The translations under genes and the position numbers were made by a program. Under the pieces are notes generated by a model. It did not search any database. It was not told the origin of the DNA and worked only from the letters and a program-made list of their open reading frames with translations. Below, piece after piece: positions 1 to 64,000 of a stretch of DNA of 64,000 nt. How positions within the stretch are numbered: position 1 is the stretch's first letter; each line of letters starts with the position of its first letter. Source of the DNA: Salinispira sp. (GTDB taxonomy: Bacteria > Spirochaetota > Spirochaetia > DSM-27196 > Salinispiraceae); the NCBI GenBank assembly GCA_965226555.1, contig CBDDDG010000018.1:1-64000 (forward strand), written 5' to 3'.

Positions 1-1863
1 CGTATTAAGAACATCTGTTGAGCATTTTGAATCTAATATATCATTCACAACATTCAACAGAAGCTCCCGATCATTCCCGGAGAGTACCGGAAATGGCAAT
101 TGCTCTATATCTCCCCGCAAAACCTTTACAGAACTAAACTTCTTTCTGAAATAGAACTTGAAGAGCTTTGAATTAAGAAAACCTAAAATAAGTTTCATCG
201 GATAGTCTGGAATAGCCGGAATTAAAATGTTAGCACTATTCAGGGTTAGGCTGCGGGTATTATCGTACGCACATACCAAATTCTTCGAAATAAATTTATA
301 AACTAATTTTTCACTCACGCGGTATTTTTCTGTCGGGGCTGCTTGCTGGAATAAGGAAGGGGAAAATTCAATATAATTTTCAGGTTTCTTACATTTAAAT
401 GGAAAAATGTCGGCGCCTGTATAAATTGGTTCACAATTGTCTGCGGGGGTGTTTTTAAGGAATTTTTTATTATTGCCTGTTACTATACCCAGTACCCAGT
501 CGGCATTCCCTTCTAAGGTAATGTATGCGGGTTTTTCCATTTTGGAAAAAATGTCAGCGTCTGTTTCCTGTATGTATATACTGAATAGGCTATGCTTATT
601 CTGTGTAAAACGCTCCTGGTTTATTTCATACGATACTGTGCCGTGGACCACGGTAATTTTATAATCAGATACTTTCTCCTTTCTTAAAGACAATGTTATT
701 ACCGGAGACATGACATTTTTAAAGCGCTTCCCGAGAATTCCGATGTTATCAACAGCACAATTTTTAAGAATATATTCCCGTATATCCTTATGCGCCCTTA
801 CATTAGTAATTGATTCAGGCAGTACAAAATACATTTCGCCTTTTTCATGAAGTAAACGGACAGATTGTATAATAAAGAAAGAAAAAGATTCTTTTGAAGC
901 TATTTCAGGAAATAGTTTCTTTATTTCAGAGTCTTTATTATATCTGGCTCCCCATGGCGGGTTAGTTGCAATTACATCGAAATTACCCATATCTGATTGT
1001 TCTTCCCCGAATAGGGAGTTCTCATGTTTCATTAATAATGTATTTATATGATATATGTTGGGAGAGAAATTATGATTTTTGTATTGTAAGAACAAATTGC
1101 ATCTGGCAATGTTAACAGCATTTTCATCAATATCACATCCATAAATGTTAACAGGATTCAGAATTGTTTCTGAAAAATACAGGAGGAACTGACCTGTCCC
1201 GCAGCATGGATCTAAAACTTTACAATTTTCATGTATTCTGCCGTCTAATAAATTATGAACAACCTCCCCGGGAGTATAGTAGGAGCCTAAGCAGGATTTT
1301 TCTCCTTCATGAATGACAGACTGATACATTATTCCCAGAATGTCTCGTTCCTGCGGCAGATGGCAGTTAAGCAAAAATTGAACTTTTTCGTTATTGTAGT
1401 TTATTTTTTTTGAAGAAAGTCCTTCTTTCCATGTTTTCAGAAATTTGTGTACTTCATTTCTTCTGAAGTGCTCTTTCGAAAAAGAGAATAGTTCATCTGT
1501 AGAGCTGTATGCAATATCATCATTTTGTCTGAACAGATTCAAAGCGAGAATGAATATCGCCTGAACAGGTTTAATGCGATGTTCATTAATAAAACCTACA
1601 ATTCTCTCAATTTCCTTCAGATATACCGGCGAAGAAATATACTCATGCGGAATGAATGTATTCACGGATTTTGATTTGTTGGCCCTGTTGTTTAAGCGGT
1701 TGATTTCACCAGAGTCGATTTTTCTCTTTACATCGGCAATTTGAGAGAATTTATACTGGTTGCCATGTTTTTTCAGATAGCCGTGACGAATCCAGTTATG
1801 TACACTCGCTGTTGATATTCCCAGATACTGCGCGGTTTCTTTTTGGGTAATGTACTCATTCAC
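1..1863 (-). CDS. N6-adenine DNA methyltransferase (Eco57I/TaqI-like) with N-terminal excisionase-like HTH; 3' end runs off the window
   Basis: Absent from the ORF track because it has no stop in the window. Manual translation from GTG at 1863 gives NEYITQKETAQYLGISTASVHNWIRHGYLK (HTH), then DPCCGTGQF (motif I) and TNPPW (motif IV). Confidence 0.8.
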   Translation of the reverse strand, partial: MNEYITQKETAQYLGISTASVHNWIRHGYLKKHGNQYKFSQIADVKRKIDSGEINRLNNRANKSKSVNTFIPHEYISSPVYLKEIERIVGFINEHRIKPVQAIFILALNLFRQNDDIAYSSTDELFSFSKEHFRRNEVHKFLKTWKEGLSSKKINYNNEKVQFLLNCHLPQERDILGIMYQSVIHEGEKSCLGSYYTPGEVVHNLLDGRIHENCKVLDPCCGTGQFLLYFSETILNPVNIYGCDIDENAVNIARCNLFLQYKNHNFSPNIYHINTLLMKHENSLFGEEQSDMGNFDVIATNPPWGARYNKDSEIKKLFPEIASKESFSFFIIQSVRLLHEKGEMYFVLPESITNVRAHKDIREYILKNCAVDNIGILGKRFKNVMSPVITLSLRKEKVSDYKITVVHGTVSYEINQERFTQNKHSLFSIYIQETDADIFSKMEKPAYITLEGNADWVLGIVTGNNKKFLKNTPADNCEPIYTGADIFPFKCKKPENYIEFSPSLFQQAAPTEKYRVSEKLVYKFISKNLVCAYDNTRSLTLNSANILIPAIPDYPMKLILGFLNSKLFKFYFRKKFSSVKVLRGDIEQLPFPVLSGNDRELLLNVVNDILDSKCSTDVLNT

Positions 1864-2055
1864 AGAACACTATTATATAGTAATATTTACAAAATTTATA
1901 ATTCAAATAGAAACTTTTGCTTTATGCAAAAGTTTCCGATCTGGAATGCTTTCTTTGTGCTGAGCATTCTCCTATTTTATAGAAAGTTTTGCATTTTGCA
2001 AAACTTTGAAATATTCTATAAGAAACTTTTGCATTGTAACCATTTTTCACTTTGC

Positions 2056-2646
2056 TCATAAAATGTTTGCTAGATATTCATACGTGATACTTTGAAAGAA
2101 ATGCTTCGCCTTGTGATACTCATACGTTTTATTGTTCAGATGAAATTGTCCTTCTCCCACATTTCCGGCATGTTGTTTATCTGAATAGTTAATATTTTCA
2201 TCAATATTTTTTGATCTGATTTTGAATATTTCGATAACATCTGCAAAGAAAATCCCATAGTAGAGAACATCAAACTTCTTTCGCTTTATCTGTTGGATAT
2301 TACAGTCGAATGGATACTTTTTCCAATCTTCTTGATTAAATATTCTATCCTCATTTGTAACCTGAATAATTTCAGATAATATGTTTTCCTCTGTTATTAC
2401 GTTTTTATTGGCTTTCATTGCGGTGCAGAATTTAACTTCTACTCTCTCACCTAACTTATCATCATAAAGATCATGAGATATATTATCACTCTCTTTAAGT
2501 TGAAGCATTTTCTTGATCATTATTTCAGTCACTGCGCCAAATCTACGCGTTTTAAGATTAAAGATGCTTGCTCGCAATTTTTCTACTGTTTTATCTGTCA
2601 TGTTTACGAATCTACAGCTAAATTGTGTGGGAATCAAGTCAGACAT
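2056..2646 (-). CDS. Putative type II restriction endonuclease (PD-(D/E)XK-like)
   Basis: 196 aa with a D...VEVK motif; AT-rich; lies directly upstream of the MTase. Confidence 0.55.
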   Translation of the reverse strand: MSDLIPTQFSCRFVNMTDKTVEKLRASIFNLKTRRFGAVTEIMIKKMLQLKESDNISHDLYDDKLGERVEVKFCTAMKANKNVITEENILSEIIQVTNEDRIFNQEDWKKYPFDCNIQQIKRKKFDVLYYGIFFADVIEIFKIRSKNIDENINYSDKQHAGNVGEGQFHLNNKTYEYHKAKHFFQSITYEYLANIL

Positions 2647-4851
2647 TACGCAGCAAACTTTCTGAGGTCAACATAATCGCGCACGTAGCGCACAATTTTC
2701 CTGCGGAGGACTTTCGGTAATTGTGTCCATTCTTCATCGGTCAATTCGGTGCTGCCGCTCAGGGCGCCATATTGCTTGTTGTCGATTTTTTCCCGAACAT
2801 AGGGGCTGGACAGATATGCCTTAAATGCTGCCGCCGCATCCATTACATGCGCAGCATCAGGATTTACTGCGGCGACAAACTTTCCTGTTTCCTGTTTTAA
2901 TAATTCCGCCCGCATCAATTCCCTATCGGCGCGGGTGCCGGACGGTGGTATTTTCTGCGTCTTTATTGAGCTCACTGTGTCCGTGCCCTCATATACATAG
3001 CTGTCTTTTGTGTCATCGTCAGCGGGGAATATATCTGGTTCAGCACCTAGTTCAGCGGAGGAGTCGGTGAGCAATAGTTTGTCGTCATACACATGCTCTT
3101 TTTCGAAGTACTCGCATACGGCAAAAAAATCGAACAGCGAAAATCCGTCTTTGTTTATTTTGCGCTCTTCGCCGGCTTCGCTCCGATACGTAAACGTATG
3201 CCGCCGTGTGCCTCGTCCCTTAATCTGCACAAATTCGGAGGGCGAAAAAATTGGGCGCAGAAGGCAGAGGTTTAAGATGTCGGGGCAATCGTAGCCTGTT
3301 GTCATCATTCCCACCGTCACACATACCCGCGTTGTGCTTGTGCGGTAATTTTCCAGAACATTGCCCCAGCCGTTCAGGTTGTTATAGGCAAATGCGCGTG
3401 TACATTCCTGCGCATCCGGTATACGCGAAGTTACCTGCAGGGCAAAATTGGAGCGGCGGTATGTACCCGGCCATATTTCATGCGCCAGTTCATTTAATAC
3501 TTGTGCGGTCTTGGCCGCATGATTTTGACTCACACAATATACAATGCTTTTGCCTATTTCACCGCTCAGGGGGTCTGTGCGCGCATGTTCCAAAAAGGCG
3601 CGGCACTGGGCGCGCGCGGTGGCGGGTGAAAATAATTTTCTCTCATAATCTGCGCGGGTGAACTTTATTTCTCTGATATCGCCTGTCTCATCATCAACCT
3701 GAAACGTTACTCCCTGCCCCGACAATAATTCGGTCGTTATTTCTGTGCGGGCATCAATGAGGGTTGGGCTGAGTAAAAAATTATCCTCCACACCTTTTTG
3801 CAGATCGTAGCGAAACACTGACTCACCGCCGAAAATTGTGTAGGTATCGCGCAGGCGGCGCAATTCCAATTCTTTGGGATTTGTGGACTGCAATTCTTCT
3901 TCCGAGACCCCGCGCAGATAATCGCGCGGCGTCGCCGTCAGCCCCACTTTGTGGCCGATAAAATACTCAAACACTCCGCGCGCTCCGCGCCCGCAAATGG
4001 CGCGATGCGCCTCATCGACAACGAGCAAGTCGAAATCCAGCGGCGAAAATTTCTTTCGGTACCTGTCCTCATATGCCAACGATTGCACCGTGGAAATGAC
4101 AATGTGCGCCCGATTCCAGTCGTCCTTATTCTGCTTATAAATGACCGATTCATAATCGTTGCCCACATAGTTTTTCATATTTTTTTGCGCCTGTTCTTCC
4201 AATTCCAGCCGGTCGACCAGAAACAACACACGCTGCGCGTTGCTGCTGCGCAAGTACAGTTTTATAATTGCCGCCGAAATAAGGGTTTTGCCGGTGCCGG
4301 TTGCCATTTCCAGCAAAAAGCGCTGACGTCCTGCTGCTGCGGCATTCTGCACTGCGCGCACTGCATCCAGCTGATAATTCGCGCAGATGGCGAAGGTGCT
4401 CCGGCGGGGTCTGCGCGCCTTGGGTTTGCGCAATGTAATTCTCGCCGATGGTCTGCTCAGCGAAGGATTGCGGACTGCGGTGTAATTTTTGCCGCGCCGC
4501 CAAGGATTCAGGGGAAGGCATGGTTTGTACAGGCGATGGGTTGCCTTCTTGTGAATCCCAAAAATAATGCAGTTCGCCGTTGGACAAAATAACAAAGCGG
4601 GCATGTAATGTTTGCGCATAGTCCCGCGCCTGCTCCTTGCCTTCCAGCGGATTGATGCCGCTTTTTTTCGCCTCGAGAACGGCAAGCGGAAAATTGGCAT
4701 TGTTCAGCAAAACATAATCGGCAGCGCGGTTTCGGCTGTCGGAGACAACGCGCTGCTCCATGCGGACATTCGGCGAGGGCATGCCGGGCAAGCGCCATCC
4801 GGCTTTTTTGAGCATGGAATCTATAATAACGCGGACTTCAGTTTCGTTCAT
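2646..4851 (-). pseudogene. hsdR: Type I restriction enzyme R subunit (EcoEI-like), one frameshift near 4380 (real or assembly error)
   Basis: ORF 4150-4851 has the nuclease motif ADYVL..LAVLEAKK. ORF 2646-4700 has YQLDAV, MATGTGKT, VDEAHR, LTATP and QIKGRGTR. One extra base in CTGCGC-G-AATTATCAG separates the two frames. Confidence 0.85.
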
Positions 4852-6284
4852 TTTTCAATTTCTGCCACGATTGTGCTTTTGATTTTTCACGATTATTGTA
4901 TGCCTCAGCAAGCTGTGGGTTGAGTTCTATGGCTTTGTCATAATCTTTTATGGCTTCTTCATTTCTGCCCAATTTTGCCTTTGCCTTTCCGCGATTATTG
5001 TATGCCTTAGCATACTGTGGGTTGAGTTCTATGGCTTTGTCATAATCTTTTATGGCTTCTTCATTTCTGCCCAATTTTGCCTTTGCAAACTTCCGCGATT
5101 ATTGTATGCCTCAGCATACTGTGGGTTGAGTTCTATGGCTTTGTCATAATCTTTCATGGCTTCTTCATTTCTGCCCAATTCTGCCTTTGCAATTCCGCGA
5201 TTATTGTATGCCTCAGCATACTGTGGATTGAGTTCTATGGCTTTGTCATAATCTTTCATGGCTTCTTCATGTTCTGCCCAATTCTGCCTTTGCAAGCCCG
5301 CGATTATTCATATGCCACGATTTGCTTTTCATTTCCGCAGTATGTCGTTGCAACCTTGGGTTGAGTTCTATATCAAAATCTTTCATGGCTTCTATGTCTA
5401 ATCTTTTATGGCTTCTTCATTTCTGTCCAATCCTTCATGCCTTTGCAATTCCACGATTATTGTATGCCTCCAGCAACTGTGGGTTGAGTTCTATGGCTTT
5501 GTCATAATACTCTATGGCTTTTTCGTTTTCACTGCTCTGGTGGTATTTTAGCCCAATAAAAAAGTAGTCTTCCGAAGTGTACTGCGTGTACTCTTTTCCA
5601 TGAGCATTAGCCAGAGCAAAACCAGAAAAATCACTATACATATGTTGTTCTGTAATGCCATGCCTATTTTCCAGATATTTTATTATTTCTTTCTTTATTG
5701 ATGAATCTATTATAACAACTTCATAAAGATTTGAAGGAATGGTATCTGGGCCAAACAGAGAAACACAGATTTTTGGGCAACAATGCGATTATTTTGGGCT
5801 TTGGGAGGTGTCCATTTCCAAATTTTGTCTGGCTGTAAAAATGTTGTTATTTCTTTTTTTGATGTTTATAGGTAACTTCGGAGAATTTATCGGCGGAGTC
5901 AGTTGCCATAGCAATAACCTTACCGTCTTTGTTATGGTGGTCATTGCAAGCAAACCACAAGGCAACTAAGGGATTTTGCGTGAAATCGATCAGGCATGTT
6001 GCCGCACCGTAATGCTGCAACTCCGCAAGTAACTCTAAATCAGATAATTCTTTGCCTTCCTTCCTGCCAAATCCTTGTATTCTGGCGTTATCTATTAATT
6101 GTTTAACGTAGTTTTGAAAAACTACTGGCGGCGAATCTTTTTCCAGTCGGCGGCGGCAAGATGCCTCCGGATTCCAACTGCTATCTGCAAGACCGCGATA
6201 CAGTAATTGTGTACCTTTTACGTTTTTCAACCACTCGTTATATTCATCAATGCTTTTGATTGTGCTTACGGTTTTCTCTGCCAT
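4838..6284 (-). pseudogene. FRG-domain plus TPR-repeat protein, fragmented by frameshifts
   Basis: LYRG and LQHYGAATCLIDFTQNPLVALWFAC (FRG), followed by about six 102-bp TPR units (AIKDYDKAIELNPQYAEAYNNRG) in shifting frames. Confidence 0.75.
4888..5520. repeat. About six tandem 102-bp TPR-coding repeats; the unit at 5300-5450 is garbled
   Basis: GATTATTGTATGCC...GGGTTGAGTTCTATGGCTTTGTCATAATC recurs. Confidence 0.9.
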
Positions 6285-6301
6285 GACCCTATTTCCCTGC
6301 C

Positions 6302-8796
6302 CTACTCATTATCCCAGACCTCGCTGATTTTGTCTTTGATTTTTTGTTCCATAATTTCAATGAGGTATGTATTGCCGTGTATGATTGCTTCTTCTTTTTC
6401 AATTTCTGCCACGATGTGCTTTTGGATTTTGAGTGACGGGAGGGGGATTTTGTATCTTCAATAGAATTTTTGAGTTTAAATTATTTATAGGTTGCTCCAC
6501 TAATTTATTTCCTCAAAAAAACGTTAAATTTAGAACTTTTTAGTTGATAGAACATATATTGAGGGATAGTTCTGTCCTTTTTGATTTATCCTTATGACAC
6601 TAGCATAAAACCACCAAAATAAAAATTTGTATTGTCTTTAATATATGCTACCTGGACCAATATGGCTTTTGCTACCGCTAGCAAGGCATATAAAAATATC
6701 TCCTTTGTTTAGCTTTTTTGCTTTCACTTAGTTTCAACGGTCTGATGAAATAATTTTAATATCATGCAAATTTAAAGAACCATTCAAATTCCATATTATT
6801 AGCCCTCAAAACTTTTAAGCCATTTTCTTTCTACCTCATCGTTTTTTGAATAAGTAACTCCCCGATTTAACTCACAAACATCTCCCAATTCCACCATCTC
6901 CCAATCGGGATTAACGGCAACTCTGCGGTTTCCAGTTATCTACGACCTGCTTTGCTCCGTCTATAATTTTTTGATAGCCGTCAATCTCCTCAGCAATTTT
7001 CTCTCTGAATTTCGAGCGGGGGGAGGGGGATTTTGATGCATAGAAAGGTTGGATATTGTTTAATCTGTGGAACTGTAGCACCTGTACCTGAAATTCAGTA
7101 GAGTTTAAATTTGAACTCTTTAATAAACGCAAAAAGATAATTCTTTACTTAATTTTGTATCTGTCTGGTTTTGTAACCATGAGCATGATTCCAGTAATCC
7201 AAGATTGTACCTGTTACAGTAAAAGATGTTTTTTAACTGCTCACCACATGTTAGCACCCTCTACAAGCCTATTAGCAACTTCTGAATTCTTCGTCAAAAA
7301 GTTATATCTTATCAAAAAAACCAATAACACCATTTGCACCAAAAACTTTGTATATTCTCCCAAATCCCTATGAGATTGTTTTAGAGTAATCGTTTTCTCT
7401 GGTTGTCTAAAATCTCACAAACATCTCCCAACTCCACCATCGGATATTTCGCATTGCTATAATCTTCTCCCTCACGATACCGGTCGGCGGTAAGGGTGTA
7501 ATCGCCATTTTCAGCAATTTTGTCTTTTGTGACCCACAGCGCCATATCACTCTGTACTTTTTTGCCCTGCTGCCAATTCTGCAAAATGTTCAGGGCCTGC
7601 GGCAGATCGTTTTTATCGGTTGCCCGGCGCTGCGCTCCCAAATCGAAACCATCATTATCAATTCGCACAAACAAAATCTCATCACTCTGTTTTGCCAGCA
7701 GTTTATCTATGAACAACACGGAAGTTTTCACGCCGGAATACGGATTAAAGACACCGCTCGGCAGCGATGCCACCGCATAGAGCCCCCACTGCTCAATGAG
7801 ATATGCGCGAAGCGTTTTATATGCCGTGCTTGTTTGAAAAATAATGCCTTCGGGAACAATGATGCCGGCGCGCCCGCTGGTAGTGAGGTGTTCGGCAATA
7901 TAATCGACAAACAGCACCTCAGAGCGCTTGGCATGAACGGCAAAGCGCGGGTGGGGGTGAATACCGCCCCGCGGCGTCATAAATGGCGGATTAGCCAGAA
8001 TAACCTGATAATCTTCATTCCAGCGCGCCTCGCTGGTGAGGGTGTCGTAGTCAAAAATTTGCGGGCTGCGGATGTTGTGCAGAAACATATTGATGCGCGA
8101 CAAGCGCGTCATGCCCGGGTCTATTTCATAGCCATGCACATTGCCCGACAATGTACTCCTCTCGGAGGGAGACAGTACATCGCCCGGGCTTTTCTGTTTA
8201 TTGCGCGCTAAAATATGATTATAGGCAGAAATGAGAAAACCGGCAGTGCCGCAGGCGGGGTCGAGCACGCGCTCATGTTTTTGCGGGTTAACAACAGCGA
8301 CTATGAAATTGATAATGTGGCGGGGAGTGCGGAACTGCCCTGCCTTGCCCTGTGTGCTCATAATGGAAAGCAGATATTCGTATCCGTTGCCGAGGTCTTC
8401 GCTGCTCGTATAGGGCAGATTATCTATTTCCCGCAAAAAGAGCGTTAAGGTGCGGGCATCCTGAAAGGACAAAAACGCGCCCTGAAACATGGAGCGGAAG
8501 ACTTTCGGCAACTCCGCGGACTGTCCGAGGGCAGCAATGGCTTTGGTGTACAGTTTGCGCCGTTCTGCGCTGCCGAGAGTGGTTGCGAGGAGTGCGCGCC
8601 ATGAGAACTGTGCCAATTCGCCGACAAAAAAGCTCGGGTTGCCGCCCTCTTCTTCCGAAATGCGGTCGCGGTCATCCATAAATTTATACAGCAACGCGGT
8701 GGTTATTTGCTCCACCTGCCCCTTGGGGTCAGGCATCTGCCCCACTAATATATCGCGTGCCGCGTCAATGCTTCTTCTGGTGTCGGCGTTTAACAT
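6302..8796 (-). pseudogene. hsdM: Type I RM HsdM-HsdS fusion; M part intact, both TRDs frameshifted
   Basis: GQFRTP, DPACGTAGFL and NPPF, running into MVELGDVCE (about 7440). That motif repeats at about 6897, and the frame ends LIEIMEQKIKDKISEVWDNE* at 6302. Confidence 0.8.
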
Positions 8797-8952
8797 TGTT
8801 CATTCCTTCCGCAATTGCTTATTGAAAATTTGGTGATTTTCTTACAAACTGGTCGAATTTAACTGATTATACTGTCGTTTGTAAGCGTCAGATCAATTCT
8901 GATGGGTGTTGGTTTTCAGCTGCAATGTTCCACGGGAGGAGGTCTTTCTGGG

Positions 8953-9183
8953 TCATTGCCCTGCGGATGCCGCAGATCCGTTTAATTCACGTCCCGTAAG
9001 TTCACGCACCCGTTCCGGTGAAAGTTCCGTAGCAGCAACCACATCGGACTCCTCTATTCCGAGCCGGATCATATTACGAGCCGTCTTTTCAATACCTTTC
9101 TCCATTCCCTGCGCAAGACCTTCAATTCGGCCCTTCGCAATGCCTTCTCTGACGAAGGCGTTGGTAATATTATATGTCCGCAT
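8953..9183 (-). CDS. Putative intragenic small Rpn protein (RpnS), 76 aa
   Basis: Internal SD GGAGGAGA (9191-9198) precedes an in-frame ATG at 9183. Confidence 0.6.
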   Translation of the reverse strand: MRTYNITNAFVREGIAKGRIEGLAQGMEKGIEKTARNMIRLGIEESDVVAATELSPERVRELTGRELNGSAASAGQ

Positions 9184-9945
9184 ACTGTTTTCTCCTCCAA
9201 GGTACAGTTCCCTGTCAATTTTCTCAAACTGTTCATACAGTTTTGGATCTAGATCTTTCAGATAACCCAGCACACTCTCTGCCAGATCAGTAAAGTCTTG
9301 TGATGACAAACCGTTCAGAAGCTGCGCAATCTCCTTCAGCCCCTCAGCATCCATCTCATTATCTCGCATTATATACCACAACGCAGTCGATGTATATCGT
9401 TTTCCATCGAAACGCCATGCCAACTGCTTTTTGTCCATTCGCCTCAGATCGCGCACAATGTACGATACTCTCGCCCTGACATCTACCGTGCCTTCAGTCA
9501 TGGATTCGGAAGCAGCATTTCCATGAGAACTGTAAAATGAGCGCGGGAGGTTCCATTCCTTTTTTCCATGGTAGAGCAGAAGTATATAGATAGCATCATT
9601 TTCATTGTACACATTGCTGTTTCTGAGGGCATATTGATAATTATCGATTTGAGTGAGCGCATGTTTGTGCTGGTAGCTTTTGTGCTCAATAATAAAAAGG
9701 GACTTCCGGTCGGGGTCTGACAGGGAGGGGGCGCTGACAACGAGACCGCAGTGAAGGTTCTTTTTTCCTGCAATGTAGCTGGGGTTTTCAATACGAATTT
9801 TGCCCAAGTCCAGCTTGGCAAGCGTTGTAGCCGTACAGAACAGCCGCAGCAGGTCGGGAATCAGCCGGGGGGTTCTGTAGTAGGCGATCTTGAAGGCTAT
9901 GTCGTGGATGTTGCCTGTGCTGTGGGATGATTTTTTCATAAACAT
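8953..9945 (-). CDS. Rpn/YhgA-family PD-(D/E)XK nuclease (rpn copy 1)
   Basis: HDIAFK, FIIEHKS and LLYHG motifs, EG/KG repeats and an ARNM..G HTH tail; SD AGGAGG upstream. Confidence 0.85.
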   Translation of the reverse strand: MFMKKSSHSTGNIHDIAFKIAYYRTPRLIPDLLRLFCTATTLAKLDLGKIRIENPSYIAGKKNLHCGLVVSAPSLSDPDRKSLFIIEHKSYQHKHALTQIDNYQYALRNSNVYNENDAIYILLLYHGKKEWNLPRSFYSSHGNAASESMTEGTVDVRARVSYIVRDLRRMDKKQLAWRFDGKRYTSTALWYIMRDNEMDAEGLKEIAQLLNGLSSQDFTDLAESVLGYLKDLDPKLYEQFEKIDRELYLGGENSMRTYNITNAFVREGIAKGRIEGLAQGMEKGIEKTARNMIRLGIEESDVVAATELSPERVRELTGRELNGSAASAGQ

Positions 9946-9989
9946 TCCTCCTACATCTGTGACGGGAGAACTGTCATTTTTGACTATAT

Positions 9990-10043
9990 GAAAGTTTTGC
10001 TACTGGAAATTGTGCTTGTACAATTTTCCAATGCAAAAGTTTC
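9990..10043. repeat. 54-bp nested palindrome (long MITE form)
   Basis: GAAAGTTTTGCTACTGGAAATTGTGCTTGTACAATTTTCCAATGCAAAAGTTTC. Confidence 0.9.
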
Positions 10044-10080
10044 GGGGAATGGGGAATGGTGTGAGTGGGAGGCGGTGCGC

Positions 10081-10845
10081 CTACGGCAAAACCCCCGCGG
10101 AGAGCGTCCGCAGCCTGCGGCCGATGCTGTATTCAAACAAGGAACACAGAAACATGAACAGGCGCTTGTCGGCGCCATTGGGAAGAATAATTTTCCTATT
10201 TTCCCCAAGCGTACGCATCGGTTCATTTTCCAGAAATACTCGTTCAGGCGGCTGAATTGGCGGATGTTTGGAATCTGTGAGCTGCGCAAAAAACCCGCCT
10301 TCGGTGTAACTATACTGAACATTCACATTCCGGGGAATTGCGTGTAATGTTTTAATATCTCTCCGTGGGTCAGGTTGTTCGCCAATAATTTCCAACAATC
10401 GCCACAGAGTAAGGTTGGTAAGGCAGAGTATTCGTTCAGGCTCAGTTTTATCCAAATAGGTAAGATACTCCAGGGTGAGATCATATGCCCGGGAATCGTC
10501 TACGTTGCCGCCATGCGCGGCAAGGAGAATTTCTGAGATGAGACCCGCCGCATATAATTTTCGCGTTTCACGCCGCAGGCCTGAAAATTCCTGCTGTATT
10601 TCCATATCCAATAGCTTGGTAAACTGTTTCGCAGGATATGTATAGAAGAGCATGAGCCCATGGTAGGAGCTTTGTGTTCCTGAACGAAGTTTACTCTTTG
10701 GAGAAGCTGCCCCGTAGGCAAGCGCCCGCACAATTCCATGAGACGGAGTAAGAATGTATATCAGCCTATTCTTCTCACCGCTGGAACGAACCTGAAGTAT
10801 AATACCCGGGCTCCGATAATTACGGCTCATGGTAAAAATCCGCAC
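10081..10845 (-). CDS. recO: DNA repair protein RecO
   Basis: GIILQVR..GEKNRLIYILTP.HGIVRALAYGA N-terminal OB fold; true start may be ATG 10830. Confidence 0.85.
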   Translation of the reverse strand: MRIFTMSRNYRSPGIILQVRSSGEKNRLIYILTPSHGIVRALAYGAASPKSKLRSGTQSSYHGLMLFYTYPAKQFTKLLDMEIQQEFSGLRRETRKLYAAGLISEILLAAHGGNVDDSRAYDLTLEYLTYLDKTEPERILCLTNLTLWRLLEIIGEQPDPRRDIKTLHAIPRNVNVQYSYTEGGFFAQLTDSKHPPIQPPERVFLENEPMRTLGENRKIILPNGADKRLFMFLCSLFEYSIGRRLRTLSAGVLP

Positions 10846-10851
10846 ACTATA

Positions 10852-10880
10852 TTGACGATCCTCGCAACAATCACTAGTCT
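10852..10880 (+). promoter_or_regulatory. Putative sigma70 promoter for lon
   Basis: TTGACG-17-TAGTCT, with ATG 8 nt downstream and no SD. Confidence 0.4.
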
Positions 10881-10888
10881 ATAGTAGT

Positions 10889-13246
10889 ATGAATAAAAAC
10901 AAAAATGAAGTCGCGCATGTCGAACTTTCCCTTCCTCCAAAACTCAGGATCATCGTTCTGCGCAGTAAACCAATTTTCCCCGGTATTCTCACCCCGCTTA
11001 TTGTTAATACACAGAGAGAAAAAAACACACTTGAAGATGCGCTCAATTCCGATACCTACATTGGTCTTGTGCTTTTAAAAAATGATGACAGCGAAAATCC
11101 GCATTTTGATGAACTCTATTCCATTGGCACCACTGCAAAAATTCTAAAAAAAATAAACCTGCCCGATGGCAGCATAAACGTCTTCATTTCCACAATTGGA
11201 CGCTTCAAAATTAAAAAATCTATTCAAAATGAACCTCACCTCATTGCGGCTGTCGAATATCCTGGCGAAAAATATGAAGAAAGCATTGAAACGCGAGCCA
11301 TGGCGCGAAGTATTTTGAGTGAAATTAAGCAAATATCGGAGGGGAACCCGCTTTTTTCCGAAGAAATGCGGCTGAATATGATTAACATTGATCATCCGGG
11401 AAAAATTGCCGATTTTGTTACGTCAATTCTTAACATTGATCCGAAGAAGCAACAGGATGTTCTTGAAACAATTGATATATATATCCGCATGGAAAAAGTT
11501 CTTGTTTTTCTGCAAAATGAGAAAGAACTTCTGCAGATACAGCGGAAAATACAAGAACAAATAAACGAAAAAATTGAAAAAAGCCAACGTGAATACTTCC
11601 TCCGCGAGCAGTTAAAGGCGGTAAAGGAGGAGCTCGGTATTGCAACCGATGCGAAGAGCGATGAGTTTCAGCGGATCAAACAGGCCATAAATTCCTATGA
11701 ATTGAGTAGCGACATTCGGGAAGAAATTGAACGGGAACTCCAAAAATTCAGTCTTATGGATCCAAATACTTCGGAGTATCATATAACCCGTAACTATCTC
11801 GATACAATTATCAGACTCCCGTGGAATGATCCTGAATCGCCTGAGCTCGATATTACCAAGGCAAAAAAAATTCTCGATGAAGACCACTACGGGCTTGAAG
11901 ATATTAAAGAACGTATTATTGAATTTCTGGCAGTTCAGAAACGGAAAAAAGATATGGGGGGGTCTATAGTTCTCCTTGTTGGTCCCCCGGGAGCGGGAAA
12001 GACAAGTATTGGAAGATCAATTGCGCGGGCGCTGGATAAAAAATTCTTTCGCTTTTCTGTCGGCGGCATGAGAGATGAAGCGGAAATTAAGGGACACCGC
12101 CGCACATACGTGGGAGCCATGCCGGGTAAAATTATTCAGGGGCTGAAAATTGTTAAAACGAAGGCTCCGGTATTTATGATCGATGAAATTGATAAACTTG
12201 CCATGCACTATCAGGGAGATCCAAGTTCTGCCCTTCTTGAGGTTCTTGATCCCGAACAGAACAATACCTTCCGCGATCACTACCTTGATCTGCCCTTTGA
12301 CATTAGCAAGGTGCTCTTTGTTATTACCGCCAATAGTACAGATACCATTCCCCGCCCCCTTCTTGATCGAATGGAGGTTATTACCCTCAGCGGTTATATT
12401 GTGGAAGAAAAAATTGTTATTGCCGAGAAATATCTTATTCCCAAGAGCTTTAAACGGAACGGACTGAGGAAAAATGAAATAAAATTTCCCCGTAAAACTC
12501 TTCGCATTATCGGCGAGGGATATGCCCGAGATGCTGGTATGCGTAATTTTGAAAAGGCAATTAATAAAATTAATCGGAAGGTACTGACAAAAATGCTCAT
12601 GACAGATGATACATCGTCATCAGCTACTATTATTACTCCCGATCTTATTACTACCTATTTGGGACAGCCGAGGTTCCATAATGAAAACCGAAAAATCTTG
12701 AAAGCAGGAATGGTTACCGGTCTTGCATGGACAGATTTCGGCGGCGATACTCTTATTATTGAAACGGCGGCAATTCCCGGGAAGGGACAGATCAAACTTA
12801 CCGGAAAAATGGGGGAGGTAATGCAGGAATCGGCAAATATCGCATATACGTGGGTAAAAAAAATGATTTTACAGGATGATACCGTTACTGAAAAAGACTT
12901 CTTTACCCGAAATACCATTCACATTCACATTCCGGCAGGGGCAATTCCAAAAGACGGACCCTCAGCCGGAATTACTATGGCAACCGCGCTTTTTTCTCTT
13001 ATTAAGGAGAAAAAACTTCGAAAAACCCTGGCCATGACAGGTGAGCTTTCTCTCAGCGGATCGGTGCTCCCCGTTGGCGGACTCAAGGAAAAAATTATCG
13101 CTGCAAAACGGTCAAAAATACGGGAAATAATGTATCCTGCCGCAAATACACAGGATATTTTGGAAATACCTGAGCAGGTTAAGCGGGGAATCCAATTTTA
13201 TCCGGTTGAGCACATGGATCAGGTTTTGCAACGGCTTTTTCAGTGA
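10889..13246 (+). CDS. lon: ATP-dependent Lon protease
   Basis: GPPGAGKTS, DEAEIKGHRRTYVGAMPG and PKDGPSAG. Confidence 0.98.
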   Translation: MNKNKNEVAHVELSLPPKLRIIVLRSKPIFPGILTPLIVNTQREKNTLEDALNSDTYIGLVLLKNDDSENPHFDELYSIGTTAKILKKINLPDGSINVFISTIGRFKIKKSIQNEPHLIAAVEYPGEKYEESIETRAMARSILSEIKQISEGNPLFSEEMRLNMINIDHPGKIADFVTSILNIDPKKQQDVLETIDIYIRMEKVLVFLQNEKELLQIQRKIQEQINEKIEKSQREYFLREQLKAVKEELGIATDAKSDEFQRIKQAINSYELSSDIREEIERELQKFSLMDPNTSEYHITRNYLDTIIRLPWNDPESPELDITKAKKILDEDHYGLEDIKERIIEFLAVQKRKKDMGGSIVLLVGPPGAGKTSIGRSIARALDKKFFRFSVGGMRDEAEIKGHRRTYVGAMPGKIIQGLKIVKTKAPVFMIDEIDKLAMHYQGDPSSALLEVLDPEQNNTFRDHYLDLPFDISKVLFVITANSTDTIPRPLLDRMEVITLSGYIVEEKIVIAEKYLIPKSFKRNGLRKNEIKFPRKTLRIIGEGYARDAGMRNFEKAINKINRKVLTKMLMTDDTSSSATIITPDLITTYLGQPRFHNENRKILKAGMVTGLAWTDFGGDTLIIETAAIPGKGQIKLTGKMGEVMQESANIAYTWVKKMILQDDTVTEKDFFTRNTIHIHIPAGAIPKDGPSAGITMATALFSLIKEKKLRKTLAMTGELSLSGSVLPVGGLKEKIIAAKRSKIREIMYPAANTQDILEIPEQVKRGIQFYPVEHMDQVLQRLFQ

Positions 13247-14202
13247 ATATACAGCGCATCGGAATTGCCATTAGTGCCATGAGTATTACATCGATATTGA
13301 TACTACTCGCCGCCTATATTATTACTGCCCTTCCCGCCGGTTCAGAAAACGCCCAAAACGCCCAGCCGGAAAACACCCAAGCCGCCCAGCCGGAGAGCAC
13401 CTTCATACATCCGCATTTTACCTTCACCAGAGAATCGCTGACGGCGCGTGTTCAAAACACACTACACATTCTTTCGGCGCATATACTGCGCAGCGATCGG
13501 GAAAAAATAATAGGGGCAATTGAACAGAAGCCGGAGGTATTTCTGGAATACCTTTCGATCATGCTCCAGGAACCCGATCAGATATTATTTGCCCTTGTCG
13601 ATAAGGAACATGCCCTTCCGCACGATTACGAACCGCCGGATTTAGTTGAACTCAATGAATACCCTGAACTGGAACTCAACAAGGCAGGAATGCAGCTCCG
13701 ACGGAAAATGATGTCTCCGCTTATTGATATGTCGGAATCGGCCAGGGAAGAGGGTATTGTTCTGCGTATATCGAGCGCGTACAGGGCATATACATATCAG
13801 GAGGGTCTCTTCGAACGCCATGTGTCGGAGCTTGGCCTTCAGGAAGCGCAGCGGGTGAGCGCGCGAGCCGGAACAAGCCAGCATCAGCTCGGGCTTGCTG
13901 TCGATTTTGGATCAATTACCCCCCAATTTGCGGATCATCCGGCCGGTATATGGCTTGCGGAGAACGGGAGGAACTTTGGTTTCAGCCTATCGTATCCGCA
14001 AAACTACGAAGAAACTACCGGTTATTCATATGAACCATGGCATTTCCGCTATCTTGGAAAAGATGTCCTGAATCTGCAAAAAGAATTTTTTGCCGATATC
14101 CAGCAGTATCTTCTCCTCTTTTATCACCAGACATATGAAACTTTACGCGAAAGTTTTTCAGTTGCAAAACGTTCTCCAAAATGCGAGAATGCTCAGCAAT
14201 GA
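13243..14202 (+). CDS. M15B D-Ala-D-Ala carboxypeptidase (VanY-like)
   Basis: SAYR, SQHQLGLAVD and EPWHFRY; N-terminal TM segment. Confidence 0.9.
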   Translation: MNIQRIGIAISAMSITSILILLAAYIITALPAGSENAQNAQPENTQAAQPESTFIHPHFTFTRESLTARVQNTLHILSAHILRSDREKIIGAIEQKPEVFLEYLSIMLQEPDQILFALVDKEHALPHDYEPPDLVELNEYPELELNKAGMQLRRKMMSPLIDMSESAREEGIVLRISSAYRAYTYQEGLFERHVSELGLQEAQRVSARAGTSQHQLGLAVDFGSITPQFADHPAGIWLAENGRNFGFSLSYPQNYEETTGYSYEPWHFRYLGKDVLNLQKEFFADIQQYLLLFYHQTYETLRESFSVAKRSPKCENAQQ

Positions 14203-14237
14203 ATATATTGAACCCGCATTGGAGACATTGAAGTATT

Positions 14238-15545
14238 ATGGAAATTGATCAATCACTTTTAAAACGACTTGCCCTTAATCTCTCTGAGATACTCATTCCG
14301 ATATCTGAAATTAACCGTGAAACATGGTCAGTTAACGCCTGCGATCAGCACACATCGAATCCGGAATACTGGGAACGGGTCGCCGATCTGCGGAGGGGTA
14401 ACCCGAGCACCTACGATCTCATACTTCCTGAAGCATATCTCTCCGGGGACGATGAGGAATGTATCAACACCATTCAGAAGACCATGAAAAATTACCTTCA
14501 GAAAAAGTACTTCTATAGCAAAAAACAGGGCTTAGTGTACATACAACGGTATACGCAGCTATCAGGGCTCCGTCAGGGAATTATCGCATCCATTGATCTT
14601 GAGCAATATGAATTTTCTCCCGATCGGAAAAGTCTCATCAGGGCAACGGAAAAAATTATTCCCGAGCGCATATTGCCGCGTAAAAAAATTCGGCAGAATG
14701 CCGAACTGGAGCTTTCACATAGTATTCTGCTCATTGCGGATAAAAAGCAGCACGTTATTGAATCGTTGAAGCACAAAACACAGATAATGGAAAAAATCTA
14801 CGATTTCGAACTTATGATGAATGGCGGACAGCTAAAGGGCTATTGGCTTGATGATCCGGAAACAATTAATACAATGCTTCAGAATCTTTCTCAACTTCCC
14901 ATTGATGAGACCACCTCGCCCGATTCGCCGTTTCTGTTTGCCGTGGGCGATGGAAACCATAGTCTTGCGGCGGCAAAGGAGCTGTGGGAAGATATTCGCG
15001 ACAATCAACTCACAAATGACCCTGAAAAACGGGAAAACCACCCTGCCCGCTATGCAATGGTTGAAATTATAAACATTTATAATTCAGGAATTTCGCTTGA
15101 ATCTATTAACCGCTGCCTCTTTAACATTGATCCGAATGATTTTTTTGCCCTGCTCACCGAGCGTAAAATTCCCTATAAGCAGGTATTGTCGGATTTTAAA
15201 GAAGCGCTTTCATGGCATCAGAACGGCGCCCTCATGTATTCACAGAAAAAATGGTATCTCATAGAAAACTTCGGCGAAGGCCTCATCTGCGAGACCATTG
15301 ACCGCTTACTCGATACCTGCCAGAAGACATACCCCGGAACAAAAATTGATTACATACATGGATGGGATCACACGCGGGAATTGGCGGACGCATCGGCAGA
15401 CCGCGTGAGTATATTCTTTAACCCTTTACGGCATGAGGAACTGTTTGCTCTTGTCGCAAAGCATGGGGTATTGCCCCGTAAAGCTTTCAGCATTGGTACC
15501 ACCGAAGAAAAACGCTATTACTTTGAAGCCCGGAGAATACAATAA
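14238..15545 (+). CDS. DUF1015 family protein
   Basis: IRATE, AVGDGNHSLAAAK and LPRKAFSIG..EKRYYFEAR. Confidence 0.85.
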   Translation: MEIDQSLLKRLALNLSEILIPISEINRETWSVNACDQHTSNPEYWERVADLRRGNPSTYDLILPEAYLSGDDEECINTIQKTMKNYLQKKYFYSKKQGLVYIQRYTQLSGLRQGIIASIDLEQYEFSPDRKSLIRATEKIIPERILPRKKIRQNAELELSHSILLIADKKQHVIESLKHKTQIMEKIYDFELMMNGGQLKGYWLDDPETINTMLQNLSQLPIDETTSPDSPFLFAVGDGNHSLAAAKELWEDIRDNQLTNDPEKRENHPARYAMVEIINIYNSGISLESINRCLFNIDPNDFFALLTERKIPYKQVLSDFKEALSWHQNGALMYSQKKWYLIENFGEGLICETIDRLLDTCQKTYPGTKIDYIHGWDHTRELADASADRVSIFFNPLRHEELFALVAKHGVLPRKAFSIGTTEEKRYYFEARRIQ

Positions 15546-16009
15546 GATATATTTTGCGATGGTTCATGCTCATCGTTTCTGCGGGAAGATGGGAGAGGAG
15601 ATCTGCTATTCAGAGCAAAAAGCACGAAAATGACAACAAGAGAAAAGCTCAATGATATGCTCCGTATAATTACCCGCTGCTGGCTTTCTGTTCTGCGCAT
15701 GAGCAGAATTTCACCGGGGCTCAGGGCACTCAGATCGCGTTCCCGCGGATATACCTGAATTATTTCGTCTTCCGGAAACACCATTCCGATCCGGTATCCT
15801 TCAAGAACGAGCCGGGATTCATCATCCTGAAGTTGATAATACAATGCCTCAAGTTCCTTATTTTTCTGCATTAATTGCTGCACATTTTCTTCCACATGCG
15901 TTTTATATGTTTCAAGTTCCCGTAATTCTGCGGGAACATGAAGAAGCAATAAGAGAACATTGAGCGTAATACCCAGTAATACCGCCGCAAGCAGATATGA
16001 AAACCTCAT
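15518..16009 (-). CDS. Septum formation initiator (FtsB/DivIC-like)
   Basis: TM plus coiled coil plus IGMVFPEDEII; start chosen at ATG 16009. Confidence 0.55.
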   Translation of the reverse strand: MRFSYLLAAVLLGITLNVLLLLLHVPAELRELETYKTHVEENVQQLMQKNKELEALYYQLQDDESRLVLEGYRIGMVFPEDEIIQVYPRERDLSALSPGEILLMRRTESQQRVIIRSISLSFSLVVIFVLFALNSRSPLPSSRRNDEHEPSQNISYCILRASK

Positions 16010-16232
16010 CTCCCTGTGATTAACGGTTAGCAATGCGCATAACTTTATCAATGCAAAAATTTCTCTTGGTTTTTATATGAGAAACCTTTGCACATCATCG
16101 GGGATAATGGTATTTTGAAGAAAATTCACACAGAGAGCTGGGAATGAGCAATCGGGTTGTATTGCGCGCTGTCCGGCGCTGAAACGCTTCGATAGCCTGT
16201 ATGAACTGATCAATTGGAAGGAAATTGGGGAG

Positions 16233-16886
16233 ATGCTCTGTGCTATCAACAACAAATCGATGGGCGCGAAAGGATATCATCCGGTTATGATGTTCAAAGT
16301 GCTGTTGCTGCAATCTTGGCAGAATCTCAGCGATGAAGGCATGGAAAATGCTCTTGCCTGCGACTTGGCATACAAGCGTTTTGTGGGGATCAATGTTCTC
16401 GATGATACTCCCGATCATTCCACGATATGGCGGTTTCGGGAACAACTGACCCGTAAGAATATTCTCAGCGCGCTCTTGGACACGGTAAATGCGCAGTTGG
16501 ACACGCAGGATTGTGAAGTGCACAGGGGCGCAGTCAGCATAATTGATGCGAGTGTGATACAGGCTTCGCGGCATCGGAAGAAAAAAAATGACGCAGGAGA
16601 ATCGACACAGGATCCTGAAGCGGCCTACGCGAGTAAGAAGGGAGGCGATGGAACGGTACGAACAACCTACGGTTTCAAGATACACGTGACGGTAAATGAG
16701 ACGGTGGAGCGGTTTTTTGGTCTGAGCAAACTCCATTGCGGCGCAAGAAAGGCGCGGTATATGGGAGTTCAGAGGAATCAGAGTCGGTTTATGTGTATGG
16801 CGATTATGTATAATCTGAAACAGATGATCGGCATGAAACGGCGAATGGGGAACATGGCGCCGGAAAACTCTGCGGTTGCGGCATAA
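16233..16886 (+). pseudogene. IS5 transposase with three in-frame deletions
   Basis: Near-identical to 62320-63336 but lacks the SD/start and the YADAAY catalytic segment. Confidence 0.9.
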
Positions 16887-16968
16887 CAACAGGATAGCTG
16901 TGCCCTTATGGCGGTACTGCTGCCGGAAATGAGGGAAATACTGAAAAAAAGAATGAATTTTAGAGTTT

Positions 16969-18220
16969 TGGGATATTAAGGTTTGAACAGACCCCACTTT
17001 GACCTATTATGCGATCATTTCTTCCGAGTGCCAAGCCCTCCATCGCTCAAGCGTCGGCCGTGTGAGCCGTTGCTCCATTATGATCGGCTTGAGCCGGAGA
17101 ATATCACTATCCACATCGGTATTCCGCTGCCTCAAAAGATCCAGCGGAGTCCCTTTGCGGTAGGTGTTGAACCGCCGGTAATTGAAATCTATCTGATACT
17201 CCTCGGCTTCCTTAAGAAACTCATTGAGCTTTGGATTCATCACCTGACTGTAGAACTCATCCTCAATGAGCCGGTGCGAGGACTCGACAGAACTGTTCCA
17301 TGTGCAATGCCCGGGCGGAATACGCCGATACTCGACACCCGCCTGTATGAGCGCCTGCTCAAACCCCGATGTTCGGGTTTTGCTCAGATGTCGAACGGTG
17401 AACTCTGCCCCGTTATCGGTCTGAACCGTTATGTCCTTGGCAAGGTCTCCGTCATGATTCCGCAGGTGCTCCAGCAGGTACTCGGCGAACAAGGTTGTTA
17501 CCATACTGCTCTTCTCATTGGCAAAGGCGTACCACAGAGCCCCTGTCGCCCGATCCCGGGCAGTTATCTGGTACTTCGGAACGTCTAAACACTTCTGAGA
17601 AAACCGCATAGCGGGAATGTCCGTCAGATACTTGATATCAATCTGAATGCACTCGCCGAACTTCATCCTGTCGGTTACCTCCCGCAAATCTCTCTTGGGC
17701 CGCGCCTTCGGCTTCTTTGTTTTCTGCGCCCCTATCTGCTTTAGCGTCTTGATAATCGTCGGCAGGCTGTACTTCCCGCCAACTTCCGCCTTCAACTGCT
17801 TTTGCACCTGCGTTCCAATGATTTTGTTGTGATTCCGATTCTTGGTCTGGACAAGACTCTCGAGATGACACCGGTGCCCGAATTTCATCTTCATCGGATG
17901 ATTGGTCGTGCCCCGCTTTTTGTCTTCAAGCCCCTCGCCGGATTCAAAGCGCCGAACCCACCGCCGCACCGTGTTGCGCGACACCTCGAACTCCCGAGCA
18001 GCCGCCTTGATCGAATGCTCCTGGGCATACCGAACCATCCGCAACCGCCAATCATACATCGAAGCCGCCTGATACTTCCGAGACTTGAGATGATACTGAG
18101 AATATGTGATACTACTGTTCACTGTTTCCCTCCTTTTATGTTTTATACAACCCCCAGTGTATACGAATAACCTTCGTTTTACACTGGGGAGGAGGGGTCT
18201 GTCCAAAGGTTTATATCCCA
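16969..18220 (-). mobile_element. IS481-family element with 15-bp TSD
   Basis: TG...CA ends; imperfect TIRs TGGGATATTAAGGTTTGAACAGACCCC / TGGGATATAAACCTTTGGACAGACCCC; TGAATTTTAGAGTTT duplicated at 16954-16968 and 18221-18235. Confidence 0.85.
17007..18122 (-). CDS. IS481-family DDE transposase
   Basis: HTH (AAAREFEVSRNTVRRWVRRF), QIDIK, QTDNGAEF and VESSH; GTG 18122 follows SD AGGAGG. Confidence 0.9.
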   Translation of the reverse strand: MNSSITYSQYHLKSRKYQAASMYDWRLRMVRYAQEHSIKAAAREFEVSRNTVRRWVRRFESGEGLEDKKRGTTNHPMKMKFGHRCHLESLVQTKNRNHNKIIGTQVQKQLKAEVGGKYSLPTIIKTLKQIGAQKTKKPKARPKRDLREVTDRMKFGECIQIDIKYLTDIPAMRFSQKCLDVPKYQITARDRATGALWYAFANEKSSMVTTLFAEYLLEHLRNHDGDLAKDITVQTDNGAEFTVRHLSKTRTSGFEQALIQAGVEYRRIPPGHCTWNSSVESSHRLIEDEFYSQVMNPKLNEFLKEAEEYQIDFNYRRFNTYRKGTPLDLLRQRNTDVDSDILRLKPIIMEQRLTRPTLERWRAWHSEEMIA

Positions 18221-18371
18221 TGAATTTTAGAGTTTTTGGTATACAAAGGGTGGAGAATAGTGTATTCTGAATCTTAAGAACCGATGAATAATTTTTTCTG
18301 CGTGGAAAAAAGACTACCGGCAGATATAATGGAGTTATTCAAAAGTTTCTATTAGCCAAGGAGGCAAAATA

Positions 18372-20012
18372 ATGAAAATTACATCATACAAAGGAACAAT
18401 CCTTTTCGCATTCTGCTCAATGTTTATTACGTTAGTCGCGGGATGCCCGATGCTGATTGCGCCGCCTTCCATGTCTGCGCCGACTCTCACAGCGGGAAAC
18501 AAACAGATTACCGCATCGTGGGTTGACCCTGCTACATGGAACTGGGGGAGCAACAGCAACGCGGACAACGATATTACCTCGTACAATCTGCGCTATCGGG
18601 AAGTCGGCAGCGAAAGCTGGAACGGGGTTAACTCCGGTATTACCGGCACAAACCATACCATTACCGAGCTGACAAACGGCGACACCTACCACGTGCAGGT
18701 GCGCGCCGTTAACGCGGGAGGCACTGGCGGCTGGTCGGCATCTTCCACGGCAACACCTATTGCGCCGCCAACTGTGCCCCCTGTCGCGCCGGGTACAATG
18801 GCTGCTCCAACCTTTGAAGTGGGGAATGGGTTGCTCATTGCCACATGGACTGCGCCAACCGATAACGGCGGCAGCCCCATTACCGGGTATGAATTGCAAT
18901 ATCGCGCAGATGACACGGAGCCATGGACGCTCACGAGCTCCGGCATTACCTGCGCACGCAGCGAGGGGCAGGCAGAAGTCTGTCAATTTTCCTTCTCATT
19001 TTACCCTCCTTCATATAGGCCACATCATTATATAGGCCACATCATTACGACAGACGGCGCCAGCTACCAACTGCGGGTACGCGCCGTCAACGCGCAGGGC
19101 AATGGCGAATGGTCTGCAACAGCAACAACAACGCTCCCTACTGTTACGGCAAAGCTTCCCGAGGGGATGGCAGCGCGCGCAATTCTTTCGGCTGAGGTTA
19201 GTACCATTATTGCCACCAATGATCTAACCGTTTCTTTGACCACGGTGGAGTCTGGCACGTACGCGGTTGATGAATCGGGAGACATTACGATAACCCCCGC
19301 AACTGCGCCCGATGGGGTCACCCCGCCGACTGTTGATTCGAGCAGCGGACTTATTACGGTTACCGCAGATACAACGGCAGGAACATATCTGGTATACGGC
19401 AGTGACACCGGAAGCACAGACATATTGTTTGCTGAGTATTTTTACGTTACCCGGAGTCCTACTACTAACGCTCAACTGAAAACAGCGGTAAATGCGGGGA
19501 TATCAAGCTGGGGCAATACTGCCAACCTCAACTACATTATTACCGCGGCAGTAAGGAATATGTCCGAGGTTTTCAGTTCATTACTCACATTCAATGGCGA
19601 TATCTCGCTCTGGGATACTGGCGCGGTAACGAATATGAGCGGGATGTTCAATAGAGCAACAGCATTCAATGGCGATATCTCGAAATGGGATACTGGCGCT
19701 GTAACGGATATGTCGCAAATGTTCCAGGTAGCAACCGTATTCAATAGCGATATCTCGAAATGGAATGTCAGATCGGTAACGGATATGTCGCAAATGTTCT
19801 ATTTAGCAACAGCATTCAATAGCAATATCTCGAAATGGAATGTCAGCTCGGTAATGAATATGTTCTTTATGTTCAATACTGCAAGCGCATTCAATCAGAA
19901 TCTTGAGGAGTGGAAGGAGCATTGGACGCTTGATGCCAATGACAAATATACCGGAAACAAAGGATCCATGTTTATGGCTTCCGGCGTAACAACAACGCCG
20001 ACATGGTATTAG
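18372..20012 (+). CDS. Surface lipoprotein with two FN3 domains and DUF285/BspA-like repeats
   Basis: Lipobox LVAGC, two VRAVNA.G.G.WS motifs, and FNGDISKWDTGAVTDMSQMF repeats (75-bp units, about 19590-19900). Confidence 0.85.
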   Translation: MKITSYKGTILFAFCSMFITLVAGCPMLIAPPSMSAPTLTAGNKQITASWVDPATWNWGSNSNADNDITSYNLRYREVGSESWNGVNSGITGTNHTITELTNGDTYHVQVRAVNAGGTGGWSASSTATPIAPPTVPPVAPGTMAAPTFEVGNGLLIATWTAPTDNGGSPITGYELQYRADDTEPWTLTSSGITCARSEGQAEVCQFSFSFYPPSYRPHHYIGHIITTDGASYQLRVRAVNAQGNGEWSATATTTLPTVTAKLPEGMAARAILSAEVSTIIATNDLTVSLTTVESGTYAVDESGDITITPATAPDGVTPPTVDSSSGLITVTADTTAGTYLVYGSDTGSTDILFAEYFYVTRSPTTNAQLKTAVNAGISSWGNTANLNYIITAAVRNMSEVFSSLLTFNGDISLWDTGAVTNMSGMFNRATAFNGDISKWDTGAVTDMSQMFQVATVFNSDISKWNVRSVTDMSQMFYLATAFNSNISKWNVSSVMNMFFMFNTASAFNQNLEEWKEHWTLDANDKYTGNKGSMFMASGVTTTPTWY

Positions 20013-20607
20013 TTTCATAGCCCATAGCCCGCAGTAACTATTGAAACGCGGCAATTCAACTCAGGCAGGCGCGGGGCTGGTCGGCGCTCCGCGCCTGCTC
20101 GCCCATGCGTCCGGGAAAATCCGTGCCTGCCTTTTTTCGATAGCTCGCCCATCCGGCTGTTGCTGGTTGGGGAGGCCGCGTCTCCTAGGCTGGTCGACGC
20201 TCCGCGCCCATGCGTCCGGGCTGCCTTTTTTCGATTGATCGCCATGCGTCTGGATCAGGCTAATATCTCATGTGGAATGCTGTCTTTGTGCTTAGCATTC
20301 ACCATTCATATTTTACCCGTCTATATGGTATGAGCGGAAAATATATCGGTATGGTACGCGCTGGAAATATGTTTTCGGGAATGCTCAGATATTCCGGGAT
20401 TTCATATACTCCTACTTCAACAAAGGCCTCGCGCGGAGCATTGTTCCGGGGAGCATGCGTCAATACACCCTATAATACAGGGCGAATTCAATCATACGCG
20501 CCCCCCATTCCCGACTCCCCGAAAAAAATTCACAAATTTTGCAAAATTCTTTCCAAAAACATAGTCAAGAATGACATTTTACCCGTCACAGATGTAGGAG
20601 GAAGAAT

Positions 20608-21502
20608 ATGAAAAAATCATCCCAGAGCACAGGCCATATCCACGACATAGCCTTCAAGATCGCCTACTACAGAACCCACCGTATGATTCCCGACCTGCTA
20701 CGGCTGTTCTGTGAGGATACAACGCTTGCCAAGCTGGATCTGGACAAAATCCGCATTGAAACCCCCAGCTACATTGCAGGAAAAAAGAACCTTCACTGCG
20801 ATCTCGTTGTCAGTGCCCCCTTCTTGTCAGACCCCGACCGAAAAGCTCTTTTTATTATTGAAAATTTTGCTCCGCAAAATTTTCCAATAAGGATTCTCTC
20901 ATCTATACTCTTGATTCTCTCACGGTATAGAAAGTTTTGCCTTGGAAAATTGTGCAAGCACAATTTCCAGTAGCAAAACTTTTGTATTGAACACAAAAGC
21001 TACCAGCACAAACATGCTCTCACACAGATCGATGACTATCAATATGCCCTCAGAAACAGCAATGTGTACAATGAAAATGATGCTATCTATATACTTCTGC
21101 TCTACCACGGAAAAGGTGAATGGAACCTCCCCCTCACATTTTACAGTTCTCATGGAAATCCAGCTTCCGAATCCATGATCGAAGGCACGGTAGATGTCAG
21201 GGCGAGAGTGTCGTACATTGTGCGTGATCTTTGTAGAATGAAAAAGAAGCAGTTGGCATTGCGTTCCGATGAAAAACGATATACATCGACTGCGTTGTGG
21301 TATATAATGCGAGATAATAACAAAGGGCCGGGCTGAGGGCATTGAGAAAGGTATTCTGAAAGGTCGCGCGGAGGGGCATATTGAGGAACGGAGAAAAAAC
21401 GCTCGCAGTATGTTTTTGGAAGGGTTGTCGACCGAGGCTGTTCAGAGAATTACCGGGCTGAGCGATGAGGAAATGCGGACAGTGCGGAACGGATCGCATT
21501 AA
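20608..21502 (+). pseudogene. Rpn copy 2: MITE insertion, internal deletion, chimeric C-terminus
   Basis: N-terminal part matches rpn1. A 129-bp insert sits in the IIEHKS motif. The out-of-frame tail GRAEG...RNGSH* matches rpn3. Confidence 0.85.
20860..20983. mobile_element. Composite palindromic MITE, copy A
   Basis: 25-bp palindrome plus spacer plus 52-bp palindrome; absent from paralog rpn1; TATTGAA appears at both junctions. Confidence 0.85.
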
Positions 21503-21639
21503 GTTGGAACCGCTCTGCCTGCGCTCATAGTGGATAATAAAGATATTTTCTGCTAAGATAACTAGGCAAAGTTTTGCAAAACTTTCATTATTCTTTTGTG
21601 CATTCAGCCGATACTAACTATATCTAAACGGAGAAACCA

Positions 21640-23262
21640 ATGACTGGCGATCACATTGATCAGGATTTTAGAGTAGATAACGTGTTGGAAAACAATGATA
21701 AAGAATTAAACACCTATGGAGTTTTTGTAAAGGAAGGACCGGATAACGTAGAAAATCCGAATTCTGAGATTGAGTCTGATTCCCTTTCTGAAATTGAGTC
21801 TGATTCCTTTTCTGAGATTGAGTCTGATTCCCTTTCTGAAATTGAAATTGATTCTGAAATTGAGATGAATCTGTCAGAGGCGGATATGGAATTTTCTAAA
21901 CATTCGGCCGAAGATCTGAGTGAAGAAGAACGGCAACTTTTCGAAAATCTCGAAACAGAAGATTTATTACTTCAGTCCGATATAGCACGTTTTGATCTTG
22001 ATGTAGATAATGAAATTGATAACGATAGTGACAGCATGAACGATAGTGACAGCATGAACGATATTGACAGCATGAACGATAGTGATATTGCGGCAACAGA
22101 CGATGAGGCAACACTCTTACCCTATCCGAAGAATGAGAGCGATGAAACTGAAAATGCACCTTCTCCTCTCCCCCCCCTTGACTTCGATGACGATGATTTA
22201 GATCTCAGCCTCGACCGTTTTGAACCACAGGAAAATTCTGATTCAGACGATTCAATGAACTATTTTGATATCGGGGCAGATAATTTTGAGTTAGAGATAG
22301 ATACAGATCAAACTGACATCGATCTGAGTGAACCGGAAGACGATATAATCATTACCGATGACATCGTAACTATGGATGAGCAGCCGGATATCGATCTGAG
22401 TGAACCGGAAGACGATATAATCATTACCGATGACATCGTAACTATGGATGAGCAGCCGGATATCGATCTGAGTGAACCGGAAGACGATATAATCATTACC
22501 GATGACATTGTAACTATGGATGAGCAGCCGGATATCGATCTGAGTGAACCGGAAGATGATATAATCATTACCGATGACATAGTAACTATGGATGAGCAGC
22601 CGGATATCGATCTGAGTGAACCGGAAGACGATATAATCATTACCGATGACATAGTAACTATGGATGAGCAGCCGGATATCGCTTACACAGAGAATTTTTC
22701 CGAACTTGATGATAGCAGCAATCTGTCGGGAGCCGCTGCGCTTCAGGAAATTGAAGAAGAACTGGGCACGATCAAGTCTGAACTACATGAATTGAGGCAG
22801 GAACTGAAACATCTTCGCGGCATTGAAGATACATACTCACCGGCAGCTCCTGAGAACAATGAAATTTCAGAAACGACAACTCCAGCCAGCGAGCCAACAC
22901 TGGAGCTTTCTGATACTCCCCATCATCCTCCCTCTGGAGAAATGGAAGATGCCGTTACCCTGACCACAGATGAACTCGAAAAAATTCTGCATTCATCTGC
23001 CCCGCCTGCTTCTGAGAAAAAGGACTCTCTTGACGATGTGGGTTTATCCTTGCCCGATGATCTCAGTGATGATCCTGAGAAGATTGAACTGAGCGATGAT
23101 ACATCGGAATCTCCGACCATGGAACTGAAACAAGAATTGAAAGAAGTTTTAAAGTATATGGATTCACTTCTTGATAATCTCCCTGAAGAAAAAATTGAAG
23201 AATTCGCAAGATCTGAGCATTTCTCAACATATCAGAAACTCTTTGAAGAACTAGGATTGTAA
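21640..23262 (+). CDS. Highly acidic low-complexity protein with a conserved-looking C-terminal helical domain
   Basis: 540 aa, D/E-rich, ending LKYMDSLLDNLPEEKIEEFARSEHF..Y.KLFEELGL. Confidence 0.75.
   Translation: MTGDHIDQDFRVDNVLENNDKELNTYGVFVKEGPDNVENPNSEIESDSLSEIESDSFSEIESDSLSEIEIDSEIEMNLSEADMEFSKHSAEDLSEEERQLFENLETEDLLLQSDIARFDLDVDNEIDNDSDSMNDSDSMNDIDSMNDSDIAATDDEATLLPYPKNESDETENAPSPLPPLDFDDDDLDLSLDRFEPQENSDSDDSMNYFDIGADNFELEIDTDQTDIDLSEPEDDIIITDDIVTMDEQPDIDLSEPEDDIIITDDIVTMDEQPDIDLSEPEDDIIITDDIVTMDEQPDIDLSEPEDDIIITDDIVTMDEQPDIDLSEPEDDIIITDDIVTMDEQPDIAYTENFSELDDSSNLSGAAALQEIEEELGTIKSELHELRQELKHLRGIEDTYSPAAPENNEISETTTPASEPTLELSDTPHHPPSGEMEDAVTLTTDELEKILHSSAPPASEKKDSLDDVGLSLPDDLSDDPEKIELSDDTSESPTMELKQELKEVLKYMDSLLDNLPEEKIEEFARSEHFSTYQKLFEELGL
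22315..22680 (+). repeat. Five near-perfect 72-bp tandem repeats
   Basis: Encodes DIDLSEPEDDIIITDDIVTMDEQP five times. Confidence 0.95.
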
Positions 23263-23266
23263 ACAC

Positions 23267-24151
23267 ATGGGCCTTTTGGCAAGCGGACTGGCAAAAAAAA
23301 CGGAAACGCTCAAAACAATTTTTCCGGAGATTCTCAAGAACATTCAAGCCCTTGACCATGGGCTGGATGTGCCATATCGATCATTTGAAATTCTCTGCAA
23401 TTCCATTGACCACTGTGAAGCTGTCTTTTTTTTGAAAGATACCTATACACATCTCATGCAGCCTGTTTCCGCATTCCCCCAACGAGATATGCCCCCGCCC
23501 CTTAAGGATTATACAGATATTCAATCGCCGTGCCTGCTCACTGAAACAGACGATATACAGACATGGAAACAGTATCTCCCTTCACAGGACATGCCTGAGA
23601 AGCTCCTCATTATTCCCATTGGAAACAATGCCGGCGAAGGATTTTTACTGATAAGCCGGAGTATATTTTTTACTCGCACTCATGAAAATATCCTGCTTTT
23701 GGCATCCATACTTTCAGACATCCTCACGACAATGATTCAGAAAACCCGCTCACCCATTCTCCGGAACATCACCCTCCACAACCCTCCCAACACCAGTACC
23801 TTTGCTCAGGCCATTCGCGAAGGTTCAGGAGAACATTCACTGCTCCTCTCATTTTCAGATACGCACCTCACTAAAGCATTCGCCCATTCGGCTCCGCATA
23901 CCTGGGAAACCCGCTTCCAGCATGATCTCCTGCAGGTTCTCGGATCAATAGCGCAGGGAGAGGGCATGGTTGCCCATTATATGAGCCAATTCCATGTTTT
24001 CTTCTTTAATGCAGAGAATCTTGACAGTATTACAATAGGTCAGCAAATTCAGACTTCGCTTGGAAGAGCCTTTTCCATACCCCTGCCCACCCTACAATTC
24101 AGCGAAACCGACCCTGCTGAAGCACTTCAGGATACCAAGCATATATTATGA
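23267..24151 (+). CDS. Hypothetical protein (possibly GAF-like)
   Basis: 294-aa ORF in operon context. Confidence 0.6.
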   Translation: MGLLASGLAKKTETLKTIFPEILKNIQALDHGLDVPYRSFEILCNSIDHCEAVFFLKDTYTHLMQPVSAFPQRDMPPPLKDYTDIQSPCLLTETDDIQTWKQYLPSQDMPEKLLIIPIGNNAGEGFLLISRSIFFTRTHENILLLASILSDILTTMIQKTRSPILRNITLHNPPNTSTFAQAIREGSGEHSLLLSFSDTHLTKAFAHSAPHTWETRFQHDLLQVLGSIAQGEGMVAHYMSQFHVFFFNAENLDSITIGQQIQTSLGRAFSIPLPTLQFSETDPAEALQDTKHIL

Positions 24152-25650
24152 GAGCAACTCTCAGGGCATGCGCGGACAACTCATTGTACAGTATCACATA
24201 TGGTAATACCTTACTTCACAGTCTGCGGAACCCATGGAAGGAAGCCGAACGAATTGTCCGTTCTCAACTTGAGCACTCCAATTTTTCGAAACGCGTTTCA
24301 GGAAATTGCAGAGCAATTTTTTTTCTTCTGAACCCGGGCCTCGCCTACGGAGCCGCAGTGCTGCTTCAGTACTACCCCAAGGCAACAATACATGCTGTCT
24401 ATTCCGATAGAGAACTGTATACCCTTGTTATGAACTGCAACATCATGTACCCGGCAACCCGGCAACCCGGCATTGTTACCAGTCTCATGCTATCGGATTT
24501 TAAGAACTACGTTTTTTCAACACTCACAGGACTGGCGGTTTTACAAACACAGGTCATAAATTGGCTTCCTTCCTCATCTGTCTCCGGACATCGGCAACTT
24601 CTGTCCGATTATCGGTTGGCAATGCGGGAAATTCAGGCAGGCATCCTCAGCAGAATGTACTTTGGAAAACCCTGGATGAAAAACATTTCTCTGAACATTC
24701 ACCGCCTCAGCAAAATGAAAAAACTGACATCGCTTTCAGGGTCGGTATTTCTCTGCGCAGCCGGTCCAAGCCTGAACTATTCCATGGAACTCATTAAGCG
24801 ATTACGCTCACGGGTACACATATGGGCGCTTTCCTCAAGTGTCAGAGCACTGGTATCGGAGGGCATTATACCGGATTGTATTGTCAGTACCGATGGGGGA
24901 TATTGGGCAGGACTGCATCTGCAGTTTTCTGCCCCGGAAAGCCATATCATTATGAGCCTCAATGCGCGGGTTCCGGCAGCATTTTTTCACAGATGTACAT
25001 CGACCGAATTTGTTCTTATGAACATGCCCTTTCTGAAAAATTCCGAAAACAAAGAATTTATGACGGTGCCGGAACGCGGTTCAGTAATTTTTACTGCGCT
25101 TGATATTCTTGAACGGCTCCATGACGGTCCACTAGTTCTGTTGGGTGCCGACTTCACCCCGCAGGGTCTTCAGAGCCATGCGCGTCCCCAGGCCTTCGAG
25201 GAATTCATTGAATCGGAGTATACCCGCCTGCATCCGCTCACAACAGAACGCTTTGAACGAATTTCAGGAGAACAGCTCAATATCTATTCCGAATGGTTCA
25301 GAACAGAGGGCGGAAAATCAATTTCATCGTCTATCTACCGGTGGAGGGGAAGTAGGATCCGGCTGCCTGTTACCGAACTTACTTCAGAAGATGAACTGAA
25401 ATATATTGTAGATACCGCTCCCAAAATGCAGACCAGCTGGGAAACTATTTCAGTGAAAAAATCGGATGCCGATGTTTTCATCAACATACCGAAACCGCTT
25501 CCCGGGGATCTCTTCTCACAGAGCGATCATCTTGAGCTGCTTGAAGCGATCGTGTATGTAAACGGAATCGAATTGAAAAACCAGTACACGTATTGGCTGA
25601 AGGGAACGGAAGAAGAATTATGTCTCAGTGAACTTGAGAATAATCTGTAG
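24148..25650 (+). CDS. Maf/MptE-like (DUF115) protein
   Basis: LHSLRNPWKEAER, CAAGPSL, PDCIVSTD and LLGADF. Confidence 0.75.
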   Translation: MRATLRACADNSLYSITYGNTLLHSLRNPWKEAERIVRSQLEHSNFSKRVSGNCRAIFFLLNPGLAYGAAVLLQYYPKATIHAVYSDRELYTLVMNCNIMYPATRQPGIVTSLMLSDFKNYVFSTLTGLAVLQTQVINWLPSSSVSGHRQLLSDYRLAMREIQAGILSRMYFGKPWMKNISLNIHRLSKMKKLTSLSGSVFLCAAGPSLNYSMELIKRLRSRVHIWALSSSVRALVSEGIIPDCIVSTDGGYWAGLHLQFSAPESHIIMSLNARVPAAFFHRCTSTEFVLMNMPFLKNSENKEFMTVPERGSVIFTALDILERLHDGPLVLLGADFTPQGLQSHARPQAFEEFIESEYTRLHPLTTERFERISGEQLNIYSEWFRTEGGKSISSSIYRWRGSRIRLPVTELTSEDELKYIVDTAPKMQTSWETISVKKSDADVFINIPKPLPGDLFSQSDHLELLEAIVYVNGIELKNQYTYWLKGTEEELCLSELENNL

Positions 25651-25676
25651 GGAATAATCTGTAGGGATGGTGAGAT

Positions 25677-26555
25677 ATGAAAAAATTTATTTGCAAGAAA
25701 AGGGATTTTTCGTATAATAGATTCATGAAGTCTTTTTTCGGAAAAATATATGCGGTAACTGCGGTACTCTTTTTTCTCTCGCTTATAATTTTTGTCATGT
25801 TTCAACTGTTTGCCTTCGATGCATCTGCCAGAGTAATACGGGCGCCTTCACGAACCGAAGTACACGGTATCCTGATAAACGTCTTATATTTCTTGATGGG
25901 GTATATCGTATTTACCTTTTTCTTTCTTATTCTGAAAAATGCCATGCCTCAAAAGAAACCAGAAGAAAAGCCAGAAAAATTGACAAAAAACATAGATCCA
26001 AATATTCTTGACAAGAGGGTATCCATGCAAAAACCTGAACCAATCATACATGGCCAACTCGTATCATTGCGCGACAGCCGGATTTGGCCGCTTGAACTTT
26101 TAAAGCTCCGTCTCAATAACGAGATTGAACGTTCAACAGAAAATGAAGCCGATTTGGGCTTCATCATTTTTCAGCTTGGCAAAGATTTCACAGGAGAACC
26201 GAAGCTTATTGACGGTTTTGAAAAAATAATACTTGAGGTTTTTCGTTATTCCGACATGATTTATAATCTTGCCCCCTACTATTATGGGGTGATTGTGCCA
26301 AATAGACGGGCATCGGAATGCCTGCGTCTGATTAAACGCTTTTTACAAATTACTGAAACAATTTTTGCGCAGAAAAGGGAAATTTATGTTGGATACAGTA
26401 CCCGCTGCGGGAGAATGGTAAATAGTAAGCGGCTTTTCAAAGAAAGCCTCATGTCGGTATCGCAGGCAGGCCCCGACAAAAAACAGATAATCCATTTCAA
26501 ACCCGATCTTCACAAATATCAGAGACTTCTGGCAGAATTACGCAATAATATGTAG
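25677..26555 (+). CDS. Membrane protein with a degenerate GGDEF-like domain
   Basis: Two TMs and LKLRLNNEIERS....DL; no GGDEF motif; start may be 25725. Confidence 0.6.
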   Translation: MKKFICKKRDFSYNRFMKSFFGKIYAVTAVLFFLSLIIFVMFQLFAFDASARVIRAPSRTEVHGILINVLYFLMGYIVFTFFFLILKNAMPQKKPEEKPEKLTKNIDPNILDKRVSMQKPEPIIHGQLVSLRDSRIWPLELLKLRLNNEIERSTENEADLGFIIFQLGKDFTGEPKLIDGFEKIILEVFRYSDMIYNLAPYYYGVIVPNRRASECLRLIKRFLQITETIFAQKREIYVGYSTRCGRMVNSKRLFKESLMSVSQAGPDKKQIIHFKPDLHKYQRLLAELRNNM

Positions 26556-26562
26556 CTGAAAA

Positions 26563-27570
26563 TTAAAAATCGCTGAAAATAGTATAGCGCCATTCTGGAA
26601 GCACATATATCCGAAGACCTCCCTCAGGCGATTTTAATGCTGAATCTGCCGATTGACTCATATAATATGTTATTGATTCTTCATGTTGTTCTTTGTATAT
26701 GATGATACTGAGATCTCTGGAAGCATCTGTCTCTACACCAACACCCAGGATATATTCAGCCTCATCTGGAAGAGCATCAACTATGTTCTCTCCCTCAAGC
26801 CTCAGCAGAGTACGCGCAGCATTGTCTACTTCGGGAAGAACATCATCTCCAACCGACGATACCCACTGATCATCTTCATCTTTAAACCAATTTTCTCTGA
26901 TCCCATTCGGATATGTACGATAAAAGCTCAAGGGCAGATCATCGACTTCTTCCCAAAGACGCAGATCGGTCCAGTAGAGCTCAGGCTGATTAAGATAAAA
27001 ACTCAGCGACGTATCAATGGTATATATTTCCGGCATATCTTCAATACGGAAATACTGCTCACTCCGCTGCGCGGCAATGTTGCCAAAATAAAACCGTCCG
27101 ATGAGACGTTCTTCTCCATCGAAGAGTTCCACAGTTTCGGAATTATTCAGACCAAAACTATCCGCATCTTCAAGACTGTTGCTCGCCCGCCGGATAAATT
27201 GCGCAGTTAAAAGAGCATCCGTGAAATCTTCCACACGCTCCGCTCGCGCCCGGCGAATTCGGGCATCTGACGATTGCCCGGAAGATTGCCCGAAAGATTG
27301 CACTGTCCACATACCCTCCGTGAGGCGAAGTGCTATGTCCTTTTCAGTCCGTATTGTTATGCGCTGAATATCAATATCTTCGGAGAAAAACTGGTCGGTG
27401 CCGCCCAAATCAATATGCCGCTGGCGAGATTGAATGAGATTTCCAAAAATAAATATCAGAAAAAGAATGAACGCTGTCAGCAGCAGAATGCCGAGGTTTC
27501 TGCGATACAGATTGTGAAACGGAGCAGTGGATTCAGGGGCAGCCGAGTTTGTTTGTATGTTCTTATTCAT
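26563..27570 (-). CDS. DUF4340 domain protein
   Basis: TM then DSFGL...FYFGN...QYFR; follows gldG. Confidence 0.7.
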   Translation of the reverse strand: MNKNIQTNSAAPESTAPFHNLYRRNLGILLLTAFILFLIFIFGNLIQSRQRHIDLGGTDQFFSEDIDIQRITIRTEKDIALRLTEGMWTVQSFGQSSGQSSDARIRRARAERVEDFTDALLTAQFIRRASNSLEDADSFGLNNSETVELFDGEERLIGRFYFGNIAAQRSEQYFRIEDMPEIYTIDTSLSFYLNQPELYWTDLRLWEEVDDLPLSFYRTYPNGIRENWFKDEDDQWVSSVGDDVLPEVDNAARTLLRLEGENIVDALPDEAEYILGVGVETDASRDLSIIIYKEQHEESITYYMSQSADSALKSPEGGLRIYVLPEWRYTIFSDF

Positions 27571-29194
27571 TGCGTGTTTCCTCCTTGTGTGGTTCCTCAT
27601 TGGGAATAAATGGTAGTTCTGCCTTTCTTCGGCGCCGAGTATGGCGAATAAGGGCAAAAAGTATAATGAGAATGGGTATAACGGCAATGTTGAGAGCCTT
27701 CGCGAGAAGGATGGTGCCGTTGGCGGCAGATTCAGATAAGGCAGTTAATCGTGTACTTCGGGCTCCGCGGGTGCGAATTTTGAGCAGTTCTTCATCGCCA
27801 ACGAGGTATTCCAGAATAGTCTGCATAAGAACAATGTTATATTGAGATCTGCCGACCTGATAAAGTTCCGATGGAAAATCGCTGTCGCCAAAAACAAGAA
27901 GTCGAGAACCTTCACTGGAAGTAAGCGGATCCTCATAGGATATACCCCGCTCAAGTACCTGCTCAGGCGGATCCGTGAACCATGCCGACAGGGGATCAGA
28001 AACACTCACAGCCAGCGCGTAGTTTCCATCCCGATTTTCAGCTGTAAACATGGCCGATTGTATTGTTTCAGGATCGGTAAGATAGTCAGACATGAGGACT
28101 GAGTCCGAACTGGAAAAATACAGTACTTCGCTGTCTGAAAGATCTTCCGACAGGGTAATGGGGCTTGCCCAGAAAAGATCCAGACCCTGAAAACGCGCTG
28201 AAACAGGGTTCTCGGTATGTACCGCATTGTCAAGCACCTGCACCCATGGCGGATACGGCAGGTAGGTATTGAAAACAACATTTCCCTGCTGCTGCTGAAT
28301 CGGAATAATAAGACTGGAAGCATCGAGAACCCAGGAATTATTAACATTCACACCATAATGTGCAAGCATAGTGAGGAGCCGGCTATCGCTCAGATCTGTT
28401 ACCCGGAGCTGCTGCTGAAGATTCACCTCAGCAGATTCGGCCGCGATCAGTACGCCCCGCCCGCTCAGAATAAACTGTTCAATTGCATAAAGATCGGCAT
28501 CTTCAAGCTGCGCCATCCCCAATACGACAAGCCCGTCTGCGGTCGGCGGAATTGCATCTCCTGCCTGAAGAAGAGAAATATCATAGTATTGTCTGAGATA
28601 CTGACTCATGGTTTCAAAGAGCTGCGGATTCGGATCATCCTTTGCGAGAATGACTGCAATTGAACGCTTCAGTTTTTGTGTCATTGCAATAAGCCGTGAA
28701 GTTATTTCATATTCCAGCACAGTCGCATTATCGATGAACGGGATGATCTCCACTGAATCCTGATAGGTAATTGCAATACCATTGTATACAAGAGCAAAGC
28801 TCTGCTCATTGTTTTCAATAACCTGTAATTCCCGGGGAGCAATACCAAGATCCTCCGGTGGTATTTCCGGACTTGAGTCCGGATCAATGATCTCGACTCG
28901 GAAGGAGCCGCGGCTTATTCTCTGATATTCATAGAGGATATCCTGTATTTCCTGAAGTTCAGGCAGCCGTGATAAAAGACGGGGTGAAAAATAATACCTA
29001 AGTTCGACGTCATCGGGGAGGGTTCTCAGAATGGTTTTTGAATAGCTGCTGATGCTGAATGCCTGATCCCTGCTGAAGTCGAGACGGAAATAGAAACGAT
29101 CTGAATTCAGCGCCAGAAAAACGAAAATAACTACCGCGAGTATAAAACTGTAACGCATGTATTGCCGATAATTCATGTTCATGTTCATCTCCAC
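27563..29194 (-). CDS. GldG-family ABC transporter auxiliary protein
   Basis: RLDFSRDQAFSISSYSKTIL, LEYEITSRL and RLLVFGDSDF. Confidence 0.9.
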   Translation of the reverse strand: MEMNMNMNYRQYMRYSFILAVVIFVFLALNSDRFYFRLDFSRDQAFSISSYSKTILRTLPDDVELRYYFSPRLLSRLPELQEIQDILYEYQRISRGSFRVEIIDPDSSPEIPPEDLGIAPRELQVIENNEQSFALVYNGIAITYQDSVEIIPFIDNATVLEYEITSRLIAMTQKLKRSIAVILAKDDPNPQLFETMSQYLRQYYDISLLQAGDAIPPTADGLVVLGMAQLEDADLYAIEQFILSGRGVLIAAESAEVNLQQQLRVTDLSDSRLLTMLAHYGVNVNNSWVLDASSLIIPIQQQQGNVVFNTYLPYPPWVQVLDNAVHTENPVSARFQGLDLFWASPITLSEDLSDSEVLYFSSSDSVLMSDYLTDPETIQSAMFTAENRDGNYALAVSVSDPLSAWFTDPPEQVLERGISYEDPLTSSEGSRLLVFGDSDFPSELYQVGRSQYNIVLMQTILEYLVGDEELLKIRTRGARSTRLTALSESAANGTILLAKALNIAVIPILIILFALIRHTRRRRKAELPFIPNEEPHKEETRNE

Positions 29195-29913
29195 TTCCGC
29201 AGAATAACCACCATGGTATTCAGGTATAAAAAGAATACGGTATATATGAGAAAGAAGAAAAGATCGCGTGAATCAAGTACTCCTCTCGCAAATGATGAAA
29301 AATGATGGTTAAGACTGAGGTATGTAAGTATATTGGCGAGGAATGAATTGGATAAATTTGCCGCCAGTAGTTCAAAGATTAAGGTAAATAGTAAGAGGAT
29401 GGTAATGCTGATAAGGCCGGCGGTAATCTGATTTTTAAACAAACTCGATATACATTGCCCAAGCGCTATGGCAAAGGCGCCAAGGAGCATAACTCCGAGG
29501 TACTGCGTGAAAATTGGACCAATGCTGAAATTTCCCAGAAACTGTAATGTGAATATGAGCGGAAGCGTAAGAAGGATTATCACTTTAAACACCATGTAGG
29601 TTCCCGCAAATTTTCCGAGCACTAACTGCCAACTGGTATAGGGCATGGTCAATAATAATTCACTGGTACCGCTTTTGCTTTCCTCAGCCCAGCTTTTCAT
29701 GGTTAGCATGGGTACAAGAAGAATGAAAAGGATGGGAAACATACTGAAATATGCCCGGAATGATGCGTAGTCCCGCGCCGCGAAATTGTAAACATTCAGG
29801 TACCAGATAGAGGAAAATAAAAGGAAAAAAATTGCGGCAAGATATGAGCTGATATTGTTAAGACCGCTTTGAATTTCCTTTGTGATGAGCGGGCCTATCC
29901 GTAGCATTTTCAT
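29185..29913 (-). CDS. GldF-like ABC-2 permease
   Basis: LTMKSWAEESKSGTSELLLTMP. Confidence 0.9.
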   Translation of the reverse strand: MKMLRIGPLITKEIQSGLNNISSYLAAIFFLLFSSIWYLNVYNFAARDYASFRAYFSMFPILFILLVPMLTMKSWAEESKSGTSELLLTMPYTSWQLVLGKFAGTYMVFKVIILLTLPLIFTLQFLGNFSIGPIFTQYLGVMLLGAFAIALGQCISSLFKNQITAGLISITILLLFTLIFELLAANLSNSFLANILTYLSLNHHFSSFARGVLDSRDLFFFLIYTVFFLYLNTMVVILRKWR

Positions 29914-30875
29914 GTTGCATCTCCTTCGTGGGATTTATGGGATTGGCGGGGTTCGGGTGATTCACGGGTGAGTTCGGCAAATACATCCTCAAGGCTCAGA
30001 GTGTCTGCGCGCAATTCCCGGATTTTCACACCCTTCTCTACCGCCCAGTCAAAAATAACGTCCTCTCCCGCGCTGTGTTCTGAATTCATAAGCACTTCGT
30101 ATCCCTGCCCCTGTTCCCGAACATCGCTAACACGATCCAATGCCCTGAGCTCCCGCGCCTGCTCAGCGCTTATGGTATTGAAACGCACAAAAAAACGGAT
30201 ATCTCCACCGAATGTATTCCCAATGGTTCCGGTATCGCCTTGGGCAACTATGCTCCCCTTATTGAGAATAAGAACCCGACTACACACAGCCTCAACTTCC
30301 TGCATAATGTGCGTGGACAGAATAATGGTTTTTTTCTTTCCCAGATTCCGTATTAATTCCCGAATTTCCTTGATCTGATTAGGATCGAGCCCGGAGGTTG
30401 GTTCATCGAGAATGAGTATTTCAGGATCATGGATGAGCGCCTGAGCGAGACCCACCCGTTGACGATAGCCCTTTGAGAGTTCGGAAATTGTCTTATTATA
30501 GACCTCGGCAAGACCGCAATGCGCTACTGTTCTTTGTATGGCGTCTTTCTGCGCTTTTTTTCCGCGTATGCGCGCGCCTGCCTGAAACCGCAGATACTCG
30601 GCAACTGTCAGCTCAGAATAGACGGGGGCATTTTCCGGCAGGTAGCCGATTTTGTTTTTTATTTCCCCAGAATGCGCCAATAGTTCCCGACCATCAATTT
30701 CAACTCTTCCTGATGATGGAAAATGATAGGAAGTGAGTATGCGCATAATTGTTGTTTTTCCGGCGCCGTTTGGACCGAGAAGACCGACTATTTCTCCCCG
30801 ATTAACCGAAAAACTTACTCCCTTCACTGCGTGGAAATTTGCATATGATTTATGTACATCTTCCAGCAATAGCAT
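29910..30875 (-). CDS. GldA-like ABC ATP-binding protein
   Basis: GPNGAGKTT, LSKGYRQR and ILDEPT. Confidence 0.95.
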   Translation of the reverse strand: MLLLEDVHKSYANFHAVKGVSFSVNRGEIVGLLGPNGAGKTTIMRILTSYHFPSSGRVEIDGRELLAHSGEIKNKIGYLPENAPVYSELTVAEYLRFQAGARIRGKKAQKDAIQRTVAHCGLAEVYNKTISELSKGYRQRVGLAQALIHDPEILILDEPTSGLDPNQIKEIRELIRNLGKKKTIILSTHIMQEVEAVCSRVLILNKGSIVAQGDTGTIGNTFGGDIRFFVRFNTISAEQARELRALDRVSDVREQGQGYEVLMNSEHSAGEDVIFDWAVEKGVKIRELRADTLSLEDVFAELTRESPEPRQSHKSHEGDAT

Positions 30876-30900
30876 GAATACCTCCGCGTAAAAACTTTGT

Positions 30901-30969
30901 GAAAATTTTGAATAATGCTATGTGCTGAGCATTCTTACATTTTGCAAAAAGTTTTGCAAGCAAAATTTC
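30901..30969. mobile_element. About 70-bp MITE with IS5-type ends
   Basis: Starts GAAAATTTTGAATAA (the IS5 right TIR reads GAAACTTTTGAATAA), contains TGCTGAGCATTC, and ends GCAAAATTTC. Confidence 0.65.
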
Positions 30970-31202
30970 CCAAACTGTTGGGAAAAAACCATTTCAGTTG
31001 AACCCTAATATTTGATTTTTCAATTATTAACTGCATTGTACTCCGCTGCCATTTTCTTAGCGTGATTAGCGCCAACAACATGCGCTGGAGGTCGACGACC
31101 AGAACCAAACACTTCCAGCAACCGTTGCTCCGACTGTACTTATAATCAAGCCAGTCCAAAAGGCGGTGCTTTCATCGTCGGTTCCGTAATAACTGGGTAT
31201 AC

Positions 31203-31574
31203 TCAGCATTGGTAGCCGTTAAAAGTCGTTCCAATTATAGCAATACCCCCAGATATACCCGAGGTAAGGGCTACTGCCGTAAGGTTATTCTGATCCCGAA
31301 GTTTTTCAGCATCCCATGCTTGATACACGCGGGGATCAACATATTGAATAGCCTCATAGAACACATCTTTCGACACCTCGAGCCCGCCTATTGTCGGGTA
31401 CCACCCGCCAGAAGCAAATGTACCAGCAAAGGAGAAATCTCCTCCAGAGGAGGCAAAAGATGAAAACCCGAAGGTTTCTTCTACCCAAAGTTCTCCTTCG
31501 GGTATAACAATATCTTGAGCAATCAAAGAACATGTTACCAACGCAAGTAACAACATGCTAAATATTTTTTTCAT
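31203..31574 (-). CDS. Secreted/membrane hypothetical protein, possibly truncated
   Basis: Signal peptide MKKIFSMLLLALVTCSLIA; SD GAGGA. Confidence 0.5.
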   Translation of the reverse strand: MKKIFSMLLLALVTCSLIAQDIVIPEGELWVEETFGFSSFASSGGDFSFAGTFASGGWYPTIGGLEVSKDVFYEAIQYVDPRVYQAWDAEKLRDQNNLTAVALTSGISGGIAIIGTTFNGYQC

Positions 31575-31596
31575 AACCCATCCTCATCAGATTCTT

Positions 31597-32535
31597 TCAT
31601 GTTTCCGCCCGGGGAAGCGGTATGAGCTGCCGATCCCGCGCAAGAAAAACATTTTTACATTCTTTTCCTGCTTCGTCAAGTAATTTTTTCAAATCTCTGT
31701 CGTTGTATCGGGGAGAAAAATGAATAAGTCCGGTTTTTTTTGCTCCTGCTCTGGCGGCAATAATTCCTGCCTCCCGGGCGGTCATGTGTCCCTTTTTCGC
31801 TGCCGTTTCCGCAAGCGCATCTTCAAACATTCCCTCGCATATGAGGAGATCAGAATCTCTGACCTCATCTATAATAGAGGAAATAGGAAGAGTATCTGTT
31901 ACATAACTTACCTTGCGTCCGGGACGGCTTGGTCCGAGAACATCGGCAGGCCGTACAACGTTCCCATTGGGGAGAGATACTGTTTCGCCATCCTGAAGAG
32001 TGGACCAGAGAGGGCCTCGGGGGATGCCCATATCGAGAGCCGCCTGAGGGTTAAAGATACCGGGACGTTCATGCTCAATGAAGGAGTAACCAACACAGAC
32101 CCGCGTATGCCGAAGGGGAAAACTCCTAATTTCATACTCCTTCGAAGAAAATACTACCTGCGGCATCTGCGGATCATCAATTTCAAGAACCTTTATTTCA
32201 TAGTTAAGGTGCATTTCCAAAATACGGCAGCTCGATTCAACATATTCCCGAATCCGCGGGGGGCCGATGATATACAGCGGTTCCTGACGGTCAACCTGCG
32301 ATGACAGCATGAGCATACCGGGAAGACCGGTAATGTGATCCGCATGGGTGTGAGAAATTAATATACTGTGAATTCTCTTCCACCGAAGATTAAGTTTGCG
32401 CAGGCTGACCTGTGTTCCCTCTCCGGCATCAAAAAGGAAGAGCGTCCCCTCCCTGCGAAGGAGTACCGATGTGAGATGACGCCGGGGAAGTGGCATACTT
32501 CCCCCGCTTCCAAGGATAAAGGCTTCCATCATCAT
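31597..32535 (-). CDS. rnz: Ribonuclease Z
   Basis: SHTHADH and the GP exosite arm. Confidence 0.95.
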   Translation of the reverse strand: MMMEAFILGSGGSMPLPRRHLTSVLLRREGTLFLFDAGEGTQVSLRKLNLRWKRIHSILISHTHADHITGLPGMLMLSSQVDRQEPLYIIGPPRIREYVESSCRILEMHLNYEIKVLEIDDPQMPQVVFSSKEYEIRSFPLRHTRVCVGYSFIEHERPGIFNPQAALDMGIPRGPLWSTLQDGETVSLPNGNVVRPADVLGPSRPGRKVSYVTDTLPISSIIDEVRDSDLLICEGMFEDALAETAAKKGHMTAREAGIIAARAGAKKTGLIHFSPRYNDRDLKKLLDEAGKECKNVFLARDRQLIPLPRAET

Positions 32536-32596
32536 GAAACTATCTCACAAGAAAATTTCTCACACAGGAAAACAATGGGGCTGCGATACATATTCA

Positions 32597-33775
32597 TTAT
32601 ACCAGATTCAGGTCAGGATCTATGTCCGCATCATAATCAATATCAGTCCGACCGAAACCATGAATACCGAGAAAATCGGCATTATAGCCATCGAGATCGG
32701 CAAGTTCATGAATGTTTTCCGTGCTCACCTGCGGCCAGAGAGTATTGACTTCATGCTGTACTGACTCATCCAATTCCAGATCATCCATTCTGATGCGTCC
32801 CTCCTCGTCAAGTTTGGGATTTTCCCCATATAAACGATCCGCGAATAAACGATACATTTGCTCAATACAGTTTTCATGAGTGCCCCGCTCCTTCATAATT
32901 TTGAACAGCAGAGAAAGATACAGCGGTACCACCGGTATGACTGCCGATGCGCGGGTAACAAGCGCCTTGTTTACCGAAACAAAGGCCCGTCCATTGCAGT
33001 TCTGAAGTGTACTGCGGATTGTATGCGCCGCGGCCTCCAAATTTTCCTTCGCCTTTCCAATTGTGCCATCACGATACACTGCCCGGGTGAGTTCGGGGCC
33101 AATGTAGGAATAGGCGACAGTTGTGAAATTCCGGCTGAGGAGGTCGGCCTTGAGAAGGGTGTTTATCCAGAGAATCCAATCGTCGCCCCCCATAACATTG
33201 ATGGTGCTCGTAATTTCTTCCTCGGAGGCGGGTTCAATGGTTATTGTCGATATTTCTCCGGTCTGGGTGTTAATGCTCTTTGCGGTATAATTCTTGGCAA
33301 TGGGCTTGAGTACCGACTTATAGGTAACACCGCTGTCCGGATCCTTTCGCATGGGGCTGGCAAGACTATATACGAGCAAATCAATTGTACCGAATAGTTC
33401 CCTGATCCGCCGGACAGTCTCCGCCTTTACTTCATGACTGAAGGCATCGCCATTAATGCCTTCGGCAATGAGACCAGCCCGCCGCGCCTCATATTCCATG
33501 CTTTTCGTATTATAGTACCCGCTGGTGCCGGTGCGTTTTCCACTCGGTTCCCGATCAAAGGAAACGGCAAAGGTATGCGCCTCTGCGCCAAAAGCTGCGA
33601 CAATGCGGCTGGCAAGCCCATAACCGTTTGATGCCCCAAGCACCAGAACATTCTTCGGACCGTCAATTTTTGCCTGGCCTCTGACATAGGCAATGTCATC
33701 CATTACTTCTTTCTGCGCTCCAAGGGGGTGGGCATTCATGCAGATATTACTGCGAATCATTGGTTTTATAACCAT
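32597..33775 (-). CDS. fabV: Enoyl-ACP reductase FabV / trans-2-enoyl-CoA reductase
   Basis: GASNGYGLASRI and YRDGTIGKAK. Confidence 0.95.
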   Translation of the reverse strand: MVIKPMIRSNICMNAHPLGAQKEVMDDIAYVRGQAKIDGPKNVLVLGASNGYGLASRIVAAFGAEAHTFAVSFDREPSGKRTGTSGYYNTKSMEYEARRAGLIAEGINGDAFSHEVKAETVRRIRELFGTIDLLVYSLASPMRKDPDSGVTYKSVLKPIAKNYTAKSINTQTGEISTITIEPASEEEITSTINVMGGDDWILWINTLLKADLLSRNFTTVAYSYIGPELTRAVYRDGTIGKAKENLEAAAHTIRSTLQNCNGRAFVSVNKALVTRASAVIPVVPLYLSLLFKIMKERGTHENCIEQMYRLFADRLYGENPKLDEEGRIRMDDLELDESVQHEVNTLWPQVSTENIHELADLDGYNADFLGIHGFGRTDIDYDADIDPDLNLV

Positions 33776-33830
33776 TGTATCCTCACATATGTATTGATTT
33801 TTTACATGATATTACACAAAATTACCGTTC

Positions 33831-35204
33831 ATGAACATACAGGAATGGAAAAAACTTAATAAAACAAAACAGCAGTATTATCTTCACCGGAGTGAGGGCA
33901 ATTTTCAGGCAGCTTATACCGCAGTACAGCCGATTATTGATCGGGTACGGGCTCAGGGGGACGCAGCGCTCAGGGAATATACCCGGCGTTTTGATGGGGC
34001 TCATATTTCATCAATAACAGTCGGCGGAGATGAGTTTTCAGAGGCTGAACAGATTCTTTCTTCCGAAATGAAGGAAGCCATTGAATATGCTATTGAGAAT
34101 GTACGGAATTTCCACAGGAAGCAGATGCGGGGAGATGTTCCAGCGGATTTTGGAGCGGCGGCAAAGGGGAAGGCAGAGGTTCCGGTAGAGGTTCCGGCAG
34201 AGGTTCCGGTAGAATTATGTACGGTCAGACCCGGAATTCGCGCAGGAAAACGCTACACAGCCATTGATTCCGTGGGGCTCTATGTACCCCGCGGGCGCGG
34301 AAGCTTTCCCTCCATGCTTTATATGCTCGCCGTTCCGGCTGTATTAGCATCGGTTCCGCACATTAGCATTGCGACTCCTCCCCAGCCCGACGGGAAGGTT
34401 GATCCTGCCTGTCTGTACGCAGCGAGGGTCTGCGGGATAGAGCTGATCTACCGCATTGGGGGAAGTCAGGCAATTGCCGCCCTGGCCTTCGGCACCGAGA
34501 CTGTTCAAAAGGTACTGAAGGTTGTTGGGCCTGGCAGCATATATGTGAATGCGGCAAAACGATTACTTGCAGATACAATTGATACCGGGCTCCCCGCCGG
34601 TCCCTCGGAGGCGGTAGTTGTCGCCGATGCCGGTGCCGACCCCCACCTTGTTACGCTTGATCTGTGCACGGAAGCGGAGCATGGTTCCGACTCCTCTGCC
34701 GTATTAATTACCGACAGTCCGGAGCTTGCCATGGAAGTAAAGAAAAGAGTTGAACAATTTGTGCATGAAATTCCATTGCCGCGCAAAACCTTTATCACAG
34801 ATGTCTTCCGGAAATATGGGGGGATTTTTCTCGTTGATACCATTGAAGAAGCTCTGAAACTTGCCGATACTTTTGCCCCTGAGCATCTACAAATTCAAAC
34901 TGCTGCTCCACAGAAACATCTGGAGCAGGTGAAAAATGCCGGCGAAATTCTCCTGGGCCCCTATACTCCATTTACGATGGCAAATTACGCTGCAGGAGCA
35001 AATGCGGTACTGCCGACGGGCGGGAAGGCGCGAACCTGGTCTGCGGTTTCTGTGCAGGATTTCATAAAATCAACTTCAATAGTGGAAATTGATGCCGCCG
35101 GATATGCCGATCTTGAGAAGCATTGCAGGGTACTTGCAGAGTACGAAGGCTTTTATGCTCATCATGAGGCCATTGCCAGACGTACATTCACGGAAACCAC
35201 ATAA
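33831..35204 (+). CDS. hisD: Histidinol dehydrogenase homolog with atypical active site
   Basis: GLYVP, AGPSE, AEH and APEHL present, but ANY/NAVLPT replaces GDY/NHVLPT. Confidence 0.8.
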   Translation: MNIQEWKKLNKTKQQYYLHRSEGNFQAAYTAVQPIIDRVRAQGDAALREYTRRFDGAHISSITVGGDEFSEAEQILSSEMKEAIEYAIENVRNFHRKQMRGDVPADFGAAAKGKAEVPVEVPAEVPVELCTVRPGIRAGKRYTAIDSVGLYVPRGRGSFPSMLYMLAVPAVLASVPHISIATPPQPDGKVDPACLYAARVCGIELIYRIGGSQAIAALAFGTETVQKVLKVVGPGSIYVNAAKRLLADTIDTGLPAGPSEAVVVADAGADPHLVTLDLCTEAEHGSDSSAVLITDSPELAMEVKKRVEQFVHEIPLPRKTFITDVFRKYGGIFLVDTIEEALKLADTFAPEHLQIQTAAPQKHLEQVKNAGEILLGPYTPFTMANYAAGANAVLPTGGKARTWSAVSVQDFIKSTSIVEIDAAGYADLEKHCRVLAEYEGFYAHHEAIARRTFTETT

Positions 35205-35223
35205 AAGAGCGGGCATACAAAAT

Positions 35224-36672
35224 ATGACAGCAGATTTTGCATATTTTGAACAATTCACCAATGTTGAAAAATCAACGCGGGCATCGGTAAAGTTCCGGCT
35301 CGACCGCATGGTCACACTTCTTGGAGATTTTGCGAATCCCCAGAACAATATGGCACTCGTACACGTTGCGGGGTCAAAGGGAAAGGGTATGACATCGGCA
35401 TTTACGGCAGCCCTCCTTGCCGATGCGCTTGGAGAACCCGTTGGTATCTATGCATCTCCGCACATAGAGGACTACCGTGAACGCATACGGCTTTCCCTGC
35501 CTGCCATGACCGATTACCGCGATGGTTTTTTTCCCGCTGCGGTCTACGAAGAAGGGATAACACAGATTCAGCACTATCTCAAAAACCGAAGCATGCAGCC
35601 GACAACCTTTGAATTGCTCACCCTCCTTGCCTTCATTTTATTCAGAGCGCAAAAAATTCACTGGGCTGTCATTGAAGTGGGGCTCGGAGGCAGGCTCGAT
35701 TCAACCAATGTAATTGAACCACAGTTTTGCATCATAACCCCGCTGGAAATTGAGCATAGCCGGTATCTTGGAAATACCATAGAAGAAATTGCCGGAGAAA
35801 AGGCGGGAATTATTAAACGGGGTATCCCGGTACTCAGCCAAAAACAAAATGCCGCCGCAGAACGGGTTATAAGAAAAAGAGCGCTGGAACTAAAGGCTCC
35901 CTGCTATTTTTTTACCGACTTTGCGCATACTGAAAAATATCCGCCATTTAATACTGTGTTGACCCCTCCCTACGCGCACGAGAATGCCTGCCTTGCGTAC
36001 CTCGCGTATCATCTCATCCAAAAACATTCCCTCCAAAAACATTCCCTCCAAAAACATTTCCATTTACAGAGAAAAATACCTGTCCCAAACCTAAATCCTG
36101 AACAGGCACTGGAAAGTATAGGGCGAACAGTCCTACCCGGACGTTTTGAACAGCACAATCTATCCATACGAACAAACGGGAAAGGGGAGCAGGCAGTACA
36201 AAAACCGATCATTATGGATGCAGCCCACACACCGGCATCTATTCGGGCATTTCTGACCGGATTGAAAATAATCAGAAATCAGCACCCTGAAAAGACTCTT
36301 ACAATTATTTTTTCAGCGCTTGAAGATAAGGACTGCAGAACAATGCTGGAGTATATTATGGAGGTTTGCAACATACTGATAATAACCGGCTGCGGCAGTT
36401 TCAAGCGCGCTGATATAACAGAGCTTACAGAAATTGCCCGGCAAATTGCAGAAAACAAACCGCGTATAAAGCTCCGCGTCATTCATGAAGCCGACAAGGC
36501 ATTGCATACGGTACTGGAAAGTTCTGAAAATGATATTGTGGCAATCTGCGGTTCATTTTATCTAATCGGAGAAATGCACAGGGCGCTGAAAAAATATACC
36601 AAAGTTTTGCATTGGAAAATTGCGCGTGCGCAATTTCCAGTAGCAAAAGTTTCAGATTCGGAGTTACCATGA
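35224..36672 (+). CDS. folC: Folylpolyglutamate/dihydrofolate synthase
   Basis: HVAGSKGKG, EVGLGGRLDSTN and DAAH. Confidence 0.9.
   Translation: MTADFAYFEQFTNVEKSTRASVKFRLDRMVTLLGDFANPQNNMALVHVAGSKGKGMTSAFTAALLADALGEPVGIYASPHIEDYRERIRLSLPAMTDYRDGFFPAAVYEEGITQIQHYLKNRSMQPTTFELLTLLAFILFRAQKIHWAVIEVGLGGRLDSTNVIEPQFCIITPLEIEHSRYLGNTIEEIAGEKAGIIKRGIPVLSQKQNAAAERVIRKRALELKAPCYFFTDFAHTEKYPPFNTVLTPPYAHENACLAYLAYHLIQKHSLQKHSLQKHFHLQRKIPVPNLNPEQALESIGRTVLPGRFEQHNLSIRTNGKGEQAVQKPIIMDAAHTPASIRAFLTGLKIIRNQHPEKTLTIIFSALEDKDCRTMLEYIMEVCNILIITGCGSFKRADITELTEIARQIAENKPRIKLRVIHEADKALHTVLESSENDIVAICGSFYLIGEMHRALKKYTKVLHWKIARAQFPVAKVSDSELP
36600..36653. repeat. 54-bp palindrome in frame within the folC 3' end
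   Basis: AAAGTTTTGCATTGGAAAATTGCGCGTGCGCAATTTCCAGTAGCAAAAGTTTC. Confidence 0.9.
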
Positions 36673-38123
36673 GCCTCAACTGGGTGGAAATAGATATTAT
36701 ACTTGCGGAGTTGTCACTGACGGGAAAATATATCCGACAGATTTTTCAATATGACTATCGAAATATCTATTTTCAACTCTTCTCAAAGCAGGAAAACACC
36801 TATGTACGGATATGCCTTGAGCAGGGACATACCCGCCTGCATACAATAGTGTCACGGCCGGGCTCACAGACAGAATCGCTGACAGAATCTCGGACGGAAT
36901 CTCGGACAGGATCACGAACGGTACAGCCGCGATTCTCGGAATTTCTGCGCTCACGAATACGCGGCGGAAGGATCATATCGGCAGCTCAGATAGGTCATGA
37001 ACGGATCGTACAGATTGAAATTACCCGCAGTTCGGAAACAACCCTTCTCTATCTGAAACTCTGGGGCAGCGCATCCAATGTTATTGCCTGCGATAGTGAA
37101 AACACAATTCTCGAAGCCGCATACCGCAGACCAAAGCGGAAAGAATGCGCAGGAGAAATTTTTCAAATTCCCCGGACAGCAAACATCAACATAAACCTTC
37201 TCAGTGCCCGCCCCGCCCTCCCCGAATACAGCACATATAACCAAAGTATTGCAGCCGAATATGCAGAAGATGAGAATGTAAGAGAACAGCAAAAAATGGT
37301 GAAAAATCTCATTCAGTATTATACAAGACAAAAAAATAACCTATCCAAAACGATCCGTACGATCACGGGCAGGCAGGAAAGTAGTGAATCGGCTGATCGT
37401 CTGCAAAAATTTGCCGATATCATTCTCACGGAAAGCCGAAACATACAAAGGGGTGATGAATGTATTCAGGCGACAGATTTTGATGGAAGGGCGGTGACCA
37501 TTCCCCTCGACCCTTCTCTTTCTCCTTCAGAAAATGCCCAAAAATTCCATAGGGAAGCAAAGAAAATTAATGCCCGCGCCCGGCGCATGAACGAGGAAAA
37601 AGCGGATATTCTGCAGAACTTTGAAGAAATAACACATATACTTCAAGCCCTGAATACCGATACATCTCCTGCAATTCTTCGAAAACTCTCTGAAGAAATG
37701 CGGCAGAAAGACAGTAAGGCCCGTGATCTGCAGAAGAAGGACGGGAGAGCCAAATTAACATTTGAGAGTCAGGGTTTTCAGATAGTGGTTGGACGGAATG
37801 CCAGAGACAATGAGCAACTCCTTCGAAATTGTACCCGGGGAAATGATACCTGGCTTCATACACGAGATTATCCGGGCGCCTATGTTTTTATTAAGCAGAA
37901 ACCTGGGAAAAACATTCCTCTGGAAGTTCTTCTTGATGCCGGTAATTTAGCCGTACATTACAGTAAGGCAAAAAGCATCGGCACGGCCGACCTTTACTAT
38001 ACACAGGTAAAATACCTTCGGCGTCCGAAAAAGGGAAAACCGGGCATGGTTTTGCCGACGCAGGAAAAAAACCTGTGTGTAAAAGTGAATGCAACACGCA
38101 TGAAGCGGTTATTGGGAGGATAA
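36669..38123 (+). CDS. NFACT/Rqc2 (RqcH/FbpA-like) protein
   Basis: FSEFLRS, ERIV, ENAQKF, VGRNARDN and WLHTRDYPGAYV. Confidence 0.9.
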   Translation: MSLNWVEIDIILAELSLTGKYIRQIFQYDYRNIYFQLFSKQENTYVRICLEQGHTRLHTIVSRPGSQTESLTESRTESRTGSRTVQPRFSEFLRSRIRGGRIISAAQIGHERIVQIEITRSSETTLLYLKLWGSASNVIACDSENTILEAAYRRPKRKECAGEIFQIPRTANININLLSARPALPEYSTYNQSIAAEYAEDENVREQQKMVKNLIQYYTRQKNNLSKTIRTITGRQESSESADRLQKFADIILTESRNIQRGDECIQATDFDGRAVTIPLDPSLSPSENAQKFHREAKKINARARRMNEEKADILQNFEEITHILQALNTDTSPAILRKLSEEMRQKDSKARDLQKKDGRAKLTFESQGFQIVVGRNARDNEQLLRNCTRGNDTWLHTRDYPGAYVFIKQKPGKNIPLEVLLDAGNLAVHYSKAKSIGTADLYYTQVKYLRRPKKGKPGMVLPTQEKNLCVKVNATRMKRLLGG

Positions 38124-39545
38124 ATGTCAGTACCTATCAGAATAGATGATTCTTCCAACATTTTTCATCGTTTCGTACATGGTGATAAGGATAAAACCGC
38201 CATATGCACGGGAATTCAGGCAAGCGGACATGGTATGCAGCGATTCAGCGCAGATTTTACCGGTTCTGCCCTTTTGTTTTCACTCAATGACGATCATTCC
38301 AATGTTGTTATGCGGCGGATTCCTGTTGATCGCGTGTTTAGTCAGCATAAGCGGCTATACATTGTTATTGATGAATACTTTCAGGGAAAAAGCATGCAGG
38401 AGTACCTTGATGATGCGCATTCTGATTCGCCGCGCCGGGAATTTTCAGAATTTTCATATATGATGGGCATGATCATTAATACCTATTCTCATCTCCTCCC
38501 TCTTCCAATTAATCCGCAGCATATTCTTCACAACTCCGGAAAACTTCTCATACTACCGGAGAAATGGAGCCATATAATTACCTCGTATGAATCGGAACAG
38601 TCCCGGCAGAAGGGACTTGCGCGGATTAATTATCCTGATCAGCATGGTTTTGATAAGAAGAAGTTGCAGACATTCTGTTTTGCCTGTTCCTTGTATTACA
38701 TGCTCAGTCAGCACTGGTCTATTGAAGAGGATGATAGCAGCATTCATAACCGGCTCAAGCGTGTGAATGTTCACCGCCCGATTGAAACACTTGTACCTGA
38801 AATTCCTGAAGAACTTGCGGCATGGTTTTATGAGGCTCTGCGTCTGAAGGCTTCTGACTGTTCTGTCCCATTATTCTATCTGAAAAAACCTCAATCGCTA
38901 CAATCAGCTGATCGTAGCCCGGAGAATACCGACAGGCGGATACGATCCTGGCAGAGATCACTGAAACGGGAAAAATTACGGAACACGATACGACTGCACA
39001 TTCTTCCCATTACTATTGCCGCAGCGATCCTTATCGTTTTTCTTGCCTCAACGGCAGCCATCATACGGCAGGCAACAAGCGATTTACTCATTACCGGATT
39101 AGCTCCTGAAGAGGTCATACGAACATTTTACGAAAGTTATAACAATCTTGATCATACTTTCATGGCAGATGCCGCATATCGAAAAGCAGGAAGGGAAAAG
39201 GTAAATCAAATTACAAGTCTTTATGCCATTACCGCAATTCGCGAGGGCACAGAAAGGAGGCAGATTTTCATGCCGGTTTCAGAATGGCTGGAAAAATCGG
39301 AGGAAGAACAAGAATTACTCACGCACTATATGATATTCGGTATTAGCGACCTCAATATCAGGCATCTTCCCGATATTGAGGGAGATGATGCTCATATTCA
39401 GGGCGATGCGCATTTTGTCGTCAGTTATTCGCTCTGGACTCCTGAAGATACTGTTTTACAAGAAGAACGTATACAAGAGCATGTTACTATGAGAAAATTT
39501 CGCAGAGGCTGGAAAATTGTATCTATAACAGAACAAGAGAATTAG
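38124..39545 (+). CDS. Hypothetical single-TM protein (possibly pseudokinase-like N-terminal domain)
   Basis: 473-aa ORF with one central TM. Confidence 0.6.
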   Translation: MSVPIRIDDSSNIFHRFVHGDKDKTAICTGIQASGHGMQRFSADFTGSALLFSLNDDHSNVVMRRIPVDRVFSQHKRLYIVIDEYFQGKSMQEYLDDAHSDSPRREFSEFSYMMGMIINTYSHLLPLPINPQHILHNSGKLLILPEKWSHIITSYESEQSRQKGLARINYPDQHGFDKKKLQTFCFACSLYYMLSQHWSIEEDDSSIHNRLKRVNVHRPIETLVPEIPEELAAWFYEALRLKASDCSVPLFYLKKPQSLQSADRSPENTDRRIRSWQRSLKREKLRNTIRLHILPITIAAAILIVFLASTAAIIRQATSDLLITGLAPEEVIRTFYESYNNLDHTFMADAAYRKAGREKVNQITSLYAITAIREGTERRQIFMPVSEWLEKSEEEQELLTHYMIFGISDLNIRHLPDIEGDDAHIQGDAHFVVSYSLWTPEDTVLQEERIQEHVTMRKFRRGWKIVSITEQEN

Positions 39546-40594
39546 ATACCGCCGGTAATTTCATCAATAAGAATAACTATGAGGCCAATACCGAGAGTTG
39601 TACCTCCGCCAATTATCAACCCGAGTCCGAGAGGCTCGGAGACCTCCGAATCAATCATAAGATCTGCGGAATTAAAAATAATTCCGGTAATTCCGGTAAT
39701 TGTTCCGAGAATGCTGATAATTCCGCCAAGAGCTCTCCATGGAGTCACAGAAATTTCTCCCTGTGACGTAATGTCTGGAGTAAGCTGCAGAGAATTGAGT
39801 AGATCAAGCCCAGTGTTTCTATTGCCAACAAACTGATCCGCTACCGTAATGTTTTCATTGGGATATCCAAAAGAAATGGGCAGCGATTGTATAAAGTGCT
39901 GTTCCCAATATGTAACGATCCCGCTCGACAGGCTCTGTTCACTTATGTTTATTATTTCTGCAGTACCATTCAACAGAGAACTATCAATGTCAAGTTCCTC
40001 ATTACTATTGATGATTCGGTTTTGCATACCTTCCCGCGTAATCACTGAAATTTCAACATCGCCTTCAAAGGAATATATGAGTGGACGGGGAACAACACGG
40101 TTGACAGGAGGGATAAAATCAAATCCAAAATCGGAATTTCTGGTATTGATGGCAACTCCCCGGCTCCGAACATTAAAGGGTTCCGATTCTTCCGATTGAA
40201 AAATTTCCCCCCGTATTCTTCCATAAAACAGTTCGTACTGCCCGCCCTCATCTATATTGAGTTTATTGATGCCAAGAATTGTATTCTCCGCAAGTTTGAC
40301 AATATTTTCACTCGGTAAAAATTGAATTTCAAGAAAACTGTTTTCCCCTGTCCGTACAATATCACCCTCTCGAATTTTCAGAGCAGAAAAATCACTATCC
40401 TGAACATTGTGCTCTTCAAGAATTCCATCTCTGAGGATACTGAAATTGTTGCCGCTTGAATAACGAACAATACCAAAGGCTTCTACTGCCTCCGCATCCT
40501 CATTCTGCAAAGATTCCGCACTTTCTTCCTGTGAATATAACGATAACGAAATAAGAAAAAATATACCCAATAAAAAAAACTTCAATTTGCTCAT
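39542..40594 (-). CDS. FecR-domain membrane protein
   Basis: GDIVRTGENSFLEI...VKLAENT; two C-terminal TMs. Confidence 0.7.
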   Translation of the reverse strand: MSKLKFFLLGIFFLISLSLYSQEESAESLQNEDAEAVEAFGIVRYSSGNNFSILRDGILEEHNVQDSDFSALKIREGDIVRTGENSFLEIQFLPSENIVKLAENTILGINKLNIDEGGQYELFYGRIRGEIFQSEESEPFNVRSRGVAINTRNSDFGFDFIPPVNRVVPRPLIYSFEGDVEISVITREGMQNRIINSNEELDIDSSLLNGTAEIINISEQSLSSGIVTYWEQHFIQSLPISFGYPNENITVADQFVGNRNTGLDLLNSLQLTPDITSQGEISVTPWRALGGIISILGTITGITGIIFNSADLMIDSEVSEPLGLGLIIGGGTTLGIGLIVILIDEITGGI

Positions 40595-40688
40595 AATACC
40601 CTTATCGGAAATTTTTGCAAGATACAAAACTTTCTACACAATATACACCTAATGATAGTATACATCAATCATTTTTTATCACCAGAAA

Positions 40689-41390
40689 TTAATCGGTAAG
40701 CAGGGCAACACAATATACATTACAAAATCCTTCTTTTTTTAGTAACTCCCTGCATTGATTCAATGTTGCGCCGGTAGTAATAACATCATCAATGATAATT
40801 ATGCTCGTTTCGTGATGCAATATCTTCGAGCGAGATCGACGAAGAGAAACAGCATGCAGCATATTTATTTTTCGCGATTTTCTGTCGAGCATTTTTTGTG
40901 ACGCGGATACATTCCGGCTGAATAATTTTACAACACGCGCAGTGAAATTACAATACCGGGCAAGTGAACGGCAGAAACGATTCATATGATCGTAACCCCG
41001 CGTTAATTGGCCATGAAAAGAGGGCGGCGGATGAGTAAAAACTATTTCTCCGGCGGAGATGTTCAGAGAATGTATATAATTGCGAATGTTCGTCAGGAAT
41101 ATCCCTGCGAGGAGCTGCCCTCCCTTCGGCAACCTTCCCTTTTTAAAATGTATGAGCGTGGCTGCAATTCTCCCGCTATACACAGCGCATACAAAGCACT
41201 CTTCCTCTCTTCGCCAGCAATGCAGCGATTCTGGAGGAAGAATTTCAATGTTCTCCGTACAATCGTCACACATTCCTGACTGAACATTTTTCATTAAGAG
41301 TTCACGTGAACAGATCGTACATACGCGTGGAATAAATGTATGAAATATTTCCCGTAGCACATCATATATAACGGGTGAAATGCTGTTCAT
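40689..41390 (-). CDS. comF: ComF family protein
   Basis: CxxC...CxxC, RGYD and IIDDVITTGATL. Confidence 0.9.
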   Translation of the reverse strand: MNSISPVIYDVLREIFHTFIPRVCTICSRELLMKNVQSGMCDDCTENIEILPPESLHCWRREEECFVCAVYSGRIAATLIHFKKGRLPKGGQLLAGIFLTNIRNYIHSLNISAGEIVFTHPPPSFHGQLTRGYDHMNRFCRSLARYCNFTARVVKLFSRNVSASQKMLDRKSRKINMLHAVSLRRSRSKILHHETSIIIIDDVITTGATLNQCRELLKKEGFCNVYCVALLTD

Positions 41391-41440
41391 AATTGATATT
41401 GTATGAAATTTTTTGCATTTTGCAAAATTTTCTGTATGGA

Positions 41441-43993
41441 TTAATCATCCAACATGCGCTGCATTCGTTGAAGACAGTTAAACGCATCAATGGGAGTAAG
41501 AGAATTCAGATTGATGCCCCTCAATTCTTGGAGCACAACATCATCCTGAGCAAAGAGGCTCTGCTGAACCCTGGGTAAAACCTTCACGTCGCCAAAATTC
41601 TTCGTTAAATCGGTTTTCTGTATACTTTCAAGAAGCTCCCCTGCTCTGAATATTATTTCATCGGGGATGCCGGCAATTTTTGCCACATAGAGTCCGTAGG
41701 AATTATTCGATGGTTCCTCAATGACCTTGTTAAGGAAGATGATATCGCCATCATCTTCCTTAACCTGAAGGGAAAGATTTCTGAGATTTTCATGCTGCAG
41801 CTGTGATAATTCATGAAAATGGGTTGCAAAGAGTGTTTTGCATTGGAGATGCTGCAGGATATACTCAGAGATTGCCCATGCTATGGCAAGCCCGTCCCGG
41901 GTACTGGTTCCTCTGCCTACTTCATCCATGATAATTAAACTCTGATTACTCGCATTTCTGAGAATATGGGCAGTCTCATTCATTTCCACCAGAAAGGTAG
42001 ACTCACCCTGCGCAAGATTATCGGAGGCTCCTACCCGACAGAATATCTGATCGACAATTCCCATGGTTGCGCTATCCGCAGGCACAAAACTGCCAATATG
42101 AGCCAACAGGACAATGAGCGCATTTTGACGAAGATAGGTGCTCTTACCAGCCATATTCGGGCCTGTTACAAAGGTAAAAAAGCGCTCGTCCGATAATGCA
42201 AGATTATTTGCCACAAATGCGCCGGAATCCAGAAATGTTTCCACAACAGGATGTCTGCCGCCGGTAATTTCGATATGCCTGCCATCGGTAAATTCCGGAC
42301 ATGTATAGCCATGAAGTGTCGCCTGATATGCCAGACTCTGAAGGCAGTCCAGCGTGGCAAGAGTCTGCGCCGCTTTGAAGAGTGCCGGGAGCAATTCCTG
42401 AAGTTCCTTCCGGAGGGTAATAAACATTCTGCGTTCCAGATCAATGAGACTATCCTGAGCTGAACTTATTTCGGCGGCTAATTCTTTCAGGCGGACAGTG
42501 GTAAATCGTTCAACGTTAACAAGTTCCTGCCGTTTCTGAAAATGAGACGGAACCTTCTGCGATTGCCCCTTCGATACTTCTAGGAAATAGCCAACAATAC
42601 CGTTAAATTTAACCCTGAGATTCTGAATACCGCTATTCTCCCCCTCACTCTTCACATACTCATCAATGAGGTTCTGGCTGTTTTGTACGAGATGGCGCAA
42701 ATGATCAACATCTGTACAAAAACCCTCATTAATAATGCCGCCTTCAGTAAGTACAATCGGAGGATTATCAGTTACCGCGCGTGAAAGATGTTCGGCAGTA
42801 TTTCTCAGAACGGGAATATCCTCGGTCGCGAATGTATCGACAAGCTCATTATTCCCAAGTAATTCATATACGCGCAGATAACCGGAAACAGTTCGCTGTA
42901 TTGCGACAATGTCCCTGGGATTGGCTTTTTCCATACTGACCCGCATACACAACCGGGGAAGATCAAGAAGCACGGCGAGTATTTCCCTGCAGCCAGACAG
43001 AAGCAATTGATCGTGATAGAAAATGGAAACATGTTTCTGCCGCGTGGTAATTTTCTCTCTGTGAATGAGAGGATAGAGCAGCCATTGCTTGAGCAAACGC
43101 TTACCCATTCCGCTCCTGGTCTGATCAATAGCAGCAAAGAGGCTTGCTTCTCTTCCGTCTTCGGCAGGAACATGAAGTATTTCCAGATTTTTCTGACTAC
43201 TGCTGTCAATGACTAAGTATTCCTGCACTCTGATAACACGCAAAGAGTTAATATGCCGAATTTCTTTGCCGGTATTCATTTCAACATACTCAAGAAGAGG
43301 GCCAAGGGAATCCACATAGTGGCTATCCTTATCAAGACCGTAGGCCTTAAGATTTGTGACTTTCATAATTCTGCAAAGGTTTTCCCATGACTTCGAATGT
43401 GTATAATTCCAATCGGGAAGGGAATTTACCGTTGTTGAATACTGGCTGAACATCTCCTTGAGAGAAGAAGTAAGAAGGCTTTCCTGAATGAGCACTTCCT
43501 TGGGACGATACAGATGAAAATTGCCCTGTAATGATACTTCTTCTCCAACACCCAATATAAGTTCTCCCGTGGATACATCGAGAAAAGATATACAGAATGA
43601 TTCCCTGCCGCCGCGAAACCCGCAGATACTGGCAATGAAGTTATGTTCGCCTGTGCCGAGATATAATTCATCAATAACAGTTCCCGGAGTGAGAATTTCC
43701 ACCACGACTCGCTCGGCGATACCCTTTTCGGGCACATACGTTTGTTCGCAAATAGCAACTTTTTTTCCCGCAGAAAGTAATCGGGGAACATAGGAAAGTA
43801 CCGCATGGTGCGGAATACCGCACATGGGAATCCCGTGTCTCGCAGTGAGGGCAATACCGAGAATGGTACTTGCTTCCTTCGCATCAGTTTTGAACATTTC
43901 ATAGAAATCGCCTAGGCGAAAGAACAGAATTGCATCGCGATTCTGAGATTTTAGGCGATCATATTGCTGCATCATTGGAGTTGAAGCGGACAT
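41441..43993 (-). CDS. mutS: DNA mismatch repair protein MutS
   Basis: TPMMQQY, GDFYE, GPNMAGKST and DEVGRGTS. Confidence 0.98.
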   Translation of the reverse strand: MSASTPMMQQYDRLKSQNRDAILFFRLGDFYEMFKTDAKEASTILGIALTARHGIPMCGIPHHAVLSYVPRLLSAGKKVAICEQTYVPEKGIAERVVVEILTPGTVIDELYLGTGEHNFIASICGFRGGRESFCISFLDVSTGELILGVGEEVSLQGNFHLYRPKEVLIQESLLTSSLKEMFSQYSTTVNSLPDWNYTHSKSWENLCRIMKVTNLKAYGLDKDSHYVDSLGPLLEYVEMNTGKEIRHINSLRVIRVQEYLVIDSSSQKNLEILHVPAEDGREASLFAAIDQTRSGMGKRLLKQWLLYPLIHREKITTRQKHVSIFYHDQLLLSGCREILAVLLDLPRLCMRVSMEKANPRDIVAIQRTVSGYLRVYELLGNNELVDTFATEDIPVLRNTAEHLSRAVTDNPPIVLTEGGIINEGFCTDVDHLRHLVQNSQNLIDEYVKSEGENSGIQNLRVKFNGIVGYFLEVSKGQSQKVPSHFQKRQELVNVERFTTVRLKELAAEISSAQDSLIDLERRMFITLRKELQELLPALFKAAQTLATLDCLQSLAYQATLHGYTCPEFTDGRHIEITGGRHPVVETFLDSGAFVANNLALSDERFFTFVTGPNMAGKSTYLRQNALIVLLAHIGSFVPADSATMGIVDQIFCRVGASDNLAQGESTFLVEMNETAHILRNASNQSLIIMDEVGRGTSTRDGLAIAWAISEYILQHLQCKTLFATHFHELSQLQHENLRNLSLQVKEDDGDIIFLNKVIEEPSNNSYGLYVAKIAGIPDEIIFRAGELLESIQKTDLTKNFGDVKVLPRVQQSLFAQDDVVLQELRGINLNSLTPIDAFNCLQRMQRMLDD

Positions 43994-44011
43994 GATTTCA
44001 ACTCATCACGA

Positions 44012-44038
44012 GAAACTTTTGCATTTTGCAAAACTTTC
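44012..44038. repeat. 27-bp palindrome (short MITE form) flanked by ACGA direct repeats
   Basis: ACGA-GAAACTTTTGCATTTTGCAAAACTTTC-ACGA. Confidence 0.85.
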
Positions 44039-44555
44039 ACGATGTTTCTCGGAGACGATCAAGTACAAGATCAGTAATATCTACTTCCTGACTCCACCAG
44101 ATGAGTTTTTCATCGTTTGCTGAAATAACAATAGTAAAACCGCTGGATTCGGCAACATAACTAATTGCAGCCTGAAGTTGATTGAGAAAGGATTCCGAAC
44201 TTCTGAAATTATTCTGCCGGACCTGAAGTTGATTCTGTTTGATTCTCTGAAATTCCTGAATAAACTGAAGCATGGAGAAAATTTCGTTATCGAGACGCAG
44301 GGCCTCACTCTGCAGGCCTGCGCTTTCAGCTTCCAGTTTCTGTTGCTGAAGTTGTCTGAGTTCTGCCACATGCTGATCAAGCTCCCGTTGAATTGATGCT
44401 TTGAAATTTTCAAGACTACGCACGGCAGCTGAATCTGAAAAGAATGCGCTATAGATCGCATTTATATCGACAACACCAACAGTTGTTAATTGTTCGGCTG
44501 CAAGAGCAGAACTTATCAATAATAACAGTATTGGGAGTGTGCGTAATTTTGACAT
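44037..44555 (-). CDS. skp: OmpH/Skp periplasmic chaperone
   Basis: Signal peptide, VGVVD...DITDLVL; adjacent to bamA. Confidence 0.9.
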   Translation of the reverse strand: MSKLRTLPILLLLISSALAAEQLTTVGVVDINAIYSAFFSDSAAVRSLENFKASIQRELDQHVAELRQLQQQKLEAESAGLQSEALRLDNEIFSMLQFIQEFQRIKQNQLQVRQNNFRSSESFLNQLQAAISYVAESSGFTIVISANDEKLIWWSQEVDITDLVLDRLRETS

Positions 44556-44606
44556 ATAATCCTCCTGGAAATTTTTGCTACTGAAAATTTTGCTCTGCGA
44601 AATTTT

Positions 44607-47243
44607 CTAATATATACTGATTGCGAAAATAAGATCGAGCCCCGCAGTTTTATCAGGTGAACCTTTGGCTGTATTTCCCTGCTGCCACTCAACCTGATCA
44701 TTGACAATTTTGAAACGCTTACCAAGATAAATACGAAAGGGAAACTGCTGAATAGTAAAACGGAATCCCGCGCCAAAACCGAATAGCCAATTATCGGAGC
44801 CCGGGGCAAATATTTCCCGATCCTCGGTTATTCTGACCGCTTCGGCATACATATCGAACCATAATACCCTTTCAGCCAAAGGCATTCTCAGTTCAACCCA
44901 ACTGTTAAACAGGGCCTCACCGCCAGTGCGCAGAGGCCACCCTCTGGCAACATTCATACTATTTGTTGACAGAAATGATCCCGCTGCCTCAAACGGCTGC
45001 GAATCCTCATACACAAAGAACTGCTCCAACAGAAATGAGAGGCTTATATTGGCAGCCAGCACCATCCTCCAACTCCATTCGGGGCTGACATCGACATTAA
45101 AAAGCGTAAGGTAGCCCTGCAGGGTCGTGTCTGTGCGTATATAATTTCTCGCCCCCCCGAGGAAACCGCCGACATACCCTATGGACTGTTCGACATAATA
45201 TCCATTCTGCGGATTAAATATCACATCTCGCCCATCCATGCTTAAACGCAGATACAAGCTATTAATCATTCGTAATACACCAAGATTTTCCCTGACACTA
45301 TATTCAAAGGGGCGATTTTGGTTTTCATCATACTCAACAATGTTAAAGCCGATTGATAATGTGGAGCTAATTCCAAACCACCCAACTGATGAAGGAATCC
45401 GCAGTCCGGTGGAAATGCGCGGGGCAATAGTCCACTGTACGTACTCCATCTTATAATCGCTGGCAATGTCGCTGTTGTTTCCGCCCTTAAGCCTGAAAAA
45501 ATCGTAATCGGTAACAAGGTCATACATTTCAATATCAGTATCAGTCGGAACACCGGGAACTGGCTCTCCAGCTTCATATTCCTTCCCATCCTTGTAGGTG
45601 GTTTTCACACTAAAAACATAGTACCCTTGGAAGGGGTCAGGAACAATAACAGGGTCGTCTTTATGAAAAATCGGATGCATGATGTCCTGAAGTTCCTGGG
45701 TCTGAACATTACGGCTCAGAGTAATGCCAATTCCTCCCGACCAACGATCGCCGAATAGCCACGGATCAAAAAAACTGAATTGAAGGCTTTGTTCATATTG
45801 ACTGATATTGAGTTCCGCTTCAATTGTCTGCCCATTCCCCAGAAAATTGCTGTCTCCCCATCTGACAATTCCTGCTATGGGAATTTCAGCGCTTCCGCCA
45901 ACAGAGAACCCCAGCCGGAGGTCAGTTGTTTGCCCTTCTTCAAGATTGATAACAAGATTCATAAGACCCGGCACCGATCCCTGGGGGGTTTCAATGGCAG
46001 GCACATCGGCAAAAAATTGTGTGTTATAGAGGTTTGCAATACCTTCCCGAATTCTGCCCGCTGAAAAGACATCACCTTCTTCAAACTGAAGCTCACGCAG
46101 AATGACATCATCCCTTGTTTTGGTATTACCGCGAATAATAATATTTTCGATGTGCGCCCGCCCGCTTTCTGTTATCTGTACGGTGAAATTAATCTGCTGC
46201 TGCGCCTCATCCCGTTCCTCTTCCAGTTGTATCTGGTTGAATATGTATCCGCCCTGAAAATAGAGGTCGCTTACCGCTTGAAATCCCTGCTGCAATAGGG
46301 AAAAATTGAGAACCCGCCCTTCTTCGAGAAAGAAACGCGAACGCAATTCATCATCTGAAAAAATATTGTTGCCCGAAAAATTTATTCCGCCGAAGATCCA
46401 TGGGATTCCCTCATCAATAAAATAGGTAAGTCTGAGAAATCTTCGTTCGCTTGTCTGATCTTCTACAAGTTCCTGCGCTATATCAAGAACCTGAGCATCA
46501 ATATAACCGGATTCTCCATAAAAATTCAGAATTGCCTGACGGTCAAGTTCAAAATTTGATTCCTGAAAAACACCTGAATCGAAAAGTCCCTGCTGTTTAC
46601 TTATTATGATCGCTCTGAGCTGATTCTCTGTCGCAAAATTTATGCCGCTGAAAACAATGCTGCGGATATTGGTCTGAATTCCTTCGGTAATGAAAAATGA
46701 CAGTACCTGACTATTATCTGTATCCGAATCTTCCAGTTGGAAAGAAATTGAAACATCAGGATACCCATTTTCTTTATAGAGGGTAATAAGTGTTTCCTGA
46801 TCAGCGCGAATTTTTGATTGCACAGGCACATCACCAACCCGCAGCAGAATTTCATCGAAAAGGGTGCTGCGGCGTAATTGCCGGTTGCCGGAAAATTCAA
46901 TGGCAGAAATTATCGGACGCTCTTCTACCGTAAATTTCAGTATGAGTTCATCACGAGCTTCGTTTCCCGGAACTGCCTCAGGAATTATGAGATCAAAGTA
47001 TTCCAGATTATAGAGACGACGCTGTATCTCATTCAAAAGTTCATCGGTAAAAATACCGTTAATGAAGGGCTCAACAATGCCCTGCAGATCATTCTCTGAA
47101 ACATTTGTTAATCCTTCAAATTGAATATCAATAATAGGAATGTTGAAATACCAGTCTTCATCTGTCTGGGCATAAAGTCCCATGGAAACTACTAACAGGA
47201 TAATTATATATACGTGCTTGCTCACTGTGGCCCCTGTAATCAT
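44607..47243 (-). CDS. bamA: Outer membrane assembly factor BamA
   Basis: POTRA repeats (GNTKTRDDVILRE) and ARGW. Confidence 0.95.
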   Translation of the reverse strand: MITGATVSKHVYIIILLVVSMGLYAQTDEDWYFNIPIIDIQFEGLTNVSENDLQGIVEPFINGIFTDELLNEIQRRLYNLEYFDLIIPEAVPGNEARDELILKFTVEERPIISAIEFSGNRQLRRSTLFDEILLRVGDVPVQSKIRADQETLITLYKENGYPDVSISFQLEDSDTDNSQVLSFFITEGIQTNIRSIVFSGINFATENQLRAIIISKQQGLFDSGVFQESNFELDRQAILNFYGESGYIDAQVLDIAQELVEDQTSERRFLRLTYFIDEGIPWIFGGINFSGNNIFSDDELRSRFFLEEGRVLNFSLLQQGFQAVSDLYFQGGYIFNQIQLEEERDEAQQQINFTVQITESGRAHIENIIIRGNTKTRDDVILRELQFEEGDVFSAGRIREGIANLYNTQFFADVPAIETPQGSVPGLMNLVINLEEGQTTDLRLGFSVGGSAEIPIAGIVRWGDSNFLGNGQTIEAELNISQYEQSLQFSFFDPWLFGDRWSGGIGITLSRNVQTQELQDIMHPIFHKDDPVIVPDPFQGYYVFSVKTTYKDGKEYEAGEPVPGVPTDTDIEMYDLVTDYDFFRLKGGNNSDIASDYKMEYVQWTIAPRISTGLRIPSSVGWFGISSTLSIGFNIVEYDENQNRPFEYSVRENLGVLRMINSLYLRLSMDGRDVIFNPQNGYYVEQSIGYVGGFLGGARNYIRTDTTLQGYLTLFNVDVSPEWSWRMVLAANISLSFLLEQFFVYEDSQPFEAAGSFLSTNSMNVARGWPLRTGGEALFNSWVELRMPLAERVLWFDMYAEAVRITEDREIFAPGSDNWLFGFGAGFRFTIQQFPFRIYLGKRFKIVNDQVEWQQGNTAKGSPDKTAGLDLIFAISIY

Positions 47244-47282
47244 ATTCCTGTCAGCATATCACAAAAATAATTTCTTTTTTAT

Positions 47283-50200
47283 CTATTCAAAGAAAAAATC
47301 TCGTATAAAGGTAATGCGGTGACCCCTTACCGATAATGTTTCAGGGTCATCCAGAATTGCCCAGGACCAGTTAAGCGTAAATATCGGAGTTTCAAATTCA
47401 AGCCGTATTTCAGGGTATATGGTCAACCCAATTTGATCATCAACAGCGCGGTCAAAGGTATCGCTTTCTTCAAGTTGGATACTTCCCTCAAAGAAAATGT
47501 CATCTCCAAGGTAACGACCGATCCGAAGGGTAGTATTATCAAGATATTCACCGAGGGAAACCGGATCGGCAGTGGAAGCTAATGGGTTATCAACTGCGCG
47601 CTCAATAATATTCTGTACCAGACCGAAACGTAGAGAAAGTACATCCAAATTAAGCGTTTGACGCAGTTCATTTTCAAGATCATTCAGTAAGCGAATTTGT
47701 CCGAGCAGTTGCGTACCCGATGCCAGAGCACTGCCAAGATCGATAACATTGTCATCTTCCTCATTACCCACTATTTTTCCACCGAGTAAAAAAACGAGAT
47801 CTTCCTGAGATCGTATGGGATCAGAGCTGAAAATTGGCTGTAATTGAGAAATGTTGTCATCTTCAATATCCAGATATATGCGGATGGGATCTCCTCCAAT
47901 GATACTTTTGAATTCCCCATTGATATTAACGAGGGGATCAAATTTCTTGGTTTCATTCTCATTAAATGAAATATTCCCCTGGCGTATATTGAAATCCTGT
48001 TCAAAATAAAATAGTTCTCCGCCGCTGATGGCAACTCCTCCCTTTAAATTATACCATCCTTCAATGTTGGAATACGAAAAATTGATGCTCTCACCGCTGA
48101 CTGCAAAGCTCCTGAAGATAGGCAGATCTCTTGTCGGCCAATAAAATTCCACTCCGCGTCCTGTTATTATCTCTAACTGAACCGTAACCGGCACCGGATT
48201 ATTCTGAGCCTGGGCCTGGGCGGCTGCCTGCCTTCTTCGAGCAATATCGCTGATGGTTACGCCAGTAGCATGCGCGACTATGCTCCCTGCCATATCGGCT
48301 CCGCCTGTTAAAAAATCAATGTCCAGTTCAAGCATACCGCTTACCCATCCGTCTACTGCCACAGAATTAAAATCGTATACGATTGGAACATTGCCTTCTT
48401 CAGTGTCTATGGACAGTTTGAGTTCCGACGGAATCCAATGATCAAGGACTAACCCGCCCTGTATTACGGCGCGGCCTTCTCCAGCTTCGACAAGAAACGG
48501 AGGAAGTTGAATGGACTGTTCTTCGAGAATCATAACGGCAGACGAGGCCCGCAGCGGCTGGGGAATGAGCGCAAGATTTCCTCTAATGTCTTCAAGAAAA
48601 ATTGTTCCGTAAAAGTTTGGATCAACAACATTTCCCTGTATCCGCATACTCCCTCCCATGTTCCCGTTCCGCAATGCGATAATATCAAGATCGAGCACGA
48701 CAGTTTCAGGGGCAATTTTGAGCTGCAACAGAGTTGCGTCAATTATTCCCTTTTCAAGAAAACCCTCTGCGGTGAAAGTTATCGGGAGGGGGTCGCTGAG
48801 TTCCAGCTCAAAGCTTCCATCGGAATACATGACCCCTCTAATATGGTTGGGGGCATAAGTGGGTCCGCCATTGATAGTGAGGTTATCGTTAAATTCCTGC
48901 AGATAAAGCTTCCAGATTTCTGCAGGACTGCCTTCTTCATCGATGACAGTGAATGTGACGGAGCCATCGGCTTCATTCCAGTAATCGGAAAGTAAGCGTG
49001 GAGGACTGGCGGAAATAGAATTCACAAAACCCGGCAACAGTATGTTTATATCCACTTCGTGAGTAAGGCGCTTACTTCCTCCAAGGTCAGTTAAAAAGAG
49101 ATCTGTTTCTGCGCTCAGGGTATTTTCCGGTAGGTCATAGGCCGCAGTGATATTCCGCGCCCCCACTGTGCTCAGTTCAAATCTACTGTTCTCAAAATAC
49201 AGTATTTCATTCTGCAGAAACCCTTCGAGCTCCACATTCAGCGCTTCATCCTGCAATCGCACATTAAGGGTTTGGAGATTAAAATTCAGCAGTTCGTCCT
49301 CATCGGAGCGGGTATACACAATTTCGGTATTAAGCAGACCGGTAATATCTGCTATTCCAAGGCGTCTGGTAGTAAAGTTCTCAATAGTGATCGTAGAGGA
49401 TACCAGACCCTCCAGCATTGAAAATTCAGCTTGAGCAGCATAGGACTCCAGATCATTGCGCATTGCCGTTTCCAGCACAACAGCATCTTTCTCTTCATTC
49501 ATTGAAATAGTACCGCTTCCCGAAAGTAATGAAATCGCATCGTTATAGGTCACACTGCTTATCTGAATGTCTTCTTCGAGTGATCCTGATATCTTCATAA
49601 AGAGCGAACTGTCTCCCGTACTCTCAAGAAATTGTATATTCCCAAACGAAAGCCGGGGGATATCAATAACTGATGCGGCAATGTTATTCGTATCAACATT
49701 GATGTCACCTGCCCCGGAGAACCATGCCTCCGATCCCAGCGCAGGGAGGGGGAAATAACCAAGTGAAAAACGGAGTTCTACTATGTTTCCTGCCTGCCGC
49801 AATTCCACGTTGCTCTGATAGCTTCCAGCCACAAATATTTCATTACGATTCGGAAAAATATAAATTGCAGCCGAATAGGGAAAGGAATTTATCATGCTGT
49901 CCAGTTCCAACTGAAAACGTGTGGACTTGCGGAAATCACCGCTTCCCGAGACCTGAATATCCTGACCGCCGTAGGTAATATCCAGACGCGGCAGTGAGAA
50001 TATACCATTATCGTATACGGCATTGAGCCGTAACTGAGGAATATCAGAAGCCGGACTGCGCACCTGAAAATCCTGAACAGTAATTATGGTATCAATTGTA
50101 TCGTGCAGGACTATCTGCGAACTGACGGCCGCTGTGATACGCGAATGTGCCATTTCATCGAATAGCCCTAAGGCAGCGCCGTCAGCGACAGAGGCAGCGC

Positions 50201-51920
50201 CGTCAGCGACAGAGGCAGCGCCGTCAGCAACAGAGGCAGCGCCGTCAGCAACAGCAGGTATTATGCTGCCTATTTCTCCTGAAAACAGATCGGCAAGACT
50301 CCTTTCCCGCAGCTCCTGTAGTTCCTGAGGCGCCCGAGATTCTGGAGTGAGAACAGTTAGTATCATATCGCTCACTTCCCCAAGGGGAAGATCATTGAGG
50401 TAAAGTTCAATATCAATTTTCTCTGGAACCAGCGGATTTCCAGAAGTAAGCACCTGAGCGCTTGCCAATATTTCTCCCTCACCGCTTATAAGCCCTCCGC
50501 GAATATCAACATCAATACTATCAGGATCAAAGGCGCTGCGTATTTCCGTTTCACCCAAGGAAATGCCAAGAATTGTACTGTCAAAAAGCCTCATATCTGC
50601 GTTTCGATCGTCAATAGCTACGGTAAACTGTGTTTCAAATTTAGGCAGACCAAGAATACTCTTACTGATAACATTTCCTGAAAAATCGAGCATCCGGCTT
50701 TGAACATTGCCGCCGCCCTGAAAATTCAGATTGTCTCCTTCCATACTGCCGATATGAAATTTCTTTACATCAATAATCTGTTCTGAATAATCAAACTGAA
50801 TGTGTGTATTGATCCTTGCGCCGATGTCTGAAAGCACTGTTTCTGTTTTAATATCCATTTCCGAATACAGGGGCTGGAATAAACTATCAAGTTCCAGAAT
50901 AATATCTGCAGTAACAATGGAATCCAGAACATACTCATATTGCTGATACTCCTCCTCAAGCCGTATCAACTCTGAGGGTTTCCATTCTGATGAAACAAAG
51001 GTAATCATAAGCGGACTGGGCGGGCTAAGCGGGCTGTCTTCGGAAATATCCCTGCCGCGTAGGTATCCGGCAGTATCGTATACAAGCTCAGCCGCAAAGA
51101 GATCTCTGAAAATTTCCAGAGTGAGCGTATTCTGTTCATGCTGGAGATAAAGATCGAATGAATCAATATCAAAAACATTGGAATTGATATCACTGCTGAT
51201 TACGTGTAATTGTAATACCCCTTCTTCTATAATCTGTGAAATAGTTAACACATCGGGAAGGGTCAAACTTCCTTTAATGTTGGTATTACCGCGTAATTCA
51301 AACAATCCTGTATCGGAAATTGTTGAAGAAGCAGTAACTGTACTATTATTTACAAGATCAAATTCTACATATCGCCCCCGTACCCAAAGCATTCCCCGGG
51401 AAATCATACTTTCAACGGAAATATCGTCCGTATATGAACGGAGTTCAAAATTTTGTATGTGCAGTTCCAGATTATCGGATAAAAATGAGAATATGCCTTC
51501 CGAATTGTCTTCACCGGCATCTGTGGTTCCGACTGAAAGATTGGCATGAAAAAGATTATCAGAAAATAGCGCTCCGCCCCGAGCTTCGACCAGCCTGGGG
51601 GCTTTAAAAATATCGCCGCGAAAAATGTCACCAATGTTATAGTACAGAATAATACGGTCAAGAATGAGAATTGGTTCACCGGTTTCATTCTCAATTTTCA
51701 AATCCCGAATTTCAATGAAATTAAAAATTGATGGATGAATGGATGAAAATGTAATGGAACCATTCAGATTTTCCTCAAGCGCCTGAAGAATAGTATATTT
51801 CAGATTCTGTATGTGCCCACTTAATTGCCGTTGCAGAGGAAAAAAGACGAGCAGGGTCAGGGCAATGAAAATTATGATAAAGGTCAGCTGCAATATGGCA
51901 ATAAAATAAGAAGATTTCAC
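47283..51920 (-). CDS. tamB: TamB-like translocation/assembly protein
   Basis: About 1545 aa, beta-rich, C-terminal FDP and IGRYLGDDIF; GTG 51920 with SD GAGG. Confidence 0.85.
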   Translation of the reverse strand: MKSSYFIAILQLTFIIIFIALTLLVFFPLQRQLSGHIQNLKYTILQALEENLNGSITFSSIHPSIFNFIEIRDLKIENETGEPILILDRIILYYNIGDIFRGDIFKAPRLVEARGGALFSDNLFHANLSVGTTDAGEDNSEGIFSFLSDNLELHIQNFELRSYTDDISVESMISRGMLWVRGRYVEFDLVNNSTVTASSTISDTGLFELRGNTNIKGSLTLPDVLTISQIIEEGVLQLHVISSDINSNVFDIDSFDLYLQHEQNTLTLEIFRDLFAAELVYDTAGYLRGRDISEDSPLSPPSPLMITFVSSEWKPSELIRLEEEYQQYEYVLDSIVTADIILELDSLFQPLYSEMDIKTETVLSDIGARINTHIQFDYSEQIIDVKKFHIGSMEGDNLNFQGGGNVQSRMLDFSGNVISKSILGLPKFETQFTVAIDDRNADMRLFDSTILGISLGETEIRSAFDPDSIDVDIRGGLISGEGEILASAQVLTSGNPLVPEKIDIELYLNDLPLGEVSDMILTVLTPESRAPQELQELRERSLADLFSGEIGSIIPAVADGAASVADGAASVADGAASVADGAALGLFDEMAHSRITAAVSSQIVLHDTIDTIITVQDFQVRSPASDIPQLRLNAVYDNGIFSLPRLDITYGGQDIQVSGSGDFRKSTRFQLELDSMINSFPYSAAIYIFPNRNEIFVAGSYQSNVELRQAGNIVELRFSLGYFPLPALGSEAWFSGAGDINVDTNNIAASVIDIPRLSFGNIQFLESTGDSSLFMKISGSLEEDIQISSVTYNDAISLLSGSGTISMNEEKDAVVLETAMRNDLESYAAQAEFSMLEGLVSSTITIENFTTRRLGIADITGLLNTEIVYTRSDEDELLNFNLQTLNVRLQDEALNVELEGFLQNEILYFENSRFELSTVGARNITAAYDLPENTLSAETDLFLTDLGGSKRLTHEVDINILLPGFVNSISASPPRLLSDYWNEADGSVTFTVIDEEGSPAEIWKLYLQEFNDNLTINGGPTYAPNHIRGVMYSDGSFELELSDPLPITFTAEGFLEKGIIDATLLQLKIAPETVVLDLDIIALRNGNMGGSMRIQGNVVDPNFYGTIFLEDIRGNLALIPQPLRASSAVMILEEQSIQLPPFLVEAGEGRAVIQGGLVLDHWIPSELKLSIDTEEGNVPIVYDFNSVAVDGWVSGMLELDIDFLTGGADMAGSIVAHATGVTISDIARRRQAAAQAQAQNNPVPVTVQLEIITGRGVEFYWPTRDLPIFRSFAVSGESINFSYSNIEGWYNLKGGVAISGGELFYFEQDFNIRQGNISFNENETKKFDPLVNINGEFKSIIGGDPIRIYLDIEDDNISQLQPIFSSDPIRSQEDLVFLLGGKIVGNEEDDNVIDLGSALASGTQLLGQIRLLNDLENELRQTLNLDVLSLRFGLVQNIIERAVDNPLASTADPVSLGEYLDNTTLRIGRYLGDDIFFEGSIQLEESDTFDRAVDDQIGLTIYPEIRLEFETPIFTLNWSWAILDDPETLSVRGHRITFIRDFFFE
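50171..50254. repeat. Four 21-bp tandem repeats in tamB
   Basis: Encodes VADGAAS repeats. Confidence 0.95.
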
Positions 51921-52053
51921 ACATAACCTCTGTTTTCCGCAATGTATTTGCAATGATCTCGTGGAAAGTTTTGCATTTTGCAAAACTTTCTGATAGAAAT
52001 AATAAAGGAAATTTATGCATAAAGCAAAAGTTTCCGATGGAAAAGATTTTCAT

Positions 52054-52689
52054 ATGTTCGCTAACAGTAAAATATTGAAGAATTTTATCATTCTTGAGGG
52101 ACTCGACGGTTCCGGCACCACAACCCAGCAAACAATACTCAAAAACTTTCTTCAGGAAAAGGACATCCCTTATCACCTGACATCAGAACCTACAACCTTT
52201 AGTATCGGCAGGTTAATTAGAAACATTCTCTCAACACGGGAACATGCGGAAAAATCAACATTAGCCTATCTTTTCGCGGCAGACCGTAATGAACATCTCC
52301 ATGCCGGCGGCGGTATGATTGAAATGTGCAATAAAAACCGGCTTGTTATATGTGACCGCTACATCTTCTCATCCCTTGCCTATCAGGGCTGCGATCTCGG
52401 TATGGAATATGTATGGGAACTCAACAAAAATTTCCCCCTGCCTGAGATACTCTTTTATATAGATATTGATCCTCTCCAGGCTGAAAACCGCTATGCTTCA
52501 CGTTCGGAACTGGAGATATATGAAAAAAAAGAGACTCAGAAAGATGTTCGGGAAAATTACAATGTTATACTCACCGAGCTGGAAAAAACCCCTGTTCAAT
52601 TGTACCGCATAGATGCGACACTCTCAATTGAAAAAATTTCCGCGGAAATATGGGCAAAGCTTTCAAATCTTCCGATAGTCAAAGGGTGA
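52054..52689 (+). CDS. tmk: Thymidylate kinase
   Basis: EGLDGSGTTT and CDRY..SSLAYQ. Confidence 0.95.
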   Translation: MFANSKILKNFIILEGLDGSGTTTQQTILKNFLQEKDIPYHLTSEPTTFSIGRLIRNILSTREHAEKSTLAYLFAADRNEHLHAGGGMIEMCNKNRLVICDRYIFSSLAYQGCDLGMEYVWELNKNFPLPEILFYIDIDPLQAENRYASRSELEIYEKKETQKDVRENYNVILTELEKTPVQLYRIDATLSIEKISAEIWAKLSNLPIVKG

Positions 52690-53306
52690 AGAATACACAG
52701 AATTATATACGAATTCCGATAATATTATGTGTGATCCTCTTCCTGATCTCTCCCCCTCTCTCCGCCTACCGCCTCATATATCGGGAACAGCTTTATTCGC
52801 TGCATCATCGACAACTACACAACTACCCTCTTGATATCGCTGAAAACATACATTGGCTTGAACTGGCGCTTCGCTCCGATTTTGCCAATCCTCTCTATGC
52901 CCTCGCCCGTATCGATAACGAGCTTGAATGGGCAAAATATCGGGAACTATTCACACTTCATATACACCTTAAGCTGACTGAATTGTATCTTTTATGGGCA
53001 GGCAGATATTATAAATTTAATGTATATTTTTATAATTATCCATGGCAGAAGGAAAACTTAGAGAGCATGGAAACATCTGCATTACTTCTGAACCAGGCCC
53101 TGCTCTATTGGAATGAGGCATTGCAATATGCGGAACGGGCTGCTGAATATCCATGGATATACATTGAGGAACAACAATTCTGGGAAGATGAATTGTTCCG
53201 AATTCAAAACAATGAACTTAATTACAAGGAAATTATTGATAAGCATCTCGCAGGTCTCTATGAAGCCCGTTCTGCCTTCGAAAATATGGATGAGGGCACC
53301 TATTAA
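52650..53306 (+). CDS. Conserved-looking secreted hypothetical protein
   Basis: Signal peptide; true start probably GTG 52686. Confidence 0.65.
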   Translation: MGKAFKSSDSQRVKNTQNYIRIPIILCVILFLISPPLSAYRLIYREQLYSLHHRQLHNYPLDIAENIHWLELALRSDFANPLYALARIDNELEWAKYRELFTLHIHLKLTELYLLWAGRYYKFNVYFYNYPWQKENLESMETSALLLNQALLYWNEALQYAERAAEYPWIYIEEQQFWEDELFRIQNNELNYKEIIDKHLAGLYEARSAFENMDEGTY

Positions 53307-53370
53307 ATAGCGCCTGGCTGCAGGGGAAATTGATAGCGAAGCAGGATTTCGCAGATTTCTCAGGATTGGC

Positions 53371-53399
53371 TTGACAAAAGATAATGCAGAAACTATAGT
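53371..53399 (+). promoter_or_regulatory. sigma70 promoter of rny
   Basis: TTGACA-17-TATAGT, then SD GGAGGT. Confidence 0.7.
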
Positions 53400-53421
53400 A
53401 GAAACATATTGGAGGTAAGGT

Positions 53422-54951
53422 ATGGTTACCGTATTAGTTGCCGTCCTTCCTCTCGCGGGCATGATCATTGGTTGGGGGTTGCGTTGGATCTATGCAAGAT
53501 TTCAGCTCAATTCTTCTGAACAGAAAAGTGATCGGTTAAAACGTTATGCTGCAAAAGATGCTGAAACTCTGAAAAGAGAATTGGTAATAGAAACAAAAGA
53601 CCAGCTCCTTCGGGAACGTAATCAACAGGAAAAGGAAATACGTGACCGTCGGCAGGAACTCAGCAAAATTGAGAGAAAATTTCTTCAGAAAGAAGAAAAC
53701 CTGGAAAAAAAAGCGCTTGAAGTTGATCAGCACATAGCAACCTTTGTAGATCGTGAGAGGAAACTGGACACACGAGAGTCTGAACTCACCAAACAGGAAG
53801 AACATTGGTTCAATGCACTTGAGCGTGTAGCAAGTCTGAACCGTGACGAAGCAAAAAAACTCATAATGCAGTCGATTGAGGACAGTACTCGTCATGATGC
53901 TCAGGGGTTAATCAATAAAATTGAACAGGAATATCAGCACACTGCCGAACGCAAGGGCCGTGAAATGCTCATTTCCGTTATACAGCATATAGCAAGTGAG
54001 GTAACCGCAGAAGTAACAGTTGCTTCCGTGAATCTGCCGAATGATGAAATGAAGGGGCGAATTATTGGTCGTGAAGGCCGGAATATACGGGCTCTTGAGA
54101 CCCTCACTGGTGTCGATGTTATCGTTGATGATACGCCTGAGGCAGTTGTTATTTCCTGTTTTGATCCGGTGCGCAAGGAAATTGCCCGGAGAAGCCTTGA
54201 AAAACTCATAAGTGACGGAAGAATTCATCCGACGCGGATTGAGGAAGTTGTTCAGAAAGTAACCCATGAAATCAGCCAATACATCTTTGAAGAGGGAGAA
54301 AAGGTCCTCTTCGATCTTGGTATCCATCACATGAAACCGGAGGGTATACGGGGCATAGGCCGCTTGGTATTCAGAACAAGCTATGGTCAGAATGTGCTTA
54401 ATCACAGCAAAGAAGTCGCAATTTTTGCGGGTATGATAGCCGGCGAAGTCGGAGCCGACCGCGATATTGCCCGAAGAGCGGGACTGCTTCACGATGTTGG
54501 GAAGGGCATTGAATCCGATGGCGATACAAACCATGTTGAACTTGGGGTTGAACTTGCCAAGCGTATTGATGAAGATGAAAAAGTTATTAACGCTATTGCA
54601 GCGCATCATGGCGATGTTCCGCACAGTTGTATTGAATCGGTCATTGTGCAAATTGCAGATGTTCTGAGCGCTTCCAGACCGGGGGCACGCAGGGAAACTC
54701 TGGACAACTACATAAAGCGTCTTGAAAATCTTGAAAAAATTGCCGAGGATTTTGACGGCATCGACAAGGCCTATGCAATTCAGGCTGGCCGTGAACTCCG
54801 AATTATGGCTAATCATGAAAAGGTCAGCGATAATGATGCGAGAGAAATTGCCCGTGAAGTCGCCAGAAAAATAGAGGCTGAACTCCGATATCCCGGACGT
54901 ATAAAAGTAACCATGATACGTGAGACCAGGGTTGTCGAATATGCCCGATGA
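53422..54951 (+). CDS. rny: Ribonuclease Y
   Basis: KGRIIGREGRNIR (KH) and LLHDVGK (HD). Confidence 0.98.
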   Translation: MVTVLVAVLPLAGMIIGWGLRWIYARFQLNSSEQKSDRLKRYAAKDAETLKRELVIETKDQLLRERNQQEKEIRDRRQELSKIERKFLQKEENLEKKALEVDQHIATFVDRERKLDTRESELTKQEEHWFNALERVASLNRDEAKKLIMQSIEDSTRHDAQGLINKIEQEYQHTAERKGREMLISVIQHIASEVTAEVTVASVNLPNDEMKGRIIGREGRNIRALETLTGVDVIVDDTPEAVVISCFDPVRKEIARRSLEKLISDGRIHPTRIEEVVQKVTHEISQYIFEEGEKVLFDLGIHHMKPEGIRGIGRLVFRTSYGQNVLNHSKEVAIFAGMIAGEVGADRDIARRAGLLHDVGKGIESDGDTNHVELGVELAKRIDEDEKVINAIAAHHGDVPHSCIESVIVQIADVLSASRPGARRETLDNYIKRLENLEKIAEDFDGIDKAYAIQAGRELRIMANHEKVSDNDAREIAREVARKIEAELRYPGRIKVTMIRETRVVEYAR

Positions 54952-54970
54952 TTCCGATGCATAAACCCTT

Positions 54971-55768
54971 ATGACGCGTACAATTCTGGCTATTGGCGAT
55001 ATTATCGGGCAGCCCGGCGCGCGCGCTCTCTTTGCGCTTCTCGCAGGTCTGAAAAAACAATATCGGGCCGATATTACAATAGTGAACGGAGAAAATGCCT
55101 GTAATGGTTTCGGACTTACCCCCGAACTTGCCGACACAATATTTAATTCAGGCGCCGATGTCATAAGCACGGGAAATCATATCTGGGATCAGAAAGAAAT
55201 TTACCGCTATCTTGATGATCAGCCAAACATACTCAGACCGGCAAATTACCCTTCGGGAAATCCCGGTAAGGGAAGTTGTATTGTGAAAGCGGGTGAAATA
55301 CGATACGCAGTTATAAATCTTCAGGGGCGGGAGCGCATGGCGCACATTGACTGCCCCTTCAAAAAAGCGACCGAACTTCTGCGCAAACTCAGTTCCCAGG
55401 CAGATGTCTTCATTATCGATTTTCATGCCGATGATGCGCAGGAGAAAGAGGCTATGGCCTACTACCTCGATGGACAGGCAACCCTCTTTTTCGGTACCCA
55501 CACCCACATTCAAACAGCCGACCAACGCATCCTCCCCCAAGGCACCGCCTACATAAGCGATATTGGAGCCTCAGGACCGGAAAATAGTATTATCGGCTTT
55601 GACAGTGATATTGGCATACGGCGGAGTATTACCTACCTTCCATTGAAAAATGAAGTGAGTACCAGTCCAACAGTGATCTGCGGTATTGTTGTTACATTCG
55701 ATGATGAAAACCCTCTCCAGGCGCAGAGCATCAAAACCATCAGGGTACCCATGGATATGATAACGTGA
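54971..55768 (+). CDS. ymdB: YmdB-like metallophosphoesterase
   Basis: GDIIG, NGEN, GNH, DFHA and GTHTH. Confidence 0.95.
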   Translation: MTRTILAIGDIIGQPGARALFALLAGLKKQYRADITIVNGENACNGFGLTPELADTIFNSGADVISTGNHIWDQKEIYRYLDDQPNILRPANYPSGNPGKGSCIVKAGEIRYAVINLQGRERMAHIDCPFKKATELLRKLSSQADVFIIDFHADDAQEKEAMAYYLDGQATLFFGTHTHIQTADQRILPQGTAYISDIGASGPENSIIGFDSDIGIRRSITYLPLKNEVSTSPTVICGIVVTFDDENPLQAQSIKTIRVPMDMIT

Positions 55769-56586
55769 AAAATCGTTTCCCTGTCGCCGGCAAATCCGTA
55801 AAATCCAGAAAATCCGGCGCAGCGGGCACGCGGAGCCTTCTCGAAATAGTGAAAAAGCGTTTTCCCATGAGAACGGGCACGGAGCTGTATGCGCACATTC
55901 TCTATGGAGATGTTTTCGTTAATGGTCATCGGGAACGTAATCTCTCGGCTCGAATATCTCCCAATGCCGAAATTACCATAGCGCCGCCCGAAAAAAATTA
56001 TGTCAGCAGAGGCGGACATAAACTGGCATCGGTTCTCCACAGGGCTGAGAATGCGGGCTTCTGTTATCGCAACAGGGTTCTTCTCGATGCCGGAGCCTCA
56101 AGCGGCGGTTTTACCGATTGCCTTCTGCAGCACGGAGCTCAGACAGTTCACACTGTTGATGTCGGATATAATCAACTTGATTATCGGCTCCGCTGCGACT
56201 CCCGGGTTCAGGTTCATGAGCGATGTAATATAATGTCGATTTCGCGGGAGGATATGCAGCCCTGTCCTGAATGTGCTGTTGCTGATATCTCATTCCGCAC
56301 CCTGAGCGGTGTTGTTCCTCATATCCTCACAATTCTCTGCTCGGAAAATCCGCTCCTGCTCGCTCTTATAAAGCCTCAATTTGAACTGGAATACAGCGAT
56401 ATACCCGTAGCGGATTTTTCGGGGGTCTTAAGGGATAGCAGTATTATCGAAGGGGTTCTTGATGATCTCATAGGCCGACTTACCGAAGAGGGGGTACGGG
56501 TGCGCGGAATCTGGCCATCCGGCCTGCGGGGAAAAAAGGGAAACCAGGAATTTTTTGGTCTCTTCGGCGCGCAGAATACTCAGTGA
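55765..56586 (+). CDS. tlyA: TlyA rRNA methyltransferase
   Basis: YVSRGGHKL, DAGASSGGFTD and KPQFE. Confidence 0.95.
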   Translation: MKNRFPVAGKSVKSRKSGAAGTRSLLEIVKKRFPMRTGTELYAHILYGDVFVNGHRERNLSARISPNAEITIAPPEKNYVSRGGHKLASVLHRAENAGFCYRNRVLLDAGASSGGFTDCLLQHGAQTVHTVDVGYNQLDYRLRCDSRVQVHERCNIMSISREDMQPCPECAVADISFRTLSGVVPHILTILCSENPLLLALIKPQFELEYSDIPVADFSGVLRDSSIIEGVLDDLIGRLTEEGVRVRGIWPSGLRGKKGNQEFFGLFGAQNTQ

Positions 56587-56638
56587 AATTTTTGCTACTG
56601 GAAATTGTGCAAGCACAATTTTCCAATGCAAAATTTTC
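56585..56638. repeat. 54-bp palindrome overlapping the tlyA stop
   Basis: GAAATTTTTGCTACTGGAAATTGTGCAAGCACAATTTTCCAATGCAAAATTTTC. Confidence 0.9.
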
Positions 56639-56654
56639 AGCAGTGAAATCTCTA

Positions 56655-57488
56655 TCAGAGATCAGATGGGCGCAGCGGATGTCCGATAAAAAGGCCATCT
56701 CCACCGAGGAAGGAAATCAATTCTCCGTCAATAAGAATCTGCACAGCGCTCACCGAATCGAACTGTGTCGCAGTCGCTATGATCTGCTGAACCTGAAGGC
56801 GATATCCCTCAAGCCCGATAGGATTAAAGCTGAATTCCTCACTGAGGTCGATGTAGGCAATTTCTTCCTGAATCCATACCTTATTAATGTGCGTTTCAGG
56901 AGGTATAACATTGCGGTAGTTGCCGTATTCCCTCGGCTCGTTAATAAGATTTTTCAGAGTTTCGGTAAGCGGACTCGAAATAAAATGTACGCTTCGTTCT
57001 ACCGCTTCAAGAGAAATTATCCCATTATTGTCCATATGGACAAGATGAATAAGATAATCTCTTGCTCTGCTTTCGGGACTTTCAGAGATTTCGGACTCTC
57101 TCGCAGGCGCTTCATCATTTTTCTCTGCCGCAGATTCTGCCGCTTCTTCTGTTTCCTCTTTCGGAACTTCTTCGGATTCCCCGGATTCCCCGGAAATTTT
57201 CACTTCCTCGGAAATAGGGTTGCCATCTTCTTTCGGAACTTCTTCGGCAACAATAGGACCTACGGAGTCCGTTTCCAATTCAGGTATGAGCAGAGAATCC
57301 TTATCTGTTGATGTTTCATCCGCAACAGGATCAATTCCGATGCGCTGATGTATTACCTCAATGAAACCAGTATTCTTCATAACCTGTTCGATATTTCTTC
57401 TATTAAAAAGAAAAATAACCAACACAAGCAGAATGGCTGCTATCCAAAAGAGTATTCCAAGAGATATACTAGATTTTCTTTCATTCAT
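56655..57488 (-). CDS. GerMN domain protein
   Basis: TM, acidic linker, AYIDLSEEF and QIIATATQFDSVSAVQILIDG. Confidence 0.85.
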   Translation of the reverse strand: MNERKSSISLGILFWIAAILLVLVIFLFNRRNIEQVMKNTGFIEVIHQRIGIDPVADETSTDKDSLLIPELETDSVGPIVAEEVPKEDGNPISEEVKISGESGESEEVPKEETEEAAESAAEKNDEAPARESEISESPESRARDYLIHLVHMDNNGIISLEAVERSVHFISSPLTETLKNLINEPREYGNYRNVIPPETHINKVWIQEEIAYIDLSEEFSFNPIGLEGYRLQVQQIIATATQFDSVSAVQILIDGELISFLGGDGLFIGHPLRPSDL

Positions 57489-57539
57489 GGATACCTTATC
57501 TATCGGTGAAAAGCGATTTTTCTAAAAGGAAATTACACA

Positions 57540-58946
57540 TTGATAGACCTACAGCACATTCAATCTGATGAAATAGCAAAACTTGCAATAGTCGGCAGAC
57601 CCAATGTTGGTAAATCGACACTTTTTAACCGTCTGCTTGGACGAAGACGGGCAATAATCGCAGCTACTCCCGGAGTTACCCGCGATCCAATATCGCAAGC
57701 GGTAAACATTAATGGGGAACGCTGCATACTCATCGATACCGGCGGTCTCAGTGAATCGAGGGAATATCTCAATTCCCTCATTGTTGAAAAAAGTTTTTCA
57801 ATTATCAGGGATGCTGATATTGTTCTGCTCCTGCTTGATATTACCGGGATCACTCCTGAGGACGAGCAGCTCATTGAGCATCTCCGTCCCTTTTCGGATC
57901 ATATACTTGTCGCAGTTAACAAGGTCGATAATGAACAGCGTCTGCACCTTATGTCGGACTATTATGGACTGGGTTTCTCACAACTTTTTCCAATAAGCGC
58001 CGCGCATGGAATTGGATGTGAGGAACTGATCGATGTTCTTGCTGAGCGCATTCAATCCATCAATAAAACACACAACAAAAAACAGCCGCCCCCTCCCGAT
58101 CCTTCGTTCGAAGAAGAATGCGCCGACGAAAACAGCGCTGGGCAACAGGAAATGTCCATTACCATTCTCGGTCAACCAAATACCGGAAAAAGCACCCTTT
58201 CAAATTTTCTCAGCAAGGGAGAACACTCCATTGTTACTCCAACAGCAGGGACAACCCGAGATGTTCTTAAACAACATTGTGTATATAAGGGACATCATTT
58301 TTCTCTTCTGGATACAGCAGGAATACGAAGGAAGAATAAAGTTCATGATGATCTTGAATATTATTCAGTTAACCGAGCCATTGCGGCAATAGAAGAATCT
58401 CAAATTATCTTTTTGATGATTGATGCTGAAAAAAATCTGTCGGACCAGGATAAGAAAATTGCCTTTCAGGCGGTAAAACACGGGCGGGGGGTTATTATCG
58501 TGCTGAATAAATGGGACCTTATCGAGAACCTTCCCAACCGCCTGCAGGCAGTGTCGGATCGCATTCGTTTCATTTTTCCCATTCTCCATTTTGCCCCCAT
58601 TCTGCCTCTCTCGGCTAAAACCGGCGAGGGTATGAATCAGCTCATGACGACGGCAGACCGCCTGCTGCAGCAACTGCGCTGCCGTGCTGCGACTCCCATT
58701 TTGAATAAAAAGCTGAAGGACTGGATGCAGCAGACACCTCCCCCGAGCAATAAGGGAGTCCGTCCGAAGATCAAATACATTGTTCAGGCAGGTAACCTTC
58801 CCATGAAATTCATTCTCTTTGTTAACAGGAAAAAGAATTTCCCCGACAGTTATACCGGGTACATAAAAAACTGCATTCGTACAGAATTTACCATTACTGA
58901 AATACCCATTCGTATGGAATTGCGTGAATCGGGACGCAGCAGATGA
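57540..58946 (+). CDS. der: Ribosome biogenesis GTPase Der
   Basis: Two G domains, GRPNVGKS and GQPNTGKS. Confidence 0.97.
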   Translation: MIDLQHIQSDEIAKLAIVGRPNVGKSTLFNRLLGRRRAIIAATPGVTRDPISQAVNINGERCILIDTGGLSESREYLNSLIVEKSFSIIRDADIVLLLLDITGITPEDEQLIEHLRPFSDHILVAVNKVDNEQRLHLMSDYYGLGFSQLFPISAAHGIGCEELIDVLAERIQSINKTHNKKQPPPPDPSFEEECADENSAGQQEMSITILGQPNTGKSTLSNFLSKGEHSIVTPTAGTTRDVLKQHCVYKGHHFSLLDTAGIRRKNKVHDDLEYYSVNRAIAAIEESQIIFLMIDAEKNLSDQDKKIAFQAVKHGRGVIIVLNKWDLIENLPNRLQAVSDRIRFIFPILHFAPILPLSAKTGEGMNQLMTTADRLLQQLRCRAATPILNKKLKDWMQQTPPPSNKGVRPKIKYIVQAGNLPMKFILFVNRKKNFPDSYTGYIKNCIRTEFTITEIPIRMELRESGRSR

Positions 58947-59009
58947 TCAGAAATAATTATTCGGTATCTTTTGCCGAAAATAATTATAGTCGGCACCGGC
59001 AGGGGATGT

Positions 59010-60257
59010 ATGAAAGTACGAATTTTCATAGGTATATTTTTAGTACTCTCACACATGGTAGTTGCGCTTATTCCAGATAATTCTCAGGCGCGCCGTCAGC
59101 TTATTTCCTTGCTGCAGGCGCCGGTATCAGAAATATCTTCAGACAATGAACAGATAATCAGCAGTCCGCACCTTGAAAATTCAGTCAGCTTCGAAATTGA
59201 GAACCAAAACGGCAAGCTCTATCTGCTTTTTATAAATGAGCGCAATGGTAAGTATCCAATTGTCGGATCGGGCACTATGATTATTCGCAGAAATCTCGAC
59301 ACTGGCGCCATTGAACAGATAAAGATATATGCGGATGATATTGGCGCTCTGATCATACGTGTGAGACCATCAGGACGCCGCAGTCTTGTGCAGCTGAGTC
59401 TTTTTGATGACATTCTTTACGATAAAATTCCTGTTGAAGCGCGCATAGAGCAGATCATGACCATGAATGTGTCCGATATTATTGAACGCAGTAATGGACG
59501 TATTCCATGGGAACTATTTTTTCCGCCGGATGATCTTTCGGTATATGGGGGGATCAAAGATATTGTTCGGGAAATGCGGCAGATTATTCCATTCCTTCCC
59601 GATACGGAAGACGGAGCCATGGATGCCGCCGGAAATCTTGTTCGTATTGAAACTCTGGGAATCCATCGGCTGCCTGGGTTTAACTGTTCGGGCTTTGCAA
59701 AATACGTTGCCGATGGAGTGTATTCCCGCTTCGGGAAGGGTTTCATGGATATAGACAGTCTCAAAATGAAACACCTGAGCTTACGGGGGAACAAAACCTC
59801 AGAGGCCTATGAAGATACACGGGATCCGTATTTCGGTCTGGACTGGACACGTAACATTGCCGCAGAAATTTTACAAATGCAGACGGGGAGGCATGCGCAT
59901 CCGGAAGATTCAGACATTCGGCATTCCGATTTTTATCCATACCGGGAAGACATTGGTTATTCAGTACAGGATCTCATCCAGATTCTGTATCTTGAAAGTA
60001 TACGCAGACCCGGCATGTTCTATCTGGGAAGTATAAACGGTGAGTTCGGCGGCAATCCTCAACTCTGGCAGCATTATCATATTGTCGTGCTCTTCCCCTA
60101 CTTTGACAGCGCGGGAAATTTCCGCATCACGGTTATGGAACGTAATGTGGAAACATCCATTGCCTCTCTTGAGAAACGCTATCCGCGGCAGTTCATCCAT
60201 CTTGTCGGCATAGAGCCAGAGGAAAAATTCTCACCTCCCCGGCTTGCCGGAGAATGA
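59010..60257 (+). CDS. Secreted hypothetical protein, possibly NlpC/P60-like
   Basis: Signal peptide; GFNCSGFAK...HYH. Confidence 0.65.
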   Translation: MKVRIFIGIFLVLSHMVVALIPDNSQARRQLISLLQAPVSEISSDNEQIISSPHLENSVSFEIENQNGKLYLLFINERNGKYPIVGSGTMIIRRNLDTGAIEQIKIYADDIGALIIRVRPSGRRSLVQLSLFDDILYDKIPVEARIEQIMTMNVSDIIERSNGRIPWELFFPPDDLSVYGGIKDIVREMRQIIPFLPDTEDGAMDAAGNLVRIETLGIHRLPGFNCSGFAKYVADGVYSRFGKGFMDIDSLKMKHLSLRGNKTSEAYEDTRDPYFGLDWTRNIAAEILQMQTGRHAHPEDSDIRHSDFYPYREDIGYSVQDLIQILYLESIRRPGMFYLGSINGEFGGNPQLWQHYHIVVLFPYFDSAGNFRITVMERNVETSIASLEKRYPRQFIHLVGIEPEEKFSPPRLAGE

Positions 60258-60359
60258 TGTGAACCTTCACCGCATTGTCGGCTTGCCAGCTTGTCGATTG
60301 GTTCAGAAACGCCAATTCAGAAACAGGCAGGCACGGGGGCTGGTCGGCGCGGCGCATAA

Positions 60360-60872
60360 TTATCGCTGTGTGAAAAGTACCAGTATGGTAATCATAACCG
60401 GGAATATGAGAGCAAGTAACCAGAATATGTGCCGAATTGATTTCGTTATATCTTCCCGCAGTACCTGAATATTTTCCTTTGTTTCTTCCCGCAGTACCTG
60501 AATATTTTCCTTTGTTTCTTCCCGCAGCGCCTGAATATCGTGCTTTGTTTCTTCCCGCAAGGCCTGCATATCGTGTCGCAGTACCTGCGCATCGGTTTGC
60601 AGTTTTTCCGTATCTTTTTTTAGGAGCTGAATATCCTGCTTCATATCTTTTTTTAGGAGCTGAATATCCTGCTTCATATCTTTTTTTAGGAGCTGAATAT
60701 CGTTTTTTAGGAGCTGAATATCTTGCTTCATATCGTTTTTTAGGAGCTGAATATCTTGCTTCGTTACGAGTTCGTCGTTTTGCTGCGCAATGACCTTTGC
60801 CAGCACATCCGACTGCTGAAGAGAGAAACCATTTTTCTGCAATGTTTTTGATGCGAGTAGTGTGTCAATCAT
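60360..60872 (-). CDS. DUF1640/Bdr-like coiled-coil repeat membrane protein
   Basis: LQKNGFSLQQSD, LVTKQDI, 11-aa repeats (KQDIQLLKKDM, KENIQVLREET) and a C-terminal TM. Confidence 0.8.
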   Translation of the reverse strand: MIDTLLASKTLQKNGFSLQQSDVLAKVIAQQNDELVTKQDIQLLKNDMKQDIQLLKNDIQLLKKDMKQDIQLLKKDMKQDIQLLKKDTEKLQTDAQVLRHDMQALREETKHDIQALREETKENIQVLREETKENIQVLREDITKSIRHIFWLLALIFPVMITILVLFTQR

Positions 60873-60878
60873 GGTCAT

Positions 60879-60907
60879 AATATACGAAAATTACGGGGCA
60901 TTGTCAA
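60879..60907 (-). promoter_or_regulatory. sigma70 promoter, probably leaderless
   Basis: TTGACA-17-TATATT, then 6 nt to ATG 60872. Confidence 0.65.
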
Positions 60908-60927
60908 GAGTTTCGGGCATGGGTGGG

Positions 60928-60976
60928 TGGGAAATAAACCTTTGAGCTGCCCCCGCTTTGACCTATTATGCGTTCA
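60928..60976. mobile_element. Solo IS481-type end remnant
   Basis: Matches 16969-17017 (shared CTTTGACCTATTATGCG). Confidence 0.7.
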
Positions 60977-61015
60977 TGCTCAGAGCGGGAGATATGTCAA
61001 TTTACAGAAACGTTC

Positions 61016-61170
61016 TTATATGCTGATTCTGAGTTCATGTATCTTTTCAGGGGAAAGTTTTATCGCTGCAACCACCTCGGACTCTTTCATTCCAAGCCGG
61101 AGCATATTACAAGCTGCTTCCGCAAGTCTTCATCGCCTGTCTTACTGACTTTCCGCATAATATAGCACAG
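61016..61170 (-). pseudogene. Degenerate rpn1-type C-terminal cassette
   Basis: EAACNMLRLGMKESEVVAAIKLSPEKIHELRISI* versus rpn1 KTARNMIRLGIEESDVVAATELSPERVREL. Confidence 0.7.
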
Positions 61171-61310
61171 GGCTCCCCCTGTCAACACAACCCCGTCTGA
61201 CCCGACGGGTTACATATGAATGGTGAATGATAAAATGAGAAAGTTTTTGAAAAAGTTTCTATTATTTTGGGATATTACTGTTGGACCTGACCCCGGCGCG
61301 GGGATCGCTG

Positions 61311-61487
61311 CTACGCTTCACCGTTTTTCTGCAATGTTCGAATTTCATCCCCGCTGAGATTGGTGATATCATGAATAATGTCCATCGATATGCCCTTCCT
61401 GAGCATTTTGAGTACCTGCTCAAGTCCCTGCTCAAGTCCCTGCTCAACACCTGCCCGCCATGGGTCATCTAAAAGATCTACCAACAT
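61311..61487 (-). CDS. Stand-alone RpnS-like small protein (58 aa)
   Basis: SD GAGGAGGT, 7 nt, ATG; MLVDLLDDPWRAGVEQGLEQGLEQVLKMLRKGISMDIIHDITNLSGDEIRTLQKNGEA*; below the ORF-track cutoff. Confidence 0.75.
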   Translation of the reverse strand: MLVDLLDDPWRAGVEQGLEQGLEQVLKMLRKGISMDIIHDITNLSGDEIRTLQKNGEA

Positions 61488-61539
61488 ACGTTTTACCTCC
61501 TCAGGATGTTCCTGCCGGCTGCAGGCCGAGCAACGTCAA

Positions 61540-61920
61540 TTAATGCGATCCGTTCCGCAATGCCCGCATTTCCTCATCGCTCAGCCCGGTAATCCTCTGA
61601 ACAGCCTCTGTCGACAACCCTTCCAAAAACATACTGCGGGCGTTTTTTCTCCGCTCCTCAATATGCCCCTCCGCGCGACCTGCCTGTAGCCCCTTTTGAA
61701 GTCCTTCTTCACGACCTGTCTGCAGTCCTTCCTGTCGACCTGTTTGCAATCCTTCTTCACGACCTGTTCGCAGTCCTGTCTGCAGTCCTTCCTGCCGACC
61801 TGTCTGCAGTCCTTCTTCACGACCTGTTCGCAGTCCTTCCTGTCGTCCTGTCTGAAGTCCTTCCTGCCGACCCATTTCCGCAATGCGCGCTTTGAATGTT
61901 TCCGCATTCATTCTGAACAT
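61540..61920 (-). CDS. Intragenic RpnS of copy 3 (126 aa), still intact
   Basis: Internal SD AAGGAGGT (61928-61935), 7 nt, ATG; GRQEGLQT repeats plus HTH. Confidence 0.65.
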   Translation of the reverse strand: MFRMNAETFKARIAEMGRQEGLQTGRQEGLRTGREEGLQTGRQEGLQTGLRTGREEGLQTGRQEGLQTGREEGLQKGLQAGRAEGHIEERRKNARSMFLEGLSTEAVQRITGLSDEEMRALRNGSH

Positions 61921-62203
61921 TTTTGCTACCTCCTTACCTCTCGGTTCTTTTGTTCTTTCTAATCTGTTCATTAACGTATCTAAATCTATAACAATTCCGA
62001 ACATCGAATCTACCACGCCGACAAATTCCTCTATCAGCTCCAGCGATTCCTCATTCAGCATTTCTGCTATCGCTTTCTCCACCTTCTGAATGTCCCAATC
62101 CGTATTCAACAGATTTTTCGAGTACAGATCAAGGTACATAACAGCCGCAAACATTCTTCCCCGCTGCTGCAACTGCTCCGCAGAATAATCGTTCTCACTA
62201 ATA

Positions 62204-63543
62204 GAAACCTTTGCACATCATCGGGAATAATGGTATTCTGAGGAAAATTCACACAGAGAGCTGGGAATGAGCAATCGGGTTGTATTGCGCGCTGTCCGGC
62301 GCTGAAACAGGAGAACGCAATGGGAAATAATTGGAAAGAACATCATGGATCGCTGATCAATCAGGGTATTCAGGAAAGTAAAGCGCTGAAACGCTTTGAT
62401 AGCCTGTATGAACTGATCAATTGGAAGGAAATTGGGGAGATGCTCTGTGCTATCAACAACAAATCGATGGGAGCGAAAGGATATCATCCGGTTATGATGT
62501 TCAAAGTGCTGTTGCTGCAATCGTGGCAGAATCTCAGCGATGAAGGCATGGAAAATGCTCTTGCCTGCGACTTGGCATACAAGCGTTTTGTGGGGCTCAA
62601 TGTTCTCGATGATACTCCCGATCATTCCACGATATGGCGGTTTCGGGAACAACTGACCCGTAAGAATATTCTTAGTGCGCTCTTGGACACGGTGAATGCG
62701 CAGTTGGACAAGCAGGATTGTGAAGTGCACCGGGGCGCAGTCAGCATAATTGATGCGAGTGTCATACAGGCTTCGCGGCATCGGAAGAAAAAAAATGACG
62801 CAGGAGAATCGACACAGGATCCTGAAGCGGCCTACGCGAGTAAGAGGGGAGGCGATGGAACGGTACGAACAACCTACGGTTTCAAGATACACGTGACGGT
62901 AAATGAGAAGGGACGGGCGAAGAAACTGCTGGTGACTGCGGCTAATATTCATGACAGCAAACTATTTGGCGAATTGATTATGGGAAATGAGACGGTGGTG
63001 TACGCGGATGCCGCGTACCGGAGTAAAGCGATTGCTGCGATGCTTGAGGAGATGGGCATAGAGAATCAGATACATGAGCGGGCGTATCGGAACACACCGT
63101 TAACCGATGAGCAGAAGCAGGCGAATTACGGGCGGTCGCGCGTAAGGAATACGGTGGAGCGGTTTTTTGGTCTGAGCAAACTCCATTGCGGCGCAAGAAA
63201 GGCGCGGTATATGGGAGTTCAGAGGAATCAGAGTCGGTTTATGTGTATGGCGATTATGTATAATCTGAAACAGATGATCGGCATGAAACGGCGAATGGGG
63301 AACATGGCGCCGGAAAACTCTGCGGTTGCGGCATAACAACAGGATAGCTGTGCCCTTATGGCGGTACTGCTGCCGGAAATGAGGGAAATACTGAAAAAAG
63401 ATGAAAAAAAGAACGAATATAGCGCGTATCGCGCCGAAAAAAGATGGAGGATGCTGAAGAGAATAACGTGAAAAACGATGAATAATTTTTTCTGCGTGGA
63501 AAAAAGACTACCGGCAGATATAATGGAGTTATTCAAAAGTTTC
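62204..63543 (+). mobile_element. IS5-family element copy 2, full length (1340 bp)
   Basis: TIRs GAAACCTTTGCA / GAAACTTTTGAA; perfect TAATA TSD at 62199-62203 and 63544-63548. Confidence 0.95.
62320..63336 (+). CDS. IS5-family transposase
   Basis: PDHSTIWRFR, IIDASVI, YGFKIH, YADAAY and VERFFG. Confidence 0.95.
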   Translation: MGNNWKEHHGSLINQGIQESKALKRFDSLYELINWKEIGEMLCAINNKSMGAKGYHPVMMFKVLLLQSWQNLSDEGMENALACDLAYKRFVGLNVLDDTPDHSTIWRFREQLTRKNILSALLDTVNAQLDKQDCEVHRGAVSIIDASVIQASRHRKKKNDAGESTQDPEAAYASKRGGDGTVRTTYGFKIHVTVNEKGRAKKLLVTAANIHDSKLFGELIMGNETVVYADAAYRSKAIAAMLEEMGIENQIHERAYRNTPLTDEQKQANYGRSRVRNTVERFFGLSKLHCGARKARYMGVQRNQSRFMCMAIMYNLKQMIGMKRRMGNMAPENSAVAA

Positions 63544-63558
63544 TAATAAGATCGTACC

Positions 63559-63681
63559 GAAAATTTTGCTCCGCAAAATTTTCCAATAAGATTCTCCCAT
63601 CTATATATTTGATTCTCTCAAGATATAGAAAGTTTTGCTACTGGAAATTGTGCTTGCACAATTTTCCAAGGCAAAACTTTG
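63559..63681. mobile_element. Composite palindromic MITE, copy B (core inverted relative to copy A)
   Basis: Colinear with 20860-20983, except 63629-63680 is the exact reverse complement of 20931-20982. Confidence 0.9.
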
Positions 63682-64000
63682 TTAGGGAAAGGGAGCAAGA
63701 TACTGCGGGAATTCCCGCGTGTTCTGCTCTCTGACATTCCCGGGCACCTTCCATTTTCTCGTGCCATTATAGAACACAATGGGCAGAAATACCAACTCGC
63801 AGTCATCGGGAATTTCGCCAGTGCGGTGAATGTTCCGATAGAGCAGATTCGTATACTCCGACATGCGGAGGGGCATGTCTTTGTCCACTCCAGATTGATG
63901 CTCAAGGAGCACATAGATAGCAACATCTCCCGTGTGATCCCGACTTCTGATTTTGCAGACAATGTCGGCCATTCGTGTTTTCGCATGGTCGATAAAAAAG

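Follow-up and report, generated by a model that had tools for sequence, protein, structure and literature searches.

An rpn tail of another nuclease clade stranded behind a split rpn gene in Salinispira, probably left there by recombination

Introduction

The closest described relatives of the locus reported here are the RpnL/RpnS gene-within-gene systems (COG5464, PF04754, TIGR01784), with which it shares a YhgA-like PD-(D/E)XK nuclease, an internal SD and start codon, an internal promoter-like site and a repeat tract whose length changes in steps of four residues (Zhong et al., 2023, PMC10400941). RpnAS is described as a three-helix unit (PDB 7TH0), and three helices are predicted for the tail here; in the present organism the toxin, antitoxin and anti-phage roles are putative. 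In Escherichia coli, stand-alone rpnS genes lie downstream of rpnC, rpnE, rpnF and rpnP1 (rpnCSs, ypaA = rpnESs, rpnFSs and rpnP1Ss), RpnESs is made in the cell, and RpnCSs and RpnESs each cluster with the tail of the gene that they follow (PMC10400941). The same paper describes rpnS copies lost by deletion or fused to the upstream nuclease and rpn arrays produced by tandem duplication, and it reports that a single extra repeat abolishes neutralisation in RpnC; a commentary expects this dependence on repeat length to prevent inhibition in trans (PMC10400984).

An earlier reading of the present DNA, made without database searches (the sequence-only reading), compared the locus to the orphan modules behind CDI and Rhs toxins. 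Displacement of rhs C-terminal ends was reportedly described by Jackson et al. in 2009. The comparison with orphan cdiA-CT/cdiI and rhs-CT/rhsI modules (Poole et al., 2011, PMC3150448) is sound insofar as a 3' end is stranded behind a full-length relative and the same end is found fused elsewhere. It fails in other respects: the CDI/Rhs orphans are toxin-plus-immunity pairs in multi-module arrays belonging to exported toxins, whereas the Rpn remnants have no nuclease or toxic domain, would be intracellular if active, are nearly always single and are often broken. Nor does this locus have a series of intact modules of the CDI/Rhs kind, one intact remnant being followed by a fragment. Because the Rpn tail is both a putative antitoxin and part of the toxin gene, an orphan tail carries no toxic domain.

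The locus resembles the E. coli stand-alone genes in having a small separate gene, equal to the Rpn C-terminal domain and with four-residue repeats, directly behind an rpn gene. The E. coli genes derive from their own upstream tail, whereas the gene here comes from another clade, with an H-type start and a type B HTH behind a T-clade gene with a type A HTH (the nuclease clades T, P, K, H, G and W and the tail types A, B and C are our own labels, assigned by motif). Exchange of HTHs between clades, seen here, is absent from the accessible text of PMC10400941, in which the largest copy number quoted is 26, against 150 nuclease-linked tails in the present genome. No description of cross-clade Rpn tails was found in the literature covered (mainly open-access texts, with the rows of Dataset S1 set aside), in which RpnS is the subject only of the paper by Zhong et al., a preprint and the commentary. 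The sequence-only reading considered the arrangement undescribed for Rpn; this is true of the tail from another clade and not of the downstream stand-alone rpnS, its loss or its fusion, all of which are in PMC10400941. The stand-alone rpnS arrangement is thus already known, and the mixing of tails between Rpn subfamilies is the sole new part.

Results

A split rpn3 gene and what lies behind it

The window is the whole stretch analysed, positions 1-64000 of contig C18 of the genome (G000); higher C18 numbers lie just beyond it. From upstream to downstream on the minus strand, the locus contains the following features.

63682-64000, minus strand: 5' part of rpn3, a T-clade YhgA-like nuclease domain; the gene start lies beyond the window and the part is severed by the insertion
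63766-63795, minus strand: promoter-like site TTGGTA-18-TATAAT, upstream of the insertion; candidate internal promoter of the T-clade RpnS
62204-63682, no strand: 1.48-kb insertion splitting rpn3, made up of a hairpin repeat (about 63545-63682) and an IS5-family element
62320-63336, plus strand: IS5-family transposase within the insertion, with DUF772 and DDE_Tnp_1 domains
61540-62202, minus strand: 3' part of rpn3, enclosing the RpnS frame 61920-61540
61515-61539, minus strand: short GC-rich repeat after the type A stop, at the junction with H-clade sequence
61488-61514, minus strand: final nine codons of an H-clade nuclease coding sequence, carrying the H-clade internal SD (61502-61495)
61311-61487, minus strand: 58-aa stand-alone RpnS of apparent H-clade origin with a type B HTH; private linker deletion and private F-to-L change
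61204-61299, minus strand: trailer and H-clade 5' leader of the next rpn unit; matched about a hundred times in the genome by blastn
61117-61203, minus strand: 87-bp internal fragment of a G-clade rpn gene, 98.9% identical to C18 89047-89133 and C10 235428-235514
61016-61120, minus strand: type C (rpn1-like) HTH remnant, decayed, with RpnS start, SD and repeats missing

The 1.48-kb insertion in rpn3, on which the sequence-only reading was silent, is missing from the sister copy of the gene, and its other copies in the genome are 96-99% identical. The severed 5' part matches PF04754 (Transposase_31; E 3.7e-11, 43.4 bits against a Pfam cut-off of 21), as rpn1 also does above the cut-off, and is 97% identical to the intact sister (C18 66029-65715). 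A site of the TTGGTA-18-TATAAT type lies 402 nt 5' of the RpnS start in all 32 full T-clade frames, and the one at 63766-63795 is likely, by this placement, to be an internal promoter for the T-clade RpnS; the insertion cuts it off from the 58-aa ORF, and a promoter motif scan found no minus-strand promoter-like site between 62300 and that ORF. The 3' part of rpn3 keeps a 126-aa RpnS frame (ATG at 61920, stop at 61540) with four-residue repeats and a type A HTH, preceded by an SD at about 61935-61928; the same SD region precedes 49 of the 50 T-clade RpnS starts. A gap of 52 bp separates the stop of this tail from the start of the 58-aa ORF. The rpn3 tail with its own SD, and 52 bp on a 58-aa gene with SD, EQG repeats and a different HTH, are all in the sequence as the earlier reading had described them.

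Two other rpn genes lie in the window: rpn1 (8953-9945, minus strand), which is intact, belongs to the P clade, ends in a C tail and is followed directly by a gene for an N6 DNA methylase (7381-8796, minus strand), and rpn2 (20608-21502, plus strand), a P-clade pseudogene broken by a hairpin repeat and by a deletion that removed the RpnS start. At 16095-18221 the IS5 element found in rpn3 recurs in part, together with another transposase-like ORF, the end sequence of which is seen again at 60928-60977. A gene at 60360-60878 (minus strand) encodes a 172-aa coiled-coil repeat protein with a hydrophobic C-terminus and a CCDC90-like match below the cut-off; it has its own TTGACA-17-TATATT site and seven further matches in the genome, and we take the protein to be reminiscent of the Borrelia Bdr proteins.

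The 58-aa ORF

The 58-aa ORF lies directly downstream of an rpn gene and is equal to an Rpn C-terminal domain, with an SD (GAGGAGGT) 7 nt before its ATG, EQG repeats and an HTH unlike that of the rpn3 tail. The sequence-only reading called it unannotated, and it is in fact already present in a public collection as a called protein (P0002), though without a name. Its SD is identical to that of 10 of the 14 intact H-type RpnS, and the ORF and the 27 bases ahead of its ATG, SD included, match H-clade coding sequence, in the case of the 27 bases that of a full-length H gene on contig C1. Since rpn3 has a T start and an A HTH and the ORF an H start and a B HTH, it was not derived from its neighbour's RpnS; by sequence, it is the RpnS part, still intact, from the 3' end of an rpn gene of the H clade. 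Among the 26 intact B tails it alone lacks the conserved linker before the HTH, through an in-frame deletion between short direct repeats, and carries an L in place of the F shared by the remaining 25; its helix length, too, is matched by no further B tail of the genome.

The C-terminus of TIGR01784 matches the 58-aa protein below the cut-off (E 0.001), and the protein is modelled as three helices (residues 9-30, 35-42 and 46-56; mean pLDDT 69). RpnAS (7TH0) is a weak match to this model, at rank 4 in Foldseek (E 2.1) and at rank 36 in a VIA comparison (Z 4.4, rmsd 5.6, 46 residues aligned), among many HTH domains of which those of resolvase type score equally well or better. A sequence search of the PDB with the protein returned designed helical repeats only, with no RpnAS among them; matches to FliH and Yae1_N were discarded because both fall on the repeat tract. 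Modelled as a complex with the RpnL of an intact H-clade gene (304 aa, no alignment), the 58-aa protein scored 0.00 in both of two runs; the controls did not fold, and the score speaks neither for nor against an interaction. In a search of proteins of 31-102 aa the ORF had nine matches, four of them on other contigs, and similar proteins of 57-71 aa are called in a related assembly. Weak matches (at best E 7e-6) turned up in 7 of 30 other genomes, all outside the genus, so that these relatives gave no orthologous locus and no between-strain dN/dS. At least one weak locus is among the 596 candidate stretches listed in a metagenome scan.

The third piece is a doubly deleted unit

Behind the 58-aa ORF the earlier reading placed a decayed rpn1-type tail ending at 61016 and preceded by TTGACA-17-TATTAT at 61185-61157, and both are there. 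The C-type remnant is 77-78% identical to three other C tails and directly abuts the G-clade fragment. The third piece is unable to encode an RpnS because the RpnS start and the repeats are gone; it is a doubly deleted rpn unit and not a cassette. Of the proposed tandem array of tail cassettes, then, two pieces have a start and a frame and the third has neither an RpnS start nor repeats.

The TTGACA site (11 of 12 consensus matches) falls inside the 87-bp G-clade piece and recurs in all 11 other copies of that piece, and a site of this type stands 210 nt before the RpnS start in all five full G genes; from this position it is likely the internal RpnS promoter of the G clade. As a promoter evolved for the cassette it was rejected, being internal G-clade coding sequence and present in 11 of 11 other copies. 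The sequence-only reading also noted a 26-bp homology to DNA upstream of rpn2. The match to 20296-20321 is real (24 of 26 bases), and the idea of a specific link to rpn2 was dropped: the leader with the segment (61229-61204) maps to positions -81 to -24 of an H gene and is an ordinary H-clade leader, common throughout the genome, with 15 matches to the segment at two mismatches or fewer and 62 at four or fewer. At C14:144204-144714 such a leader is joined at the same point of the G fragment and is followed by an intact RpnS, making a nuclease-free promoter-plus-RpnS unit.

A genome crowded with rpn genes

With profiles built from the genome, we counted 179 Rpn HTH tails and 184 nuclease-domain matches, split genes counting twice. 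Tails of type A (rpn3-like) number 138, those of type B (like the 58-aa ORF) 37 and those of type C (rpn1-like) 4, and the nucleases fall into six clades. PF04754 matched all 70 scored of 164 candidates in this genome, compared with 0-6 per genome in 30 related genomes. There are about 150 nuclease-linked rpn units in 2.98 Mb; the RpnS frame survives in 144 of the 150 nuclease-linked tails and the full frame in 81, and among these 81 "full-length" frames about 4 have doubtful N-termini. The genome includes two intact H genes and two intact P/B genes. Read from sequence, an SD precedes the internal start in all six clades, with a promoter-like site further upstream. Type A tails vary in length solely by four-residue steps (50 of 50 in T, 54 of 54 in P, 11 of 11 in G), and 157 of the 160 intact RpnS frames are distinct.

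RpnS parts have been kept far more than nuclease parts (about 30 would be expected to be broken, and 6 are). Of the 69 broken nuclease parts, 53 contain a hairpin repeat, which is present in 2 of the 81 full ones and absent from every RpnS part. This repeat occurs at 388 merged loci in the genome, including 63545-63682 and 20862-20980 in the window, and several copies stand directly before an RpnS SD. Decayed 5' fragments of H-clade rpn genes, mostly the first 119-167 bases, occur at 65 sites besides window positions 20330-20456 and precede P genes (32) and T genes (16). From this distribution it looks as if H genes had been the landing site of the rpn expansion. A genome of the same family (G004, C1:3403677-3409310) has a tandem rpn array with varying repeat numbers, one nuclease type, three HTH variants and truncated tail-only copies. 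The survey of relatives that had been proposed for small ORFs behind rpn genes brought no clear cross-clade doublet in 12 loci from other genomes scanned for tails.

Tails exchanged between clades

The tails of P nucleases are 56 A, 11 B and 2 C, and those of G nucleases 5 A and 1 C. B and C tails are absent from all 50 T-clade genes, although 10 of the 15 remnants have a T gene in front of them. The earlier proposal to look for rpn genes with matching tails led to five P-fused copies from which the HTH of the 58-aa ORF differs at 1 of 96 bases (99% identity), two of them full-length P/B genes on C10; its nearest H-linked copy is 85% identical. This HTH variant survives only in remnants and P fusions, and at C14 49753 an HTH is 97% identical to a remnant. 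Judged by these sequences, tails are exchanged between Rpn clades, and a transfer may run from a remnant to a P gene or back. The earlier picture of distinct tails in a polymorphic Rpn family is supported to the extent that the 58-aa gene is an RpnS-type tail from a clade other than that of the gene before it, and that P nucleases carry A, B and C tails. Ratios of dN/dS are 0.57-0.78 for HTHs and 0.17-0.39 for nuclease cores, as pairwise counts among paralogues.

Junctions at repeats

The genome has 20 H-type start sites. Five have an unbroken H coding sequence upstream; in five the GC-rich repeat is set into H coding sequence at exactly the point of the rpn3/ORF junction; at one the repeat has other DNA upstream; and nine immediately follow an A tail, which has this repeat in its trailer. 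Upstream of the unit in the window is an H 5' fragment (C18 64778-64545), and such fragments precede 8 of 10 T genes with a B remnant and 11 of 40 without one (Fisher p 0.004, the copies not being independent). The unit (61204-64928) is a tandem copy, 90-93% identical, of C18 64710-66943, in which the T gene is intact and the remnant has 67 aa. Junctions at the locus fall at repeats and microhomologies.

We compared four of the seven sequencing runs listed, among which no RNA run appeared; all four consist of contigs, and depth over the repeats sums the paralogues. Over the unique piece 60856-61146 a contig (record 4) of run X1, possibly the source sample, is identical to the window. A joint from the rpn3 repeats to the 58-aa ORF is not among the joints listed for the contig runs (the best 15 of 20), which says nothing on whether it is absent. 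On 61013-61443, runs X4 and X5 have contigs with a variant of the C-type tail, and one X4 contig joins this variant to EQG-type repeats, a hint of a fuller gene in a relative.

Most stranded tails are broken

A B tail stands behind an A tail in 15 cases, with start and frame kept in 5, three of which have one junction in common, and broken in 10; three further A-to-H junctions, all broken, were missed by the HTH search. The RpnS is kept in 63 of 69 units with a broken nuclease and in 5 of the 15 downstream B tails (p 6e-6), in a comparison in which copies are not independent, the 63 of 69 is inflated because 14 nuclease matches without a tail of their own were omitted from the 150 units, and some remnants were born broken because they begin at arbitrary breakpoints. 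Among four distinct intact remnants dN/dS is 0.77, close to the 0.85 of nuclease-linked B tails, and so there is no sign of relaxed selection. The sequence-only reading had named a neutrally decaying leftover of a deleted rpn as the outcome that would speak against it; a remnant of an H-clade gene, of a kind mostly broken, is what the ORF appears to be, and the dN/dS values give no sign of neutral decay.

Discussion

We favor the view that the tails behind rpn3 are leftovers of recombination, occasionally recaptured, rather than a maintained immunity array, and give it a probability of about 0.65. Recombination at the short GC-rich repeat would have exchanged the central part of an H gene for another rpn gene and left both H ends in place, stranding the H-gene 3' end, with its own ribosome-binding site, behind the rpn3 tail; the unit would then have been duplicated in tandem, and the IS5 insertion would have entered the copy in the window. 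Remnants of this sort may be by-products, most of them decaying. Now and then a crossover in the four-residue repeat tract could recapture one by fusing its HTH to the upstream nuclease, and since the long and the short protein share the tail, such a swap would yield a new nuclease and its matching putative antitoxin at once. We infer the order of these events, as we do expression and antitoxin activity at the locus. The maintained immunity or donor array of the sequence-only reading does not sit well with 10 of 15 downstream tails being broken, a linker deletion found nowhere else, and junctions at repeats and microhomologies. As a counterpoint to decay, the 58-aa ORF is open, with a strong SD and an in-frame deletion, and of the 9 H starts that immediately follow an A tail 5 have stayed intact, which selection could explain too.

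The ORF might instead be a maintained orphan antitoxin, translated from the rpn3 tail transcript and neutralising an RpnL, of the H clade or with a B tail, that is encoded at another locus or brought in by transfer. An open frame, an SD equal to that of most intact H-type RpnS (10 of 14) and a predicted three-helix fold as described for RpnAS would suit such a role, and the two intact H and two intact P/B genes offer possible targets; RpnESs is synthesised in E. coli (PMC10400941), proteins of similar size are called in the related assembly, and RpnS parts outlast nucleases here, so extra RpnS may be favored. The same E. coli work found neutralisation in RpnC abolished by one extra repeat, and the helix length and missing linker of the 58-aa ORF are unique among B tails; moreover, it combines an H-type start with an HTH that occurs on P nucleases only, most remnants like it are broken, and the IS5 element has cut off its likely promoter. 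We regard a maintained antitoxin as unlikely. Still less probable is a dedicated donor array, in which downstream tails would form a reservoir to be swapped onto the upstream nuclease and change its specificity, as with orphan CDI/Rhs modules. The mixing of tail types across nuclease clades, the confinement of the ORF's HTH variant to remnants and P fusions, the 97% match at C14 49753, the higher dN/dS of HTHs than of nuclease cores and the diversity of RpnS frames (157 of 160 distinct) would all accord with it. Yet no T gene has acquired a B or C tail despite standing before most remnants, 14 of 15 remnants have no further tail of another type behind them, this locus alone having C behind B, and an in-frame crossover would need a repeat tract, which is gone from the third piece. 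Nor do P/B genes have an H 5' fragment before them more often (4 of 11) than do P/A genes that lack a remnant (19 of 52), which gives no support to an origin of P/B genes from nested units. That near-identical rpn repeats were collapsed or mis-joined in assembly is very improbable: repeats abound in the region, none of the contig pieces listed covers it from end to end and the contamination estimate is 6.67%, but the same junction appears on several contigs with distinct sequences, the 58-aa ORF has private changes, and the unique piece at 60856-61146 is identical in the X1 contig.

Taken alone, the locus is most likely recombination debris of a kind already described, and the greater value lies in its setting: a 3-Mb genome with about 80 full-length and about 70 broken rpn genes, in which tails are mixed across clades and RpnS nearly always outlasts the nuclease. 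More speculatively, and with the odds well against it, Rpn here may be a combinatorial polymorphic system of six nuclease clades, a four-step repeat tract and swappable HTH tails, with 157 different RpnS, in which stranded tails would be both spare antitoxins and donors and each swap would give a self-protected new pair, possibly with a new DNA target. The genome is a ready panel for asking whether RpnL-RpnS specificity lies in the start helix, the repeat number or the HTH, a question raised by PMC10400941 and PMC10400984, and it is equally suited to another from those texts, whether RpnS acts in trans between copies.
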